DNA from: Polyangiales bacterium
Lineage (GTDB): Bacteria; Myxococcota_A; Polyangia; Polyangiales; CBDCBC01
Length of the DNA: 64,000 bases
Assembly: GCA_044224525.1 (NCBI GenBank)
Contig: JBGAKI010000004.1
Location: 20,820-84,819 of the forward strand
Direction of reading: 5' to 3'
This document shows positions 1 through 64,000 of the stretch, piece by piece. How positions within the stretch are numbered: the stretch's first letter is position 1; each line of letters opens with the position of its first letter. The position numbers and the translations under genes were made by a program. Under the pieces are notes generated by a model, which had not been told where the DNA came from, made no database searches, and saw only the letters and a list, made by a program, of their open reading frames with translations.

Positions 1-286
1 TGCGATCATTCCAGCGGCCTTTGCGACCACTTACCCCGTGCTTGGCGCGCTCAACTTGATGCAACTGCATTCGCCCACTACGGCGGTGATGTCGGCGGTG
101 ATCTTTAATGCGCTGATTATCGTGGCGCTCATCCCTTTGGCGCTGCGCGGCATTCGTTATCGCCCGCTGCCGGCGCCGCAGTTGTTGCGTCGAAATATTC
201 TTATTTACGGGTTGGGCGGTGTTGTCCTACCCTTCCCGTGTATTAAAGTCATCGATGTCGCCCTGACGGCGATGGGAGTCCACTAA
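1..286 (+). CDS. kdpB: K+-transporting ATPase subunit B, C-terminal fragment (5' end outside window)
   Basis: Frame is open from the window edge (AIIPAAF...[20 protein letters not shown]...NILIYGLGG), the typical KdpB C-terminus; stop overlaps the kdpC start (TAATG). Confidence 0.95.
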
Positions 287-852
287 TGTCAATCGTTCGA
301 GCAGCCGCGGTTTTGTTAGTTTTCTTCACGCTCCTCACAGGCGTCGCGTATCCGCTCGCGGTCACCCAGGCGGCGCAGCGCTTCTTCTTGCACCAAGCTA
401 AGGGCAGTCTACGACGCCAGCACGGAAAGATCGTTGGCTCGGAACTAATCGGGCAGGCGTTTACGAATCCAGGCTATTTTTGGTCGCGGCCTTCGGCGAC
501 ACCAGGACGACCCTATCATGCGGCGGCGTCGGGCGGGTCGAACCTTGGGCCGCTCAACCCTGCGCTGCGTGAGGCCGTGGTCGCGCGCGTGAAGGCGTTG
601 CATGACGCTGACCCCGGCAACATGGCGCCCATCCCGGTCGATTTGGTCACCGCGTCAGGGAGCGGTCTTGATCCGCACATCTCGGTCGCGGCGGCTTATT
701 ATCAGGCGCCGCGCATTGCCCGCGTGCGCGGGCTAAGCCTTGCACAAGTCAAGCGGCTCGTGCATTCACATGTTGAAGATCGCACCTGGGGGCTTCTGGG
801 CGAGCCGCGCGTTAATGTGCTCAAACTCAACCTTGCACTGCAAGCGCGATGA
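286..852 (+). CDS. kdpC: K+-transporting ATPase subunit C
   Basis: GSELIGQ, YFWSRPSA, SGGSNLGP, VTASGSGLDPHIS and GEPRVNVLKLNLAL motifs. Confidence 0.97.
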   Translation: MSIVRAAAVLLVFFTLLTGVAYPLAVTQAAQRFFLHQAKGSLRRQHGKIVGSELIGQAFTNPGYFWSRPSATPGRPYHAAASGGSNLGPLNPALREAVVARVKALHDADPGNMAPIPVDLVTASGSGLDPHISVAAAYYQAPRIARVRGLSLAQVKRLVHSHVEDRTWGLLGEPRVNVLKLNLALQAR

Positions 853-3551
853 ATCAGGAACCTTTACGCCCCGATCCCGATGTGCTGCTCAAACGCGTTA
901 ATGCGGAAGCAGCACGCGATAAACGCACCACTCTTAAGGTGTTCTTTGGGTTTGCACCGGGTGTAGGGAAAACCTATGCGATGCTCGAGTCAGCGCAGCA
1001 TTTGCGCAAACTCGGTGTCGATGTGGTGGTGGGTTGTGTCGAGACCCACGGTCGCGCAGAAACGGCAGCGCTGACCGAGGGCCTTGAAGTTTTGCCACTG
1101 CGCATCGTCGAGTATCGCGGCACTTCGCTGCACGAGTTTGATTTGGATGCGGCGCTCAAGCGAAAACCACAAGTGTTGTTGCTCGACGAGTTAGCGCATA
1201 CGAACGCGGCCGGTTCGTTACATGAAAAGCGCTTTCAAGATGTGCTCGATTTACTGGATGCCGGCATTGAAGTGCATACCACGCTTAATGTGCAACATGT
1301 CGAGAGCCTTAATGATGTGATTGCACAAGTTACCTCGGTGCGCGTACGCGAAACGGTACCTGACGCTATTTTGGATCGCGCTGATGAAATCGAGCTTATC
1401 GATCTGCCTCCCGAGGATTTGCTGGACCGCCTGCATGAAGGCAAAGTTTACTTACCCGATCAAGCGCTGCGCGCCGCGCAGAACTTCTTTCAGCGTGGCA
1501 ACCTGTTAGCGCTGCGTGAACTGGCGCTTCGGCGTACCGCTGAGCGCGTGGATGCAGACGTACAAGCGCATCGTGAGGCCCACGCGATTGAAAAGACTTG
1601 GGCAGCGCAAGAGCGTATCTTGGTATGCGTTAGCCCAGCGCCTGCGTCTGCGCGCATTGTGCGTTCAGCGCGCCGAATTGCGGCGGGGCTGCGAGCGCCT
1701 TGGATCGCGCTGTATGTTGAATCGACCACGGCGCCACCCTTATCGCAGGACGCGCGCGCACAACTTGATGCAAACTTGCGCCTCGCCGCTTCGCTTGGCG
1801 CCTCGGTGGTGCGCATGAGTCACGCAAACACCAGCGATGCCCTGCTCGATTATGCACGCAAACACAACGTAACGCGTATTATCATTGGCAAACCCACCCA
1901 CTCGCGTTTACGCGATTTGCTACTAGGGTCGCTTCTCGATCAGGTGGTGCGCGGCAGCGGTGACATTGAGGTGCACGCAATTTGTGGTGATCCCACTGAA
2001 AACAATGTCCGACCTGCGCCACATAAACCAAAGGCATCTGCGTTTAATCTGCCGAGCTTTATCTGGGCCGCTGCTTGGGTGATGCTCGCGACTTTCGTCG
2101 CGTGGGCGTCAAGACAGGTCCTTTCGCTACCTGACCTGGTCATGCTTTATCTAGTTGTGATCATGATAGCAGCGGTGCAGCATGGACGAACACCGGCGCT
2201 CTTCGCGGCGGTGCTATCGGCAGCAGCGTATGACTTCTTTTTTGTCCCGCCTTTTTTTACCTTTGCCGTTAGCGACACACATCATCTTTTAACCTTTGCC
2301 ATGATGATCGGCGTGGGTGTGTTGATAAGTAGCCTGACCATGCGTATTCGTAACCAAGAAGAGAACGCACGCCATCGCGAGGCACGCACGGCCGCGCTTT
2401 ACGCGCTTAGTCGCGAACTCGGATCAACGCTTGATGAAAACCAAGCCGCACAAGTGCTGTCGCGGCACGCCTTTGAGGTGTTTGAAGGTGGCACTGCGGT
2501 GCTTCTAGCCAAGGGCACGCAGGGACTTGACCTTGTGGCGCATGCGGGCGCCATCACGCTGGGGGCCGCAGAAAATGCGGTAGCGCGCTGGGTGCTTGAA
2601 CACGCCAAACCCGCGGGGCTTGGCACCGACACACTGCCAGGGTCGCGTGTGGTCTGTGTGCCGATTGGGGCGAGTGAAAAGGACAACCGTGTGGTCGGCG
2701 TGCTTGCGCTTGCACCGCGCGACGCGCTCTTGTTTGATATGGAAGCGCTTACCTTCCTGGAGGGGTTTGTGCGCCAAGGTGCACTTGCGATTGAGCGCGC
2801 TCTGCTCGCGGATGAAGCAAAGAGCGCCGCGCTTCGTGCGCGTACAGAAGAGATGCGCAGTTCGCTGTTGAGCGCGGTGTCGCACGATTTGCGCACGCCT
2901 CTTGCGACGATCACGGGCGCCGCCACCACGCTTCGCGACAACTCAGCGCGTGTGTCGGATGCTGAACGCAATGATATGATCGAAACGATTTGTGAAGAGG
3001 CTGAACGCCTTGAGCGATTGGTCACCAACTTATTAGACATGACGCGCCTTGAAGCGGGGCTTCGTGTGAGGCGTGAATGGGTTCCCCTGGAAGAAATGGT
3101 AGGCTCTGCGCTCAATCGCCTAGAGAAAAAGCTAAGGCGCCATACGGTGCGCGTCGAGCTCGCCTCAAACTTGCCGCTTTTGTCGGTTGATCCGGTGCTC
3201 TTTGAACAGGTGCTCGTGAATCTGTTAGAAAATGCAGCCAAGTACAACCCTCAAGGCACCGTGATTGAGATTGGAGCTGAGTACACGCCAGGTGTGGTAA
3301 CTATTCGTGTCGCCGACCATGGCGTTGGATTTGCGCCAGGCGACGAAGGCAAAGTCTTCGAGAAATTCTATCGCGGAGCACAAGTAGGAACCAGCGGCGC
3401 AGGGCTGGGATTGGCCATTTGTAAGGGCATTGTTGAAGCGCATGGCGGCTCTGTTAGCGCGAGCTCGCGCAGGGAGGGCGGCGCCGTGTTCACTATTCAA
3501 TTGCCGCTGAGGGACGCCCAGCCCCCCTTGGCCCCGGAGGTCGCGTTATGA
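849..3551 (+). CDS. kdpD: Osmosensitive K+ sensor histidine kinase KdpD
   Basis: GFAPGVGKTYAML, LLDELAHTN, Usp-like domain, 4 TM segments, GAF, H-box SHDLRTPL, NLLENA, GLGLAI. Confidence 0.97.
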   Translation: MNQEPLRPDPDVLLKRVNAEAARDKRTTLKVFFGFAPGVGKTYAMLESAQHLRKLGVDVVVGCVETHGRAETAALTEGLEVLPLRIVEYRGTSLHEFDLDAALKRKPQVLLLDELAHTNAAGSLHEKRFQDVLDLLDAGIEVHTTLNVQHVESLNDVIAQVTSVRVRETVPDAILDRADEIELIDLPPEDLLDRLHEGKVYLPDQALRAAQNFFQRGNLLALRELALRRTAERVDADVQAHREAHAIEKTWAAQERILVCVSPAPASARIVRSARRIAAGLRAPWIALYVESTTAPPLSQDARAQLDANLRLAASLGASVVRMSHANTSDALLDYARKHNVTRIIIGKPTHSRLRDLLLGSLLDQVVRGSGDIEVHAICGDPTENNVRPAPHKPKASAFNLPSFIWAAAWVMLATFVAWASRQVLSLPDLVMLYLVVIMIAAVQHGRTPALFAAVLSAAAYDFFFVPPFFTFAVSDTHHLLTFAMMIGVGVLISSLTMRIRNQEENARHREARTAALYALSRELGSTLDENQAAQVLSRHAFEVFEGGTAVLLAKGTQGLDLVAHAGAITLGAAENAVARWVLEHAKPAGLGTDTLPGSRVVCVPIGASEKDNRVVGVLALAPRDALLFDMEALTFLEGFVRQGALAIERALLADEAKSAALRARTEEMRSSLLSAVSHDLRTPLATITGAATTLRDNSARVSDAERNDMIETICEEAERLERLVTNLLDMTRLEAGLRVRREWVPLEEMVGSALNRLEKKLRRHTVRVELASNLPLLSVDPVLFEQVLVNLLENAAKYNPQGTVIEIGAEYTPGVVTIRVADHGVGFAPGDEGKVFEKFYRGAQVGTSGAGLGLAICKGIVEAHGGSVSASSRREGGAVFTIQLPLRDAQPPLAPEVAL

Positions 3552-4267
3552 ACCAGCCTGGTCCTTTGGTGTTGATAGCGGAAGATGAAACACAGATGCG
3601 GCGCTTCTTGCGCGTGTCGCTGAGCGCGCACGGGTATCGTTTGCTTGAAGCGGGCACGGGTTTAGAAGCGACACAACTTGCCACCACGCATCATCCGGAT
3701 TTGCTGATTTTGGATTTGGGTCTGCCGGATATTGATGGCGTTGACCTGACAAAACAACTGCGCGAATGGAGCCAGGTGCCAATCATTGTGATTTCGGCAC
3801 GCGGCAAAGACGACGACAAAGTGCTCGCGCTCGACGCGGGCGCGGACGACTACGTGACCAAACCCTTTGGCGTGAGCGAACTGCTCGCGCGCATGCGCGT
3901 CGCGCTTAGGCACGCTGAACAGCGCGGCTCGAGCGTGGAAGCGCAGGCACTTGAGTTCGACGGCCTAAATATCGATTTGGTCAAGCGCGTTGTCACGCGG
4001 GATGGAGACGAAGTGCACCTTACGCCCACAGAATACAAGCTACTGACTTTGCTCGCGAAGCATGCTGGCAAAGTGATGACACACCGACAGATCCTAAGTG
4101 AAGTGTGGGGTTCAGCCTACGCATCACAAACACACTATGTGCGTGTGCATATGGCCGAACTGAGAAAGAAAATTGAAGTCGACCCAGCGCAGCCTAAGCT
4201 GCTCGTGACTGAACCAGGTGTTGGTTATCGATTACGCAGTGCGCAAAACGAGACGGTCGGTTCATAA
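3548..4267 (+). CDS. kdpE: Response regulator KdpE (OmpR family)
   Basis: LILDLGLPD receiver domain, GADDYVTKPF, TEPGVGYR winged helix; ATGA overlap with kdpD. Confidence 0.95.
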   Translation: MNQPGPLVLIAEDETQMRRFLRVSLSAHGYRLLEAGTGLEATQLATTHHPDLLILDLGLPDIDGVDLTKQLREWSQVPIIVISARGKDDDKVLALDAGADDYVTKPFGVSELLARMRVALRHAEQRGSSVEAQALEFDGLNIDLVKRVVTRDGDEVHLTPTEYKLLTLLAKHAGKVMTHRQILSEVWGSAYASQTHYVRVHMAELRKKIEVDPAQPKLLVTEPGVGYRLRSAQNETVGS

Positions 4268-4315
4268 GCACGATGCTAAATACTACTGCGAATCGCTGAG
4301 CGTCATAACAGCTTT

Positions 4316-5026
4316 TCACTCGACCAGGGTTGCGACAGGCGCTGCTTCGTAGGTGACTTTGATCCGGGCGCCGACGGGGTTCGCCTGACTTGCTTGTGTT
4401 TCGCGTGTGCGGCGAACAACAAGCGTGGCCGGGCCTTTTGGGCAATCTCTAAGCAATGCGGGTTCAATGACGATTGTATTCGGGTCTGTCGTGCGATTGG
4501 CAAACGTGAAAGTGTAAGCGGCTTCTTGTTCTGGGATAACTTCGACCTCTATGCCTTCGTTTTCAGCGTTTGCGTCGCCACGCCAGGTGAGCACAGTGTT
4601 TTTTGACCGACTGATCAACTGCGGGGCGTCGATCAAAGAGACCTCTGCAAGCGCTGCAACATCATTTTCAAAAACGTCTCCGTGGTTATTGACATAGTGA
4701 AAATGACCCGACGTTGAATCACCATCAGCGCTCGTAACATGTTCGAAGGCGGCTCTTACGTACTCGAGTCTAACATCATTAAACGTGACAAAAGAGTCGC
4801 CCGCCAGCTTGAGCACCTTATGCGAGTCGACGGTGGGCTCCAGGTAGAAGCTGGCGCTGGCTTCATGCCGACGCTCGCTGACTCTGTAACGCACTGCGTA
4901 ATCAACTTTAATCGCGCTCTGCTCGATGTTATTGGCATTTGAAGGTACCCCGTCTGAGAACCTCATCTCATCACCGCAAGCGGCAAGCATGCTCCATACA
5001 ATGAATAATAGCGTTTTGTTGCGCAT
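4316..5026 (-). CDS. Hypothetical lipoprotein
   Basis: 236 aa ORF with signal peptide and lipobox LAAC; beta-rich sequence. Confidence 0.7.
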   Translation of the reverse strand: MRNKTLLFIVWSMLAACGDEMRFSDGVPSNANNIEQSAIKVDYAVRYRVSERRHEASASFYLEPTVDSHKVLKLAGDSFVTFNDVRLEYVRAAFEHVTSADGDSTSGHFHYVNNHGDVFENDVAALAEVSLIDAPQLISRSKNTVLTWRGDANAENEGIEVEVIPEQEAAYTFTFANRTTDPNTIVIEPALLRDCPKGPATLVVRRTRETQASQANPVGARIKVTYEAAPVATLVE

Positions 5027-5178
5027 AACTTTTAGACTCGACTACGTACGATTGTGGACAAAAGAAACAAGGGAATGACGAGTTTCTTGCAGTACGACTG
5101 TACCCTAGAAAGGTATGCCGATACCGGCGACGCGTTGAGCAGAAGCATTAGAACGCGCATCGTGGCAGCAAGGCCACG

Positions 5179-6501
5179 TCAACTTGCGTCAGAGCCGTCT
5201 CGTCGGGGGATAATAAGGTGGTGACAGGATTCGGCGCAACTTGTGTTTGCTGAAGGAAAGTCACATCGATTAAGGACACATTCCAACCAACGCCCGGTCG
5301 GCGATTCTAAGTCAGTTCTAACAAAACCATCCGTTTGTATGATCACTCGCGATGCCGGAACGTTCTGATGTAAAACGTCGAAAGAGGATGGATTCAACAT
5401 ACGATCAATGACGGGCAAGAGATCATGGTTTTGAGCGTCGACAACTTCACGTATCGACTTTTGATAGTCCGCCCAAACTTTGCGTGCCTCGTCGGTTCGA
5501 TTAAATGAAGGCACACAACCAGGTATAAAAGCGCACGCTGGTAAGCTACCTGCTAAGCGCGTGTTCAGACCGAGCAGCATGTTACGACCGCTCGCTTGGG
5601 CGTAAGCCGTTACCGGTCCTCCGGAATCGCCATACTGCACCTGACCCAAGCCATTTTCGTAGCTGATCGACCACTGCCAGAGCAGGCGTGCAAGGCGACT
5701 GTCGGTCGGCGCCAGGTTAAAAAGTTTCGTCCAGAACATGCGCACGAGATCGTCAGTGCGATTTCCGTAAACGAAATATGAGAAGGTGGTTTCGATGTCG
5801 GTTTGGGTAATAGCGTTTTGAAAGTTGTCAGGCAGCGTCTTCTTAACAACGGTTTCGCTTCCATTAGAACGCTCAAACGCCCAACGACCATCTCGGCGGC
5901 CACCATTGATGGTTACGTCGCGATTCTTACTCCAATCGCCATTCTCGGAAAGCTCGACTGAGGCTAGCCCTTCGATGCCCTCATCGGAAAAACTTCGTGG
6001 CCACCTGATAGCAGCGACATCTTCGTAAGGCAGTTGCGCGGAATCAACACCGGGATGGTAAATAAAGTGAAGCGCCTGAACGGGCTCACAGTGTGCTTGG
6101 TTTCGTCCGCCGGCACCTATTCGCGCATTGGGGACGACACATAGAAAGCGTTTTACACGATCATCGTTGCATTCTTTCCAGGAACCGTGATCATACGATT
6201 GATTTTGCTCGGCAGGAAAATCAATACAGTGGTGCGCGGTGATCAGAAGTCTGCTTTTGGGTCCGCGAAACATCCCTGAGCAGCCTGTGACCGCTGATCG
6301 CGCGTCCTGTTTCCACTTGCGCTCAAGTTGCTCTTTGCTTCTTCGTGAGTCGACCACAAAAAATATCATGGCATTGGGGTGGGCTGGTCGGGCGTCTGGA
6401 TCATGGATCGCGTCGTCGCGGGTTTGACTGGTTGACGCTACATCGCTTCGACACCCACTAAGCAAAAGAATGCCGATAAGAACAACACGCTTTAGTTGCA
6501 T
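5179..6501 (-). CDS. Trypsin-like (S1) serine protease lipoprotein
   Basis: ITAHHC (His), EDVAAI (Asp), GDSGGP (Ser); start moved to ATG 6501, giving MQLKRVVLIGILLLSGC with a lipobox. Confidence 0.8.
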   Translation of the reverse strand: MQLKRVVLIGILLLSGCRSDVASTSQTRDDAIHDPDARPAHPNAMIFFVVDSRRSKEQLERKWKQDARSAVTGCSGMFRGPKSRLLITAHHCIDFPAEQNQSYDHGSWKECNDDRVKRFLCVVPNARIGAGGRNQAHCEPVQALHFIYHPGVDSAQLPYEDVAAIRWPRSFSDEGIEGLASVELSENGDWSKNRDVTINGGRRDGRWAFERSNGSETVVKKTLPDNFQNAITQTDIETTFSYFVYGNRTDDLVRMFWTKLFNLAPTDSRLARLLWQWSISYENGLGQVQYGDSGGPVTAYAQASGRNMLLGLNTRLAGSLPACAFIPGCVPSFNRTDEARKVWADYQKSIREVVDAQNHDLLPVIDRMLNPSSFDVLHQNVPASRVIIQTDGFVRTDLESPTGRWLECVLNRCDFPSANTSCAESCHHLIIPRRDGSDAS

Positions 6502-6515
6502 CGATTGGTATGCGA

Positions 6516-6532
6516 TGCAGGAATCGTGCCAA
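6516..6532 (-). promoter_or_regulatory. Putative sigma54 -24/-12 promoter of the protease gene
   Basis: Minus strand TTGGCACGATTCCTGCA is GG-N10-GC with a TGGCACG -24 element, just upstream of ATG 6501. Confidence 0.6.
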
Positions 6533-6789
6533 CTTTCGTTCGCAGTGATCACGCAGCTATCATGACTTAGGGGCGATTTTTTGGCGGATCAAGAAGAGGT
6601 GATGTCCAACCTCTGCGACGAACGCGTCGAGAAACCTCATTTGTTGGGGCTAGCGCTTCCGATGGTGAGTGGGTGTACCCCTTTCGTTAGAGCACGAGAC
6701 TCACCTCGGACCCGGGGACTTGAGTCCTTGTAATTACACTGCTGTAGAACTTTAGGGCGAAATCATTAGAGAATTCGGCGGCATAGACT

Positions 6790-7812
6790 TTGCTTGTAAT
6801 TACCAACATGCGAGTTGGTTCATACCTTAACTTAAGTCATGTCTTGGCTTTGGCGTACGTGGGCTTTGCAGCGCATGCATGTGTCGCGGGCTCCGGCGAT
6901 GAACTGGGATCAGGCGGCGACGGTGTGTCGTACTCAACCGGCAACCTTGATTTTCAGTGCGACCAAACACGCTTTAGCTGCGAGGCTGACCTTAGCAGCT
7001 TACGTACCTGTCCAAATGGGCGCGGCGAGCTCAGTGCTATGCTTGTGGTGGCCTTTGAAAGTGCCAATACGCTCAACTACAACGATGCGGTTCGGTGGAA
7101 GAGCAGCGTGGCTAGCTCGAATGCCGAACTTGCGACTTACATCAGTAAAGCGAGTGCCAAGGGGGGCACCTATACATTGCTCTCTGCGAACAAGAAAACG
7201 CTTGTTAGCCAAGGGCCCATGGCTTCTGCCACAGGTGGAACAGTCATTGCTGTCAACGCCAATGCCACGTTCGAGATCAGCGATCCGCAAGCGTTCTTAA
7301 GAAAGCTCGTCTTTGCTGCCAATGATTTGGCCAACCAGAAAGGTACGACCAAGTTTGCGCACATCACGGCGTCGGGCTCCGCAACGCTCACTTGCGCGCC
7401 GCAAGACATCACCGCGCCGCCGCAACCTGGCGATCAGCCACCTAGCGATACGAATCCAAGCGATCCGGCCAATCCCACCGATCCCGTGACACGCGCCGAC
7501 GACGCGCCGCGCTGCAAAACAACCGACGCTTATGGTGTGGGTGACCCCAACTTTCATACGAAGATCCGGCTTGCGTCCGATCCAAATACAGTCTTGTATA
7601 AACTCGCAAACGACGAGCACGTGGTGATCGATCTGAGTAAGAACATTAATCGCAATCCCACCCTGCCCGGTCTTGCCAACGTCACCTGCGAGTCTCAATA
7701 CGGGTGGTGGCCATTGATTTATAATGGTCAGGCCGCCTACGCGTGCTCTGGAGGCAAAGCTTCAACGAGCTCGCCCTCACAGCCATGGCTGGCCTGTACA
7801 TCGCCTTTATAA
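6790..7812 (+). CDS. Hypothetical secreted/lipoprotein with Pro-rich linker and possible C-terminal SH3b-like domain
   Basis: Hydrophobic N-terminus ending AHAC; PPQPGDQPPSDTNPSDP linker; C-terminal KIRLAS...GWWPLIYNGQAAY. Start may be ATG 6808. Confidence 0.65.
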   Translation: MLVITNMRVGSYLNLSHVLALAYVGFAAHACVAGSGDELGSGGDGVSYSTGNLDFQCDQTRFSCEADLSSLRTCPNGRGELSAMLVVAFESANTLNYNDAVRWKSSVASSNAELATYISKASAKGGTYTLLSANKKTLVSQGPMASATGGTVIAVNANATFEISDPQAFLRKLVFAANDLANQKGTTKFAHITASGSATLTCAPQDITAPPQPGDQPPSDTNPSDPANPTDPVTRADDAPRCKTTDAYGVGDPNFHTKIRLASDPNTVLYKLANDEHVVIDLSKNINRNPTLPGLANVTCESQYGWWPLIYNGQAAYACSGGKASTSSPSQPWLACTSPL

Positions 7813-7841
7813 AGCTAGAGCAGTTTTGGCTTGGCTTCGAG

Positions 7842-9200
7842 CTAGAACCAGGCGGTGGCGCCGACGGTCAACGTGTCTTGTGACTTGCGGTTAACAACAA
7901 AAGGTACCGTACTGCCGTCGCCGATCACACTGCCACCAAAAAACATGTTGCCTTGCGCTTGATCGTGGCGGTACTCGAGCATAAACGCGATATGATCAAC
8001 GGGACGATAATCGAGCGTCAGCGTTTGTGAGCTGACCCATTTGGCTGGCCAAAAGATGGCGCGCGCGGTGCCTAGGTTGTTTGACGCCACGTGTTCATAG
8101 AAAATGTCGCCACGTCCCACCACAAAAAGCCGATCGATGATTTCATAACGCGCATAGGCCGCGGTGGCAGCCCAGCTGCTGGTGCCAAAATGGTTGGGTT
8201 CAAACCCAGCGTCGACATGCCACATCAACCACAAGCGGCGCGACGCGTGCCAGTTGGCATAGCCGTCGTACAAATGACGCCATGCCCTGCCCTCAGGCCC
8301 GCCTGGCTGCCGTTCGACACCTGAAAAATAGACAAAGCTTAGTTGTAAGTCTGTATTGGGTGTGTAGTTGGCTTGGGCCGATACCGATTTTTCGTTGTTG
8401 TTGTCGCCAATACTATTCCAGCCATTATACGTGCCTAAGGTGAGCGCCCACTGATCGGTTAACGCATACGTGGCGCGCACACCTGTGTGGTAGAACGGTA
8501 AGCCAAAAAATAAGTTTGAGCGCGACCAGTTCCAATTACTATTAACGGGCACCGTTTCCGGACCAATGGGCGTTAAGAAAAGACCAGCCTGAATCAAGAG
8601 CCCACGGCCAATGGGTGCACGATAACCCACGTAGGCTTTTTGTAAGTGCCGCCACAACTCACTGCTGGTCGCGTTGACCGATGATGTTCCCGAATAACCG
8701 GGCTCTGACAAATAGTAGCTGCTCGGTGTGTTGCCCACTTGCAGTGCAATGCGCGCTTCCAGAAACGAGTTGTCCCATAACGCATCGAGCACCGCGTTCG
8801 AGATGGTGAAACTGTTGTGCCGGTTGTCAAAACCACGAAAGTTGGTGATGTGATTGCTCGGCCGGTTGACGTTCCATTGATAAAACCCTTCGACATAACC
8901 GCTAAAGGTTAAAAAGGCGCTTTGATCTTCGAGCACGACACCCTCAAGGCTCTTTTTCTTAGGCATCACCGACGCAGCGGCCGAATCGGCCGGTTCATGG
9001 TGCGCCACTTCGTGGGCGCTGGGTCCGCCGCCTACACGAATACGCGTGGTGGGTGTGGTGCGCGTGGGTTCGGTGATCGCATGATCGCTTGGCGATGATT
9101 GCGCCAATAGTGGCGCGCAAATCAGTTGCAAACCCGCGAAAAATGCAAGGGCAAGCACACTTGAGGCATTCAGGGAGTTGTTTTTTCTGATATGCGGCAT
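7842..9200 (-). CDS. Outer-membrane beta-barrel porin (BBP2/DUF1597-like)
   Basis: Signal peptide, FSGYVEGFY, NWNWSRSNLF, PFYHTG, YNGWN, LEYRHD, C-terminal aromatic WF; start moved to ATG 9200 to avoid overlapping the thioredoxin gene. Confidence 0.8.
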   Translation of the reverse strand: MPHIRKNNSLNASSVLALAFFAGLQLICAPLLAQSSPSDHAITEPTRTTPTTRIRVGGGPSAHEVAHHEPADSAAASVMPKKKSLEGVVLEDQSAFLTFSGYVEGFYQWNVNRPSNHITNFRGFDNRHNSFTISNAVLDALWDNSFLEARIALQVGNTPSSYYLSEPGYSGTSSVNATSSELWRHLQKAYVGYRAPIGRGLLIQAGLFLTPIGPETVPVNSNWNWSRSNLFFGLPFYHTGVRATYALTDQWALTLGTYNGWNSIGDNNNEKSVSAQANYTPNTDLQLSFVYFSGVERQPGGPEGRAWRHLYDGYANWHASRRLWLMWHVDAGFEPNHFGTSSWAATAAYARYEIIDRLFVVGRGDIFYEHVASNNLGTARAIFWPAKWVSSQTLTLDYRPVDHIAFMLEYRHDQAQGNMFFGGSVIGDGSTVPFVVNRKSQDTLTVGATAWF

Positions 9201-9232
9201 TATCTTTTGCGCAGAGTTATTGAGGAGCACAG

Positions 9233-9880
9233 ATGGCCACCATTGAAGCCAACGATACAACATTCCAAAAAGAGGTGATCACCTCAGAATTGCCCGTACT
9301 TATTGATTTGTATGCCGATTGGTGCGCCCCGTGCAAACAAATGGCACCTATTATCGAGCAAGTCTCAGACGAGCTGGACGGTAAAATCAAGGTGGTCAAG
9401 GTCAACGTCGATAAATCGCCATTGGTGGCGCAAAGCCTGCGCGTGCAGTCGATCCCAACCCTGATGCTTATTTACCAAGGCCAGCTCGTCAACCAACACG
9501 CGGGTGCAATCGATAAAGCCAATCTTTTGAAATTTGTGAAACCGGTGTTGCCGGCAGATGCTGCCGAGGTAACGCCAGCAGAACTTGCACAGTTATTACA
9601 GAGCAAACAAGCGGTGCCTATCGATATTCGCGAAGCGGCCGCATATAAGCGTTATCGTATTCCCGGCGCGATCAACATTGAGGCCAGCACCCTTGATGCC
9701 AATGTTGACAAGCTTGGTACCCAAGACGGCCGCGTGCGCATCTTATATGGTCGTAGCGGCGACGAAGCGCGTACTGCCGCCGAATCGCTAAAAAACAAAG
9801 GTGTGATGGTCGGCTTTTTGGTAGGTGGCTTCTTACACTGGGAAGCCGATGGTTTGGATGTAGAGCGAGGCGCGCCTTAG
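9233..9880 (+). CDS. trxA: Thioredoxin fused to a rhodanese-like domain
   Basis: YADWCAPCK, VQSIPTL; C-terminal IDIRE...RIPGAINI...LVGGFLHW rhodanese fold. Confidence 0.85.
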   Translation: MATIEANDTTFQKEVITSELPVLIDLYADWCAPCKQMAPIIEQVSDELDGKIKVVKVNVDKSPLVAQSLRVQSIPTLMLIYQGQLVNQHAGAIDKANLLKFVKPVLPADAAEVTPAELAQLLQSKQAVPIDIREAAAYKRYRIPGAINIEASTLDANVDKLGTQDGRVRILYGRSGDEARTAAESLKNKGVMVGFLVGGFLHWEADGLDVERGAP

Positions 9881-12099
9881 ATCTTTAGCGAACGCATGCG
9901 TAGCGCATTGGCAATGACCGACACTGAACTGAAACTCATTGCAGCCGCGGCCAGCATGGGACTGAGCAAAAGCCCAAACACAGGATAAAGCGCGCCAGCC
10001 GCGATGGGCACGCCCAGCGCATTATAGATAAAAGCAAACATCAGGTTCTGACGAATGTTGCGCATGGTTTGTATCGATAGGCTTCTGGCGCGGGTAAGCG
10101 CACTGAGGTCGCCATGCATCAATGTGATGCCGGCGCTTGCAATGGCAACGTCGGTTCCGCTACCCATCGCGATGCCGACGTCGGCAGCAGCGAGCGCCGC
10201 TGCGTCGTTGATGCCATCGCCGACCATCGCTACGAGATGACCTTGTGCTTTGAGCTTTGCGATCACTGCGTGTTTATCTGTAGGCAGCACATCTGCATAG
10301 ACTTCGTCGACGCCCAGCGCCCGTGCCACATGTTCAGCCGCGGCGCGATGGTCACCCGTCAAAAGTACCACACGCTTGACGCCTTGCCCCTTCAAAGCTG
10401 CTAGCGCCGATTTGGCCGACGTTTTGATAGCGTCGCTTACACCGATGAGCGCTGAGGCTTGTCGATCAACGCTCACATACATCAACGTCTGACCTTGCAT
10501 ACGTAACGCTTCCGCTTTGCTAGCCAATGCGTCGAGGTTGACATTAAGTTCGTTCATCAGCGCAGCATTGCCCACGGCGACTTCGTGCCCACCAACCTGC
10601 CCGCTCAAGCCTTTACCGGGAACGGTGGTGATGTTTGTTGCACTGCTCAGCGTAAGCTGATCGCGCTCAGCGGCGCTCACCAGCGCACGCGCTAGTACGT
10701 GTTCGCTCCCTCGTTGCAAACTTGCCGCGAGCGCAAGCACTTCGCTCGCAGGCGTGGCGCCCAATGTCTCGACGGTGCTTAGCGCTGGTTTACCTTCAGT
10801 GAGTGTGCCAGTCTTATCAAACACCAGGGTGTCAATGCGTTCAAATGTCTCGAGTGCTTCGGCGTTCTTCACTAGGATGCCCTCAAGTGCACCGCGTGTT
10901 GTGCCGACCATGATCGACATCGGCGTGGCAAGCCCTAACGCACATGGGCAAGCAATGATCAACACCGCAACGGCGTTCACAAGCCCGTAGGCCAGGCGTG
11001 GCTCGGGACCGAGCATGCTCCACACGACAAAAGTCACGATGCTCACAAGCACCACCACCGGCACAAAGTAGCCCGATATCGTGTCCGCGAGGCGCTGAAT
11101 CGGTGCGCGGCTGCGCTGCGCTTCGCTGACCATACGTACGATTTGCGCTAGCAGTGTGTCTTGTCCCACGCGCTTGGCGATCATGATCAACGCCCCATGA
11201 CCGTTGATCGTGCCAGCGCTAAGCAGGTCGCCCTTCTTCTTTTCAACTGGGATGGGCTCGCCTGTCATCATCGACTCATCAACTTGACTCATTCCTTCGA
11301 ACACCTCGCCATCCACGGGAACGTTCTCGCCAGCGCGCACGCGCAGCATGTCGCCCACCGCAACATGTTCTACGGGAATATCGAGCTCGTTGCCTTGTGC
11401 GTCGACGCGCCGTACCATTTTGGGGGTGCGCTTTAGAAGCGCGCGCAACGCACCCGAGACTTGGCCGCGCGCGCGCAACTCAAGCACCTGGCCCAAAAGC
11501 ACGAGCGCGGTGATGGTCGCTGCAGCCTCAAAATAAAGCGGTGGCAGCCCTGCATGGGTCAAGAACGCCTTTGGGAGCAGCGAGGGAACAAGCAGCGCAA
11601 GCCAGCTGAAGGCGAACGCGACCCCTGTGCCAAGCGCGATCAGGGTAAACATGTTTAGATTCCGCGTGCGTAACGACGCCCAGCCCCGCGCAAAGAAGGG
11701 CGCCGCGCCCCAAAGTACCACGGGCGTCGTTAGGCCCGCTTGAACCCAAGCCAAGACCCTCGGCGACGTGAGCGCGTGCATGATGGAAGGGGCGACCATC
11801 TCAATCATGCTCACGGCGACGACCGGGAGGGTAAGCGCTGTGCTTATCCAGAAGCGACGTGACATGTCGTCGAGCTCAGTGGTGTCCTCGTCGCCAGCAT
11901 GCGGGTGTTTGGGTTCGAGCGCCATGCCGCAAATCGGGCATGCTCCGGGTCCTTTTTGCACGACCTCAGGATGCATCGGGCACGTGAACTCGATGTCTTG
12001 TGAACTTGCCTGAGGCACCGCTACTGTTGCCCGTGGTGGATGCGCACAGCATGCATGTGCTTTCGCATGCGAGTGGGGTTCGTGATGTGAGTGTTCCAT
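9877..12099 (-). CDS. copA: Copper-translocating P1B-type ATPase
   Basis: His-rich N-terminus, CPMHP...CPICGM metal-binding domain, TGE, IIACPCALGLA, DKTGT, GDGIND, YN and MxxSS motifs. Confidence 0.95.
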   Translation of the reverse strand: MEHSHHEPHSHAKAHACCAHPPRATVAVPQASSQDIEFTCPMHPEVVQKGPGACPICGMALEPKHPHAGDEDTTELDDMSRRFWISTALTLPVVAVSMIEMVAPSIMHALTSPRVLAWVQAGLTTPVVLWGAAPFFARGWASLRTRNLNMFTLIALGTGVAFAFSWLALLVPSLLPKAFLTHAGLPPLYFEAAATITALVLLGQVLELRARGQVSGALRALLKRTPKMVRRVDAQGNELDIPVEHVAVGDMLRVRAGENVPVDGEVFEGMSQVDESMMTGEPIPVEKKKGDLLSAGTINGHGALIMIAKRVGQDTLLAQIVRMVSEAQRSRAPIQRLADTISGYFVPVVVLVSIVTFVVWSMLGPEPRLAYGLVNAVAVLIIACPCALGLATPMSIMVGTTRGALEGILVKNAEALETFERIDTLVFDKTGTLTEGKPALSTVETLGATPASEVLALAASLQRGSEHVLARALVSAAERDQLTLSSATNITTVPGKGLSGQVGGHEVAVGNAALMNELNVNLDALASKAEALRMQGQTLMYVSVDRQASALIGVSDAIKTSAKSALAALKGQGVKRVVLLTGDHRAAAEHVARALGVDEVYADVLPTDKHAVIAKLKAQGHLVAMVGDGINDAAALAAADVGIAMGSGTDVAIASAGITLMHGDLSALTRARSLSIQTMRNIRQNLMFAFIYNALGVPIAAGALYPVFGLLLSPMLAAAAMSFSSVSVIANALRMRSLKI

Positions 12100-13313
12100 T
12101 ATTCTTTGACCTTTCGCGCGACGCTGCCTGCCGGGTATGCGTACCAGCCTGGGTCAGCATACTGGGTGATGCCATCACGCACCTTGAGCACCGTAAACAT
12201 ACCGCCCATTTCGACGGGCCCAAAGGGCCCCTCACCTGTCATCATCGGCAAAGTGTTTTTGGGTCTGCCCATGGCCATCATGTTACCCATGCCAGTTTCG
12301 CCCATGGCCATATAACCGGGCAGCACCCTGCGCACTTTGTCTTCGCTATCACCTTGCTTGACGCCAATCATGTTGGGAACATCGTGCTTCATCGCGTTCA
12401 TGGTGTGATGCGACTTGTGGCAATGAAACGCCCAATCGCCCGGCACCCTTGCAACGAACTCCACCGTGCGCGTCGAACCAACCGGTACGTTGACAGTCGT
12501 TTCGGGCCGACGTGCCGATTTAGGCACGTCGCCACCGTCGGTACCAACTTCCTCAAAGTTATAACCGTGTATGTGGATCGGATGGCTGTCCATGCTGAGA
12601 TTGCCGAAACTCACACGCACGCGCTGACCGGTGCGCACAACCCAAGGTTCAGTACCGGGCCATACGCGACTATTAAAAGTAAACAAGTTAAAGTCGGTCA
12701 TCACGTTTGGGTTTGGCGTGGCCGTGCCTGGTTCGACATACCACTCGTGCAGCATGACAACAAAGTGCCGATCGACTCTCGGCGTTTGGGGAGCACGCGG
12801 ATGTATGACAAAAAAGCCCATCATGCCCATCGCCATTTGCACCATTTCATCAGAATGCGGGTGGTACATGTGCACGCCGTGTTGCCTTAACGTGAACTCG
12901 TAAACGTAGGTTTCACCCGGTTCGATATGTGGTTGGTTCAAACCGGCGACACCGTCCATGCCACTGGGCAGAAAGATACCATGCCAATGCACGCTCGTTC
13001 GTTCGGGCAGCTTATTGGTGACAAAGATTCGAACGTGATCGCCTTCAACAACTTCGATGGTTGGCCCAGGTGTGCTGCCGTTATAGCCCCATGCGTTGAC
13101 GATCATGCCTGGCGCGAATTCGCGCTTCACCGGCTCCGCGACAAGATGAAACTCCTTCACGCCTTGGTTTATGCGATACGGCAACGTCGAACCGTTGGGC
13201 ACCACCACCGGCGTGAAGCGCGGACCTTGGGTTTGTGCTTGCGTCGAACGCGGCAGCACCAAACCGGCGGCCGCTAAAGTGCTGTTCTGAAATAGTTGTC
13301 TGCGGGTGATCAT
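12099..13313 (-). CDS. Tat-exported two-domain multicopper oxidase
   Basis: TRRQLF twin-arginine signal, HWHG, YHPH, HPIHIHG, HCHKSHH copper ligands, Met-rich tail. Confidence 0.93.
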   Translation of the reverse strand: MITRRQLFQNSTLAAAGLVLPRSTQAQTQGPRFTPVVVPNGSTLPYRINQGVKEFHLVAEPVKREFAPGMIVNAWGYNGSTPGPTIEVVEGDHVRIFVTNKLPERTSVHWHGIFLPSGMDGVAGLNQPHIEPGETYVYEFTLRQHGVHMYHPHSDEMVQMAMGMMGFFVIHPRAPQTPRVDRHFVVMLHEWYVEPGTATPNPNVMTDFNLFTFNSRVWPGTEPWVVRTGQRVRVSFGNLSMDSHPIHIHGYNFEEVGTDGGDVPKSARRPETTVNVPVGSTRTVEFVARVPGDWAFHCHKSHHTMNAMKHDVPNMIGVKQGDSEDKVRRVLPGYMAMGETGMGNMMAMGRPKNTLPMMTGEGPFGPVEMGGMFTVLKVRDGITQYADPGWYAYPAGSVARKVKE

Positions 13314-13316
13314 GGG

Positions 13317-14732
13317 TTACCTTGTCATGCTGTGTGGTGTGTTGGCGGTTGGATCTGAGGGCAATACTGCTAAAATGAGGCGACCGCCCACCGCACGTTC
13401 TAATTCTGCGCGCGCGATCCAATAATCGCGCAACGCTTCGATAAACTCGCGATACGCGTTGACCTCGTTCTGCTTGGCGACGATCAAATGAAATACCCCA
13501 AGCAGCATCGCGTCATATTGTTCTTGCGAAAGTTGGGTAACGCGTACCTTTGCAGGCACAAGCTTCGCGGCATGACGCTCGACCGTCTTGCGCGCATACA
13601 CCACGCGATTGCGCGCGCTACGCACCTCGGACAATAGGCTTACGCGCAGTTGCTCGGCACGGGCGCGACTTTGACGAAACAATGCCTCAAGACGCGCAAT
13701 GACGGCTTGGCGTTGATCAAAAATCGGCAACTCAATCGCGGCCCCCGGGCCCATCACGGTGGGCCCGGCAAAGGTGCGTTCGTAGGTCAGACCGACGTTC
13801 GCACCTCCCACAAAACGAAAGTCTTTTGCTAAGTTCAACGCATACCCAAGTGATTGCGTCTCGCTCTTTGCTGCGGCGAAATCGAGGCGCTGGGCCAGCG
13901 CATGTTCTTCGATCCGTTCGAACACGACCTCAAGCGTGGGCAACTCGGGCAACTTGGGGGCGAGAGTCCATCGTGTTTCAGCGCCCCATACTCCCATCGT
14001 TCGGTTAAGGGCTTCACGATGCTCGAGCACCTCACCCTGAGCGCGCAACGCATCAAGCGACACCTGCTCGTGCAAACTTTGCTGTTGCGCGAGCTCCAAA
14101 TCATTGATGTTGCCGGCGGCATGTTGACGCTCGGCTAACTCATACACCGCATCGGCGGCTTCGAGCACCACCTTGCGCATCGCGAGTGACTGCTCGGCAG
14201 CTTGCATGGCAAAGAAGGCCTTTTTTACATCGCGCGCGAAATCGATGATCGCACTACCTACCCTGGCCTTGACGGCGCTCAATCGCGCGGTCGCCACCTT
14301 TCGTCGTGCGGGAATCATGAATACTTCTAAAAAGTCTTGCACAACGTCGATGGTTAGATCGGACTGCGCGCCTTGGGTTAAGGGAAAGTGGATGCCGCCA
14401 GCAAGCACAGGGTTCTTGAGCAAACCTGCCTGCACCAAATCTGCTTGAGCCACGCTGACCTCTTCGTAGGTCGCTTGCAATCCAGGGTTGCGTAGAAGGC
14501 CAACCCACACGGCACCTTCAACCGACAAGGGTCGCGCAAGCAACTCAGCCACCCGCTCGTTGACACGGCGTTGCACCTGCGCGTTCTGTTGCCATACCAA
14601 ATGATAGCCACTGCGCTGTTCAACCGCCATGGACGTGTCACGCATCGCCGGACCCGGCGATGTAGAGGTGCAGCTCAGTATGGTGAGAAGCATCCCCAGT
14701 CCACCTGCTTGTCTACATTGATTGAGTATCAT
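13317..14732 (-). CDS. TolC-family outer-membrane lipoprotein, copper-resistance associated
   Basis: Lipobox ILSC, AQADLVQAGLLKNP, ELPIFD, LRDYWIARAELERAVG; first gene of a TolC-MCO-CopA operon. Confidence 0.88.
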   Translation of the reverse strand: MILNQCRQAGGLGMLLTILSCTSTSPGPAMRDTSMAVEQRSGYHLVWQQNAQVQRRVNERVAELLARPLSVEGAVWVGLLRNPGLQATYEEVSVAQADLVQAGLLKNPVLAGGIHFPLTQGAQSDLTIDVVQDFLEVFMIPARRKVATARLSAVKARVGSAIIDFARDVKKAFFAMQAAEQSLAMRKVVLEAADAVYELAERQHAAGNINDLELAQQQSLHEQVSLDALRAQGEVLEHREALNRTMGVWGAETRWTLAPKLPELPTLEVVFERIEEHALAQRLDFAAAKSETQSLGYALNLAKDFRFVGGANVGLTYERTFAGPTVMGPGAAIELPIFDQRQAVIARLEALFRQSRARAEQLRVSLLSEVRSARNRVVYARKTVERHAAKLVPAKVRVTQLSQEQYDAMLLGVFHLIVAKQNEVNAYREFIEALRDYWIARAELERAVGGRLILAVLPSDPTANTPHSMTR

Positions 14733-14809
14733 TGCATCTTTGGCTTTCGTTCTAAGATCATGCTGCTACTCTTTATAGGCCGAAACCCTATCCTTTGTGA
14801 CCCAAGAAA

Positions 14810-16885
14810 ATGCCCAATCGTTTAGCCAAAGAAATTTCACCTTACTTGCAGCAACACGCCAATAACCCCGTGGACTGGTACCCCTGGGGCGACGAGGCGC
14901 TGGCACGCGCCAAGCGCGAGGATAAGCCGATCATGCTTTCGATTGGCTATTCGGCGTGTCACTGGTGCCATGTGATGGAGCACGAGTCGTTTGCGAACGA
15001 CGACATCGCCCAATTGATGAACGAGAACTTCGTGAATATTAAGGTCGATCGCGAAGAGCGGCCCGATATTGACCATATCTACCAGCTGACGGTTCAGCTG
15101 ATGGGTCGCAGCGGTGGTTGGCCGCTGACTGTGTTTTTGACTCCCGAGCAAAAGCCTTTTTTTGCCGGCACATATTTTCCGCATGTGGATCGTTATGGCG
15201 TGCCAGGTTTTCCCAAGGTTCTTCAGACACTTGCTCAGGGTTACCGCGAGCGGCGCGCCGATTTTGAGAGCTCGGCTGAGGAACTAACGCGTGGCATTAA
15301 AAGCGTGCTCGCCGAAGAACGTGGCGAAGTGGAAACAGCGGGAAGTGTACCGGCCGACGCGCTGGCGCAGGCTGCTTGGAAACTTGCACAGCGGTGGGAC
15401 TCGGAACACGGCGGCTTTGGCGGTGCGCCTAAGTTTCCCAATACCATGAACCTTGAAGTGCTCCTGCGCGAAGGCGCGCGCAATCATCACAAACCTTATT
15501 TACATATGGTCGAACAAGCGCTCGTGTCGATGCGACGCGGTGGCATCTATGATCAGCTGCGCGGCGGCTTTCATCGCTATTCAACCGATGCCCAGTGGCT
15601 TGTGCCTCATTTTGAAAAGATGCTTTATGATAATGCACTCTTATCGAAGCTATATGTTGAAGCTTGGCGGCTCACGAAAAACCAAATATTTGCGCAGACG
15701 GTACATGAAACGCTTGCTTACGTCAGTGCAGAGATGACCAGCCCTGAAGGCGTTTTTTATTCTGCGCAAGACGCCGATAGCGAAGGGGTCGAAGGTAAGT
15801 TCTTCGTTTGGACGCACGACGAGGTGCGAGCGCTTCTTGATGCCGAAGAGACCACACTTGCGTGCGAGTGGCTTGGAATCTCACCCGAGGGCAACTTTGA
15901 GGAAGGTTCTACAGTGCTTTTTGAAGCGGTGTCTTTAGACACTTTGGCAGAACGCCATGGGCTCACACTTCGCGAGCTTTCTGAACGCTGCGAGCGCATC
16001 AAAACAACCATGCTTGGTGAGCGCGAAAAGCGCATCCGACCTATGCGCGATGACAAGATCATTGTCGCTTGGAACGCTTTAATGATTTCAGCGTTTGCAC
16101 ATGCAGGCGCCGCATTTGATAGACGCGATTATTGCGACATGGCCGAGCGCGCACTGGTCTTTATTAAGGCGCGGCTCTTTAGCGAAGGGCGGCTTGCACG
16201 CATTTATAAAGACGGGCAAACACGCGGCACCGGCTTTCTTGAAGACTACGCGCATTTGGCTGTGGCGGCGCTCGATGTGTTCGAGTGCACCTTCAGGCCG
16301 GCACACCTAGACTTTGCTGTGTCGCTCCTTGATAGTGCGCTCGGTCTCTTTTGGGACGATGCGACACGTCGGCTTGGCTTTTCGCCTAAAGACGGTGAAC
16401 GTTTAATCGTCGCCCCGACCGATACGTATGACAATGCGACGCCTTCGGGCACGTCAACGTTATGCGAAGCGCTCTTACGCGCGCATAGCCACACCCAGCA
16501 TGGCCGGTTTTTTGAGGTTGCCGAACACCTTTTAACGCGACTTGCCTTACGGGCTACAAAAACACCTTCGGGTTATGGACACCTGCTTTGCGCACTGGAT
16601 CGATACCTACGTGGAGCGACACAAATGGTGATTATCGGCAGCCCGGACGATATCACGGCAGACGAGCTTGTGCGCCGGGCGCAGCGCTCCTTTGTGCCGA
16701 ATCGTGCATTAACCCGTTTGACAGCGATACAGGACCTGGCCCCTCACTTGTCAGCACTTTTGGGTTCGCTCGCTGACGACTCGAGCGCACACGCGTATGT
16801 ATGCATGAACCGCACGTGTTATCCGCCGGTTCAAAGCGCAGATGCGTTGAGCGCGCTCATCGGCAAAACGGTCGGTTTTGATTGA
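14810..16885 (+). CDS. Thioredoxin-domain protein of the YyaL/DUF255 (SPATA20-like) family
   Basis: [57 protein letters not shown]. Confidence 0.93.
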
Positions 16886-16919
16886 CTTTTTGCCCATTTC
16901 TGGGCGATGACAGTAGGGC

Positions 16920-19900
16920 ATGGCGCAGGCTTCACCACAAGGTGGCAACCACCCTAACCTTGAGCCCATTGAACAAGTGGACGCATGGCGCACCCAAGTC
17001 AAACCACATGCGTTGCTTAGAGGTTTTCCAAGTTATGAGCATCATCTATCCGACCCGCTCGAACCGCTCGAAACACAACTTACACGTTTGTCCGCGGCGC
17101 ATCATACGCAGGAGCAAGCTGATTGTTGGATCGCGATTGCCAAAGGCTGGTTGACATATTTTCAGTCGACAGAACAAGCCGCGCGCGCGTTGCGTGAAGC
17201 CGTGGCGCTCGATCCCAACAATGCACATGCGGCCCGATACGCTGCCGACCTGTGCGCTAGGCTCGCGCAACGCGATGTGGCAGCACAGTATGCGCAGACA
17301 TGGGTACGCTCTGCTAAAGAGGGCATTGAACGAGCGCAAGCTTATGCGTGGCAGGCACGCTTGCTTGAGCGCAGTGGTCGACGCGAAGATGCCTGTGCCG
17401 CTTGGCAACATGCCATTGACGAGGACGCAAATGAACCGTCATACCTTGAGGGCTTGTGTCGATCGCTTGACGCCAAAGCAGACCCTGCGCGCTTTGCAAC
17501 CCATGCGCTCAACGCCATAAAGTTGTGGCGCTCGTACAGCTTGCGCCGCGCACTGGCGCTTGCACAAACCTATCTTGCGGCGCTGCCTGACAACGACGCT
17601 CTGGCGAACGCGTGCTGCGAGTGTCTACGGGCGATGGGTCTTGACCGCGCTGCACTTGCACGTTGGGTCTGTCTTGGTTGGATGCGACAGAATTCAATTG
17701 CGAAGAATGAGGCGCTTTACCAGGCGATTGCGCTCGCCAAGCACTTTCACGATAGCCGTTTGGCCTCGGTTTTGGTCAGCGGGTTTGACCTATCTGAAGT
17801 CGTTGAGCATGACGGCAGACGCGTGCCAGCTGTCGCGTACGTGAACGATGTGCTGAGCGATCGCGATCAAACCTTGGTTGAACTTTTGCGCGCGCTTCGA
17901 CAAGGCCAACACACCGTCGTGGTAGACCGAGGTGTGGCTTTGCTGAATCGTGAGGATGCAGGCACCTTATTGTGTGAGATGATCGCTTATAGCGCACGCG
18001 CATCTGGCGCAACACTGTCCATTGGGCACCTACAAACACTATTGAGTCGACTCGGTGTGCGCGATGAGCTTCTAGGCGTCATCCCCCCTGCTGCTCAACT
18101 CACTCAAGAGCATTTGTGCTTACTACCTTATGTGCGCGAATACTTCGTCAGCAACCCTCATAGTGTGGTCGCGGCACAGGCCTATCTATCGCTCTGCCTT
18201 CAACATTCGTCCTACACCTTGCTAGCAGAAGCGCTCGAGCTGACCTTGCCAGCCCTCAACGATTCGCCCACGACCCAAACGCTCGCAATGAGCGCGGCCA
18301 ATCGATTGGCCGCGTTTGGAATGCATGCACATGCTGCACAGTTCTTGCTGACGCTAAATGAAAAGGTACTCTCGTTAGACCTCGAACGACTTACGCTTGC
18401 GCAACATTACGCACGTTTGGCAAGCGACCGTGAACTTGAAGCGCGGGTGCTTGAGCAATCGGTCGCTGCACAGCCTAACAACCGTAAGGGTGCGCCTCTG
18501 GGATCCCTGGCGAAGCTATATCGTGAACACCGCAATCTTGTGGCCGAGGTACGCACACTCTTGCGCATTTTGGCGGTAAGCCCATTTGATGAGAGCACCC
18601 TGGAGCGCCTTTCAGAGCTGTACGCGACGGCGGGGGAATACGACCGCCTTGATGCCGTGCTCGCGTTGCGTCTTGAAGGTGCGCAGGATCCCGACGATCG
18701 ACTTTCGCGAGCACTCGATCGCGCCGCCGCGTTTTTCTACCTCAAGAAAGATGTCGCGATGGCGGAACAAACGTTGATGGCGTTCGCAAAAACCCTCACC
18801 GACAACGCAGCGTTGGTCAGGGTTGCACAAGCGCTTGTCGAGCTTAACAAGTCGTACGAAGCCGTTCGCTTACTGCGCCAAAAAGCCAAAGACGCCACCC
18901 CAGATAGCGCTGTCCGTCTATACGACGAAGCGCTACGTGTTGCTGATACGGTATGTGGTGATCTTGCGCTTGCGATCAGTGTGGCCCAAGACCGTTTGCA
19001 CATAGACCCAGAGCACAACGAATCGCTAACTAAGGTTGGCGAACTGATCTGTAAGTTAGGCGACGTCAATTTGGCGCAGCGACTGGTCGAGCAGACCGAG
19101 ACGATGCTGCGTGATTCGTCGAGCATCGAGCGCTTGCGTTTGCTCGTGGCACCACTGGGTAAGTTGAACGAAACAAAAACGCCCATACAAACTGCAACGC
19201 AGACTTCGTTCAACAGCGCGTCGCCATCAGACGCTTCGGCGACCACCATCAGCGCACCAGAGATGATCCGCACGCTCGATCTTTTGTCGGTCTTTTGGCA
19301 ACACTGTCGGCACTTAGATGAACGTGACGCTGGCTGTACAAACCTCGACCTGGCCAGTTGGCCCTGGGCTACCGAGTTTTCGGCCATTGCTGCGCAAGTG
19401 GGCGTGGCCATGCCCGAGCTTGCTCAAACACCCGAGCCGGGGGTGGTTGCGCTTAAGCGACGCGCCTCGCCCATTCTGCTCGTTGGCGATCTGACTGGGC
19501 TGTCGGCTTCTGAACGGTGCTTCTTGTTTGCCGGCGCCCTTGAGGGCGTACGTGCACAACATATTCTGTGTGCAACGTTGGCTGACGATGAACTTACACG
19601 GTTGCTTGCCGCGCTGAGCGCGGCATTTGGTCCGGCCGATGAAGGCGACCAAGTTGAACAAGCCACTGCTGAACTTGCCTCAACCATCTGGCGCACCGTC
19701 ACCTATGACATGCGTCGGACACTACGCGAATGTGTCCTTGAGTTGCCGGCGCAAGGCGTCTCAGCCGCTGCGCTAATCAAGCACGTCGGCACACTTCAGG
19801 CACAACGCGCAGCAGCCCTTTCGGGCTTGAACGACCCAGCGATGGCACAGGTGTTTGGCGCCGCTCGTGGACGTTATGTGCTTACACCACCACTGCCTTT

Positions 19901-19949
19901 ACATACAGTTGGTGCGCGGCTCGGGCACAGCGCGATCTTGACCCACTAA
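16920..19949 (+). CDS. Large TPR-like helical repeat protein
   Basis: 1009 aa Ala/Leu-rich helical ORF with TPR-type turns (ALDPNN, AVSPFD, HIDPEH). Confidence 0.7.
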   Translation: MAQASPQGGNHPNLEPIEQVDAWRTQVKPHALLRGFPSYEHHLSDPLEPLETQLTRLSAAHHTQEQADCWIAIAKGWLTYFQSTEQAARALREAVALDPNNAHAARYAADLCARLAQRDVAAQYAQTWVRSAKEGIERAQAYAWQARLLERSGRREDACAAWQHAIDEDANEPSYLEGLCRSLDAKADPARFATHALNAIKLWRSYSLRRALALAQTYLAALPDNDALANACCECLRAMGLDRAALARWVCLGWMRQNSIAKNEALYQAIALAKHFHDSRLASVLVSGFDLSEVVEHDGRRVPAVAYVNDVLSDRDQTLVELLRALRQGQHTVVVDRGVALLNREDAGTLLCEMIAYSARASGATLSIGHLQTLLSRLGVRDELLGVIPPAAQLTQEHLCLLPYVREYFVSNPHSVVAAQAYLSLCLQHSSYTLLAEALELTLPALNDSPTTQTLAMSAANRLAAFGMHAHAAQFLLTLNEKVLSLDLERLTLAQHYARLASDRELEARVLEQSVAAQPNNRKGAPLGSLAKLYREHRNLVAEVRTLLRILAVSPFDESTLERLSELYATAGEYDRLDAVLALRLEGAQDPDDRLSRALDRAAAFFYLKKDVAMAEQTLMAFAKTLTDNAALVRVAQALVELNKSYEAVRLLRQKAKDATPDSAVRLYDEALRVADTVCGDLALAISVAQDRLHIDPEHNESLTKVGELICKLGDVNLAQRLVEQTETMLRDSSSIERLRLLVAPLGKLNETKTPIQTATQTSFNSASPSDASATTISAPEMIRTLDLLSVFWQHCRHLDERDAGCTNLDLASWPWATEFSAIAAQVGVAMPELAQTPEPGVVALKRRASPILLVGDLTGLSASERCFLFAGALEGVRAQHILCATLADDELTRLLAALSAAFGPADEGDQVEQATAELASTIWRTVTYDMRRTLRECVLELPAQGVSAAALIKHVGTLQAQRAAALSGLNDPAMAQVFGAARGRYVLTPPLPLHTVGARLGHSAILTH

Positions 19950-20612
19950 ACAGGCAGTGTAGTCGCTCGGCTTGGGTAAGCCTGTGCGCAAACAGCAGTT
20001 GCACACCTGCACTGGCCACAAGAATGCACCCGACTCGACGTCAAGACCACCCAAGGTTTTGCCAAAGGCAACGATCGACAAGAAGACGGTGTTGCCTGCG
20101 CCGGGCTTTGTTTCAAGCTCATTGCCTTTTGATTCGGGGATCACTTGCAACTCGCCAATGGCGCGACCTGGACCTTCTTGCGTGGCTGATGGCACGAGCG
20201 TTGTACCGGGCACGGTGTATTCGGCATAAATCGGCTTGCGGTTGATGTCTAGAATCGTCACCCGCGCACCTTCAATCTGAACCTTGGTCGTATCGGCGCT
20301 CGATAACGTATTGGATGCAGTGCGAGTGAAAAGCTGATTATTAAACATCGGATAGAGGCTGTACGATTTGGTCAGCGACAAATCGAGCGTACCCGACGTA
20401 ATGAAAAGATTGCTAAGCTGAAACGCGCAGTTATCGTCCGGAAGCGTTTGCTGGGAAATATAGAAGCTCACACCCTCATCTGCGCTGCAACCCAAGTGAG
20501 GCACCGTCAGCATGAACGCGGACACGACAAAACTAGAAAGCAGGGTTAACGGCCTAATGGATGAGCGGGTATTCACTTGATCATGATATCGCGTTTGGCC
20601 TAAACGCTGCAA
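19899..20612 (-). CDS. Hypothetical Cys-rich lipoprotein
   Basis: Hydrophobic N-terminus ending HLGC; C-terminal VCNCC...CLVGQD; co-oriented with and downstream of aroKB; exact start uncertain. Confidence 0.7.
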   Translation of the reverse strand: MQRLGQTRYHDQVNTRSSIRPLTLLSSFVVSAFMLTVPHLGCSADEGVSFYISQQTLPDDNCAFQLSNLFITSGTLDLSLTKSYSLYPMFNNQLFTRTASNTLSSADTTKVQIEGARVTILDINRKPIYAEYTVPGTTLVPSATQEGPGRAIGELQVIPESKGNELETKPGAGNTVFLSIVAFGKTLGGLDVESGAFLWPVQVCNCCLRTGLPKPSDYTACLVGQDRAVPEPRTNCM

Positions 20613-20684
20613 GTTCCTGTTTAACCCCAGATTGGCGACAATTTTGCTCGTTTTTGGACCTCATATGGCCTGAAATCCGTGCTC

Positions 20685-22259
20685 CTAAGCCCCACGAAGC
20701 AGCTGTTCTAGCTTGGTCAGGCTCAATTTTTCTATGGCAAAAACACCGGGGCGTTCGGGGATTACGTAACTGACGTTGTCGTCTTGGCGCTTCTTGTCGG
20801 TCGACATGAAGGCAAGCGTCTTTGTATCCAAGTGCTTTTCAAAATCGACGGGCAGTGCAAACGCCCGAAGCAAGTTGATTAGGCGAGCCTGCTCATCGCT
20901 TTGCATTCTTCCCAGGCGTACGGCGACCTGGGCGGCGGCAACCATGCCAAGTGCGACGGCCTCGCCGTGCGCGATGCCGCCATATCCCTGTGCTGCTTCG
21001 ATGGCATGACCCAAGGTATGACCAAAGTTCAAGAGCATGCGTGTGCCAAGTGTTTCGCGTTCATCTTCGGTCACCACACGCGCTTTTAATGTGATCGCCA
21101 TCTTTACCAAATCAATCAGCGCGCGTGGATCTTTGCTTTTGAGCGCATTAACGTCTGCCTCGAGTTTACAAACGGCACCTTCACTGTCGAGCCACGCAGA
21201 TTTGATCGCTTCGGCCATGCCTGATCGGTATTCACGCTCGGGCAGCGTTGACAAAACATTGATGTCGCAAACCACAAAAGCGGGCTGTTGAAAGGTACCA
21301 ATTAGATTCTTACCTTGCGGGACATCGAACCCTGTTTTACCGCCCACAGCGCTGTCGACCATGGACAACAAAGTCGTGGGCATCTGCCCGACCGAAAGCC
21401 CTCGCAAAAGGGTCGAACCGGCAAATCCAGCCAGGTCACCGACCACACCACCGCCTACGCCGATCACCATGCTACGCCGATCCACACCAAAACTAAGTGC
21501 GTCGTTCCAAATTTGCTCGACCGCCGCAAGATTTTTGTGAGCCTCACCTGGCGTGAGCACCACGCGCTGAACCATGACGTTCGCATCCGACAGACTTTGC
21601 TCTACTTGGTCGGCCCATGGATGCGCCACGTTTTGATCGGTGACTATCACGGCGCGTTTGGTCATGCTGGCAATCTCTGGGCCCAGCGTTGCCAATACAC
21701 CCTGCGCGATGCTGACGCGATAGGTCCGCTCGCCAAGCGCCACCACAACCATTTGCTTTTTCGAGAGCGCAATTACCTGTTCGGCCAACACCTCGGGACT
21801 TTGTCCAATCGTTGAAAGCGTGCCGTGGCATTCCGCGTAAGCAGCTTTGCGCTCGTCGAGCAAACGCGCGATAACGTCGCGCGCGGCACCGGCGGCTAAG
21901 AGCGGCCGCGAGCGATCATTTTGCACTCGCTTTTCTAACTCATCGACCGACGCGCTAAGCGTCACAACCGTTCCTGACGCCAGGGCACGCTTACGCAGCG
22001 CCGGATTCATCAACGTGCCGCCACCCAGGGCAAGCACGAAGTCTTGACCACCCTGGTCAAGCAGTGCTTCGAATGCATCGCGCTCAACTTCGCGAAAGGC
22101 GCTCTCGCCCTGCTCCGCGAAGATTTGGGTGGGCAACCGGCCTGTAAGTTTGGTGATGTGTTGATCTAAATCAATGCACGTTAGACCGAGTTTCTTGGCA
22201 ACCACGGCACCCACCGTGGTTTTGCCAGTCCCCATCATGCCCGATAAGAAGATCCTCAT
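20685..22259 (-). CDS. aroKB: Bifunctional shikimate kinase / 3-dehydroquinate synthase
   Basis: GMMGTGKT, GESAFR, GGG, RPLL (AroK); GEAHKN, GGGVVGDLAGF, PTTLLSMVDSAVGGKTG, LNFGHTLGHAIE, HGEAV (AroB). Confidence 0.95.
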   Translation of the reverse strand: MRIFLSGMMGTGKTTVGAVVAKKLGLTCIDLDQHITKLTGRLPTQIFAEQGESAFREVERDAFEALLDQGGQDFVLALGGGTLMNPALRKRALASGTVVTLSASVDELEKRVQNDRSRPLLAAGAARDVIARLLDERKAAYAECHGTLSTIGQSPEVLAEQVIALSKKQMVVVALGERTYRVSIAQGVLATLGPEIASMTKRAVIVTDQNVAHPWADQVEQSLSDANVMVQRVVLTPGEAHKNLAAVEQIWNDALSFGVDRRSMVIGVGGGVVGDLAGFAGSTLLRGLSVGQMPTTLLSMVDSAVGGKTGFDVPQGKNLIGTFQQPAFVVCDINVLSTLPEREYRSGMAEAIKSAWLDSEGAVCKLEADVNALKSKDPRALIDLVKMAITLKARVVTEDERETLGTRMLLNFGHTLGHAIEAAQGYGGIAHGEAVALGMVAAAQVAVRLGRMQSDEQARLINLLRAFALPVDFEKHLDTKTLAFMSTDKKRQDDNVSYVIPERPGVFAIEKLSLTKLEQLLRGA

Positions 22260-22330
22260 TTGGCCATTTATTGCACAAAAAGGCAGCATGCGCTTGCCGA
22301 TGCCAGCGCATGCTGCCTATTGTGAGTCGA

Positions 22331-24568
22331 CTAATTACGAAGCGCTTCGTTACGGTTAACGATACGCGGCGTAAGGAAGATCAAGAGCTCGTTGCGGTTG
22401 TCTTGCACGAGTCGGCGTTGGAAAAGCACCCCAATGATCGGAATATCACCAAAAAATGGCACTTGGTTGATAGTGCGACCTGAGTTACGGGTGAAGATGC
22501 CACCGATAACTGCCGTGTGCGAGTCAGCGACGAGAAGATCGGTCTCGGCCTCACGCTTGAGGATGGTCGGATCACCACGAACACTGACGCGGGTGAAGTC
22601 AGGTTCGTCGCGTGTCACCTTAACGTGCATGCTGACCGAAGCGTCGCTGGTGACGTGTGGACGCACAATGAGCTGCAGCTTCGCTTCTTGGAATGCAGTC
22701 TGCACGCCCTGAGCACTTACCTGCGAATAAGGAATCAACGTTCCTTGAGCGATATGTGCCTCGTGATTGTCTAAGGTTAAGACGCGAGGGGCACTGATGA
22801 TTCGAACAATACCGTTTGATTCGGCGGCGCTTAGACGCACGTTAAGATTGAGCGTCGAATCAACGCTACCCAACGTTAGACCGAGCGCGCCACCGGCACC
22901 GTTGGCGTTGGTGGCTGGCAAGTTGACGGCGTAGTTTGGCACCGCAATGCGGTTGGTGAAAGGCGACAAACCTTGTGTGAGCGAATCATTACTATAGTTA
23001 CCGCCCGCAATACCAATGTTACTTGGAAACACAAGACCAGTGGGATTGCCAGACGCCTGAGCCGCGGTGAATGCACCGCCCCATTGGATACCAATGTCGC
23101 GCGAATACTGACTGGTGGCTTCAACGACGCGCGCTTCGACGAGCACCTGCGGTGTTTGCGTGTCGAGGGTGCGTACGAGTGCTTCAACTTCATCTAAATT
23201 TTCAGTTAGGTCACGTACGATCAAAACGTTGGTGCGTTCGTCGGTCGATACCGTCCCGCGTGTTGACAATAGCTCCGCTACGCGAGGTTTGATTTTTTCT
23301 GCAGTGGCGTAGCTTACGGGAATAAGACGCGTCTCAAGCGGCGCGAGCTCTAGGTTTTGCTTCTTGCGCGCAATGGCGGCTTCACGCTCTTTTTCGAGCT
23401 GCTCAAGCGGAGCAACGCGAATCATGTTGTCTTTTCGGATCATGCCGAGGCTCTTGGACTGCAAGATCACGTCGAGGGCTTGATCCCAAGGCACATTGAG
23501 CATACGCAAGGTGACACTGCCTTTGACATCGTCACTGGTCACCACGTTAACTTTCCCAACTTCTGAAATCAAACGAAGGATGTCGTGGATATCGGCATCT
23601 TTCAAATCAAGATCAATGCGACGCCCCGAATAGTTTGCCTTTCTTCCGGCGGCGATCGCGGCGGGGCTACCGGTCACAAAAGGTGATGTCTCCGAGGATC
23701 CATGAATAATCTCAGGCAACTCTAGGGGCGCTTCCTTGGCAAGCGTCTGCGCGCTTGGACGTGAGCTCTTTTGCCCACCGGGCGCGAACAACCACACGAT
23801 GCGACGCCCTTCACGTACAGCGGTGCCAAAGGCGCTGTCTTTATGTGTGACTTCAACGGTCACGCCTTCAGCGTCCTGGTGTAACTCGATGTTGCCGATC
23901 ACGGGAAGGCCCACGGGGCTCAACTTGCGCTGAGCGCTGGCGCCAACCTTGACGCGATACAGACGCAGACGCGCCGGGCTCTCTGTGCCGGGTTCAACTT
24001 GAAAATTGGCTACACCGTCAAGCTCGAGCACAACGCGGTCGCGCCCATCTCGCTGCTCGGTGGCCACGTTCACGACGCTGGTTGCGCGCGGCAACTTCTC
24101 GCTGTCTGCGCCCACTGACGCAGCGAGCGCTGGTTGCGCAGCCAAAGTAGGCACACTCTCACGTGGACCAGTCTTACTGGCCGGTTCAATGGCCAGCTTG
24201 AGCACGCCCGGCAAAGCGCGTACGCGGTAAGCGACTTCTTCGCTGGTTTGCACGATGAGACGCAAACCTTGTCCGCTTAGCTCGGTGGTCACATTCTTGA
24301 CCAGTGGGCTTTCGCCGATGCGCTTAATGCCCGCCGCAGTCACGCCGACCTTGCGCACATCGATCACGATCGACGTGCCGCTGTCTTGCGAAGAAACGGT
24401 ATAAACGGGCTGGGCAAAATCGCCACCAAAAGCCAGTTCAGTGACGTCGCCGGATGTTTTTACAGAGAGACGACGCAAAAGTGGATACCCACCTGAGACG
24501 TCTGCTCCCACGAGATACATCACGAGCCCAAATACAAGGGTTTTTGTTAGCCATTCCGATCGGTGCAT
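22331..24568 (-). CDS. pilQ: Type IV pilus secretin PilQ
   Basis: AMIN-like N-terminus, IDLDLKDADI, VPWDQAL, PQVLVEARVVE, VPFFGDIP, ELLIFLTPRIV. Confidence 0.96.
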   Translation of the reverse strand: MHRSEWLTKTLVFGLVMYLVGADVSGGYPLLRRLSVKTSGDVTELAFGGDFAQPVYTVSSQDSGTSIVIDVRKVGVTAAGIKRIGESPLVKNVTTELSGQGLRLIVQTSEEVAYRVRALPGVLKLAIEPASKTGPRESVPTLAAQPALAASVGADSEKLPRATSVVNVATEQRDGRDRVVLELDGVANFQVEPGTESPARLRLYRVKVGASAQRKLSPVGLPVIGNIELHQDAEGVTVEVTHKDSAFGTAVREGRRIVWLFAPGGQKSSRPSAQTLAKEAPLELPEIIHGSSETSPFVTGSPAAIAAGRKANYSGRRIDLDLKDADIHDILRLISEVGKVNVVTSDDVKGSVTLRMLNVPWDQALDVILQSKSLGMIRKDNMIRVAPLEQLEKEREAAIARKKQNLELAPLETRLIPVSYATAEKIKPRVAELLSTRGTVSTDERTNVLIVRDLTENLDEVEALVRTLDTQTPQVLVEARVVEATSQYSRDIGIQWGGAFTAAQASGNPTGLVFPSNIGIAGGNYSNDSLTQGLSPFTNRIAVPNYAVNLPATNANGAGGALGLTLGSVDSTLNLNVRLSAAESNGIVRIISAPRVLTLDNHEAHIAQGTLIPYSQVSAQGVQTAFQEAKLQLIVRPHVTSDASVSMHVKVTRDEPDFTRVSVRGDPTILKREAETDLLVADSHTAVIGGIFTRNSGRTINQVPFFGDIPIIGVLFQRRLVQDNRNELLIFLTPRIVNRNEALRN

Positions 24569-24666
24569 AGGTGAATTCCGGATATCCTACATGGTCCTCC
24601 ATTGGCACCAAAAACACAAAAAAACCGACAAGTTGTCTTCAAAAGTTAATATCGACTCTGGGCAGC

Positions 24667-24729
24667 TCGTGGTGACACGATTGCGACGCAGCATCGTGGT
24701 GACACGATTGCGACGCAGCATCGTGTAAC
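24667..24729. repeat. Tandem 27-bp palindromic repeat (2 copies plus partial)
   Basis: TCGTGGTGACACGATTGCGACGCAGCA at 24667 and 24694, then TCGTGTAAC; forms a CACGAT-TGCG/CGCA-ATCGTG hairpin. Confidence 0.9.
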
Positions 24730-24741
24730 GCAGGGCGTGTG

Positions 24742-25404
24742 CTAGTTGACGCTCTTAAGCTTCTCGGGTTCGCCTTCGTGCAATAGCAAGCGGCGGCTAA
24801 TAGGAACTTGGTTGGGAGATGTAGGATCATCGCGTGTCAAGACGACCTCGTTTGGTCGAATGGCTTCAACCCGCCAGTTAAGGGTGACAGGCACGCCTTC
24901 GATGCCGCCGACTTGAATCACTTCGGGTCGACCCACATAGTCGCCGCGGCGAACGACGTGACCCACGCCTGTCTTGTCGCTGATCATGACGCGTGGCGGT
25001 TCAATGCCGGTTACAATGGCCACAAGACGCATCTCGTCAACCGTGGTCATCGACATCATTACTGCGCGCTGCGGTGCGGTGGGCGCCTTGGCGATAAAAA
25101 GTTCGGCGAAACTGTGAAAAGGGTCGCGATTGGCTTCAAGCTCAACAAAGTCGTCTTCAACGAGCGCAAAGGTCATGGCCGCAAGCGAGGGGTCGAGTTC
25201 TTCGGGTGCATCGCCATTGGCCTGTGCGGCAGGGGCTGCGGGGGTCGCACCCGCGGCTGCGCCGGGCACCGCACCTGCTTTTTTGATGCCTGGCGGAGCC
25301 GTTGAGTCTACCTTTACGGGCTCTTCGCATGCGGCAACGCTTACGCACAGCGCGATCAACAACAGCGCGCGTAAAACGCCTGTGATATGATCACGCAAGA
25401 TCAT
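24742..25404 (-). CDS. pilP: Type IV pilus assembly lipoprotein PilP
   Basis: Lipobox VAAC, NRDPF, MRLVAIV, VRRGDYVG; position in the pilMNOPQ operon. Confidence 0.88.
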   Translation of the reverse strand: MILRDHITGVLRALLLIALCVSVAACEEPVKVDSTAPPGIKKAGAVPGAAAGATPAAPAAQANGDAPEELDPSLAAMTFALVEDDFVELEANRDPFHSFAELFIAKAPTAPQRAVMMSMTTVDEMRLVAIVTGIEPPRVMISDKTGVGHVVRRGDYVGRPEVIQVGGIEGVPVTLNWRVEAIRPNEVVLTRDDPTSPNQVPISRRLLLHEGEPEKLKSVN

Positions 25405-26012
25405 TTACGACCTCCGGCGGCGGGGGCTGGCGCGGGTGTTTTGGTTTTGGCGCCCACCGAAGGTTGTGTGGTTTGATCAGGGCGGCGAAAAGTCGTCGCA
25501 AGCACCTCGACCGTCAACCGAATCTCGTCGCCGCGCGGTTTGGGGTCGATCAACTTGATATTTTCCATGTTGATCGCGCGCTCAACCAAGCTTGCATTAT
25601 AAAAAAACTTCATCACGTGATGAAAGCGCCCTTGCAACATCAAAGAAACGGGAATGCGCACAAAATCGGCTTCGTTCTCTTCATTTTTCGGCTCGACCAG
25701 TTTGATGTCCAAGCCGCTGAGCTCAGCCAAGCGGTTGAGGTCCAAAATGCGCAAGTGATAACGATCGAGCGCGGTACGCTCGCCAATCTGTTTACGCAAA
25801 CGCAGATATTCTTGCTGACGCGCTTCAGCGTCGCCCAGCTCTTTGGTTAAGGTTTGAAAGCGCGTTTCCTCTTGCGTAAGCTCGTCGGAAAGGCCCATGT
25901 GCAAGACAAAATAATAGAGCGCGCCCAAGATCGCGAGCATCAGCACTAGAAGCCCGGCCTTGCCTCCATCGGAGAGTTGGTCAAACGACGATACGCCTAC
26001 TTTGGCAGCCAT
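25401..26012 (-). CDS. pilO: Type IV pilus assembly protein PilO
   Basis: N-terminal TM, coiled coil, IPVSLMLQGRFHHVMKFF, RAIN; operon position. Confidence 0.88.
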   Translation of the reverse strand: MAAKVGVSSFDQLSDGGKAGLLVLMLAILGALYYFVLHMGLSDELTQEETRFQTLTKELGDAEARQQEYLRLRKQIGERTALDRYHLRILDLNRLAELSGLDIKLVEPKNEENEADFVRIPVSLMLQGRFHHVMKFFYNASLVERAINMENIKLIDPKPRGDEIRLTVEVLATTFRRPDQTTQPSVGAKTKTPAPAPAAGGRK

Positions 26013-26016
26013 AAGA

Positions 26017-26670
26017 TCAGTATTTCACCTTACATGAAAGCTCAAAGCCAATAACTGGCAGTTTGGTCATCTCTTCGATCTGTGCTTCGGTCTTTTGCAG
26101 GGTCACATTCTCAAATAGCTCGGACACCGCTAAGCGCCTAAGAAACTCAGCCACATCGTCGTTTGTTTTGGCCAGGCCCGCAATCTTGCAATCACGGTTT
26201 TCTTCTTCAAACGCCTTGAGCCACAAGCGATGCACGTCCCAGGCTGGATTGAAGCCAGCCAAGGGATTTTCTTCGCGCAGCTTCTCGAGCGCTTTAGGAT
26301 CATAGGTGGGCTCACCGCCAACGCTAAGTACTTTAATAAGTTCACGCATCACGCGTGTGGGACCCATGCGGGCTGACTGCAAGTCTTTCACAACATTCTC
26401 GAGGTTTTCGCTCCACTTGAGCTTTTCACGCAAGGTTTCTAGATCGCCCGACTTGCTTTTGAGCTCTTGAATGCGTTCGGTAATTTGTGCGTTGCCCGCT
26501 TTGCGCTCGTCGATGCTCGACTGCGTGTTGAAATAAAGCAGACCCATCAGCGCCATCCAAGCGAGGGCCGCAAAGCCATAAATCAGCGGCCAGCCTTTAA
26601 GCTGCATCGTTGACTTGGCCTGGTTGCCAACCGAACGTTTTGCGTCGGGGAGTAGATTAATGCGAATCAT
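26017..26670 (-). CDS. pilN: Type IV pilus assembly protein PilN
   Basis: MIRINLLP PilM-binding motif, TM, coiled coil, IAGLA...VAEFLRRL. Confidence 0.93.
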   Translation of the reverse strand: MIRINLLPDAKRSVGNQAKSTMQLKGWPLIYGFAALAWMALMGLLYFNTQSSIDERKAGNAQITERIQELKSKSGDLETLREKLKWSENLENVVKDLQSARMGPTRVMRELIKVLSVGGEPTYDPKALEKLREENPLAGFNPAWDVHRLWLKAFEEENRDCKIAGLAKTNDDVAEFLRRLAVSELFENVTLQKTEAQIEEMTKLPVIGFELSCKVKY

Positions 26671-26686
26671 GTGGCTTGGCCCTCAA

Positions 26687-27739
26687 TCATACCCGCTTTT
26701 CTTTTTCTTTGCGTAATGCGAGGCCAAACGCCACAACCGCATGCCCCGTGCGCCCTTCAAGGACCGACAAGTCGACTGTCTTGGGGTCAGGCGTTGCAGC
26801 CCGCAATGGATCGATCGGCATGACTGGCACTCGCGAGCGCTTTTCGATCGCTTGGCGCAACTCGGCCGAGGTCGAACAGCCGCCCGAAACACAGATCTGA
26901 TGGATCATTTGATTGGAGCTGGTCGCCAAGAAGAAATCAATCGAGCGCTGAATCTCGCCGGCGAGCTCTTCCATCGCGTTTTGAATGACATGTTGCAACT
27001 GAGGGTTTGAGCCTGCCTCACGGTCTGTTTTAAGTTCTTCGGCTTTATCGTGATCAACGCCCATCAGTTTTTGGATTTCTTCGGTCACCATGGCGCCGCC
27101 ACGAGAGATATCGCGCGTAAAAGCAATGGCGCCGTTGGAAAGGATGTTGAGCGTGGTGGACGCATTGCCAATGTTGATCAATGCCAAGGTTTGCCCGACA
27201 CCAGGTGCGCCGTAACCGGCTTCGTAACAGTTCTGAATCGCGAAGGCATCTAGATCGACGACTTTGGGTTTCAGGCGTGCTTGGATGGCCACCGCGGTTA
27301 AATCGTTGATTTCTTCTTTTTTGGCGGCGACCAAAAGCACATCCATTTGGCCACGGTCTTCGTGGCGCTCAAGCAACTGATAATCGAGCTGTACCTCGGC
27401 GAGGCTGAAAGGAATATGCTGCTCAGCTTCCCATGAAATCTGCTCGGCGAGTTCGGCGGGGGTCATCATCGGAAGCGTAATCTTCTTGATAATCACACCG
27501 TGACCACTGGCGCGCAGCGCAACATCACGGCGTGGCGCTTTGTGAAAAAGCTTTTCGAGCCCTTCGATCACCGCACCGCTGTTGATGATATGTCCGTCGA
27601 CGATGGTCTCAGGCGCCAGTGGATGATAGCCAAAACGCACCAAGGTGCGTGCACCCTTGCGATCTTCTTTCAGTTCACACAGCTTGATCGCGTGTGAGCC
27701 GATATCAACGCCTATTAGGTTTTTGCCTTCGGATGACAT
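26687..27739 (-). CDS. pilM: Type IV pilus assembly actin-like protein PilM
   Basis: GVDIGSHAIK, EAEQHIPF, LDY, VLLVAA, EIQRSIDFF, SGG, FGLALR. Confidence 0.96.
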   Translation of the reverse strand: MSSEGKNLIGVDIGSHAIKLCELKEDRKGARTLVRFGYHPLAPETIVDGHIINSGAVIEGLEKLFHKAPRRDVALRASGHGVIIKKITLPMMTPAELAEQISWEAEQHIPFSLAEVQLDYQLLERHEDRGQMDVLLVAAKKEEINDLTAVAIQARLKPKVVDLDAFAIQNCYEAGYGAPGVGQTLALINIGNASTTLNILSNGAIAFTRDISRGGAMVTEEIQKLMGVDHDKAEELKTDREAGSNPQLQHVIQNAMEELAGEIQRSIDFFLATSSNQMIHQICVSGGCSTSAELRQAIEKRSRVPVMPIDPLRAATPDPKTVDLSVLEGRTGHAVVAFGLALRKEKEKRV

Positions 27740-27749
27740 GAAATGCGCA

Positions 27750-28205
27750 TTACTCCTCCTCGCCGAAAACGCGCACTCGGTCCGCCAGACTCAAGCCCAA
27801 TGCTTCTAAAATTTTTCGCTTGGTGTCCATGCGGCAGTCATACCCTTTTTCGACGCGGTCAATGGTTAACACCGAAAGATTAGCGCGCCTTGCAAGCTCA
27901 GCCTTTGACATCATCTTCTCGATGCGGATGCGTTTCAGGTTATTTTTTGTGCGTTTGGCAGCTTTATCGCTTTTCTTCGTGTCAGCTGCACTCTTTGCCT
28001 CGGCTTCGCTTGTTGCTTCGGCTTCGCTTGTTGCCTCGGTCTCACTACGTGTCACCGAACCCTGATTGGCACTCGCACCGCTCGCTGCTGCGCTCACACT
28101 AATCGCGTTGCCAGACGTTGCATTGCCAGTCGACGTCGCCGGCGAACCGGTTGTGGGTTTGAGCTCTTTGGATTGCGACTCCATGGACCTATCCAGTTGT
28201 TTCAT
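27750..28205 (-). CDS. XRE-family helix-turn-helix regulator with low-complexity N-terminus
   Basis: NNLKRIR...MSKAELARRANLSVLTIDRVEKG...KILEALG; lies 10 bp upstream of pilM. Confidence 0.85.
   Translation of the reverse strand: MKQLDRSMESQSKELKPTTGSPATSTGNATSGNAISVSAAASGASANQGSVTRSETEATSEAEATSEAEAKSAADTKKSDKAAKRTKNNLKRIRIEKMMSKAELARRANLSVLTIDRVEKGYDCRMDTKRKILEALGLSLADRVRVFGEEE
27995..28048. repeat. Intragenic 18-bp tandem repeat (3 copies)
   Basis: TTGCCTCGGCTTCGCTTG / TTGCTTCGGCTTCGCTTG / TTGCCTCGGTCTCACTAC, encoding SE(T/A)EA(T/K) repeats. Confidence 0.8.
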
Positions 28206-28281
28206 CTCATAAGCTCATAAACCCAAAACGTCAAGTTAGAAAAGTTGAAAATAAAGCAGAACTAAAAGTTATTTATACTTA

Positions 28282-28316
28282 ATTATACTATAATAGGTTA
28301 ACAATCAAGTGTTAAC
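28282..28316. promoter_or_regulatory. AT-rich divergent promoter region with 7-bp inverted repeat
   Basis: TATAAT on both strands (28282-87 minus, 28289-94 plus); GTTAACA-N6-TGTTAAC at 28297-28316. Confidence 0.5.
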
Positions 28317-28501
28317 GCGCTAAACTTCTGGGTTGTCAATGAACCATGTAGTATCTTCTCACCGTGCTCGCTGAAAAGCAAAAAAGCCGGGGCAAGGCCG
28401 ATCGCAGTTTTTGCGTGTTTTGGGGTCTGAGTGCGAAAAAACACTTTTCTGGTGCGAAGAACTTGATCTTTTGTGCTTTGTCGCCTAGTCCTTTTAGATA
28501 T

Positions 28502-29449
28502 ATGCGCTTGATTACAGCCATAAGCGTCGCAGTCGTGGTGACGGCAACGACGGGTTCAGCCCAGCCTTCCTCCAAAGCACATCTGAGCGCGGCGGGCAGC
28601 AAGCGGCCGGTACTCTTGGCCTCGGCCGGCAGTTGGGGTAGCACCCAGAAAGCATTGGTCAGCGTCACATCGGTTGAAGAACGCGACCGGCTTAATAAGT
28701 GGAGCCCCAAAGAGACAAACAGCGTTGTTCGCAAACGCGCGAGCCAGAACCGCGTGGCTGGTAAAAAGGCGGGTAAAGCCAAGCGCGAACCGCAGGTTGC
28801 CGCCAAACCTGTGCATTTTTATCGTGTTTCGACCGGGCAACACATCAAGATCGCCCTGACCAATAAGCACGGCGGTTTGCGCCCTTCGGCGCGGCAAAAG
28901 CTTGCTGCGCTAATGCGTCCACGCAATTCAAAGAAGATTAAGCTGCCGCACCCTCGCTTAATTAAGCTTTTGGCAGATGTGGCCAAGTTTGCCGAGTACA
29001 GGCCGATTCACATTATTAGTGGTTATCGCAAAGCAGGCGGGCATACGCACAAAACGAGCCGACACACCTTGGGTCGGGCGATGGATTTTCGTATTCCGGG
29101 CGTCTCGAACGTTAAACTTCGCGACTTTTGTCGGCGCTTTCACGATGTGGGTGTGGGTTATTATCCACGCAGCACCTTCGTACATCTTGATGTGCGCGAC
29201 AAGAACGCTTACTGGGTCGATACCTCACGCCCTGGCGAAGCACCCAGTTATAAACGCCATGAAGAGTGGATGGATAAGTCGGGCCACCGCATTAAAGACA
29301 GCGGCGAGTTGCTCAACAAAGGGCAAGATCCCGATGCGTCTGAGCTAGAAGACGACTTTGAAGAGCCCAAAGAGAACGACCACGCTTCAGACCCCAAAAT
29401 GCCTGTTGAAGCTGGCGATGACCTGGCAGCCGAACTCGACCTCAATTAA
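28502..29449 (+). CDS. YcbK/DUF882 family M15 metallopeptidase
   Basis: IISGYR, SRHTLGRAMDF, GVGYYP, FVHLDVR; start moved to ATG 28502, which gives a signal peptide. Confidence 0.88.
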   Translation: MRLITAISVAVVVTATTGSAQPSSKAHLSAAGSKRPVLLASAGSWGSTQKALVSVTSVEERDRLNKWSPKETNSVVRKRASQNRVAGKKAGKAKREPQVAAKPVHFYRVSTGQHIKIALTNKHGGLRPSARQKLAALMRPRNSKKIKLPHPRLIKLLADVAKFAEYRPIHIISGYRKAGGHTHKTSRHTLGRAMDFRIPGVSNVKLRDFCRRFHDVGVGYYPRSTFVHLDVRDKNAYWVDTSRPGEAPSYKRHEEWMDKSGHRIKDSGELLNKGQDPDASELEDDFEEPKENDHASDPKMPVEAGDDLAAELDLN

Positions 29450-29491
29450 ACCACGTTGGATATTGAACAGGGCTGGGCACGCGCTGGGCAC

Positions 29492-30628
29492 TCATGGATA
29501 GTCGACGGCGTTAGCCGCAACGCAGCCATAGTCAATTTGCACTAAGAACTGCGCAGCGGTGTCGTCGCTATCAAGCGTCACAATCACCTTATCGATCCCG
29601 CTTTGAAAAAGCGCAAGCTTCGCGTTAACAAAGTAGTCTCCGTCAAGCCTAGATCCAAAATAGCGATTGGGCCCGAGCGTATAGTGCGTCACTTCGGAGG
29701 GCGATGCGCCGCCGGTCGGGACACTGAAAAACGTGACCGTGGCAGGATTGGGTGACGATGACGAGTACAGTTGGGCCGACGGTTCGAGATATGCGAGGTA
29801 ACCTGCGGGACACTGGAAATGATTTAGCGAGTACTCATAGGTGTTTTTCTGTGAAAGGGGAGCGGTGGCCTCACCTGGTGCGTTGGCAAAACAAAGGGGG
29901 GTGTGGTTGTTATGCGACACAACGTTATAGCCCCCTATTACGCCTCCAATCAGGACGCCGTCATCGCTTACCGAGACACCGGTTTGAAAGATGTTGCTCA
30001 CTTGGCTGACATACAATGCCTTCATTCCAGCCGGGCAGGCATTGTTTTGCGAGGTTGTGCAGGTTCGAGTGAACTCGAGATCACCCTCAACGTAAAATCG
30101 TGCGTCGCTGTTCGAGAAGCTAATTTGAGCAATGCGGCCGTAGTCTTTTGCTTGAAGCTCATGGGTTGAGATTGCCTCGTAGTCAGCCACCCAATAGATC
30201 GCGTCCAGTGGTCGATCGACCGCTTCGATCGCCCCGTCGCTTGTGTGTTGGACGAGCGTCATCAAAAGATCCCCGCCGGTGTTTTCGCCATTAAGATTGA
30301 CTGCGGTTCGATTGAGGTCATTGCGCACTTTGAGCTTGGTCACCGTGTTGTCGGTACCTTGAGAAACCTTCAAGCCTGCGCGGTAAGCGACGCGGATTTC
30401 TTCGGTGTCGTTCTGCCCACAAAGTGTGGTGTTGGAATCATCAAACGTGGCAACACATGTGCCCATGTCGCAGCTGACGCTGGTGGCCTTAACGCTCGAT
30501 ACCGAACTTGCGCCGTTGTTTTCCCCAAACTCGTTGAGCTGTACCGTGCTGGAACACCCGACCAACACCCAATGCGCTGCACCCAAGACGAATAAGTATT
30601 TGATTTGAAAGCACTTTGTGGCACTCAT
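29492..30628 (-). CDS. Hypothetical lipoprotein
   Basis: Lipobox LVGC; Cys pairs; two CPAG motifs. Confidence 0.7.
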   Translation of the reverse strand: MSATKCFQIKYLFVLGAAHWVLVGCSSTVQLNEFGENNGASSVSSVKATSVSCDMGTCVATFDDSNTTLCGQNDTEEIRVAYRAGLKVSQGTDNTVTKLKVRNDLNRTAVNLNGENTGGDLLMTLVQHTSDGAIEAVDRPLDAIYWVADYEAISTHELQAKDYGRIAQISFSNSDARFYVEGDLEFTRTCTTSQNNACPAGMKALYVSQVSNIFQTGVSVSDDGVLIGGVIGGYNVVSHNNHTPLCFANAPGEATAPLSQKNTYEYSLNHFQCPAGYLAYLEPSAQLYSSSSPNPATVTFFSVPTGGASPSEVTHYTLGPNRYFGSRLDGDYFVNAKLALFQSGIDKVIVTLDSDDTAAQFLVQIDYGCVAANAVDYP

Positions 30629-30776
30629 TTAAGTTAAGCCTCTCCATGATCAGCGATACCATCGCAGACCCAATTATGTAAAATAACAATGCTACTGAAT
30701 TTATAATAGGGTCTCGGCACCTCGTCTAACAAGTGAAAATAAAGTCACCGGTAGCTAACGCTGGGCCTAAGCCATT

Positions 30777-33700
30777 TTAAGCGATGTTGAGTTCTTTGAG
30801 GCGCCGATAGAAGGTGCGGCGTGGGATGGCCAACATGGCGGCAGCGCGGCTGCGATTACCTTTACAAGCACGAAGCGCATTGGCGATCTGTTCACGCTCA
30901 TCGACGCCCGGGCGCAGGCTCATGGCGGCAGGACGCTCGCTACGCCGCATGTCAAAAGAGAACACATCATCGACGTCTATTTCAGCGCGGTCGCTCAGCA
31001 TGCAAAGGTTCACCACGGTGTGCTCAAGCTCACGCACGTTGCCAGCGAATGCGCGGCCTGTAAGCATGTTAAGCGCGGCGGGGCTGATAACACGCGGTGC
31101 ACCTTTGAGCTTGGCCTGTTTATGTAAGAAGTGTTTGATTAGCAGCGCAATGTCCTCGCGGCGTTCTCGCAAGGGTGCGATGCGCATTTGCAGCGCCTGT
31201 AGGCGATAGAAAAGGTCTTGGCGGAAAGCGCCCCTCTTAACCAAGTCTTCGAGTGCTTCGGTGGTCGATGCAATGAAACGCACACTCACCGGTATCGGAG
31301 CATGGGACCCAACGGGGTACACAACGCCGTCTTGGATCACCCGCAGTAAGATGGCTTGAACACGCGGCGAGAGATCTTGCACACCATCAAGATAAAGAGT
31401 GCCACCTGAGGCTTGTCGAATGAACCCCACCTGATCGCTGCGCGCGTCAGTAAATGCGCCTGCAACGTAGCCAAAAAGAAGCGATTCCGCCAGGCTATCT
31501 GGCAACGACGCCGACGAGACAACCACATAGGGCCCAGTGCTTCGTGGGCTCGCGGCATGAATGGCATGTGCAAAAAGATCCTTGCCTACGCCGCTCTCTC
31601 CCACAATCACCACTGGCAATTGTGTTGCGCTGATACGCTCGGCGAACTCGATCGCAGCGCGCATGGCGGCGCTGCGTGCGATGATGCCTTGAAAAGCACT
31701 ACGCCCTTTGACTGGGGTTGTGTGCTCGTCCAGTTGAACTTTAAGCTTCGATACCTCGTAGATGCGATCGGTCAAAAGGCGTTCGAGCTCGTGGTTCGCC
31801 GATTCAAGCTTTAGATAAGCCTGCTCAAGCTCGGTTTGTTTGGCGCGTTTGTCTTCAAGCCAACGCAACTTATCAAGACACAGCGCGGCCTGATCAGCGA
31901 ACGCGCTAAGCAACATCACATCGTCGACACCGAGCGCGCTATTGTCGGCTTTACTTTCAATATACATCACGCCCATCACGTCGTGGGCACCGCGGATGGG
32001 AAACGCGGCAATCGACAGCAACTCACGCTGATGTACCGAGGCGTATTGCGACAATCGAGCGTCGAGTTTTGCGTTGTGGCTGATGATCGGCTCGCCGTCG
32101 CTCCATGCCGACTCGACGATCGACCGGCTATAGACCAGGGGTGCATCGCTGGTCGTTTCGCGTTCGATGACCCTGGCAATGAGCTCGCCCTGTTCGTTCG
32201 GCAAGAGCAATAGTACCTCCTCGGCATGCGCCAGTTGCTTGGCACCAAGGGCAATTTGTTTCAGTAATGCGTCGATGTTGTCTTCTCGCGCCATCTGATG
32301 CACACACCCGAGTAGCAAATGAACGCGTTTGTCGAGCACGCCCATACGCGTGATCATGCTGCGATGTTCGCTGACGCCAGATGCTTGCGAGTCACCCACA
32401 CTCTGTCGCACGAGAGCACGCAACGGGTGGCGCCAAAAAGCACTACGAATATCCGGGGTCAGGCTCGACGCCATGGCGCGCAATAGTTCATACGACGACT
32501 GCCTCAATGCGTTCGCTTCGTCGGCGTTGTTTTGTTGCTCGGCAATGTCCGACCACAGAAAAAGCAACTGCCATTCAAGATCGCGGTCGCCGCGCTGGCG
32601 CGCGTGATCCAACGATGCTTTGAGCGACTCGGCCTTGACGGTGCGCCGTTCGCGCAACGCTACGCGCGTGCGGTACAAAACGCTCTTAGCGAAAAATTCG
32701 CTTAGGTGGTGCTTGCCAACCAACTCATCGACACGTGTCAGCATCGTATCGAGTGCTTGACCAATCACAGCAGGGGCGTTCTGAAGATCGAGCTCAGTAT
32801 CCAGGGCCTCGTCGAGGCGAATACGCACGATATCGAGCAAAAGTTCGGCCACCTCACGGTTTTGACCCAGCGCGTCGTAACCCCTGAGAACGCGATCATA
32901 ATGCTCGGCGGCTTCTTTGAGGCGCCCCGATCGCAGGCATACTTCTGCGAGAATGGCACACGCGTGTAACGCTGACGTGTCAAGCCCGCGCGCAGATGCT
33001 TCGCGTTCAGCTTCTTCAGCCAACACCGATGCACGTTCTTTCATTCCCACGAACAGAAACCAACTTGCAAGGTTGTTCTTAGCGATAATGCCCGTTGAGT
33101 AACGCCCGACGCGCAGGGCAAGTTTGATCGCGTGTTGATAGCAGTCCGCTGCCGTCAACAGGTCTCCAAGCAAAAACGCGATGCCACCAAGATTGAGCGC
33201 AAGGTTGGCCTCGCTGGCCAAATCATGCATGCGACGCGCGATCTCGCGACTGCGTTCGTAGAGCTCTTTGGCTTCGCGCAGTCGCCCTTGCCGCTGCAAA
33301 TCGATGGCAAGATACGTGCGAGCGATCGACTCTTCTCGTGTCAATCCAAGCTCAACGGCCAGCGCGATGGCTTGCTGATAGAATTCACATGCATGCTCAT
33401 GTGCGCCGCGATAACTCGACACCACCCCAAGCGAGGTCAACAAGTCGATTCGATGAGGGTCTTTGGTTGCACACTTTGTAAGGCCCTGCTCTGCTGCACG
33501 CACAACCTCATCGTAGTCGCCTTTGCGCAGTGCAATGCGCGCCCGCTCCTTCAAAATAAGGATTTGTGAGAGCTGGTCCGACGGCGTACCCAGCCCGTCG
33601 AGCATGTGTCGTGCAGTATCAGGTTCACCGGCCGACACTGAGGCCTTTGAATAAAGCAACGCCGCGCGAACGCGGGTATGTTCCTCGCGAGCATAATTGA

Positions 33701-35750
33701 AGCCTCGCTCTGCCGCGGCTTTCGCCTCGACGTAATCGCCAAGATTAAATGAGATCTCTGATATCTGGAGTGCATCTGCCGCATTGGGCGTCTCAGACAT
33801 CGCATTAATCTGCACCAATGCGTCATAAGCATCTTTCCACTGTTCATGCTTAATCAAATCACTGGCCAGCTCGCGAAACGCATTTACTTTGACGCTTGCG
33901 TCGGAAAGTTCACAAATTAACGAGGCTCTTAGATCACGGCTTATGCCAGGGTGAGCCGCACCCGCGCCAAACACCCAGTTCGCCAGAGCGTTCATGGTTG
34001 CTTGGCCACGACGCGACAGCAGCAGCTCCTGCACCGCTCGTTCGGCAATTTGCAAACCAGCCACGCTGTGTACCACGAGGTGTCGGCGAATCAGATCAGC
34101 AACGACGCGTTCAAGTGCAATCGCGTCCTGCTTACTTAAGACGTGCGACAGGATGTCTTGCAATACATGCGGATCAACTGGCGCCTTAAAAAGCGCGATT
34201 GCTTTGAGCACGGTTGTCTGCAATGCGTCGCAGTCTTTGAGGTATTGCGCGGCCAAGGCCATGCGTGCACGACCCTGAGGCAAAGCCAAAATATCCTCTG
34301 TGGTAACAAGTTCTGCCTCGGAAAGTCTGCGCAGCACGTCAAGCACAACAGAGGGCACAGCGTGCGTTACGTCGATGACAGCTGCACGCATGCGGGCATC
34401 GAGTTGCACGTTTGTTTCGCGCGCGAGTTCATCGATCGCCGTGTCGTCAAGCAGGGGCAATGGGTGATGCAGATGCGTCGCGAAATTTGCGCTTCCCTCA
34501 CGTTTTACATCGGACGCCGTGGCGATCACCGTCATCGGTTGAACATGCCGCTCGCCAACAAGTGTCAACATCGAAGCGACAAAAGTGCGTTCGAGTTCAT
34601 CACAATCATCGATCAGGAAAACCAATGGCCCGTGTTGCGTTAGGCGTTGCGCCAAGCTGACAAGGTGTTCATAGGGCCCCAGCACTTGAGTGGTCGATGT
34701 TGTTGCCGCACGCGTCTGTGTGGACGACAGATCGGCAATCATCAACATGGTCTCTAGCAATTTGGCCAGATCATTGATGTTTTTTTCTTGGAGTGACGAT
34801 GTTTCGACGACTTGAACACCCCTGAGCTGTAAACGCCATTTTAGCTGAGTCAGAAAAGTGCTTTTGCCTTGACCAGGTTCACCGACAAGCAAGGCTGCGC
34901 GGGCTTGAAGTGCTTCGCTTGATTGAAGTGCCAGTGCTTCAAGGTGCTGCAGAAGTGCGTGTTGTCCCCGCGGTTGCGGAGAAATAAACCCTGGCTCGTT
35001 AAACGTCAGTGTTTTGTCCAGCGAGTGTAATGCGCTTTGAAAATCCAACGCTGACGCCATACGCGCGTGCAGTGCAGGCTCGGTAGCGTGTTTGGTCAAA
35101 GTTAATAGCTTCGCGTGCAGCGCAGACTCGTCGCTCGCGGGTTGACGACTGGTTAGAATGTTGTGCAGCGTCGCGCCCAACGCATACACATCGCTTAACA
35201 CCGATGGGTTTGCACCCGCACGCACCTCCGGAGCCATAAACGCGTAGGTGCCGCCGTGCAGCCCCGCGAGACCTTCGTGATATAGGCGTGCAAGGCCAAA
35301 GTCGATAATCGTTGGGTTATCATTTGGATCAATGACAATGTTTTTAGGTTTGAGGTCACCGTGAATGACACCGCGACGGTGTAGTGCAGCAACGGTGCCC
35401 GTCACTTCAATAAAGATGCGCAGCAGCGCATTGAGACTAAGTCGAACACTCGCGACGTCAAGGGTGTCACCATCAACATAACGTCGAGTGAAGAAAGGTT
35501 TGGCCGGCGCGCCGTGCTCGCGATGGTCAAGGCCGAAATCGTATACTTGCGCGACCCCAGGCAACGTGATCGACGACAGCACCCAAAACTCTCGTTCGAA
35601 CGCACGGTGTAAGAGTTCATCAGCGCGGGTATGCAAAACCTTGAGCGCAAATTGCCGACCGGCGTTTAGTGCATCTTCGACGAGGTAAACGCTGCCTGCG
35701 CCACCTTGTCCAAGGCTCTGGATAACGCGATAGCGACCAAAACTCTCCAT
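30777..35750 (-). CDS. Hybrid Ser/Thr kinase - AAA ATPase - TPR - GAF - sigma54 activator - Fis HTH
   Basis: GQGGAG/ALK/HGDLKPKN/DFG/APE; GEPGQGKS; TPR helices; GAF; GESGVGKD, GAFTDA, FRQDLFYRL, GNVREL; GNRSRAAAML. Confidence 0.92.
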   Translation of the reverse strand: MESFGRYRVIQSLGQGGAGSVYLVEDALNAGRQFALKVLHTRADELLHRAFEREFWVLSSITLPGVAQVYDFGLDHREHGAPAKPFFTRRYVDGDTLDVASVRLSLNALLRIFIEVTGTVAALHRRGVIHGDLKPKNIVIDPNDNPTIIDFGLARLYHEGLAGLHGGTYAFMAPEVRAGANPSVLSDVYALGATLHNILTSRQPASDESALHAKLLTLTKHATEPALHARMASALDFQSALHSLDKTLTFNEPGFISPQPRGQHALLQHLEALALQSSEALQARAALLVGEPGQGKSTFLTQLKWRLQLRGVQVVETSSLQEKNINDLAKLLETMLMIADLSSTQTRAATTSTTQVLGPYEHLVSLAQRLTQHGPLVFLIDDCDELERTFVASMLTLVGERHVQPMTVIATASDVKREGSANFATHLHHPLPLLDDTAIDELARETNVQLDARMRAAVIDVTHAVPSVVLDVLRRLSEAELVTTEDILALPQGRARMALAAQYLKDCDALQTTVLKAIALFKAPVDPHVLQDILSHVLSKQDAIALERVVADLIRRHLVVHSVAGLQIAERAVQELLLSRRGQATMNALANWVFGAGAAHPGISRDLRASLICELSDASVKVNAFRELASDLIKHEQWKDAYDALVQINAMSETPNAADALQISEISFNLGDYVEAKAAAERGFNYAREEHTRVRAALLYSKASVSAGEPDTARHMLDGLGTPSDQLSQILILKERARIALRKGDYDEVVRAAEQGLTKCATKDPHRIDLLTSLGVVSSYRGAHEHACEFYQQAIALAVELGLTREESIARTYLAIDLQRQGRLREAKELYERSREIARRMHDLASEANLALNLGGIAFLLGDLLTAADCYQHAIKLALRVGRYSTGIIAKNNLASWFLFVGMKERASVLAEEAEREASARGLDTSALHACAILAEVCLRSGRLKEAAEHYDRVLRGYDALGQNREVAELLLDIVRIRLDEALDTELDLQNAPAVIGQALDTMLTRVDELVGKHHLSEFFAKSVLYRTRVALRERRTVKAESLKASLDHARQRGDRDLEWQLLFLWSDIAEQQNNADEANALRQSSYELLRAMASSLTPDIRSAFWRHPLRALVRQSVGDSQASGVSEHRSMITRMGVLDKRVHLLLGCVHQMAREDNIDALLKQIALGAKQLAHAEEVLLLLPNEQGELIARVIERETTSDAPLVYSRSIVESAWSDGEPIISHNAKLDARLSQYASVHQRELLSIAAFPIRGAHDVMGVMYIESKADNSALGVDDVMLLSAFADQAALCLDKLRWLEDKRAKQTELEQAYLKLESANHELERLLTDRIYEVSKLKVQLDEHTTPVKGRSAFQGIIARSAAMRAAIEFAERISATQLPVVIVGESGVGKDLFAHAIHAASPRSTGPYVVVSSASLPDSLAESLLFGYVAGAFTDARSDQVGFIRQASGGTLYLDGVQDLSPRVQAILLRVIQDGVVYPVGSHAPIPVSVRFIASTTEALEDLVKRGAFRQDLFYRLQALQMRIAPLRERREDIALLIKHFLHKQAKLKGAPRVISPAALNMLTGRAFAGNVRELEHTVVNLCMLSDRAEIDVDDVFSFDMRRSERPAAMSLRPGVDEREQIANALRACKGNRSRAAAMLAIPRRTFYRRLKELNIA

Positions 35751-35753
35751 CGA

Positions 35754-36953
35754 TCAAACCACGATAAAACCAGCATCACGCACCGCTTTTTCGAGCTGCT
35801 CGAGATGATCAAAACCGCGCGTTTCAATCAAGATCTCGATCGCGGTTTGCCCCAGAGGAATGCGCGGACTAACACGGTCGTGATAGATTTGCAGCACGTT
35901 ACCCCCTTCTGAACCGATGATCGCAAGCAAGCTCGCCAAGGACCCCGGTTGGTCGCTCATACGCACTTTGATGCGCATTTGTCGTCCAGAAGCGATCAAA
36001 CCACGATCAATGATGCGCGCAACCAGGTTTACGTCGATGTTGCCGCCGGAAATAATTAACACGACTTTCTTTCCATGAAGCGGCAGGTTGTACTGTCTCA
36101 ACGCTGCAAGAGGCAATGCGCCTGCACCCTCCGCGACGGTTTTTTCGCGTTCCAGCAAAATCAGAATGGCCTCGGAAATTGCCTCATCGTCGACGACAAG
36201 GACATCGTCAAGGTACTTAGACGCGATCTGGAAGTTGCGATCACCGATACGCGATACCGCCGTGCCATCGGCGATGGTCTTTTGCCCTTGAACTTTGGTC
36301 GGTTCACCATGTTCGAAGGCGCGTTGCATCGACGGCACCGCCTTGGGTTCAACGCCGTAGATCTTAACATTGGGACGCACTTCTTTGACCGCCATGGCGA
36401 TGCCGGCTACCAAACCGCCACCGCCTACCGAAACAAGAATGGCGTCGAGATCAGGGACTTGTTCGAGTAGCTCAAGACCTATCGTGCCTTGCCCTGCGAT
36501 GACGTCGTCATCATCGAAGGGGTGAACGAAGGTCAACTTTTGTTCGTTGCACAAGCGCGTTGCTTCTTGAAAGGCCTCATCGAGATTGGTGCCACTCAAA
36601 ATGACATTCGCACCAAACGAGCGCGTTGCACTCACCTTAACCAGGGGGGTGGTTTTAGGCATCACGATGGTGGCGGCTATGCCAAGCGTGCGCGCTTGAT
36701 AGGCGACCGCTTGGGCATGATTGCCGGCGCTCATGGCAATGACGCCCGCGCGCCGTTCGGCATCGCTGAGCCTAAGCAACTTATTGTTGGCGCCGCGCTC
36801 TTTAAATGAACCTGTCATCTGCAGGTTTTCAAGCTTGAGGTGCACCTCGCAACCGAACATTTCTGATAGTTGCCTAGAACATGGGCATGGCGATACGTAG
36901 ATTGAATCGGCGATGCGCGCGCGCGCCTGAATAATATCTTCGCGGGTGATCAT
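35754..36953 (-). CDS. ilvA: Threonine ammonia-lyase with a single ACT domain
   Basis: KLENLQMTGSFKERGA, SAGNHAQ, HPFDD, GQGT, GGGGL, SGGNID, C-terminal DQPGSL ACT domain. Confidence 0.95.
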   Translation of the reverse strand: MITREDIIQARARIADSIYVSPCPCSRQLSEMFGCEVHLKLENLQMTGSFKERGANNKLLRLSDAERRAGVIAMSAGNHAQAVAYQARTLGIAATIVMPKTTPLVKVSATRSFGANVILSGTNLDEAFQEATRLCNEQKLTFVHPFDDDDVIAGQGTIGLELLEQVPDLDAILVSVGGGGLVAGIAMAVKEVRPNVKIYGVEPKAVPSMQRAFEHGEPTKVQGQKTIADGTAVSRIGDRNFQIASKYLDDVLVVDDEAISEAILILLEREKTVAEGAGALPLAALRQYNLPLHGKKVVLIISGGNIDVNLVARIIDRGLIASGRQMRIKVRMSDQPGSLASLLAIIGSEGGNVLQIYHDRVSPRIPLGQTAIEILIETRGFDHLEQLEKAVRDAGFIVV

Positions 36954-38311
36954 TGGTCTTCCAGCTCATCCCAGGATTGCTCATCAACATCGATGTCGTC
37001 GTTGGCTTCACTGACGATGACCTCGGGATCATCGCCTGGGATATCGTTCTTTTTGGTTGGTGCCATGCTATTGGGAAATGCCGAAGAGAGTGCGTGGTCA
37101 ATATCGTGATCGTTTACGTTGGTGTTGTCTTTGGGATGACCACTGGCACGTTGACTGGCACGTGCAGCAGGTTTAGGGCCTTGAAGGTGTTCACCCAAAT
37201 CAGCCGATAGTGCGTCAAAAGCGCCGAACACCGGCAAAGGCTTAAGTGGCGCGAGCTTTCCTTGTGCGGGAGGGGGTTTGAGGCGCACAAAGCCATCCAC
37301 CATGTGATCGAGCGTCTTACGATCGACGCCAAACACGCCACCCTGCACGGCACCACCTTTGCTTTTACGTGGGTCAGGGGGTAGCCGCGGGCCAATGTAA
37401 TCAGACAGAACGCTAGCACCTAATCGCCATTGGTTTTCTTTAGCAAAAGTCTCGAGCGTCGTGATTAATTCGCGCGCGCTACCGATGCGTCGATTGGGAT
37501 CTTTTTCAAGCGCGCTTAAAATAAGTGCTTCAAGATCATCGGGTAGATCGTCGCGCCACACCTGTGGGGGTGTGACGTTGCCCTTAAGCATGGTGTCGAT
37601 GCTAGAAAGATGATCGCCGCCAAAAAGCCGCTTTGCTGTAACCAGCTCATAAAACAACACCCCCCAGGAAAAAATATCGGCGCGCGCATCGACGGCCTTG
37701 CCTTTAACCTGTTCGGGTGCTGCATAGCCGACGGTGCCTTTGAGATCACCTTTTTGTGCAGCGTCGTGTAAGACGCTGGTGGCCGCACCAAAGTCGATCA
37801 GTTTTACCCAGCCATCTTTTTGCACGTATACGTTTTTGGGAGAGATGTCACGATGAACAATTTTTAGCGGACGACCCTCGTCATTTTCAATGTTGTGCAG
37901 ATGGTCGAGCGCATAGGCCAGCTGCAAGAAGCAATTAGCCAACACTTCGAGCGCAATCGGGGTGTTGCTCGCTGCGGATTCTTGCAATAGATGCAGTAGG
38001 TTCACGCCACGCACGTACTCAACCGCCATAAACACCGATTGGGGTGAACGCCCAAAATCATAAATCTGTACAAGATTGGGATGCGCGATATGACTCATCA
38101 AGCGTGCTTCAAGGGTAAACGACTCAACCGAGGCAGGCACTTCTTGTAGGTGCGCGAGAAGTTGGCGCACCACAACCCGTCGCTGAAACCCAGCTTCACA
38201 TTGATAAGATGCCAGATAGGCTTCGGCCGTTGCACCAGCGCCTAAGCGATGGGTCAATTGATAGGTGTTTTTGCTAGTCGGCTTTTCCACGGTGGTGTCG
38301 CGAATAGCCAT
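36950..38311 (-). CDS. Ser/Thr protein kinase-like protein
   Basis: LGAGATA, HPNLV, HRDISPKN, DFG, GTVGYAAPEQ, DIFSWG; acidic tail. Confidence 0.9.
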   Translation of the reverse strand: MAIRDTTVEKPTSKNTYQLTHRLGAGATAEAYLASYQCEAGFQRRVVVRQLLAHLQEVPASVESFTLEARLMSHIAHPNLVQIYDFGRSPQSVFMAVEYVRGVNLLHLLQESAASNTPIALEVLANCFLQLAYALDHLHNIENDEGRPLKIVHRDISPKNVYVQKDGWVKLIDFGAATSVLHDAAQKGDLKGTVGYAAPEQVKGKAVDARADIFSWGVLFYELVTAKRLFGGDHLSSIDTMLKGNVTPPQVWRDDLPDDLEALILSALEKDPNRRIGSARELITTLETFAKENQWRLGASVLSDYIGPRLPPDPRKSKGGAVQGGVFGVDRKTLDHMVDGFVRLKPPPAQGKLAPLKPLPVFGAFDALSADLGEHLQGPKPAARASQRASGHPKDNTNVNDHDIDHALSSAFPNSMAPTKKNDIPGDDPEVIVSEANDDIDVDEQSWDELEDQ

Positions 38312-38423
38312 ACTATATCATCTTCCCTTTGCTTATACAGCTTTGCATATTAAATGCCCTAACCCCCGCGTGACAAGGCATCTAACCTGACCTAGACTGC
38401 GGCAACATTGACGGCATTTAGCT

Positions 38424-39299
38424 ATGACCCGCTCCGCGTTATCCGAATCGAACACACCGCAACTTTTGGCCAACAAGGTGATCTTGGTGACGGGGGCTGG
38501 GCGCGGTCTTGGGCGAGCCCATGCACTCTATTTTTCTGAGCTTGGGGCCACAGTGATCCTGATCGACAGTGGCGTGGGTCTTGATGGCACCCAACCTGAT
38601 CCGAGCGTCGTGGCCGACACCGCGCGCTTAATCCGCGCCAAGCGTCGAACGGTGTTTGACTATGCAGTCGACCTAACCGACGCCAAGGCCCTCGAAGACA
38701 CCCTGCGAGATGCACTCAGCCAAACGGGGCAGCTTGACGGTGTGGTGCATTGCGCTGGCATCGCACGTCCGGGCGCGCTTCAAAATCTTAGCCAGGATGA
38801 CGTGGAAGCGCAGGTGGCCATCGATCTGAAGGCGACGATTAAGCTTGCGCAACTGTGCAGCGACCATATGCGAGTCAGGCGCGCGGGCAGTTTGCTCTTT
38901 TGCACTTCACCGAGTTTTGCTCAAGGGGTGATCCACCAGGCATTGCAGCAAGCATGTGCCAGCAGCGTGATCGGTTTGACGCGTTCGCTGGCCGTCGAGC
39001 TTGCGCGCTATCAAATACGCGTAAACGCATTGGCCGCAACCGCTAAAACGCGTATGACCGAGCAGCTGCCCTTGTTCAAAGATGGCAAGGCGGACACACT
39101 CAGCGTAGAGCGCGTGGCGCCCGTGTCTGCGTTTTTGATGTCTGATCTATCGACGCATATCTCGGGAGAGGTGATCGGGGTGGCGGGTGCACGCGTCTTC
39201 ACCTTCGCTTTTCGTGAAACCCCAGGTCATTATTTTGAAGAGTCGAGCGACGCGGCCACCATCGCTAACGAATGGCGTTCGATCCAGGCACTACGCTAA
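38424..39299 (+). CDS. Short-chain dehydrogenase/reductase-fold protein
   Basis: VILVTGAGRGLG Rossmann motif, LDGVVHCAGI, LTRSLAVELARYQIRVNAL; the catalytic YxxxK is absent. Confidence 0.85.
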   Translation: MTRSALSESNTPQLLANKVILVTGAGRGLGRAHALYFSELGATVILIDSGVGLDGTQPDPSVVADTARLIRAKRRTVFDYAVDLTDAKALEDTLRDALSQTGQLDGVVHCAGIARPGALQNLSQDDVEAQVAIDLKATIKLAQLCSDHMRVRRAGSLLFCTSPSFAQGVIHQALQQACASSVIGLTRSLAVELARYQIRVNALAATAKTRMTEQLPLFKDGKADTLSVERVAPVSAFLMSDLSTHISGEVIGVAGARVFTFAFRETPGHYFEESSDAATIANEWRSIQALR

Positions 39300-39301
39300 A
39301 A

Positions 39302-39430
39302 CAAAGGGAGGTTGAGTTGAGCGAGTCCACGGGAGGTCAACCCCGCTCACTAAGCGCTACGCCTTCGGCTTCGCGAATCGTTCGCTACTGTTTAATCTCC
39401 CGAACACCCTCTAAACTAACCCTCCCTTTG
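39302..39430. other. Structured intergenic element A (candidate ncRNA or MITE-like repeat)
   Basis: Terminal inverted repeat CAAAGGGAGG...CCTCCCTTTG with internal hairpins; shares motifs with 40728-40850. Confidence 0.5.
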
Positions 39431-39458
39431 CTGTAAAGCAGCGAAAAGATAACCCGAG

Positions 39459-39519
39459 TTAAGCAGCGCCGCTGCGCTGCGAGTACTACCTTAAGCAGCG
39501 CCGCGAGGCGCTGCGAGTA
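39459..39519. repeat. Two direct copies of a GC hairpin
   Basis: TTAAGCAGCGC-(CGCT or CGCGAG)-GCGCTGCGAGTA at 39459 and 39491. Confidence 0.8.
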
Positions 39520-39702
39520 TCAGGCGCCGCCGATATCGATAATAACCACACCGCGATCTTTTTCGTCGTCGATCGCCGGATCACGGGGTTCGCCCGGATG
39601 TGAAGGGTGCGGCAGGGGCAATTCAAGCAAAGGTTGCTCCGCACTGCGCTTTTCACGCTCTTCCTTTTGCCTAATTTGTTCGATAATGAAAGGAGGAAGC
39701 AT
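39520..39702 (-). CDS. Small hypothetical protein
   Basis: 60 aa MLPPFIIEQIRQKEE...QPLLELPLP...RGVVIIDIG; fills an otherwise empty gap; G-rich stretch upstream of the ATG. Confidence 0.65.
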   Translation of the reverse strand: MLPPFIIEQIRQKEEREKRSAEQPLLELPLPHPSHPGEPRDPAIDDEKDRGVVIIDIGGA

Positions 39703-39839
39703 GGCCCGCCCCCGGGTTACGGTTTACTCTTACCTATAGTATAACGCATGATTTTAATATGCTGCAACTTGGTTAACTAATTGCGATTACAACCCCACGG
39801 TAACGAGTAACATTCTTTTGATCAATCAACAAGTTAACA

Positions 39840-40703
39840 ATGCCTCTTGATCCACACAATCGCTTGTCAGACCCCTACTCTTGGGAAGACCCGCGCAAAA
39901 CGCTTACGCGCTTTGGCCTCAAGCCCAAACGTTCTTATTCGCAAAATTTCTTGGTCGCCCGGCCCATCGTCGAACGCATGGTGGAGATTGTGCGCCGTGA
40001 AGCAGCTTCGCACGTGGTTGAGTTTGGACCGGGTGTGGGCACGCTCACGCGCTTGCTCGCCGGGGTTGCACCCGCCTTCACGGCGGTAGAACAAGACCCC
40101 AGCATGATCGAGATTCTGAATCACGATTTGGGCGCGTGCTCGACACTGCGCCTAATCCATGGCGATGCTGCCAAGTTTCTGTTCTCGACGGTGCTTGGGG
40201 CGAACGAGAAGGCCACCTTGATCGCTAACCTTCCCTACGCGTCAACAGGCGCGATTCTCGAAAATCTATCGATGCAGGCCGAGCGCTTGAACCTTGGCGT
40301 GATCATGGTGCAGCGCGAGGTTCGCGATCGTTTGCTAGCGCAACCTGGCAACAAAACCTTCGGGGCATTGAGCGTGTTTTTTCAAGCGGCGTTCGATGGC
40401 AAAACGGCGTTTCACGTCGGCCCAAACAACTTCTTTCCGCCGCCCAAAGTGCAAAGCTCGGTGATTGTTTTTCGACCTAAGGCTGAGCGCGCATTCTTTG
40501 AGACGTCCACGGTGAAGGCTCTGGTGAGAAGTATCTTTGAACAGAGGCGCAAAACACTTAACAACACGTTGCGCTTGATGCCCGAACATGATGTGCAGCG
40601 GGCGGCACGCGCCCTAAAAGCCGCACAGATTGATGGACAACGGCGTGGTGAAACACTTACGCTTGCCGAGATCAAGGCACTTTCAGATGCCTGGGATACT
40701 TAG
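39840..40703 (+). CDS. rsmA: 16S rRNA adenine dimethyltransferase RsmA/KsgA
   Basis: SQNFL, EFGPGVG, ANLPY, MVQREV, FFPPPKVQS, QRRKTL, RGETL. Confidence 0.95.
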   Translation: MPLDPHNRLSDPYSWEDPRKTLTRFGLKPKRSYSQNFLVARPIVERMVEIVRREAASHVVEFGPGVGTLTRLLAGVAPAFTAVEQDPSMIEILNHDLGACSTLRLIHGDAAKFLFSTVLGANEKATLIANLPYASTGAILENLSMQAERLNLGVIMVQREVRDRLLAQPGNKTFGALSVFFQAAFDGKTAFHVGPNNFFPPPKVQSSVIVFRPKAERAFFETSTVKALVRSIFEQRRKTLNNTLRLMPEHDVQRAARALKAAQIDGQRRGETLTLAEIKALSDAWDT

Positions 40704-40727
40704 CGTTAGCAGTGCTCACGCTTGGGC

Positions 40728-40850
40728 GAACTGAAAGCTGAGTTGAGCGGGGCTCGGGTGAACTTCTCCGTGGCGGGGCTCGCTCGCTCCGGCTGAACTA
40801 CGCCTGCGCTCCCGCTCGACGGGAGCTAACTGAGGACACCCCCTTAGTTC
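40728..40850. other. Structured intergenic element B, related to element A
   Basis: Closing stem GAACTGA...TTAGTTC; TGAGTTGAGCG, CTACGCCT and ACACCC occur in the same order as in 39302-39430. Confidence 0.5.
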
Positions 40851-40865
40851 TTAACGCTTGCTTCG

Positions 40866-41594
40866 TTAGTCGTAGCGCTCAGAGTGCACATGCTTACGAT
40901 CGAGCTCGACTTCCTCTTTGAGAATGCGCCTCACCTCGTTGACCATGTGGCTTAGACCACAGATGTATACGTGGGGTGGCGCTGGTTCGCTCAGCTCTGC
41001 CACCAGCCTTTTGACGTGGGTTTGCACGTAACCGCGGTGCCCCTTCCATGACTCGCTCGCACGCGAGAGCGAACAAATCAAAGTAAAACGTGGGTTCGCG
41101 GCGGCAAACGCCTCAAACTCTGCGCGCCACAAGATGTCGTCTTCGGTGCGACAGCCAAAAAGCAAGACCATGCGGGGCCCCTCGCGGTCTTGAAGTTCTT
41201 CTTGTAACATCGCTCTAAAAGGAGAAAGCCCTGTGCCTGTGGCAACAAAAAGCGCGGCGGGGCCGCGGTGGGCAGCTTCACGCGTAAATAGACCGAGCGG
41301 ATTTTCCACGGTGACTTCAGCACCCAATTGCAGCGCATGCAAGGCAGTCGATGCTACGCCTGCTTCGACCCGCGTCACCGCTAAATCAAAACAGCCTGGT
41401 TCGATAAACTTAGGCGAACTGGCGATTGAATACGAGCGACGAATGTGCTCGCCGTTATGTTCAGCGTAAATGTTGATCCATTGACCTGCTTTGAATGTTA
41501 GCGGCTCAGCGTCGCACATGCGCAGGCGTAAATAGCGCACCGTAGGCGAAAGCATATGGGCCTGCTCGAGGCGCGCTTGGCGTTTGACTAACAT
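40866..41594 (-). CDS. Ferredoxin-NAD(P) reductase-family FAD/NAD(P)-binding oxidoreductase
   Basis: FKAGQW, RSYSIAS, GVAS, ATGTGLSPF, FGCR, YICG, ERY. Confidence 0.92.
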   Translation of the reverse strand: MLVKRQARLEQAHMLSPTVRYLRLRMCDAEPLTFKAGQWINIYAEHNGEHIRRSYSIASSPKFIEPGCFDLAVTRVEAGVASTALHALQLGAEVTVENPLGLFTREAAHRGPAALFVATGTGLSPFRAMLQEELQDREGPRMVLLFGCRTEDDILWRAEFEAFAAANPRFTLICSLSRASESWKGHRGYVQTHVKRLVAELSEPAPPHVYICGLSHMVNEVRRILKEEVELDRKHVHSERYD

Positions 41595-41638
41595 GGCGAC
41601 TTTTTACCTCGACTCGCTACAAATGCAACATCTGATCC

Positions 41639-42310
41639 CTAAAGCTCGCAGTACCAGCGATTATGCTCAAGATCGTGCACAAGGTTAACCTCAAGCCCGC
41701 GATCTGTGCGAACGCGAAAGCCGCGGATGGGTGCTGGGTACTGGGGCGGCGATTCCGACCAAACACCGAGCACTTCGCTCACATCATACGCCACACCCTG
41801 CTCGCGGAATCGCTTGGGGCGATAGTTGCTGGCCAAATCACCCTCGAGTTCAACTTCGGCCGCCGCGAGCACGCCCTTGGTCAAAAAATGGGCCGATCCC
41901 ATCTCTTGGCAAATCTTGGGAATGGCCGCAAGCGCCGCGCTCACAATGCGATGCACGGAGCTACCGGCGTCGATCGCGATGCAGAGTGCGTACGCCGCTG
42001 ACACCCGCAGCACCATCAATTCAAACTTTTCGGCGGTAATGCGCAAAAAGCGCGGACCGACCAACCCCATGCGTAGCGCCGAGGTTCTAAGCTGCGACAT
42101 CAACACCGAAAGATGCGCACCGAGCACTTGGGCTTCATAAGGATCAAGCGACGCGCAATAGTCGACGCACTCGCCCGTAATGTCGACAAAGGTGACCGCG
42201 CGTACCTGTGCGTGCGCGCGCCAGATCTCGCGCAGGATGGGCGTGAAGGCAGTTTCATCGCGGTCGCGCGGCGTCTCCACATGCGAGGATGTGCTCAAGG
42301 CAATCGTCAC
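41639..42310 (-). CDS. Roadblock/LC7-like domain fused to a small beta domain (DUF6504-like)
   Basis: FTPILREI...AVTFVDITGECVDY N-terminus; C-terminal PKRF...VSEVLGVW...FRVRT...RWY. Confidence 0.6.
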   Translation of the reverse strand: MTIALSTSSHVETPRDRDETAFTPILREIWRAHAQVRAVTFVDITGECVDYCASLDPYEAQVLGAHLSVLMSQLRTSALRMGLVGPRFLRITAEKFELMVLRVSAAYALCIAIDAGSSVHRIVSAALAAIPKICQEMGSAHFLTKGVLAAAEVELEGDLASNYRPKRFREQGVAYDVSEVLGVWSESPPQYPAPIRGFRVRTDRGLEVNLVHDLEHNRWYCEL

Positions 42311-43242
42311 GGTGCGTCGATACCTTTCGAAAATGCTTCGCTATAAAGATAGCGCGTGCCGGCGACATCAAGCTCAACGTTCGCCTGTTTGCGCAATGTT
42401 TTGAGCGATTCGATCAGCATGCGCTCGGAGCGGCGCACCCATTCCTCGTGTTCAAGGGTGCTTAGCGCGTCATCAAACGATCGATTCTCTTCGGGCACGA
42501 TGCGTGTGACATTGACGGCGTGCCAGCCAAATTGCGTGCGCACGGGAGTCTCAATAACGCCGGGTGCTTTGGCAGAAAAAATGGCGTTCAGATAATTTTC
42601 GTCAGCGCGCGCCGTGCGAGGCAGAAGCGGAACCTCTTCAGCGCGTACCATCATGCCGTCAAGTTGCCTCAGGTCTGCATAGCGCTCGACGACCGCGATA
42701 CTGGGTTGCGTCGTCCTAAATGCGTCAATGGCGCTTTGTGCAAGTGCACGTGCTTTGTCGTCTAGCGCTTTATCGGCGTTCTTAGGAACCATGATCAAAA
42801 CATGTTGTGCACCACGACGCTCGTCTTGATGAAAGCGTGTCTTTTCTTTCTCGTAACGCCCCTCTAGTTCATCGCGACCGGCGCGCGGAACCTTGGGTTC
42901 AAAGGCGGTTTTGAGCCACGCGCGCACAAGCGCCTGATCGAAAGCATGGGTCAACGCCGCGCGCCGGTGGATACCAAGCGTGCGTGCGTGTAAATAGAGC
43001 AAGCGCTCCCGTTCGAGGCGGGTGAGCATCGTCTTGATATCAGCCCCCAGGTCTTGGACAAGATGCTTTAGCTCGGCAAGGCTGACACGCGACATACCGA
43101 CATAAGCGGCCACTTGGTTATCGCTCATGTCGACCGCTTGTTCAGAGGCACGTCGGGTATCGCCAGAAGTGCCTCGGCATGCGAGCCAGCAAAGCGCCAG
43201 CATGACAAGCAAGATGCCAGAAAGGACACGCCTCACTGCCAT
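42307..43242 (-). CDS. Parvulin-type peptidyl-prolyl isomerase lipoprotein
   Basis: Start moved to ATG 43242 (lipobox WLAC); AQHVLI, PVRTQFGWH. Confidence 0.82.
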   Translation of the reverse strand: MAVRRVLSGILLVMLALCWLACRGTSGDTRRASEQAVDMSDNQVAAYVGMSRVSLAELKHLVQDLGADIKTMLTRLERERLLYLHARTLGIHRRAALTHAFDQALVRAWLKTAFEPKVPRAGRDELEGRYEKEKTRFHQDERRGAQHVLIMVPKNADKALDDKARALAQSAIDAFRTTQPSIAVVERYADLRQLDGMMVRAEEVPLLPRTARADENYLNAIFSAKAPGVIETPVRTQFGWHAVNVTRIVPEENRSFDDALSTLEHEEWVRRSERMLIESLKTLRKQANVELDVAGTRYLYSEAFSKGIDAP

Positions 43243-43258
43243 ATCGCGCCTGCGAGGC

Positions 43259-44989
43259 CTATTGACCACTGCGGTGTGAAAGTCGCGCTTGCACCACCAT
43301 CGCCACCGACTTAACCTGCTGCCAGCTTGCACTGCCTTCCTCTTTTTGTGCCATGGCATCGATGGCGCTGACCGCTTCTTTGCTGCCGTTCTTGGCAACC
43401 TGATCGAGCGCGAAGAGCACATCGGCACGCGCCTTGGGGTTACCCTCTTGCAACGCTTTAACCAGGGCCGTCACGGCTGCAGGTTGACCTGCTGCCAGGC
43501 GCACCAGCATCGCGGCCGATTTACGCACCAGCCCTGGGTCTTTGGCAGCATCTTTACTGGTCAAACGATCAATCCAGCACGCCACTTTTTGATCACACGC
43601 GGTGGCAGCATCAAGCATCGGCAAATACTGCGCAAAGCTTTTGCGAAAATCGGGCTCATCGTCGCCTGGCACGCGCGTCAGCACGGGCTTAAGATCGCCA
43701 GCCTCGCCCTTGTTGGCAAGCAACGCGTAACCTTGCGCCGCTAAGAACCGAATGTCGGGAAGCTCCTCTTCCTTTTGTTTGGCCTGATCGAGGAAAAACG
43801 ATAAGAGCTCTGGATCATAGGTGTTCTGCATGCCCAAAAGCAGCGCCGGGCGCTCAAGCTTTTTGGACGACTTATACAGATCGACAAGCGACGAGCGAAT
43901 CGAGGACTTGTCGCTGACCACGCCTGACAACGCGACCAACGCCATGGTTGCGGCCCATTTACGTGCTGTGTCGGAAACATGGCTCTCGGCGACCAGCGCA
44001 TCGTAGGCTTCTTTAAAACCCAACTGACCAAGCGCAAAGCTGGCTTCGGTGGCCACCACCGCGTGTGTGCTCATTTGTTTGGCAGCGCGTTCATCACGAC
44101 GTGCGACCGCTTTGATATATGCTTCGGCCATTGCGTTACTGGTGTCGTCCTCACCGCGCAGCACCTTAAGCAAAGGCTGCAAGGCGGGCTTGCCGATGCG
44201 TACCAGCGCTTCGGTGGCAACGTCGTTCATGCGCATGCCGGGATCATCTTGTTTAAAGATGAACAAGGCTTTGATCAAGGCGGGCACCACTGACGCATCG
44301 GCCAAACGACCGAGTTGTTCAGCAGCCAAACGATTGATTAAAAAGTCTTGTTCGGGTTTACGCGAGGTCATCACTTCAACCAGCGCCGAGGCCGCGCTCT
44401 TGTCGCCCACCTTGCCTAACGCACGCAGCGTTTCGATGCGCAAGCGGTTATCGACGGCGCGCTTGCCCTGCACTTTTTGTAGCGACTTGATCAGTCCGCC
44501 GATAACTTTGGCGCGATCGGCCGGGCTCCAGCTGACCGAGGCAATCGTGCGGGCAGAACGGATGGCGTGTTCTTCGTTGACCTCAGCACGCCATTCAAGC
44601 GCTTTGAGCAGCGCTGATAAGGCGCGCGGATCGCGCATCGAATCGAGCAGCTCAAGAATATGCAAACCCATACGTACGTCGTCCATCGCGATGTAGGTCG
44701 TGGACAATGGTTCAACCGCAGCGTCGGCAACCGCTTTTACTTCGGCGGCGCTGCGATCACCGTGGTTTTTGTCGAGCGCTTTGGCGTAAATGCGCGTCAG
44801 GTTGGCAATCGCGTTTTCGCGGCGCACCGGATCGCTCAACTCTTTGGCTTGGCCCGCTGCGTCGTCAGGCCCCGCGTGGCATGCGATGCTCAGGGCCATC
44901 AGCGAAAGAAGAAAACAGTAATGCGCATAGCGCAGGGCGATGAAACCACGTGACCCAAGAAGGGCCGCAAAAGGATGAATAGTCGTCAT
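43259..44989 (-). CDS. HEAT-repeat (lipo)protein
   Basis: Signal peptide ending SIAC; repeated R..A..ALG..GD..A...L units. Confidence 0.8.
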   Translation of the reverse strand: MTTIHPFAALLGSRGFIALRYAHYCFLLSLMALSIACHAGPDDAAGQAKELSDPVRRENAIANLTRIYAKALDKNHGDRSAAEVKAVADAAVEPLSTTYIAMDDVRMGLHILELLDSMRDPRALSALLKALEWRAEVNEEHAIRSARTIASVSWSPADRAKVIGGLIKSLQKVQGKRAVDNRLRIETLRALGKVGDKSAASALVEVMTSRKPEQDFLINRLAAEQLGRLADASVVPALIKALFIFKQDDPGMRMNDVATEALVRIGKPALQPLLKVLRGEDDTSNAMAEAYIKAVARRDERAAKQMSTHAVVATEASFALGQLGFKEAYDALVAESHVSDTARKWAATMALVALSGVVSDKSSIRSSLVDLYKSSKKLERPALLLGMQNTYDPELLSFFLDQAKQKEEELPDIRFLAAQGYALLANKGEAGDLKPVLTRVPGDDEPDFRKSFAQYLPMLDAATACDQKVACWIDRLTSKDAAKDPGLVRKSAAMLVRLAAGQPAAVTALVKALQEGNPKARADVLFALDQVAKNGSKEAVSAIDAMAQKEEGSASWQQVKSVAMVVQARLSHRSGQ

Positions 44990-45072
44990 GGCTGGTTATC
45001 ATACACACCAATGCCCAAACGCAGCAAAGGAAAATCAAATCCCCCGCTTATCGGCGCCGACGAAAGACGCTT

Positions 45073-45732
45073 TTAGCGCAAATTCCAGCGTAAATCGGCG
45101 CGGCCTGCGGCACCCGTGACGCGCAGGGTGATGTGCTTGGCACTTTGTGAAAGGGTCGGCAGGCCGGTTGCTCCGGTGCTTGGGAACGCCACCCTAAAGG
45201 CCATTCGATGCGCATTGTAAGAGGGGAAATAGGTACGTTCAGCCATGCTGACGGGCGCCACGCGTTGAATCGACACGGGCGCAAGCGCGCGGCCGGTGGT
45301 GGTGTCGATCAACCACACACGCCACGCGGGTTCAATGCGCGTCAAATCCGAATCGCGAAATTTGTGACTCGCGATTGTAAGATAAAAAATATGTTGGTTT
45401 TGCGTTTCAGACAACAAACGCTCTCGCATCTGCGTGCGCTCGGCTGACGTAAGCGAATAGTCATGCGCATAACGCGTAAGATAAGCACGACGAAAATCGG
45501 GAGACTCGAAGGTCGCGGTGACCTTTACCACATCTTGCAGCTGCGAAAACGCGTAGCTGTCGGCGCTACGCGTCCAGCGCTCGTACACCTCTTCATAGTC
45601 ACTGGGACGGTAACTCTGTTGCTCGTCGCGTAGGCTTGGGTTGGACGAGGCGCAGGCCGCACCCGCCAGCGCGAGTACAAGCGCCAAGCAACATCGCAAT
45701 GGGGTCTTTGAGGCCAAGGTCAACACGCCCAC
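45073..45732 (-). CDS. Hypothetical lipoprotein
   Basis: Lipobox GAAC; co-oriented, 3 bp downstream of pyrE. Confidence 0.7.
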   Translation of the reverse strand: MGVLTLASKTPLRCCLALVLALAGAACASSNPSLRDEQQSYRPSDYEEVYERWTRSADSYAFSQLQDVVKVTATFESPDFRRAYLTRYAHDYSLTSAERTQMRERLLSETQNQHIFYLTIASHKFRDSDLTRIEPAWRVWLIDTTTGRALAPVSIQRVAPVSMAERTYFPSYNAHRMAFRVAFPSTGATGLPTLSQSAKHITLRVTGAAGRADLRWNLR

Positions 45733-45735
45733 ATG

Positions 45736-46275
45736 CTAGACGAAATCACGGCGTGTGTACAGTGCATGCACTTCAAGCCCTGCATTCTGCAAAGCCTCAC
45801 GGCCACCTTCCATGCGATCGACAAGCACCACCACGCCTGGCACGTGCAGCCCGCGTGCTTTGATACGCTCGACCGCGCGCAGTGTCGATCCGCCTGTGGT
45901 GATGACGTCTTCAACCACCACGATCGAAGCACCTTCGCTCAGTTTGTCGTCACCTTCAAGCCAGCGCGTTGAACCGTGGTCTTTGACCGATTTACGAACG
46001 TATACCGCGTCCAAAGGTGCACCTTTTTGGTAAGACACAAGCGACACCGCCGACGCAAGCGGGCATCCACCCAGCTCTACACCTGCCACCGCTTCGGGCT
46101 TGAAGCTAAGCGCTTGGATCGCCTTAAACATTTCTTCGCCAACAAGCGTGTGCCCCTGTGCGGTCAACACCGTTTGTTTGCAGTCGATATAAAAATCGCT
46201 GAGTTTACCTGAAGCCAGTTTGACAGTGCCTTTACGATAGCTGCGTTCACGCAATAGATCTAACAGTGTCGTCAT
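45736..46275 (-). CDS. pyrE: Orotate phosphoribosyltransferase
   Basis: LASGKLSDFYIDC, VRKSVKDHG, VVEDVITTGGS, LVDR. Confidence 0.96.
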   Translation of the reverse strand: MTTLLDLLRERSYRKGTVKLASGKLSDFYIDCKQTVLTAQGHTLVGEEMFKAIQALSFKPEAVAGVELGGCPLASAVSLVSYQKGAPLDAVYVRKSVKDHGSTRWLEGDDKLSEGASIVVVEDVITTGGSTLRAVERIKARGLHVPGVVVLVDRMEGGREALQNAGLEVHALYTRRDFV

Positions 46276-46297
46276 GGCATACGCTTAGCACAAATGA

Positions 46298-46363
46298 GGT
46301 GACACGCACTAAAGTGCATGTCACCGGACCCTGGTGGTGACATGCACTTTAGTGCGTGTCACC
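46298..46363. repeat. REP doublet (REPIN-like): two inverted 28-bp palindromes
   Basis: GGTGACACGCACTAAAGTGCATGTCACC (46298-46325), 10-bp spacer, then its exact reverse complement (46336-46363). Confidence 0.95.
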
Positions 46364-46427
46364 GGCTTTCACTGGCACCGCACAACAATTTCATCTATGG
46401 TGTGCCCTTCGCAACCTTTGTGATGTT

Positions 46428-47750
46428 ATGAACCAACGCGTCACCCAACTTGACCCTTTGCTTGAGGTCTTTGATCGAGCGTGTAAACCGCGCGTCGATT
46501 GGCGTGTGGGCATTGAAGCAGAGCACTTTGGCTTTATCTTGCCGGCCTACGAACCGGTGCCCTATAGGGCCCCCCACAGCGTGCGCACGCTGTTTGATGA
46601 GCTTGAACGCGCGCATCACTGGAAGCCAAAGACCGAAAAACCAGGCGGTGATGTGATTGCTCTTAAGCATGGACACGCCGCGCTGACGCTCGAGCCCGCT
46701 GCTCAGCTCGAGGTGTCTGGTTCGCCGTCGAAAACGGTTAGCGAGATTCATGCGGAGCTTGAAAGCATGATGGGTCTAGTGCACGAAGTCTCTGACAGGC
46801 ACATGATGCGTTGGATTGGGATTGGCTTTCACCCGAGTGCGCGCCGCGAAATGCTGCCGTGGGTGCCCAAAATCCGTTATCCAATCATGCGCGATTATAT
46901 GCCTACACGCGGCAAGCTCTCGCTCGACATGATGCAACGCACCGCCACGGTGCAAACCAATCTGGACTACGCCAGCGAAGAAGACGCGATGCAAAAGCTG
47001 CGCGTAAGCATGGTGCTGCAACCTGTGGTGACCGCGATGTTTGCCAACAGCCCTTTTTATGAAGGCACGCGTGGCAAATACTTGTCGCAACGCGCATACA
47101 CCTGGCTTTTTATGGACGCGGATCGCAGCGGCATTTTGAAGCTAGCGTTTAACCCCAAAGCGCGTTTTGTTGATTATGCTGAGTGGGCGCTCGATGTGCC
47201 GATGTTTTTTGTCAATCATAACGACACCATTTTGCACAACACTGGCCAGCGCTTTCGCGATTTTATGCAGAACGGCTTTCAAGGGCACTACCCAACCGTG
47301 GACGATTGGGAGCAGCATCTAAACACATTGTTTCCAGAGGTGCGCATCAAGAACACCATTGAAACGCGTGGTGCCGACAGCCAGGCGCCTGAGTTGCTGT
47401 GCGCGCAGCCTGCGTTATGGCGTGGGTTGCTCTATGATGCACAGGCTTTGAATTACGCGACGGCGCTCGCGGAGCGCATGACCTATGAACAGGTACAAAG
47501 CGCGCGCGAAGACATCGCCATCAACGCGCTCAAAGCCACACTTGTTGGGCGACGTGTCGCGCAGTGGGCCGAAGAGCTCTATGAGCTTGCTTATCAGGGC
47601 CTTGAGCGTCTGGCTAAGGAAGATGGCAGCGATGATCGTGTTTACCTTGAGCCGCTCGGTCAGCTTGTTGAGCACGGTCAGTGCCCGGCCGATGTGCTGC
47701 TTGCCCGCATTGATCTCAACGAGCCGCTCCTGCCGCAACTTGTCGGCTAG
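46428..47750 (+). CDS. gshA: Glutamate--cysteine ligase (GCS2, plant/alphaproteobacterial type)
   Basis: VGIEAEHF, TLEPAAQLEVSG, PKIRY, MMQRTATVQTNLD, FANSPF, HLNTLFPEVR, ETRGAD; start moved to ATG 46428. Confidence 0.92.
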   Translation: MNQRVTQLDPLLEVFDRACKPRVDWRVGIEAEHFGFILPAYEPVPYRAPHSVRTLFDELERAHHWKPKTEKPGGDVIALKHGHAALTLEPAAQLEVSGSPSKTVSEIHAELESMMGLVHEVSDRHMMRWIGIGFHPSARREMLPWVPKIRYPIMRDYMPTRGKLSLDMMQRTATVQTNLDYASEEDAMQKLRVSMVLQPVVTAMFANSPFYEGTRGKYLSQRAYTWLFMDADRSGILKLAFNPKARFVDYAEWALDVPMFFVNHNDTILHNTGQRFRDFMQNGFQGHYPTVDDWEQHLNTLFPEVRIKNTIETRGADSQAPELLCAQPALWRGLLYDAQALNYATALAERMTYEQVQSAREDIAINALKATLVGRRVAQWAEELYELAYQGLERLAKEDGSDDRVYLEPLGQLVEHGQCPADVLLARIDLNEPLLPQLVG

Positions 47751-47764
47751 CTCGGTCAGAAGGC

Positions 47765-47783
47765 TGGCCCTGTGAACGGGCCA
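47765..47783. terminator. Hairpin between convergent genes, possible terminator
   Basis: TGGCCC-TGTGAAC-GGGCCA; no strong U-tract. Confidence 0.35.
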
Positions 47784-47792
47784 AATCTCAGT

Positions 47793-48506
47793 TTAGAGTG
47801 TGTCGACGATGTGTTCGTAGAGTCTTGCTAGACCGTTCTCAAGGGTCGGCATGAGCGCTTCGAGCGTTATATCGTCTTGGCAGAGCGCGGGGTCAAGTCT
47901 GCGCGTGAAACGCACAACGCGATCACGTGTCGATAACTCGATCATGTCGTTCAGCTTGTGCTCCAGTGCAGCGTCCGCTTGGCTACTGGTCGCCGAGAGT
48001 GACGTTATGATGGTGGTCGCATCGGCTGATCCAGAGCGCTTAAACCATTGAACCATCACAGCGAACTCTTGATAGCGCGAGACGCGAAACGGATAGGTCG
48101 GCGCGACACCCGGCAACATATCGGCCAAGACCTCGATGGGCCATTCATTAAGCAGCTTCTTTTGCGCGAGTAGCGTCAACGACATCGCGGGTGTGATAAG
48201 GTCATCGCCACCCATCGCTATAAGGCGCGACAACTGCACCTCGGTGAGATCGGCAACAGCGCTCGTCGACAAAATGGTGCATTCGAGCTTCTCAACGTCT
48301 TGACCGTTCTCTTTGGTCTTATAGCGGCGCTTTTGCAGCTCGTACCGTTTGTGAAGCTCGTCGACCTGCCAGTTGGCAGGCGTGTCGCTTTGCGCCTTGC
48401 GACACCCGCCCTGGTAGGCCGCTTCCAGCGCGCTGGTGGTCGCTTGAGGCGCGGCGTCGCAACCGCCCAAAAGCAGTAGAATACAGAGAATATGAGTTGA
48501 ACGCAT
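47793..48506 (-). CDS. Hypothetical lipoprotein
   Basis: Lipobox LGGC after a hydrophobic core; 237 aa. Confidence 0.7.
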   Translation of the reverse strand: MRSTHILCILLLLGGCDAAPQATTSALEAAYQGGCRKAQSDTPANWQVDELHKRYELQKRRYKTKENGQDVEKLECTILSTSAVADLTEVQLSRLIAMGGDDLITPAMSLTLLAQKKLLNEWPIEVLADMLPGVAPTYPFRVSRYQEFAVMVQWFKRSGSADATTIITSLSATSSQADAALEHKLNDMIELSTRDRVVRFTRRLDPALCQDDITLEALMPTLENGLARLYEHIVDTL

Positions 48507-48678
48507 AAGTACTTATATAAGCCAGCGCAAGCGGCGAATATCTAGCATGATTCTCCACTTATTCAAGCGAGTTATGCGCGGATCCTTGACCTTATCACCT
48601 TGCGTCACAAGACGTAACGAGGTGTTCGCGCACCGGATCGCGCACTTTATCGACGAGCTCGCTGGCGCCGCCTTCGTT

Positions 48679-48745
48679 GGTGACACGCACTAAAGTGCAT
48701 GTCACCCGGCGATTTTCGGTGACATGCACTTTAGTGCGTGTCACC
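48679..48745. repeat. REP doublet upstream of the RAYT gene
   Basis: Same 28-mer at 48679-48706 and its reverse complement at 48718-48745; 11-bp spacer. Confidence 0.95.
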
Positions 48746-48780
48746 CAACAACTTGGCCGAGTGGCGATCGATAAGTACGC

Positions 48781-49383
48781 ATGCCAAGAAGTGCGCGTAT
48801 CGTCGTACCACATCTGCCACATCACGTGATTCAAAGAGGCAATCGCCGTCAGACCACATTTTTTGGCCCCGATGATTACCGCGACTATCTGCGCCAGCTC
48901 GATCGATTCGCCCGCCGATACGACACCAAGATCTGGGCGTATTGTTTGATGCCCAACCACGTGCATCTGATTGTCGTGCCCTCAACGGTTGAGGGTCTTT
49001 CTAAAACAGTGGGCACGGCGCACTGGCACTATTCGAATCACATCAATCGGCGCGAACACTGGAGCGGCATGCTTTGGCAGGGGCGTTTTGGGTCGTTTCC
49101 CATGCACACCCGCTATCTTGTGGCAGCAACGCGCTATGTGCTGCTCAACCCTGTGCGCAGTGGCTTGGTGCGCGACCCGGCGGACTGGCCTTACTCGAGC
49201 TTGGGGGCACTGTTGGATGGTGCGCCCAATCCATACGTCGATTGTTCGGTGCTACACGAACTTGTCTCGGACTGGTCGGCGCTCGTCTATCAACCGCTCG
49301 ATGAGATGCTGCAGATGACCTTCAAAAAACACCAAGAAACGAACCTGCCACTGGGGTTGCCGAAGGGTGGACGCGCACTCTGA
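48781..49383 (+). mobile_element. REP-associated tyrosine transposase (RAYT/TnpA-REP, HuH Y1 superfamily)
   Basis: MPR..R, HHVIQRGN, YCLMPNHVHL (HuH), LWQGRF, RYVLLNPVRSGL (catalytic Tyr), WPYSS; flanked by palindromes. Confidence 0.93.
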
Positions 49384-49385
49384 CT

Positions 49386-49525
49386 GGTGACGCACTAAGG
49401 TGCATGTCACCAAAGGGTGCAAACCGTGAACGCCTCCTAAACGGTGACACGCACTAAAGTGCATGTCACCAAGGGTGCAAACGGTGACATGCACTTTAGT
49501 GCGTGTCACCAATGTGTGTGTCACC
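49386..49525. repeat. REP cluster downstream of the RAYT gene
   Basis: Degenerate copy 49386-49411, exact copy 49443-49470, reverse copy 49483-49510, extra half-site GTGTCACC ending 49525; linker AAGGGTGCAAAC occurs twice. Confidence 0.93.
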
Positions 49526-50711
49526 GCAACGTGAGGCGTAGCCAGTCGCGTTTGCCTGCCTTGATGACGAAAGGTTCGGGACGTGGGGTCAATTTAAGTG
49601 TGATGTCGCTGATTTTGGTGCCATCGATGCCGACGGCGCCCGCTTGAATGCGGCGGCGCGCTTCAGCGCGACTGGGCAAGAGATGCTCGCCGAGAATATT
49701 CACTAAAAGCGCCTCCCCTTCGAGGGTGATCTCTTTCATTTCGTCGGGGATTTCTTTTTTTGAGAACTGGTTGAGCCACGCTTCGCGCGCCTGCTTTGCG
49801 GCGCTTTCGTCGTGGAAGCGCGCTACGATTTCTTGCGCCAAGTCGAGTTTGGCATCGCGCGGGTTGGGCTGTGCCTTGGCTTCGCTCACGTCACGACGTG
49901 ATAAGAGCTCGTAATAACGCCACATCAGATCGTCCGAGATGCTCATTAGCTTGCCGAACTGCTCGCCGGGTGGCTCGTTGACGCCGACGTAGTTGTCGAG
50001 CGATTTGCTCATCTTGTCGCCAACCAGTTTACCGTTTTCAATGCGTGCGCTTAGGCCCTCAAGGATCGGCGTGGTCATTACAATTTGCGGCTTGAGACCC
50101 ATGTCACGCATCAGCTCGCGACCCATCAATAAGTTAAAAAGCTGATCGGTGCCGCCAAGCTCTACGTCGGGCTTGAGCACAACAGAATCGTAGGCCTGCA
50201 TGATCGGGTACCACAGTTCATGTAGCGCAATTGGCTGTTCGCCGCGCCAACGTTGCTTGAAGTCGTCGCGCTCGAGCATGCGTGCAAGCGTGAACCTACT
50301 CGCCAGACGAATGATGTCGTCGAGGTTAAGCTTAGCGAGCCACTCGCTGTTGTAACGCACCTCGGTGAGCTTAGGGTCTAAGATTTTCATGGCCTGCGCA
50401 TGATAGGTCTTGGCGGCTTCGACGATTTCTTGCTCGCTTAGCGCTGGGCGCGTGGCGTTGCGACCCGTCGGATCTCCGATGCGTGCCGTCATATCGCCCA
50501 CGACAAACACCACCCTGTGACCCTGGGCTTGAAAGTCACGCATCTTTTGCATCAAGACCGTGTGGCCGATATGCAAATCCGGACGCGTTGGGTCAAAGCC
50601 CGCCTTTATAAGCAGAGGCTTGCCGGCGTTCAGTAACTTAGTGAGCTCAGCCTCAACGTGAAAATCAACGGTGCCGCGCTTGAGCCGAGCGAGTGAATCA
50701 TCGCTCATCAT
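49521..50711 (-). CDS. tyrS: Tyrosine--tRNA ligase
   Basis: GFDPTRPDLHIGH, IGDPTGR, QAYD, GGTDQ, KMSKS, C-terminal S4 domain. Confidence 0.97.
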   Translation of the reverse strand: MMSDDSLARLKRGTVDFHVEAELTKLLNAGKPLLIKAGFDPTRPDLHIGHTVLMQKMRDFQAQGHRVVFVVGDMTARIGDPTGRNATRPALSEQEIVEAAKTYHAQAMKILDPKLTEVRYNSEWLAKLNLDDIIRLASRFTLARMLERDDFKQRWRGEQPIALHELWYPIMQAYDSVVLKPDVELGGTDQLFNLLMGRELMRDMGLKPQIVMTTPILEGLSARIENGKLVGDKMSKSLDNYVGVNEPPGEQFGKLMSISDDLMWRYYELLSRRDVSEAKAQPNPRDAKLDLAQEIVARFHDESAAKQAREAWLNQFSKKEIPDEMKEITLEGEALLVNILGEHLLPSRAEARRRIQAGAVGIDGTKISDITLKLTPRPEPFVIKAGKRDWLRLTLR

Positions 50712-50728
50712 GACCGCTCATTGTTAGG

Positions 50729-51025
50729 CTAACCCTCGGCTGGCAGGGTGCCACCATTGACCAGCTCTTTGAGCTCTTTGCCGCAGCGAAAGAAAGGTAG
50801 GCGTTTTTCTGAGACCCACACCGAGGTGCCAGCGCGCGGGTTACGCGCGGTGTAGGCTTTGTATTCACGTACACTAAAGCTCGCAAAACCACGAATCTCG
50901 ATGCCCTCGCCGCGCTCGAGCGCCGCGGTCATGGCGTCAAAAATCGTGTCGACCACGAGTTTTGCGCGGCCTTTGGACATGTTCATCTGCTCACAAATGG
51001 TATCGATGAGCTCTGATTTGGTCAT
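50729..51025 (-). CDS. ihfB: HU/IHF family DNA-binding protein (IHF-beta-like)
   Basis: MTKSELI, IEIRGFASF, ARNPRAG, PFFRCGKELKE; the exact HU/IHF subfamily is uncertain. Confidence 0.85.
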   Translation of the reverse strand: MTKSELIDTICEQMNMSKGRAKLVVDTIFDAMTAALERGEGIEIRGFASFSVREYKAYTARNPRAGTSVWVSEKRLPFFRCGKELKELVNGGTLPAEG

Positions 51026-51172
51026 ATCGGTTCACCCTGATTTACCTAACGTATACCACAACTTACTTAGAAACGTGCGCCGCGACGTGCCCCAACCGTC
51101 ACAGCCTTAATCGTTAGTGCATACATCGCCTATGCGATTTGTCAAACGCCAAAAAGGGGGTATGCTGTGCGC

Positions 51173-53524
51173 ATGGAACCTACAGGTATTACCACAGCTC
51201 AGACTGCCAATGATAGTGTTAATAACGCAAACCCCGAAGAGCGAGAGTTTCGACGTAGCGTTCGCCCTGGTTATACACCGCAATCTAAAGCCGCGATCGC
51301 GTTAGGCGTGCTCGCGCTTGTGGCGATCGCGGGTTATTTCGTGAGTCGCCGGCAAAGTTATGCCCATCGGATGGATTTGGTCGACCAAGCGGGCAACATG
51401 CAAGATGTGCCAAGCTTGCTTGCCAAGTTGCGTGAAGCTTATGGCAAAACAAGTTATGTTGATGTGAAGGAGCGCATTCTGCTCAACCTCGGGCATTATC
51501 GCGATGCCGAGTCGATGCCTATTTATATCGACGCGCTTAAGAAGAAAGGTCGAGTCAGGCGCGCCGCTGCGATGGCGATTATTCAAATCGGTTTGCCGGC
51601 AGCAGAGCCCGCGCGTGCGGCCCTGGTTGAAGCGCTGCCAAAGACCTCGGCCGTCGACCGCGCGCCAGTGGTGTGGGCGCTGACGTTGTTGCGCGAACCG
51701 CAAGCCGCAGACGCGATCATTAAAGAGTTTGAGCGCGGTACCTTGCAATATCAAGAGGGCTTTTCTCCACGCATTATCAGCGACGCGCTTGGTACGGGAA
51801 ACCTTACCTCAGCGCGACTACTCGAGAGCCCCAATGCGGCGGTGCGTGAACTGGCTGCCCAAGCGCTGGGAACCGCGAGTGGCTCGGCCGGTGCCGAGCG
51901 CAGCGCAGCATTGCTTAAGCTGTTTGATAGCGAGCTGGCTCGCCCTGCTGGATCGGGTGCTGGGGCGCGCAGCGAAGCGGTGCTCGCTTATGCCGCGGCG
52001 GGTGTGGCGCGCGTGGCGGACGAAACAGGGTGCGCCAAACTTGCCAAAGCACTTGAAGCCAATCGCGACTTAAGCTCGCGCGTGCTTAAAACGATTGAAA
52101 GCGAGGCCGACGCACGTGGCCTCGGTTTGATGCTCAAAGCAGCTTCACGGCCAGAGTTACGTTATGCACTTGCCGCGCGCCTTGCGGGTTCTCACGACCC
52201 ATTGGCTGCTGAGCCCCTCGCAGCCCTTTTGAGCGATGCCGATCCGAAGTTGCGTTGGATTGCGGCAAAAGGTTTGTCTGAACTGGGTGATGCACGCGCT
52301 CAGGTTGAACTGATTGCCGTGGCTAAAGGCAGCGACACCGGCAAGGCACGCGAAGCGCTGACCGATTTGCGTGATGTCGCCACCAGCGGCCTTACCAAGA
52401 ACCTTGCGGCGCTACTTAAAGAGCAACCCTCGCGACGCGCCGATATTTTGCGGGCACTTGGCAAAACGGGTGATCGCAATGCAGCGAATATCATTCGTAA
52501 AGAACTTAAGAGCGATGATGTGCGTTCCGCCGCTTTTGCGCTCGCGGATTTGAAGGATGCCAGCATCTTGGCATGGGCAAAACAAACCATGTCACGGCCT
52601 GCTGGTGTGGATTTTAAGAACCTGAGCGCGGCCAACGAAGACGCCTATCGCGATCGCATGATCGCGCTTGAGGTCGTGCAAAAGCTGGGGCTCGCGTCGC
52701 TTGCGCCCGGTTTGATGCGCATCATCGAAGACGAAGCCGATGATATGCGTTTACGCGAAGCGGCGGCCGATGCGCTGGGGCGTGTGGGCGATCAAGCGCT
52801 TTTTGTTGCAAGCGTTGCTAAGGTAGGAAATACGCAGCTGACACCCACCGCACGGGGACTGTTTGCGCGCAGCATCAGCTGGTTTAATCCGGGCATTCTT
52901 GCGGCCGAGGTCAACCAGCTGACAGCGCTGTTTAAGAAGGGCGAACCCAACACGGTGCTGCGTTCGCTGGGTGTCGCAATTGGGTATGCGGGCACACCTG
53001 AAGTGCAAGCTAAATACGAAAGCTGGCTCGACGACGAAGCGCTGCGCACACCAACGTCCCTTGCTGTTATTTTGAGCGGCACCGAGGCATCGCTGAAAAA
53101 ACTACGCAGTCTGCTTGTCAACGATTCTGCGCTTCGACTTGAATTTCAAGAAGCGTTTGCCAAGGACCGCAGTTGGTATGAGCGCCTGGACGAAACATCG
53201 CTTGACGGTGGGGCGCGTGCGGTGTTTGCGCGGGTGCGTGCAGCGGAAGCGATTTCCAAAGGCGATAGCGAAGGGGCCTATAGCCAAGTGTGGACCACCC
53301 TTTCGTCGCTTTTGGCTCGCGGCTGTGAATCGCTCTACTGCCCTACGCCCTTTCAGATCCGCAAGTTCTTGGTGACGACGCTCAACGGGGAAAACGCACA
53401 ACACCGGGCGCTGGCAGCTCAAGCGCTTTTGCATATGAATGAGCGAGGGTTGTTGCTTGCAACACGCAATCGCAACGACCGTGGTGTGGCAGAGGCCGAA
53501 CAAGCGCTCGCTACGGGAACCTAG
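51173..53524 (+). CDS. Membrane-anchored HEAT-repeat protein
   Basis: Single N-terminal TM (AAIALGVLALVAIAGYFV) followed by many HEAT-like repeats. Confidence 0.8.
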   Translation: MEPTGITTAQTANDSVNNANPEEREFRRSVRPGYTPQSKAAIALGVLALVAIAGYFVSRRQSYAHRMDLVDQAGNMQDVPSLLAKLREAYGKTSYVDVKERILLNLGHYRDAESMPIYIDALKKKGRVRRAAAMAIIQIGLPAAEPARAALVEALPKTSAVDRAPVVWALTLLREPQAADAIIKEFERGTLQYQEGFSPRIISDALGTGNLTSARLLESPNAAVRELAAQALGTASGSAGAERSAALLKLFDSELARPAGSGAGARSEAVLAYAAAGVARVADETGCAKLAKALEANRDLSSRVLKTIESEADARGLGLMLKAASRPELRYALAARLAGSHDPLAAEPLAALLSDADPKLRWIAAKGLSELGDARAQVELIAVAKGSDTGKAREALTDLRDVATSGLTKNLAALLKEQPSRRADILRALGKTGDRNAANIIRKELKSDDVRSAAFALADLKDASILAWAKQTMSRPAGVDFKNLSAANEDAYRDRMIALEVVQKLGLASLAPGLMRIIEDEADDMRLREAAADALGRVGDQALFVASVAKVGNTQLTPTARGLFARSISWFNPGILAAEVNQLTALFKKGEPNTVLRSLGVAIGYAGTPEVQAKYESWLDDEALRTPTSLAVILSGTEASLKKLRSLLVNDSALRLEFQEAFAKDRSWYERLDETSLDGGARAVFARVRAAEAISKGDSEGAYSQVWTTLSSLLARGCESLYCPTPFQIRKFLVTTLNGENAQHRALAAQALLHMNERGLLLATRNRNDRGVAEAEQALATGT

Positions 53525-53528
53525 AGCC

Positions 53529-54923
53529 TCAGGCCTTAAGCGCAGCGTCGATCATCGCTTGATGTTGCGACGGGTCTGCCCAGCGCTTCTGACCTTCTTC
53601 GGGCAGAAGTTGGACCGGGTCAAAATAAAGAAACTTTTGCCCGGGTTTCACCGAGGGCGCTGTGTAAACCGAAATCCCTGTCGTGCGATCATAACTTTCA
53701 AACGAGTGCACGTTGCGCTTGCCGCCGCCGCCTGGCGCATCGACCACAATCAGAGGTGTATTGAAGCCCGCGGTCATGCCGCGTAGGCCCTTTTCAAGAT
53801 CGATGGCCTGTTGAACGGTGGTGCGCAAAATCTCAACGCCCTTCACCAAATCGTGCACGTAGACATAATAAGGCTGCACGTTGAGGTAACTCAAGTCACG
53901 CACAAGCTGCGCCATGACGGGCAGGCTGTCGTTAACACCACGCTGCAAGACGCATTGGTTACGCACACGAATCCCGTGCTCAAAAAGCTTATTCATGGCG
54001 CGCTCGGTGATATCCGTAATTTCGTTTGGGTGATTGAAGTGTGTATGGACGACCACTTCTTTATGAAGTTTGCGCCCTTGTTCGACGACGCTGTTTAATG
54101 CATCAAACCATGCGTTGTCGGTCAGCAGCTTTTGGGGCATCACCGCGGGGCCTTTGGTGGCAAAGCGCATGCGACGCACATGTGGGATCGCAAGCAGCGT
54201 TTCACCAATCAGCTTGATTTGATCGGCACGCAACTGATAGGCATCGCCACCGCTTATCACAATGTCTTCAAGAGTGGGTGTGTTGCGAATGTAGTTAAAA
54301 ACTTGCTCCCAACGTTCGTTGTTAACCTTGAGGCTTACTTTCTCGACGATTTCGCTATCAGGGCCCACGGCATACGAGCGCGTGCAAAAGCGGCAATAGA
54401 CTGGACAGGTGTCGAGCGCTAAAAACAAGGCTTTGTCTTGGTAGCGGTGGGTTAACCCAGCGACTTTGGCATCGGCCTGTTCACCCAGTGAATCGAAACG
54501 CAAGAAGGGATGATCGGGCAAACGCTCAGAGTTGAGCGGCACAAACTGTAAACGCAGTGGATCGGTGTAGGCATGTTGCCAATCGATCAAACTAATGAGG
54601 TAAGGCGAAAGCCTAAGTGCCATGGGGGCCGCTTTGAAGCCCGCAGCAGCGTCTTCAAGAAAACGTGTTTCGACGATGGGCTTAATGATCTCAAAGAGTT
54701 TCTCGGGTTTGGTCACCGAGTGTTTGGCTTGCCACATGTGATCTAAAAACTGCGCCTCGCTGACCTCTTGGAACGCCGGAATGGTTTGCCAGAAGGCACC
54801 CCCACGAAAGCGCGATGCGGCGCGTACGCGCGTTTGATCGTTGGCTTGCTGCGCGCCTGAGTCTGCTTCATGCTCGACAGCGTTTTCACCTGGTGGAGGA
54901 AATAGCGAAAGTACGGCACCCAT
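53529..54923 (-). CDS. kamA: KamA-family radical SAM enzyme (lysine 2,3-aminomutase-like)
   Basis: LTHRY, CPVYCRFC, ISGGD, HFNHPNE, NQCVLQRGVND, PYY, DAPGGGGK (PLP-binding Lys). Confidence 0.9.
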   Translation of the reverse strand: MGAVLSLFPPPGENAVEHEADSGAQQANDQTRVRAASRFRGGAFWQTIPAFQEVSEAQFLDHMWQAKHSVTKPEKLFEIIKPIVETRFLEDAAAGFKAAPMALRLSPYLISLIDWQHAYTDPLRLQFVPLNSERLPDHPFLRFDSLGEQADAKVAGLTHRYQDKALFLALDTCPVYCRFCTRSYAVGPDSEIVEKVSLKVNNERWEQVFNYIRNTPTLEDIVISGGDAYQLRADQIKLIGETLLAIPHVRRMRFATKGPAVMPQKLLTDNAWFDALNSVVEQGRKLHKEVVVHTHFNHPNEITDITERAMNKLFEHGIRVRNQCVLQRGVNDSLPVMAQLVRDLSYLNVQPYYVYVHDLVKGVEILRTTVQQAIDLEKGLRGMTAGFNTPLIVVDAPGGGGKRNVHSFESYDRTTGISVYTAPSVKPGQKFLYFDPVQLLPEEGQKRWADPSQHQAMIDAALKA

Positions 54924-54984
54924 GCATTAATAGTACCACAGCTTTCCCCTGTTTATATAAATTTACAGTATCAAACACTTGCCT

Positions 54985-56022
54985 ATGTCGACAACCTCAT
55001 CTCCAATGGAAAATAAGCTCATTTTTGTGATCTCGCCGCCACGTTCCGGTTCAACCTTGCTACAGCGATTGTTGGGCTCGCATACCGAGATCATGACGCA
55101 CCCTGAACCGCACCTGATCACACCAATGGCCTATTTGGGTTACTACGACCGCGTCGAAAAAGCGCCCTATGATCATATCAATGCTGCAGAGGCGCTGAAA
55201 ACCTTCGTGAGCCATCTGCCTCAACAAGAAGAAGATTATCTAGACGCCTTACGTGCCTATAGCGACACGATGTACGCGCGTTTGCTCGACACAAAAGGTA
55301 AGCGCTATTTTCTTGATAAGACGCCCGCCTATGCGTTGGTCGCGCCTTTTTTAACCAAGCTTTATCCAGGGGCCCATTATATCGTGTTGACGCGACATCC
55401 GCTCGCCATCTTTTCATCGTATGCCAACAGTTTTTTTGAAGGCGATTGGCAGGCCGCTTATCACTTCAACCCGATTGTTGAAAAGTATGTGCGCGCCATC
55501 GCACAACTGCTGCGCGATCAACCTCAGCATTTACATCATGTGCGCTATGAATCGTTGGTTGAAGAGCCTGAAAAGCACGTCAGCCAGATGTTTGCATTCT
55601 TGGGACTCGACCAGCAACTGAATGCTGTTAATTATGGTGCAAACTTTCAGTCGGAAACCAAAGGAATGGGGGATCCGACCGGCGTGCATAAGCATCAGCG
55701 ACCGGTGACCGATTCCGTGGAAGCGTGGGTCAGTGAAGTGGCTGGTGACGAGACACGAAGACGACTTGCCGAGCGGATGCTGCAAGGTGTCGATCCTGTT
55801 GATTTGCAGATGTGGGGCTACACGTATGACAGCGCCATGGCACCGATCCATTACCATGCGGGCGCGGCCCTGTCGGTCAGGCCACGCACGCCACTTAACT
55901 GGTACACCTTCCAACGCAAAGTACTGATGGGATTACGAAAGAATGTTCACAACCGACCTCATGGAAAACTTCTCAAGAAGGTCAAGTATTACTGTGATGT
56001 GATTTTACGCGACACCCATTGA
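54985..56022 (+). CDS. Sulfotransferase
   Basis: PPRSGSTLL (5'-PAPS loop), [13 protein letters not shown] (3'-PAPS), RYESLV; start is 54985 or 55006. Confidence 0.9.
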
Positions 56023-59000
56023 CGGCGACGGCGTAGCGCAAACAATGTGAGTAGGCCCATCATGGCGAGCGCTTGGGCTAAGTGCTCGCTCATCGAGTAA
56101 TCGTGCACCGCGCATCCGCCACCAGTGATGCCACCGCTGTTCTCGTCTGTTCCCGCAGCGATGCCATTGCCTTCAGGGAGCATAAGTGCCGGATCGCCTA
56201 GCAAAACATAGGTCTGCATCATGCTGCGCGAGAATGCTGCGTCCGACGCCGACTGATGGATGCTGAGCAAAACATCACCCAGACGCTGCGCGCCCTCAGA
56301 CTTCATGGCGGAGCTAGCGCGTGTGGCGAACTCTGCTGAAAGCCGAGCTGCCGGATAGGCATAACTCAATCCCGTGTCAGACCATAGCGCCACCGCAAGC
56401 GAACCCAGCACGGCTTCGCCGACCGAGCGAACACCGGGGATTTCAAAACGACCCGCAGAACACGTCATGGCCGTCCAGATGCCGGGCCTGCTTGGCGAAG
56501 CAAGCGATGTAATGTCCTCGCTACGGACCACACCCGTGTCGTCAAACTGGGTGACACCGGCATGGCCAATATAGTTGAACCAGAACACACCTGCATTGAG
56601 CGCCTTGCTTATTTCATCTCTGGCTGATGCGGTGCTCATTGTGTCGACGTCCACCGTGAGGAACAACTTCTTGTTCTCCAGACTGTTGTTCAGCAGTTCT
56701 GACAGCTTGCTAAAATCATCGTTGCGTTTTGTACCAACCAAAGAAAGTGCATCGTAAGCGTACTTCTTGCCGAGATTCTTCTCGAACTCTACCATGCGGT
56801 CGATCATCGCACCTGCGTCGTTGATGTTTGTGGCGGGCAAGCGACCGATGGCAAAGTCGGGTACGGTGTCATCGCCTACTACGTCGGCAAACCACACGTC
56901 AGACGCACTCAACCCGCCCTCGCCGAGAACCAACTTCGGCGGCACAAGACCGGGTCCTTCGGCCGTGACGCCTTTGTAGTCAAAACTTCCGTTACCAAGA
57001 AGCACCGCATACTTTAGGTGCGCGCCGCCTTGCTCGTAAACGTAGCGCAAGAAGTCACGAATCGCGTATGGTGTTGGATAGCTGTACGAGTAAGCATCGT
57101 ATATATCTTGCAGTGACACGACGGCCGTCTTCAGACCTTGACCCTTACGATACATGCCAAGTCTTTGTGAGGCAGCATCGACGGCGCTCGGTGCAATCAC
57201 AACGTATTCAGCACTCAAACCGCTGCTGCGTAGTCCGCGCTCGTAGATAGGCGCCATGGTGACCACTGCACTCATGTCGGTAAGCGCGCTAAGCGCATAG
57301 TGATGACCGGCTTGAGTGGGGATTGTCAGCGTCATCGAACCTGCCGATGCAACTGCATCGGGCATCGGCACAACACCGCCAAGGTCGATGTCGTATGCCA
57401 GATAGCGTGTGGTGGGCATCAAAACCTGCGTTGCGCCATCGACCAAGGCCTCGAACTCAAGCGCCTTGCCGTCACTCTTTAGCGAGCGCACGGCGGTAAA
57501 TGTAAACCGATCAATATAGACACCCACGGTCCCGGGCAGCGCTTGGCTTGACGCCTTGAGCGCGAGGGTGTTCTTGCCAGCCTTCAACACACCCATTTGA
57601 AGCGGTAGTGTAAAGCGAAGGTTGCCCATGGCTTTGACCTGGATCGCACCCACGGGTGATCCGTTGATCGCTACGTCGATTTGTTGGACGCTGGTTTCTG
57701 AAAGCCCCCACGCACCGCTCAGCGCAATTTCAATGTCCCCGTTTCCAGACATGGCCATCGCGCCCATATCAAACTCTGTGCTGAAGGTTTCGTAACGATC
57801 CGAACCTGCGGAGAGCGGCGCCCAATACCAGTTGTCTTGTTCAGCGTTGGTCGCTGCTGCAGCTGCGAATAGCGCGTCTTGCTCGATGACCTGTGTCACG
57901 ACGCCCTTGTCGACGGTCTCTGAACCGTTGGGCTTGTTTGTCAATGCACCCATTGGTTTGGCGCTGGCAAAACGAAGCTGGTAGACGTTTCGACCACTGT
58001 AAGTCGCGCTTGGCGCGGCCGCGTAAAACACCAGTTGTGTTGCACCTTTGTCAAAATAACAAGGCACTGGATTGCCGCGCTCGCTGAGGGCAAGCGAACC
58101 ATTTTGCGCACGATAAACAAGCTCATCAACGGGCAATCCGGCGTGTAGGCTCAACTCACCAAGGCTGATGCGATGCAACCCTTGTTCGCTGGTTTCAATG
58201 CGGAAGCCTTTGGGTGCGGTCGACACATGCGCCGGATGAATGGGCAACGTTAGGCTTGCCGTATGAAGTGCCGGCACTGTCGCTGCGCCAGGTGTTTTTG
58301 TTTTGCTTGGCGCTAAACTTGGCTTGACCAACGAACTACCGACCGAGGTGCGTGCCACTGCCGAAGTCAGCTTGCTTTGTACAAGTCCAGAGTCAGCGAC
58401 CGCCCCTGTCAACGAGGCTGAACGCAGCACGTTGTTATAAGACGATGCGGTGCGCGCAAGGCTCGATACGCTGTTGGTCAGTGCCGCTTGCCAACCGACT
58501 GCGGGTTGAAGATCAAGGCGCGTGCCAATCTGCGAGAGGGTGTAAACCTGCTCCTCGCGTACGATCATGCGCAGGCCATTGCGGTCGAGCTCTTCGATGC
58601 GATAGCGCGTCGGTTCAAGATCCGTGGCGCTTGGGTCGATCACTCGATACGTGCCACCCCCCATCGACTCGTGAAGCGAAACAATTAACCCGTTGTGCAT
58701 GGGTACCCAGCGGTGGGTGTTGTTTTCAAAACGCGACACATAGAACCCAAGCGTGCCGGTTTCAGACGCCGTCGTCCACTCGAGCACGGTGTCCTCACCT
58801 GCGCGCACACGGCGTAGCGTTGAGATGCTAGCGTGCGACACGGTGCTACAGTTACTTGGGTTGGCCACGGTGCAGCGGCGGCCTGCTTCTGCGTTACAAG
58901 CCGAGCTACAACCATCGCCGTTGACGGTATTGCCATCATCGCAGTTTTCATTGAGCGCAAGCACACCGTTGCCGCACACAGCAGGACCCTCGCAGATATA

Positions 59001-61301
59001 ACCACGAAGGTTGGCACAGGCTTGCTGATCCCATTGACCGCTTGCAGATAACATCAGCGCGCAGTTATCGGCAGCGCCCGCTGTTGGCTCGCTGGCCGCC
59101 CAATTGGTGTAGGTATTGGCGCTTGAATCGGCCCATACATAGGTACCCTCGGACGCGATGTCGTTGAGTCCGATCCAACGATTTGAACTAATATTGGCAA
59201 GAATATGTGCGTTTTCAGTCGCAGCTGTGATGGCGTATGTTCCCGTGCTGCCCTCGATTTTTACCAAGTCCCAACCTGTGGCGATCGACTGACAGTTGGT
59301 GCGCGCATTGCTTCGACTTACTGCGGTAGCACAGTAGAAATATTCCGTTGATTGCGGTGTCGATGGAATACCGTAACTGCTCCAGGTGCCGCCGCTACAA
59401 AGCTGCGTGCAGGTTGACGCGGTGTTGGCGTCGACGTTGGTGCAGCTCCAGCCGCTTTCTTCAACGCACGTTGAGCTACAACCATCACCATTGGTGATGT
59501 TACCATCGTCGCACACTTCCGGCGACGCGAGCTTACCGTTGCCGCACACGGGAGGGCCTTCGCAGATATAACCAAAGGTTGTGCCGCAGTTTTGTTGATC
59601 CCAGTTGCCCATCGTGGCCGCGTTGAGCATCACTGCGCAATCGCTTGCGGCATCGGGCTCACCGGCATTCCAGGTGGTGTATGACACCGCGGTGCCACTG
59701 GCCCATTCATAGGTACCCTCGGTGTTGGTGTCGAAGATACCAATCCAGCGATTGGCGCCACCCAAGATGCTTGCCACGTAGGTATTTTCGGTGGAGCCGG
59801 TGATGGTCACAAGGTTCCAGCTCGTGCCCAAGTTGCTGCAGTTGTTGCGCGCACCGCCCCAAGATTGCGCCGTTGTGCAACGATAATACTCCGTTGTGTT
59901 GCTTGTACCGCTACTAAACCATGTGCCACCGGTGCACACCGTTGAACAGACTGATGGGGTGCCCGCGCAGGTATAACCAGCTTCGACCACACATACGTTG
60001 CTGCATCCATCACCGCTGGTGGTGTTGCCATCGTCACAGGCCTCCAACCCAGCAATCGCGCCGTCGCCGCACACAGGTGCGGTCTCAAGCAAACAAGCTG
60101 AGCTACAGCCGTCGCCGTTGGCAGTGTTGCCGTCGTCGCATTCCTCATCGCCTGACGCGCGCAAACCGTTGCCACAAATCGACGGCCCCTCGCAAGTGAA
60201 GGGAATGGTCGACCCGCACGCGATATCATCCCACTGGTAGGGTACACCGTTCCAGTATGAGCCACAACCTTGACCGGGGTTACCGTTGTTGGGTTCGCCC
60301 GTACCCCAGTTAGCGAATGCCGCTGTGCCGCACCCACCCGCAGTTTTTGCAACGGTGGCATCGATCCATTGCCAGCATGATGCCGCGTTTCCATCGGCAG
60401 TGGTGTCACTCATGCCCAAGAACATTGAGCCACCGCTCAAACCATCGGCGCTCCACATGTTGTAAATGGTGGTGTTTTCGGTGTTATCCGACACGACCGC
60501 CAAATCCCAGCCCGCAGCAATCCCCTGGCAGGTCGTGCGTGCATTGGCCCATGTGCGGTTGGTTCGGCAATACACATACTCGCGGGTGCCGATCGCTGCG
60601 GTGCGCGAGTTCGCGCAGTTCGTCAAGTTGGTGCAGGTCGACACTGGGCTGTTGGTGAACGTGTTGGTGCACGTGTAAGGCCATTCAACTTGACAGGTTG
60701 AGCTGCAACCATCGTAGTTGGTGGTGTTGCCGTCGTCGCATTCTTCAGTCCCGCTGACCATGCCGTTGCCGCACCTCACGTCGTCTTCACAGACATAACT
60801 GTTGGTGACGCCGCCACCGCAACCCACCACCGTCCAAGTCACCGCGGTATTTTGTCGCACACAATCGTTTGCGCCCGAGTTGCCCCCAAAAGTGGCATTC
60901 TGATAAAACACAGTTTGAGCATCGCCGCTCCAAATGAAAGCGCCTTCGGTGGTTTGGTCGTTATAACCGATCCACACGTTGTTGCCGCCAGCCGTCGTGC
61001 CATCAAGCGTCTCGACGTAGTTGTCTTCAGCAAGGTTATCGATCGTAACCAATCGCCAATTGCCACCTAACAATGCCGCACAATCAGTCCCTGCGGTCGA
61101 ATACCGCCGCGCCGTATTGCAATAGCGATAATCACGAGATGTGCCGCCCGAGCTGCTATTATAGTAGCTACCCCCGGTACACTGCGCCTGTGCGTGAGTA
61201 ACCACAAAGGCTGAAAGAATGAGCCCAAGCGCACAGAGGCCCTGTGCAATACGTGTAAGGTTTATTAGTGGTGAGTGCATACCAATCCGTTGTCTGGACA
61301 C
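55989..61301 (-). CDS. Secreted multidomain protein: 4 C-type lectin domains, 5 Myxococcus Cys-rich (DUF4215-like) repeats, C25 gingipain-like peptidase, MYXO-CTERM-like tail
   Basis: Signal peptide; WIG..D...EG.W lectin cores; CGNG...CDDGN...DGCS..C x5; [31 protein letters not shown]; GGGC + TM + RRRR. Confidence 0.88.
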
Positions 61302-61502
61302 AGCTGTGACCTAGCGGGTTTACACTTATGTTCGGCTTCGATTCAATCGAAAAGCGACACGGTGTTTTCTTTTTGCCGATGGCGCACCTAAGCAAATCTA
61401 GAAAATTTCTAGCTAGGATCATTGCTGACCTAAAAAACCAAAGCGATCACTGTCAGCCGTCAAGCTAAATATTGAATAACCAACACAGTCTCAAACAACC
61501 GA

Positions 61503-64000
61503 TCAACGGTGTTTGCGCGATCGTCGAGCGCGATCGTGTCGCAGGCGCCTTCGTGCGAATAGTGCGAGAGCCAACGTGCAGCCAATCATTGGGGAACGCA
61601 CTAAGCGAGCGCCTACACTTGCGTCTGTGACAGCACATCCGGACGAAGCCTGTGCACCTGCGGCGCCAGCACTTTGCGTCAATGTTGCAGTACGTGGCAA
61701 CCGCAGCGCGGGATCGCCCAGCAGGACATATGTTTTCATCATCGCGCGAGAAAACGCCTCATCCAATGCGGAATGGTGAAGGGAGAGCAGCACATCACCT
61801 AAACGCTCCTGGTCGGCGGACTGGATTGCTGTTTGCATGCGCGATGCGAACGCGACTGACAGGCGCGCTGCGGGGTATGCGTAGCTGAGGCTGGTATCTG
61901 ACCAAAACGCGACACTTTGTGAATGCGTTGCTAGCATGGCCGACTCAGCGAGCGACCGCACGCCGGGGATCTCGAAACGTGCCGCCGAGCACGTCATTGC
62001 AGTCCAGATGCCAAAGCGTTTGCCGCTTGTCATGGACGCAAGATCCTCTTCACGTAACAAAGCACCGTCGTCAAGCTGGCTAACACCTGCGTGCCCAAGA
62101 TAACTAAACCAAAAGACACCGTCGTTTAGCGTCCTGATGATTTGCCCCCTAGCGGCCTGCGGGCCAAGTTGCTCAACGGCGACGTATACACTGTTTCCTT
62201 GGTCTAGAAGTTCTTCGGCCAAGGGTGCAGCCAACTGGCTAAAGTTGTCGCGACGGGTTGCTCCCACAAGCGCGAGCGCATCGTGTGCATATTTTTCATG
62301 CAAATGTTCTTCGTATTTAACCATGCGGTCAACGAGCTGCGACGCCTCGGCTTCGGTTGTTACGGGTAAGCGACCGATGGCAAACTCGGGCACAAGATCG
62401 TCGTTGACCACATCGGCATACCACACGTCGGAGGCGCTTAGTCCGCCGTCACCCACTAGAAGTTTTGGTGGTATGAGCCCGGGCCCTTCGGCTGTGACGC
62501 CTTTGTAGTCAAAACTTCCGTTACCCAGCAGCACAACGTACCTAAGCGGTACGGCGCCCTGCTCGTAGGCGTAACGCAGAAAGTCGTGTATCGCGTAAGG
62601 TGTTGGGTAACCGTATGAATAAGCGTCGTAGATATCCCGCAACCCGACGACCGCTGCTTTGAGCCCTTGCGCCTTGCGATAGTTGCCCAGGCGCGCGGCA
62701 GATGCGACCAAACTCTCTGGTGCAATGATCAAGTACTCTGCACTCAAACCGCCGCTGCTCAAGCCCCTGTCGACGATGGGCGCCACGTTGAATGCCTGTG
62801 CCATCCGATCAATGGCGCTAATGGCGTAGGTGTGCCCTTCTTGTGTGGCAATGGCGATGGTGGACTCCGTGGTTTGATTACTTGGGGCCACAGTTTGAAC
62901 ACGCTCGCCAGTGTCAATGTCATAGACAAAGTACCGCGCTAAAGGCAACACAACCTCGGTGATGCCGCTTGTCAACGCTTTGAACTGAAGGGTGTTTTGA
63001 TCGCTTCTTAGCGAACGCACGCTGACGACCAAAAAGCGATCGACATAGATACCGACTGTACCTGCAGGCGCGCCACTTGTTGCATAGAGCGTAAGCACGT
63101 TTTTGCCGGATCTTAGTGCAGCGGACTGCAGGGGTAAGCGCATACTTTGATTGCCCATGCGCTTGACCTCAATCACACCGATCGGTGTGTCATTGATATG
63201 GACTGCCATACGCTGCGCGCTGGTCTCGGATAGACCCCATGCACCATTGAACACTATCTCTAATTCCGCATCACCTACGATGTCCATCGCCCCGAGATCC
63301 AGCTCGGTTGTGAAGGTTTCATAGTGCCCAGAGCCCGCTGAAAGCGCAGCCCAATACCAGTTGTCTTGTTCAGCATTGGTGGAAGCTGCTGCCGCGAACA
63401 AGGTGTCTTGCTCGAAGGTTTGCTTTATTATGCCGCTTCGTGAAAGCCGTGTGGTCGGCGGCGCACTTGCCGTCTTCATCGACTGAGCATCCGCAAAACG
63501 CAATTGATAAACTCGGTTGGCGCTATACATCGCCGTCGAGGCCGCGGCATAAAAGATAAGTTGATTTGTGTTCTTATCGAAATAATAGGGCACCGGCTTA
63601 CCTCGGTCACTGAGCATAAGGTGATGGTCTTGTACCCGCGCAAGCATTTCATTGCTCGATAGTGCCGCTCTTGAACTGAGATCGAAAAGCGATACGCGAT
63701 GCAGGCCTTCAATGCGTGTCTCGAACCGAAGCCCAACAGGATGTGTTGACACATGTTTGGTATGAATCGGTAACTCGGGTGGCCATCCTAGTTTGGCCAC
63801 CTGCGGCAAATTGCTTTTGGAAGGCAATGCAAGCGCGATTGGCGCCCGGCGAAGTGCCCAACGATGCGTCGAGGGTATCGCGGTGCCAGAGAGACCTTCG
63901 TGCCAGTTCGGCGTCGCGACTGCTTGCTCAGACGTGACGGACACAACGTCGTTGCTACTCAACATACCTTCACTCACAACGGTCGCCCCACCCGTACGCT
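61503..64000 (-). CDS. Second C25 gingipain-like peptidase with MYXO-CTERM-like tail (5' end outside window)
   Basis: Frame is open to the window edge (RTGGATVVSE); [31 protein letters not shown]; SSGC + TM + RRR; clear paralog of the adjacent gene. Confidence 0.88.
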   Translation of the reverse strand, partial: RTGGATVVSEGMLSSNDVVSVTSEQAVATPNWHEGLSGTAIPSTHRWALRRAPIALALPSKSNLPQVAKLGWPPELPIHTKHVSTHPVGLRFETRIEGLHRVSLFDLSSRAALSSNEMLARVQDHHLMLSDRGKPVPYYFDKNTNQLIFYAAASTAMYSANRVYQLRFADAQSMKTASAPPTTRLSRSGIIKQTFEQDTLFAAAASTNAEQDNWYWAALSAGSGHYETFTTELDLGAMDIVGDAELEIVFNGAWGLSETSAQRMAVHINDTPIGVIEVKRMGNQSMRLPLQSAALRSGKNVLTLYATSGAPAGTVGIYVDRFLVVSVRSLRSDQNTLQFKALTSGITEVVLPLARYFVYDIDTGERVQTVAPSNQTTESTIAIATQEGHTYAISAIDRMAQAFNVAPIVDRGLSSGGLSAEYLIIAPESLVASAARLGNYRKAQGLKAAVVGLRDIYDAYSYGYPTPYAIHDFLRYAYEQGAVPLRYVVLLGNGSFDYKGVTAEGPGLIPPKLLVGDGGLSASDVWYADVVNDDLVPEFAIGRLPVTTEAEASQLVDRMVKYEEHLHEKYAHDALALVGATRRDNFSQLAAPLAEELLDQGNSVYVAVEQLGPQAARGQIIRTLNDGVFWFSYLGHAGVSQLDDGALLREEDLASMTSGKRFGIWTAMTCSAARFEIPGVRSLAESAMLATHSQSVAFWSDTSLSYAYPAARLSVAFASRMQTAIQSADQERLGDVLLSLHHSALDEAFSRAMMKTYVLLGDPALRLPRTATLTQSAGAAGAQASSGCAVTDASVGARLVRSPMIGCTLALALFARRRLRHDRARRSRKHR

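Follow-up and report, generated by a model that had tools for sequence, protein, structure and literature searches.

Our analysis indicates that the locus at 48679..49525 is probably a TIRtron-type cassette, in which a single-copy TIRYT gene sits amid gene-less miniature derivatives of its own ends. The repeat that brackets the gene, the 28-mer GGTGACACGCACTAAAGTGCATGTCACC, can be read as the two ends of the element, left and right, with two bases between them, and would be a minimal gene-less derivative of it. Such an arrangement is already described as a class. This case differs from it by degree: a short repeat unit, a high copy number, a GGTG variant of the end, and a truncated gene.

Results

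The window, that is, the whole stretch of 64,000 nucleotides analysed, contains an HUH/Y1 nuclease gene, putatively of the TIRYT / TnpAY1 subclass 2.1 type, at 48781..49383 on the plus strand (603 bp, 200 aa). Its neighbours, a 237-aa ORF of no known function and a tyrosyl-tRNA synthetase ORF, both lie on the minus strand. The 28-mer was found six times as an exact match in the window, compared with none in 100 shuffles, and these six copies form three inverted doublets (46298/46336, 48679/48718 and 49443/49483) with arms 10-12 nt apart. The four exact copies and one degenerate copy that the earlier note had seen around the gene were all recovered, together with an extra doublet and remnants. 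This extra doublet (46298-46325, plus; 46336-46363, minus; both exact) lies 2.3 kb upstream of the nuclease gene and stands before a glutamate-cysteine-ligase-like ORF. Its minus-strand copy overlaps the first listed GTG start of that ORF (46356), the true start of which is probably further downstream.

Directly upstream of the nuclease gene, an exact plus-strand copy at 48679..48706, for which the fold was computed, forms the outer member of a doublet with an exact inverted copy at 48718..48745 on the minus strand. The first base of the latter is 63 nt ahead of the nuclease ATG, close to where homologous loci have their upstream end repeat (mode 55 nt). The downstream side of the gene is a decaying repeat array. 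According to sequence reading and alignment, a linker fragment and a decayed 5' repeat half (49363..49379, plus) make up the last codons of the ORF, and the conserved C-terminus of the family stops just ahead of this remnant. A degenerate plus-strand copy of 26 nt (49386..49411), which has lost 2 nt and differs once in the loop, begins 2 nt past the stop codon. It is followed by the linker AAGGGTGCAAAC and a decayed repeat start, both found by repeat-family search (49413..49433, plus), and then by an exact inverted doublet, supported by its fold, with the same linker between its members (49443-49470, plus; 49483-49510, minus). The two uses of this linker at the locus bear out the reuse reported before. 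Finally, the repeat search identified a 12-nt 3'-end repeat fragment, GTGTGTGTCACC, at 49514..49525 (plus), overlapping the last codons of the minus-strand tyrosyl-tRNA synthetase ORF.

The 28-mer consists of two 13-nt end cores in inverted orientation and two joining bases; it starts with GGTGACAC and ends with the complement of GGTGACAT. The two cores differ at one position, which is the C/A mismatch. The first eight bases agree with GGGGWSAS at 7 of 8 positions and also fit GG[G/T]GACA[C/G]. As single-stranded DNA in plus orientation, the repeat folds into a stem of 7+4 bp interrupted by the open C/A pair (-9.1 kcal/mol, z -4.6), as had been proposed; the opposite strand has G-T at this place and folds with -11.0 kcal/mol. 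For a doublet, a single perfect 28-bp stem is possible (-35 kcal/mol). The GT[AG]G tetranucleotide was absent from the hairpin foot, since the repeat starts with GGTG, and no conserved base was detected outside the 28-mer (at most 0.18 bits per position in the 97 copies whose flanks were complete). By the terminology of Quentin et al. (2018), GGTG...CACC is a "double foot" hairpin with a GGTG foot. The earlier note had rightly found no GTAG/GGAG tetranucleotide outside the stem, and had called the family tag-less. We find that the 28-mer is not tag-less, because it begins and ends with the end motif; the tag lies inside the stem.

Rfam microRNA hairpin models gave sub-threshold scores for the region (20-39 bits against gathering cut-offs of 45-93) and were rejected as generic hairpin matches. 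Among metagenome contigs, the exact 28-mer was found in none and a degenerate form in two. These two contigs of one metagenome (L132:531-634 and L133:1501-1528) carry look-alike 28-nt hairpins with the same stem, the same mismatch place and other loops, in gaps between housekeeping genes of another organism; no Y1 gene was present within the 1.5 kb examined.

In the genome assembly (3.31 Mb, 146 contigs, 99% complete), 99 sites matched the 28-mer with up to 3 mismatches, and 75 of these were identical. The C/A pair was kept in 92 of the 99 copies and the TAAA loop in 90. The sites fell into 57 clusters (21 singles, 30 pairs and 6 triplets), so that the copies are mostly in pairs. This repeat is the source of the thirteen commonest 16-mers of the genome, each with 79-87 occurrences. 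Its copies strongly favour intergenic DNA: stop-to-stop frames of at least 600 nt cover 86% of the positions in the genome and only 20% of the sites. A crude gene model allowed 46 clusters to be placed in intergenic gaps, of which 27 were tandem (background 1353), 14 convergent (background 421) and 5 divergent (background 447). Four copies lie no more than 150 nt from contig ends, and the true copy number is therefore probably above 99. When 40 related genomes were searched, the 28-mer was found in none, and the reversed-pattern control also gave 0.

One copy on another contig (C88:7196-7223) lies inside a 638-aa frame at about residue 245, where it is read through as VTRTKVHVT and leaves the frame unbroken. 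The genome also holds a second abundant repeat family, seen in the window at about 39300-39450 (core 39374-39390, minus strand), with about 70 core matches genome-wide. Its conserved core of about 57 nt contains GTAG twice and stands between arms of about 30 nt that vary between copies yet remain complementary; some copies carry a 34-nt insert.

The nuclease carries NHVH (HVH at residues 60-62), WQ at 99-100 (LWQGRF), YVLLNP at 119-124 (Y119) and an SS pair at 139-140, in agreement with the subclass 2.1 signature NHVH / W[EQ] / Y[IV]xLNP with a proximal SS in Table 1 of PMC6006769. It matched the Pfam Y1_Tnp family (E 2e-12, 47.7 bits against a cut-off of 23). The best-scoring NCBIfam model was REP_Tyr_transpos (RAYT), yet its score remained under the cut-off (68.4 against 80 bits), and transpos_IS200 reached 16.8 bits against a cut-off of 55. 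A profile built from the protein and 21 relatives found E. coli TnpA-REP (4er8) at E 3.5e-9, compared with 7.7e-4 for the best IS200/IS605-type chain. The AlphaFold (AF2) model had a pLDDT of 89.8, and its best structural match was again 4er8 (E 2.5e-8), followed by the IS608 and ISDra2 transposases.

We then consider the phylogenetic placement. A tree of 47 rows was built from the query and its paralogue, 20 close relatives found in the database, 19 genes of related genomes, 5 IS200-type genes and E. coli RayT. Seven of eight IS200-type loci had been made into ORFs, L115 being omitted as a partial match, and L111 and L114 were dropped from the tree for odd N-termini in crude ORF calls. The IS200-type rows separated with an SH-aLRT of 97, E. 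coli RayT fell outside the other 41 class-2 rows, and the query was nested in a clade of close relatives, within the family flanked by end repeats. The class-2 features, namely the Y---NP motif, a low gene copy number and a flanking repeat abundant in intergenic DNA, are all present. The protein is thus class 2 and RAYT-type, not an IS200 transposase, as suggested before, and the gene is effectively single-copy. Its further placement as a TIRYT, equivalent to TnpAY1 subclass 2.1 and to RAYT Group 1, is probable on the basis of motifs and end repeat rather than of a joint tree.

Only two Y1_Tnp genes were found in the genome, and the query is the only one with an HUH motif. The other (contig C55:25751-26533; L002:1369-2151) encodes 260 aa with 35% identity to the query. 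In this paralogue YDVH replaces the HUH motif, so that the first histidine is missing, and YIDLHA replaces Y---NP. No 28-mer lies alongside it, and six tandem copies of a 9-bp unit follow. In the 47-row tree it groups with the related-genome genes.

At 200 aa, the ORF is shorter than those of all 80 relatives (201-263 aa; 78 of 80 at least 217 aa). After PLG (residues 190-192), where the alignment ends, the relatives run on for about 22-40 residues and the query for eight, which are encoded by repeat-array sequence. The conserved C-terminal extension (distal domain) of TIRYTs is missing; in 5 full-length relatives, no Pfam domain or HTH was found in this tail at E up to 1. All invariant columns of a 22-row alignment are kept in the query, including the HUH histidines, the tyrosine and the SS pair. 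In a tree of 78 family rows, for which 3 of 80 loci were dropped because of stops in ORF extraction, the query has the longest end branch (1.1, median 0.33). Of the gene described earlier as intact, the core is so. The word is doubtful for the gene as a whole, given the shortness of its ORF compared with all 80 relatives and the origin of its last codons in the repeats, and the loss of about 22-40 C-terminal residues may have crippled it.

Database searching returned 2117 relatives at E 0.001 or better, with a maximum identity of 56%, nearly all of about 220 aa. We surveyed the ends of 80 homologous loci, 44-52% identical and from many phyla. GG[G/T]GACA[C/G] was present upstream and directed at the gene in 45 of 80 loci, inverted downstream in 46 of 79, and on either side in 57 of 80, compared with a chance expectation of about 0.017 per 150 nt. 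It was most often placed 55 nt ahead of the start codon on the one side and over the stop codon on the other. Looser forms were visible in many of the loci without the strict motif, and relatives from the same order as the source genome showed the same end-repeat pattern. By its sequence, we identify this motif with the GGGGWSAS end repeat of TIRtrons. In most relatives, the end motif is not within a long hairpin. The repeats flanking the query start with GGTG and agree with GGGGWSAS at 7 of 8 positions, and they are whole palindromes rather than single ends.

Elements of decreasing size were observed in this family. Full cassettes in most relatives are about 0.8 kb. One relative, L086, has 17 miniature elements in its genome, each an inverted pair spaced by about 55-60 nt. 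That of L023, the nearest neighbour of the query in the family tree, holds 16 fused-end palindromes with arms of 19-25 nt and a centre of 5-8 nt, and two more distant relatives (L006 and L007) have short GGGGAC...GTCCCC palindromes beside the gene. This graded series, from the cassette of about 0.8 kb through about 78 bp and about 45 bp to 28 bp, supports reading the 28-mer as fused ends. Weak points of this reading are the T of the 28-mer in place of the G of the published motif, and a likeness to the ends of most relatives that is modest past base 8.

Several further observations were made on these ends. The L023-genome palindromes (L116-L131, genome G041) have identical arms, yet their 5-8-nt centres are all different, and two of them bracket the homologous gene. 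In the tree, loci of the GGTG type cluster, with 7 changes where shuffles give 11.4. We rejected a co-evolution of the protein with the G/T base, as the query is not among the clustered GGTG loci and the base is not tied to the nearest relatives. At the ends of loci L023-L102, stems of 4-7 bp flanking the core seem to covary (AATTAAG/CTTAATT, AAATA/TATTT, GAGTT/AACTC). With true partners, the mean best stem around the end core was 3.56; swapping the partners gave 3.22 (sd 0.09). As relatedness among the sequences inflates the statistic, we take this as no more than suggestive. It hints that single ends may be able to fold with the core in the loop.

We also examined how neighbouring copies relate to each other. 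The 41 adjacent pairs comprised 22 in '+-' orientation, 4 in '-+' and 15 direct. In the 22 inverted '+-' pairs, the linkers are 7-30 nt long (9-13 nt in 20), all different and without a common sequence. Since these linkers share nothing, the inverted pair is not a travelling unit. Identical linkers occurred in 3 triplets, and linker-like sequence was present again in the flank in further direct cases; the direct pairs and triplets look like tandem duplications of repeat plus linker. A private loop variant was common to both members in 3 of the 41 adjacent pairs, one of them inverted (expected 0.19; equalled in 7 of 20000 shuffles), which points to local copying in a few cases. In a search for target-site duplications, linker-flank matches occurred only at repeated tandem units, and there were no inverted matches.

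Part-copies of the repeat end were about 20-fold enriched beside full copies. In some places they make up tandem "stutter" arrays that include 3-9 bases of the flank (e.g. C134:48504-48538). Homologous loci have similar stutters, made of the outer flank and the bases with which the end repeat begins. The break points vary, so that they indicate no cleavage site. Part-copies with a period of about 9-13 nt, stacked outside the true end, were seen at L033, L035, L036, L041, L058, L075 and others.

The identity of 75 of 99 copies argues for a recent burst, and of the recent or ongoing activity suggested earlier the recent spread is thus upheld. The ongoing part was not: candidate joints over 46000-50800 in contigs of 4 sequencing runs (of 20, none recorded as RNA) were rejected as cross-mapping, with linkers from other repeat loci, and provide no evidence of excision, insertion or expression.

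Discussion

As described by Di Nocera, De Gregorio and Rocco (2013, PMC3733652), a TIRtron is a RAYT-like gene between inverted repeats with GGGGWSAS. The end repeats form moderately abundant dispersed families, some of them self-complementary, in dimers or clusters, and some overlap the 3' end of the gene. Our locus resembles this in having a tyrosine nuclease gene amid an end-repeat family, with dimers and a 3'-end overlap. It differs in that the repeat is only 28 bp, starts with GGTG and not GGGG, and is present in about 100 copies; in addition, the tail of the gene is gone, and the right end that it originally had seems to be lost as well. Among the systems compared, the query repeat is the shortest fused-end unit.

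According to Quentin et al. (2018, PMC6006769), subclass 2.1 is the same as the Group 1 that Bertels et al. (2017) defined, and for the most part coincides with the TIRYTs of Di Nocera et al. (2013). The query is like this group in its NHVH, WQ, Y[IV]xLNP and proximal SS, its low copy number and its wide, patchy distribution. These authors report that automatic and manual searches found no REP-like sequences near 2.1 genes. Their Table S1 lists one 2.1 protein with GGTG-footed hairpins, and GGTG feet and "double foot" forms occur there; part 1 of this table contains no GGTGACA, GGGGACA or complements of these. Flanking 16-mers average 12 in Group 1, and 57 and 140 in Groups 2-3, according to Bertels et al. 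(2017, PMC5581495). In contrast to the 12 of Group 1, the query has 79-87, and its copy number is near those of Groups 2-3. Because TIRYT, Group 1 and 2.1 are published, dispersed families of self-complementary end repeats included, the repeat is already catalogued with its RAYT class at class level, though not as this 28-mer; the earlier note had itself named such a catalogued repeat as a refutation of its reading.

With E. coli RayT (TnpA-REP) and its REP/BIME sequences and with the RAYT-REPIN system of Pseudomonas, the query shares a single-copy Y1 nuclease amid cognate intergenic hairpins, inverted doublets, a stem mismatch and the best structural match, 4er8. In contrast to these systems, the repeat has no GT[AG]G tetranucleotide outside the stem. 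Inverted pairs dominate as in REPINs, yet the doublet spacers are not conserved, so that there is no REPIN-like unit. With the IS200/IS605 TnpA proteins of IS608 and ISDra2, the query shares the HUH/Y1 fold and presumably the single-strand chemistry. That family is class 1, with Y---Q, many copies, subterminal hairpins and no inverted ends, and the query does not belong to it.

We propose the following course of events, which builds on the results for the protein family, the shared end motif and the number, distribution and identity of the copies. That the gene product acts on the repeat is conjectural, as are the discrimination of strands and the copying in place. Two ends of the element, left and right and 13 nt each, would have been joined into a 28-bp near-palindrome, which then came to occupy about 100 intergenic sites. 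The nuclease would recognise the end sequence on single-stranded DNA, where the hairpin may present it, and the C/A pair, being G-T on the other strand, could distinguish the two strands. The enzyme would cut through its tyrosine and rejoin, and the 28-mer would in this way be copied or moved. Pairs and triplets might subsequently expand locally, by tandem or inverted copying of the repeat and a few adjoining bases. This last step could be nick-primed.

Four other explanations must be weighed against this. The one closest to the earlier note, a REPtron of a new RAYT subclass in the style of E. coli and Pseudomonas, in which the hairpin is recognised through its C/A mismatch without guide or tag, seems to us rather improbable. 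The hairpin and its mismatch are real (92 of 99 copies), the flanks have no conserved base, and the two metagenome contigs with look-alike hairpins keep the stem and the mismatch place with other loops. However, the foot of the stem is the conserved end motif of the family, found at 57 of 80 loci, and as this motif lies mostly outside long hairpins in relatives, the family shares a sequence rather than a hairpin. The palindrome follows from the joined ends, and a hairpin-recognition rule of its own, as had been suggested, finds no support here. The subclass was moreover already described. The locus indeed does not fit the E. coli/Pseudomonas type, but the class to which it is assigned was named in 2013, 2017 and 2018. 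An ordinary IS200/IS605 insertion sequence shares the Pfam family with the query and is practically out of the question in view of Y---NP in place of Y---Q, the IS200 model score (16.8/55), the absence of identical gene copies and the separation in the tree.

It is unlikely, in our judgement, that the system is a fossil, in which repeat sequence replaced the 3' end of the gene and disabled it, leaving repeats that are relics of a burst and are altered only by host slippage or recombination. The short ORF with repeat-derived last codons and the long end branch agree with such a history. Stutter arrays and tandem units fit slippage, and no sigma-70-like promoter was found in a scan of 48450-49650. 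Against this, 200 codons are open, all invariant columns of the 22-row alignment are kept, the predicted model of the core folds with high confidence, and 75 of 99 copies are identical. A host-function element, in which selection would preserve the 28-mer for binding a protein, terminating transcription or stabilising mRNA ends, with the nuclease as a mere neighbour, is very improbable. The copies are intergenic, and their clusters are relatively frequent in convergent gaps (14) and scarce in divergent ones (5; n=46). However, the above scan also detected no T-run terminators, the repeat was found in 0 of 40 related genomes searched, and its ends agree with the end motif of this very gene family. 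Selection for a host function would also not hold all 28 bases, loop included.

Returning to the TIRtron-type reading, a more far-reaching version of it can be put forward, which we regard as doubtful. The locus would then catch a transposon with inverted ends in the act of becoming a REP population; the fused 28-bp hairpin would be the smallest complete substrate, and clusters would arise by nick-primed local copying in direct or inverted orientation, running over a few adjoining bases, instead of by cut-and-paste. If true, nick-primed copying would explain together the identical repeats with unrelated linkers, the arms and centres of the L023-genome palindromes, and the stutter arrays.

The TIRYT / subclass 2.1 proteins are the largest RAYT-like group, and no biochemical work on these enzymes was found in the literature searched. 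Because the repeat is very short, uniform and abundant beside one gene, a 28-nt oligonucleotide is a ready substrate for binding and cleavage. The graded elements of related genomes illustrate concretely how the ends of a transposon may give rise to REP-like hairpins.
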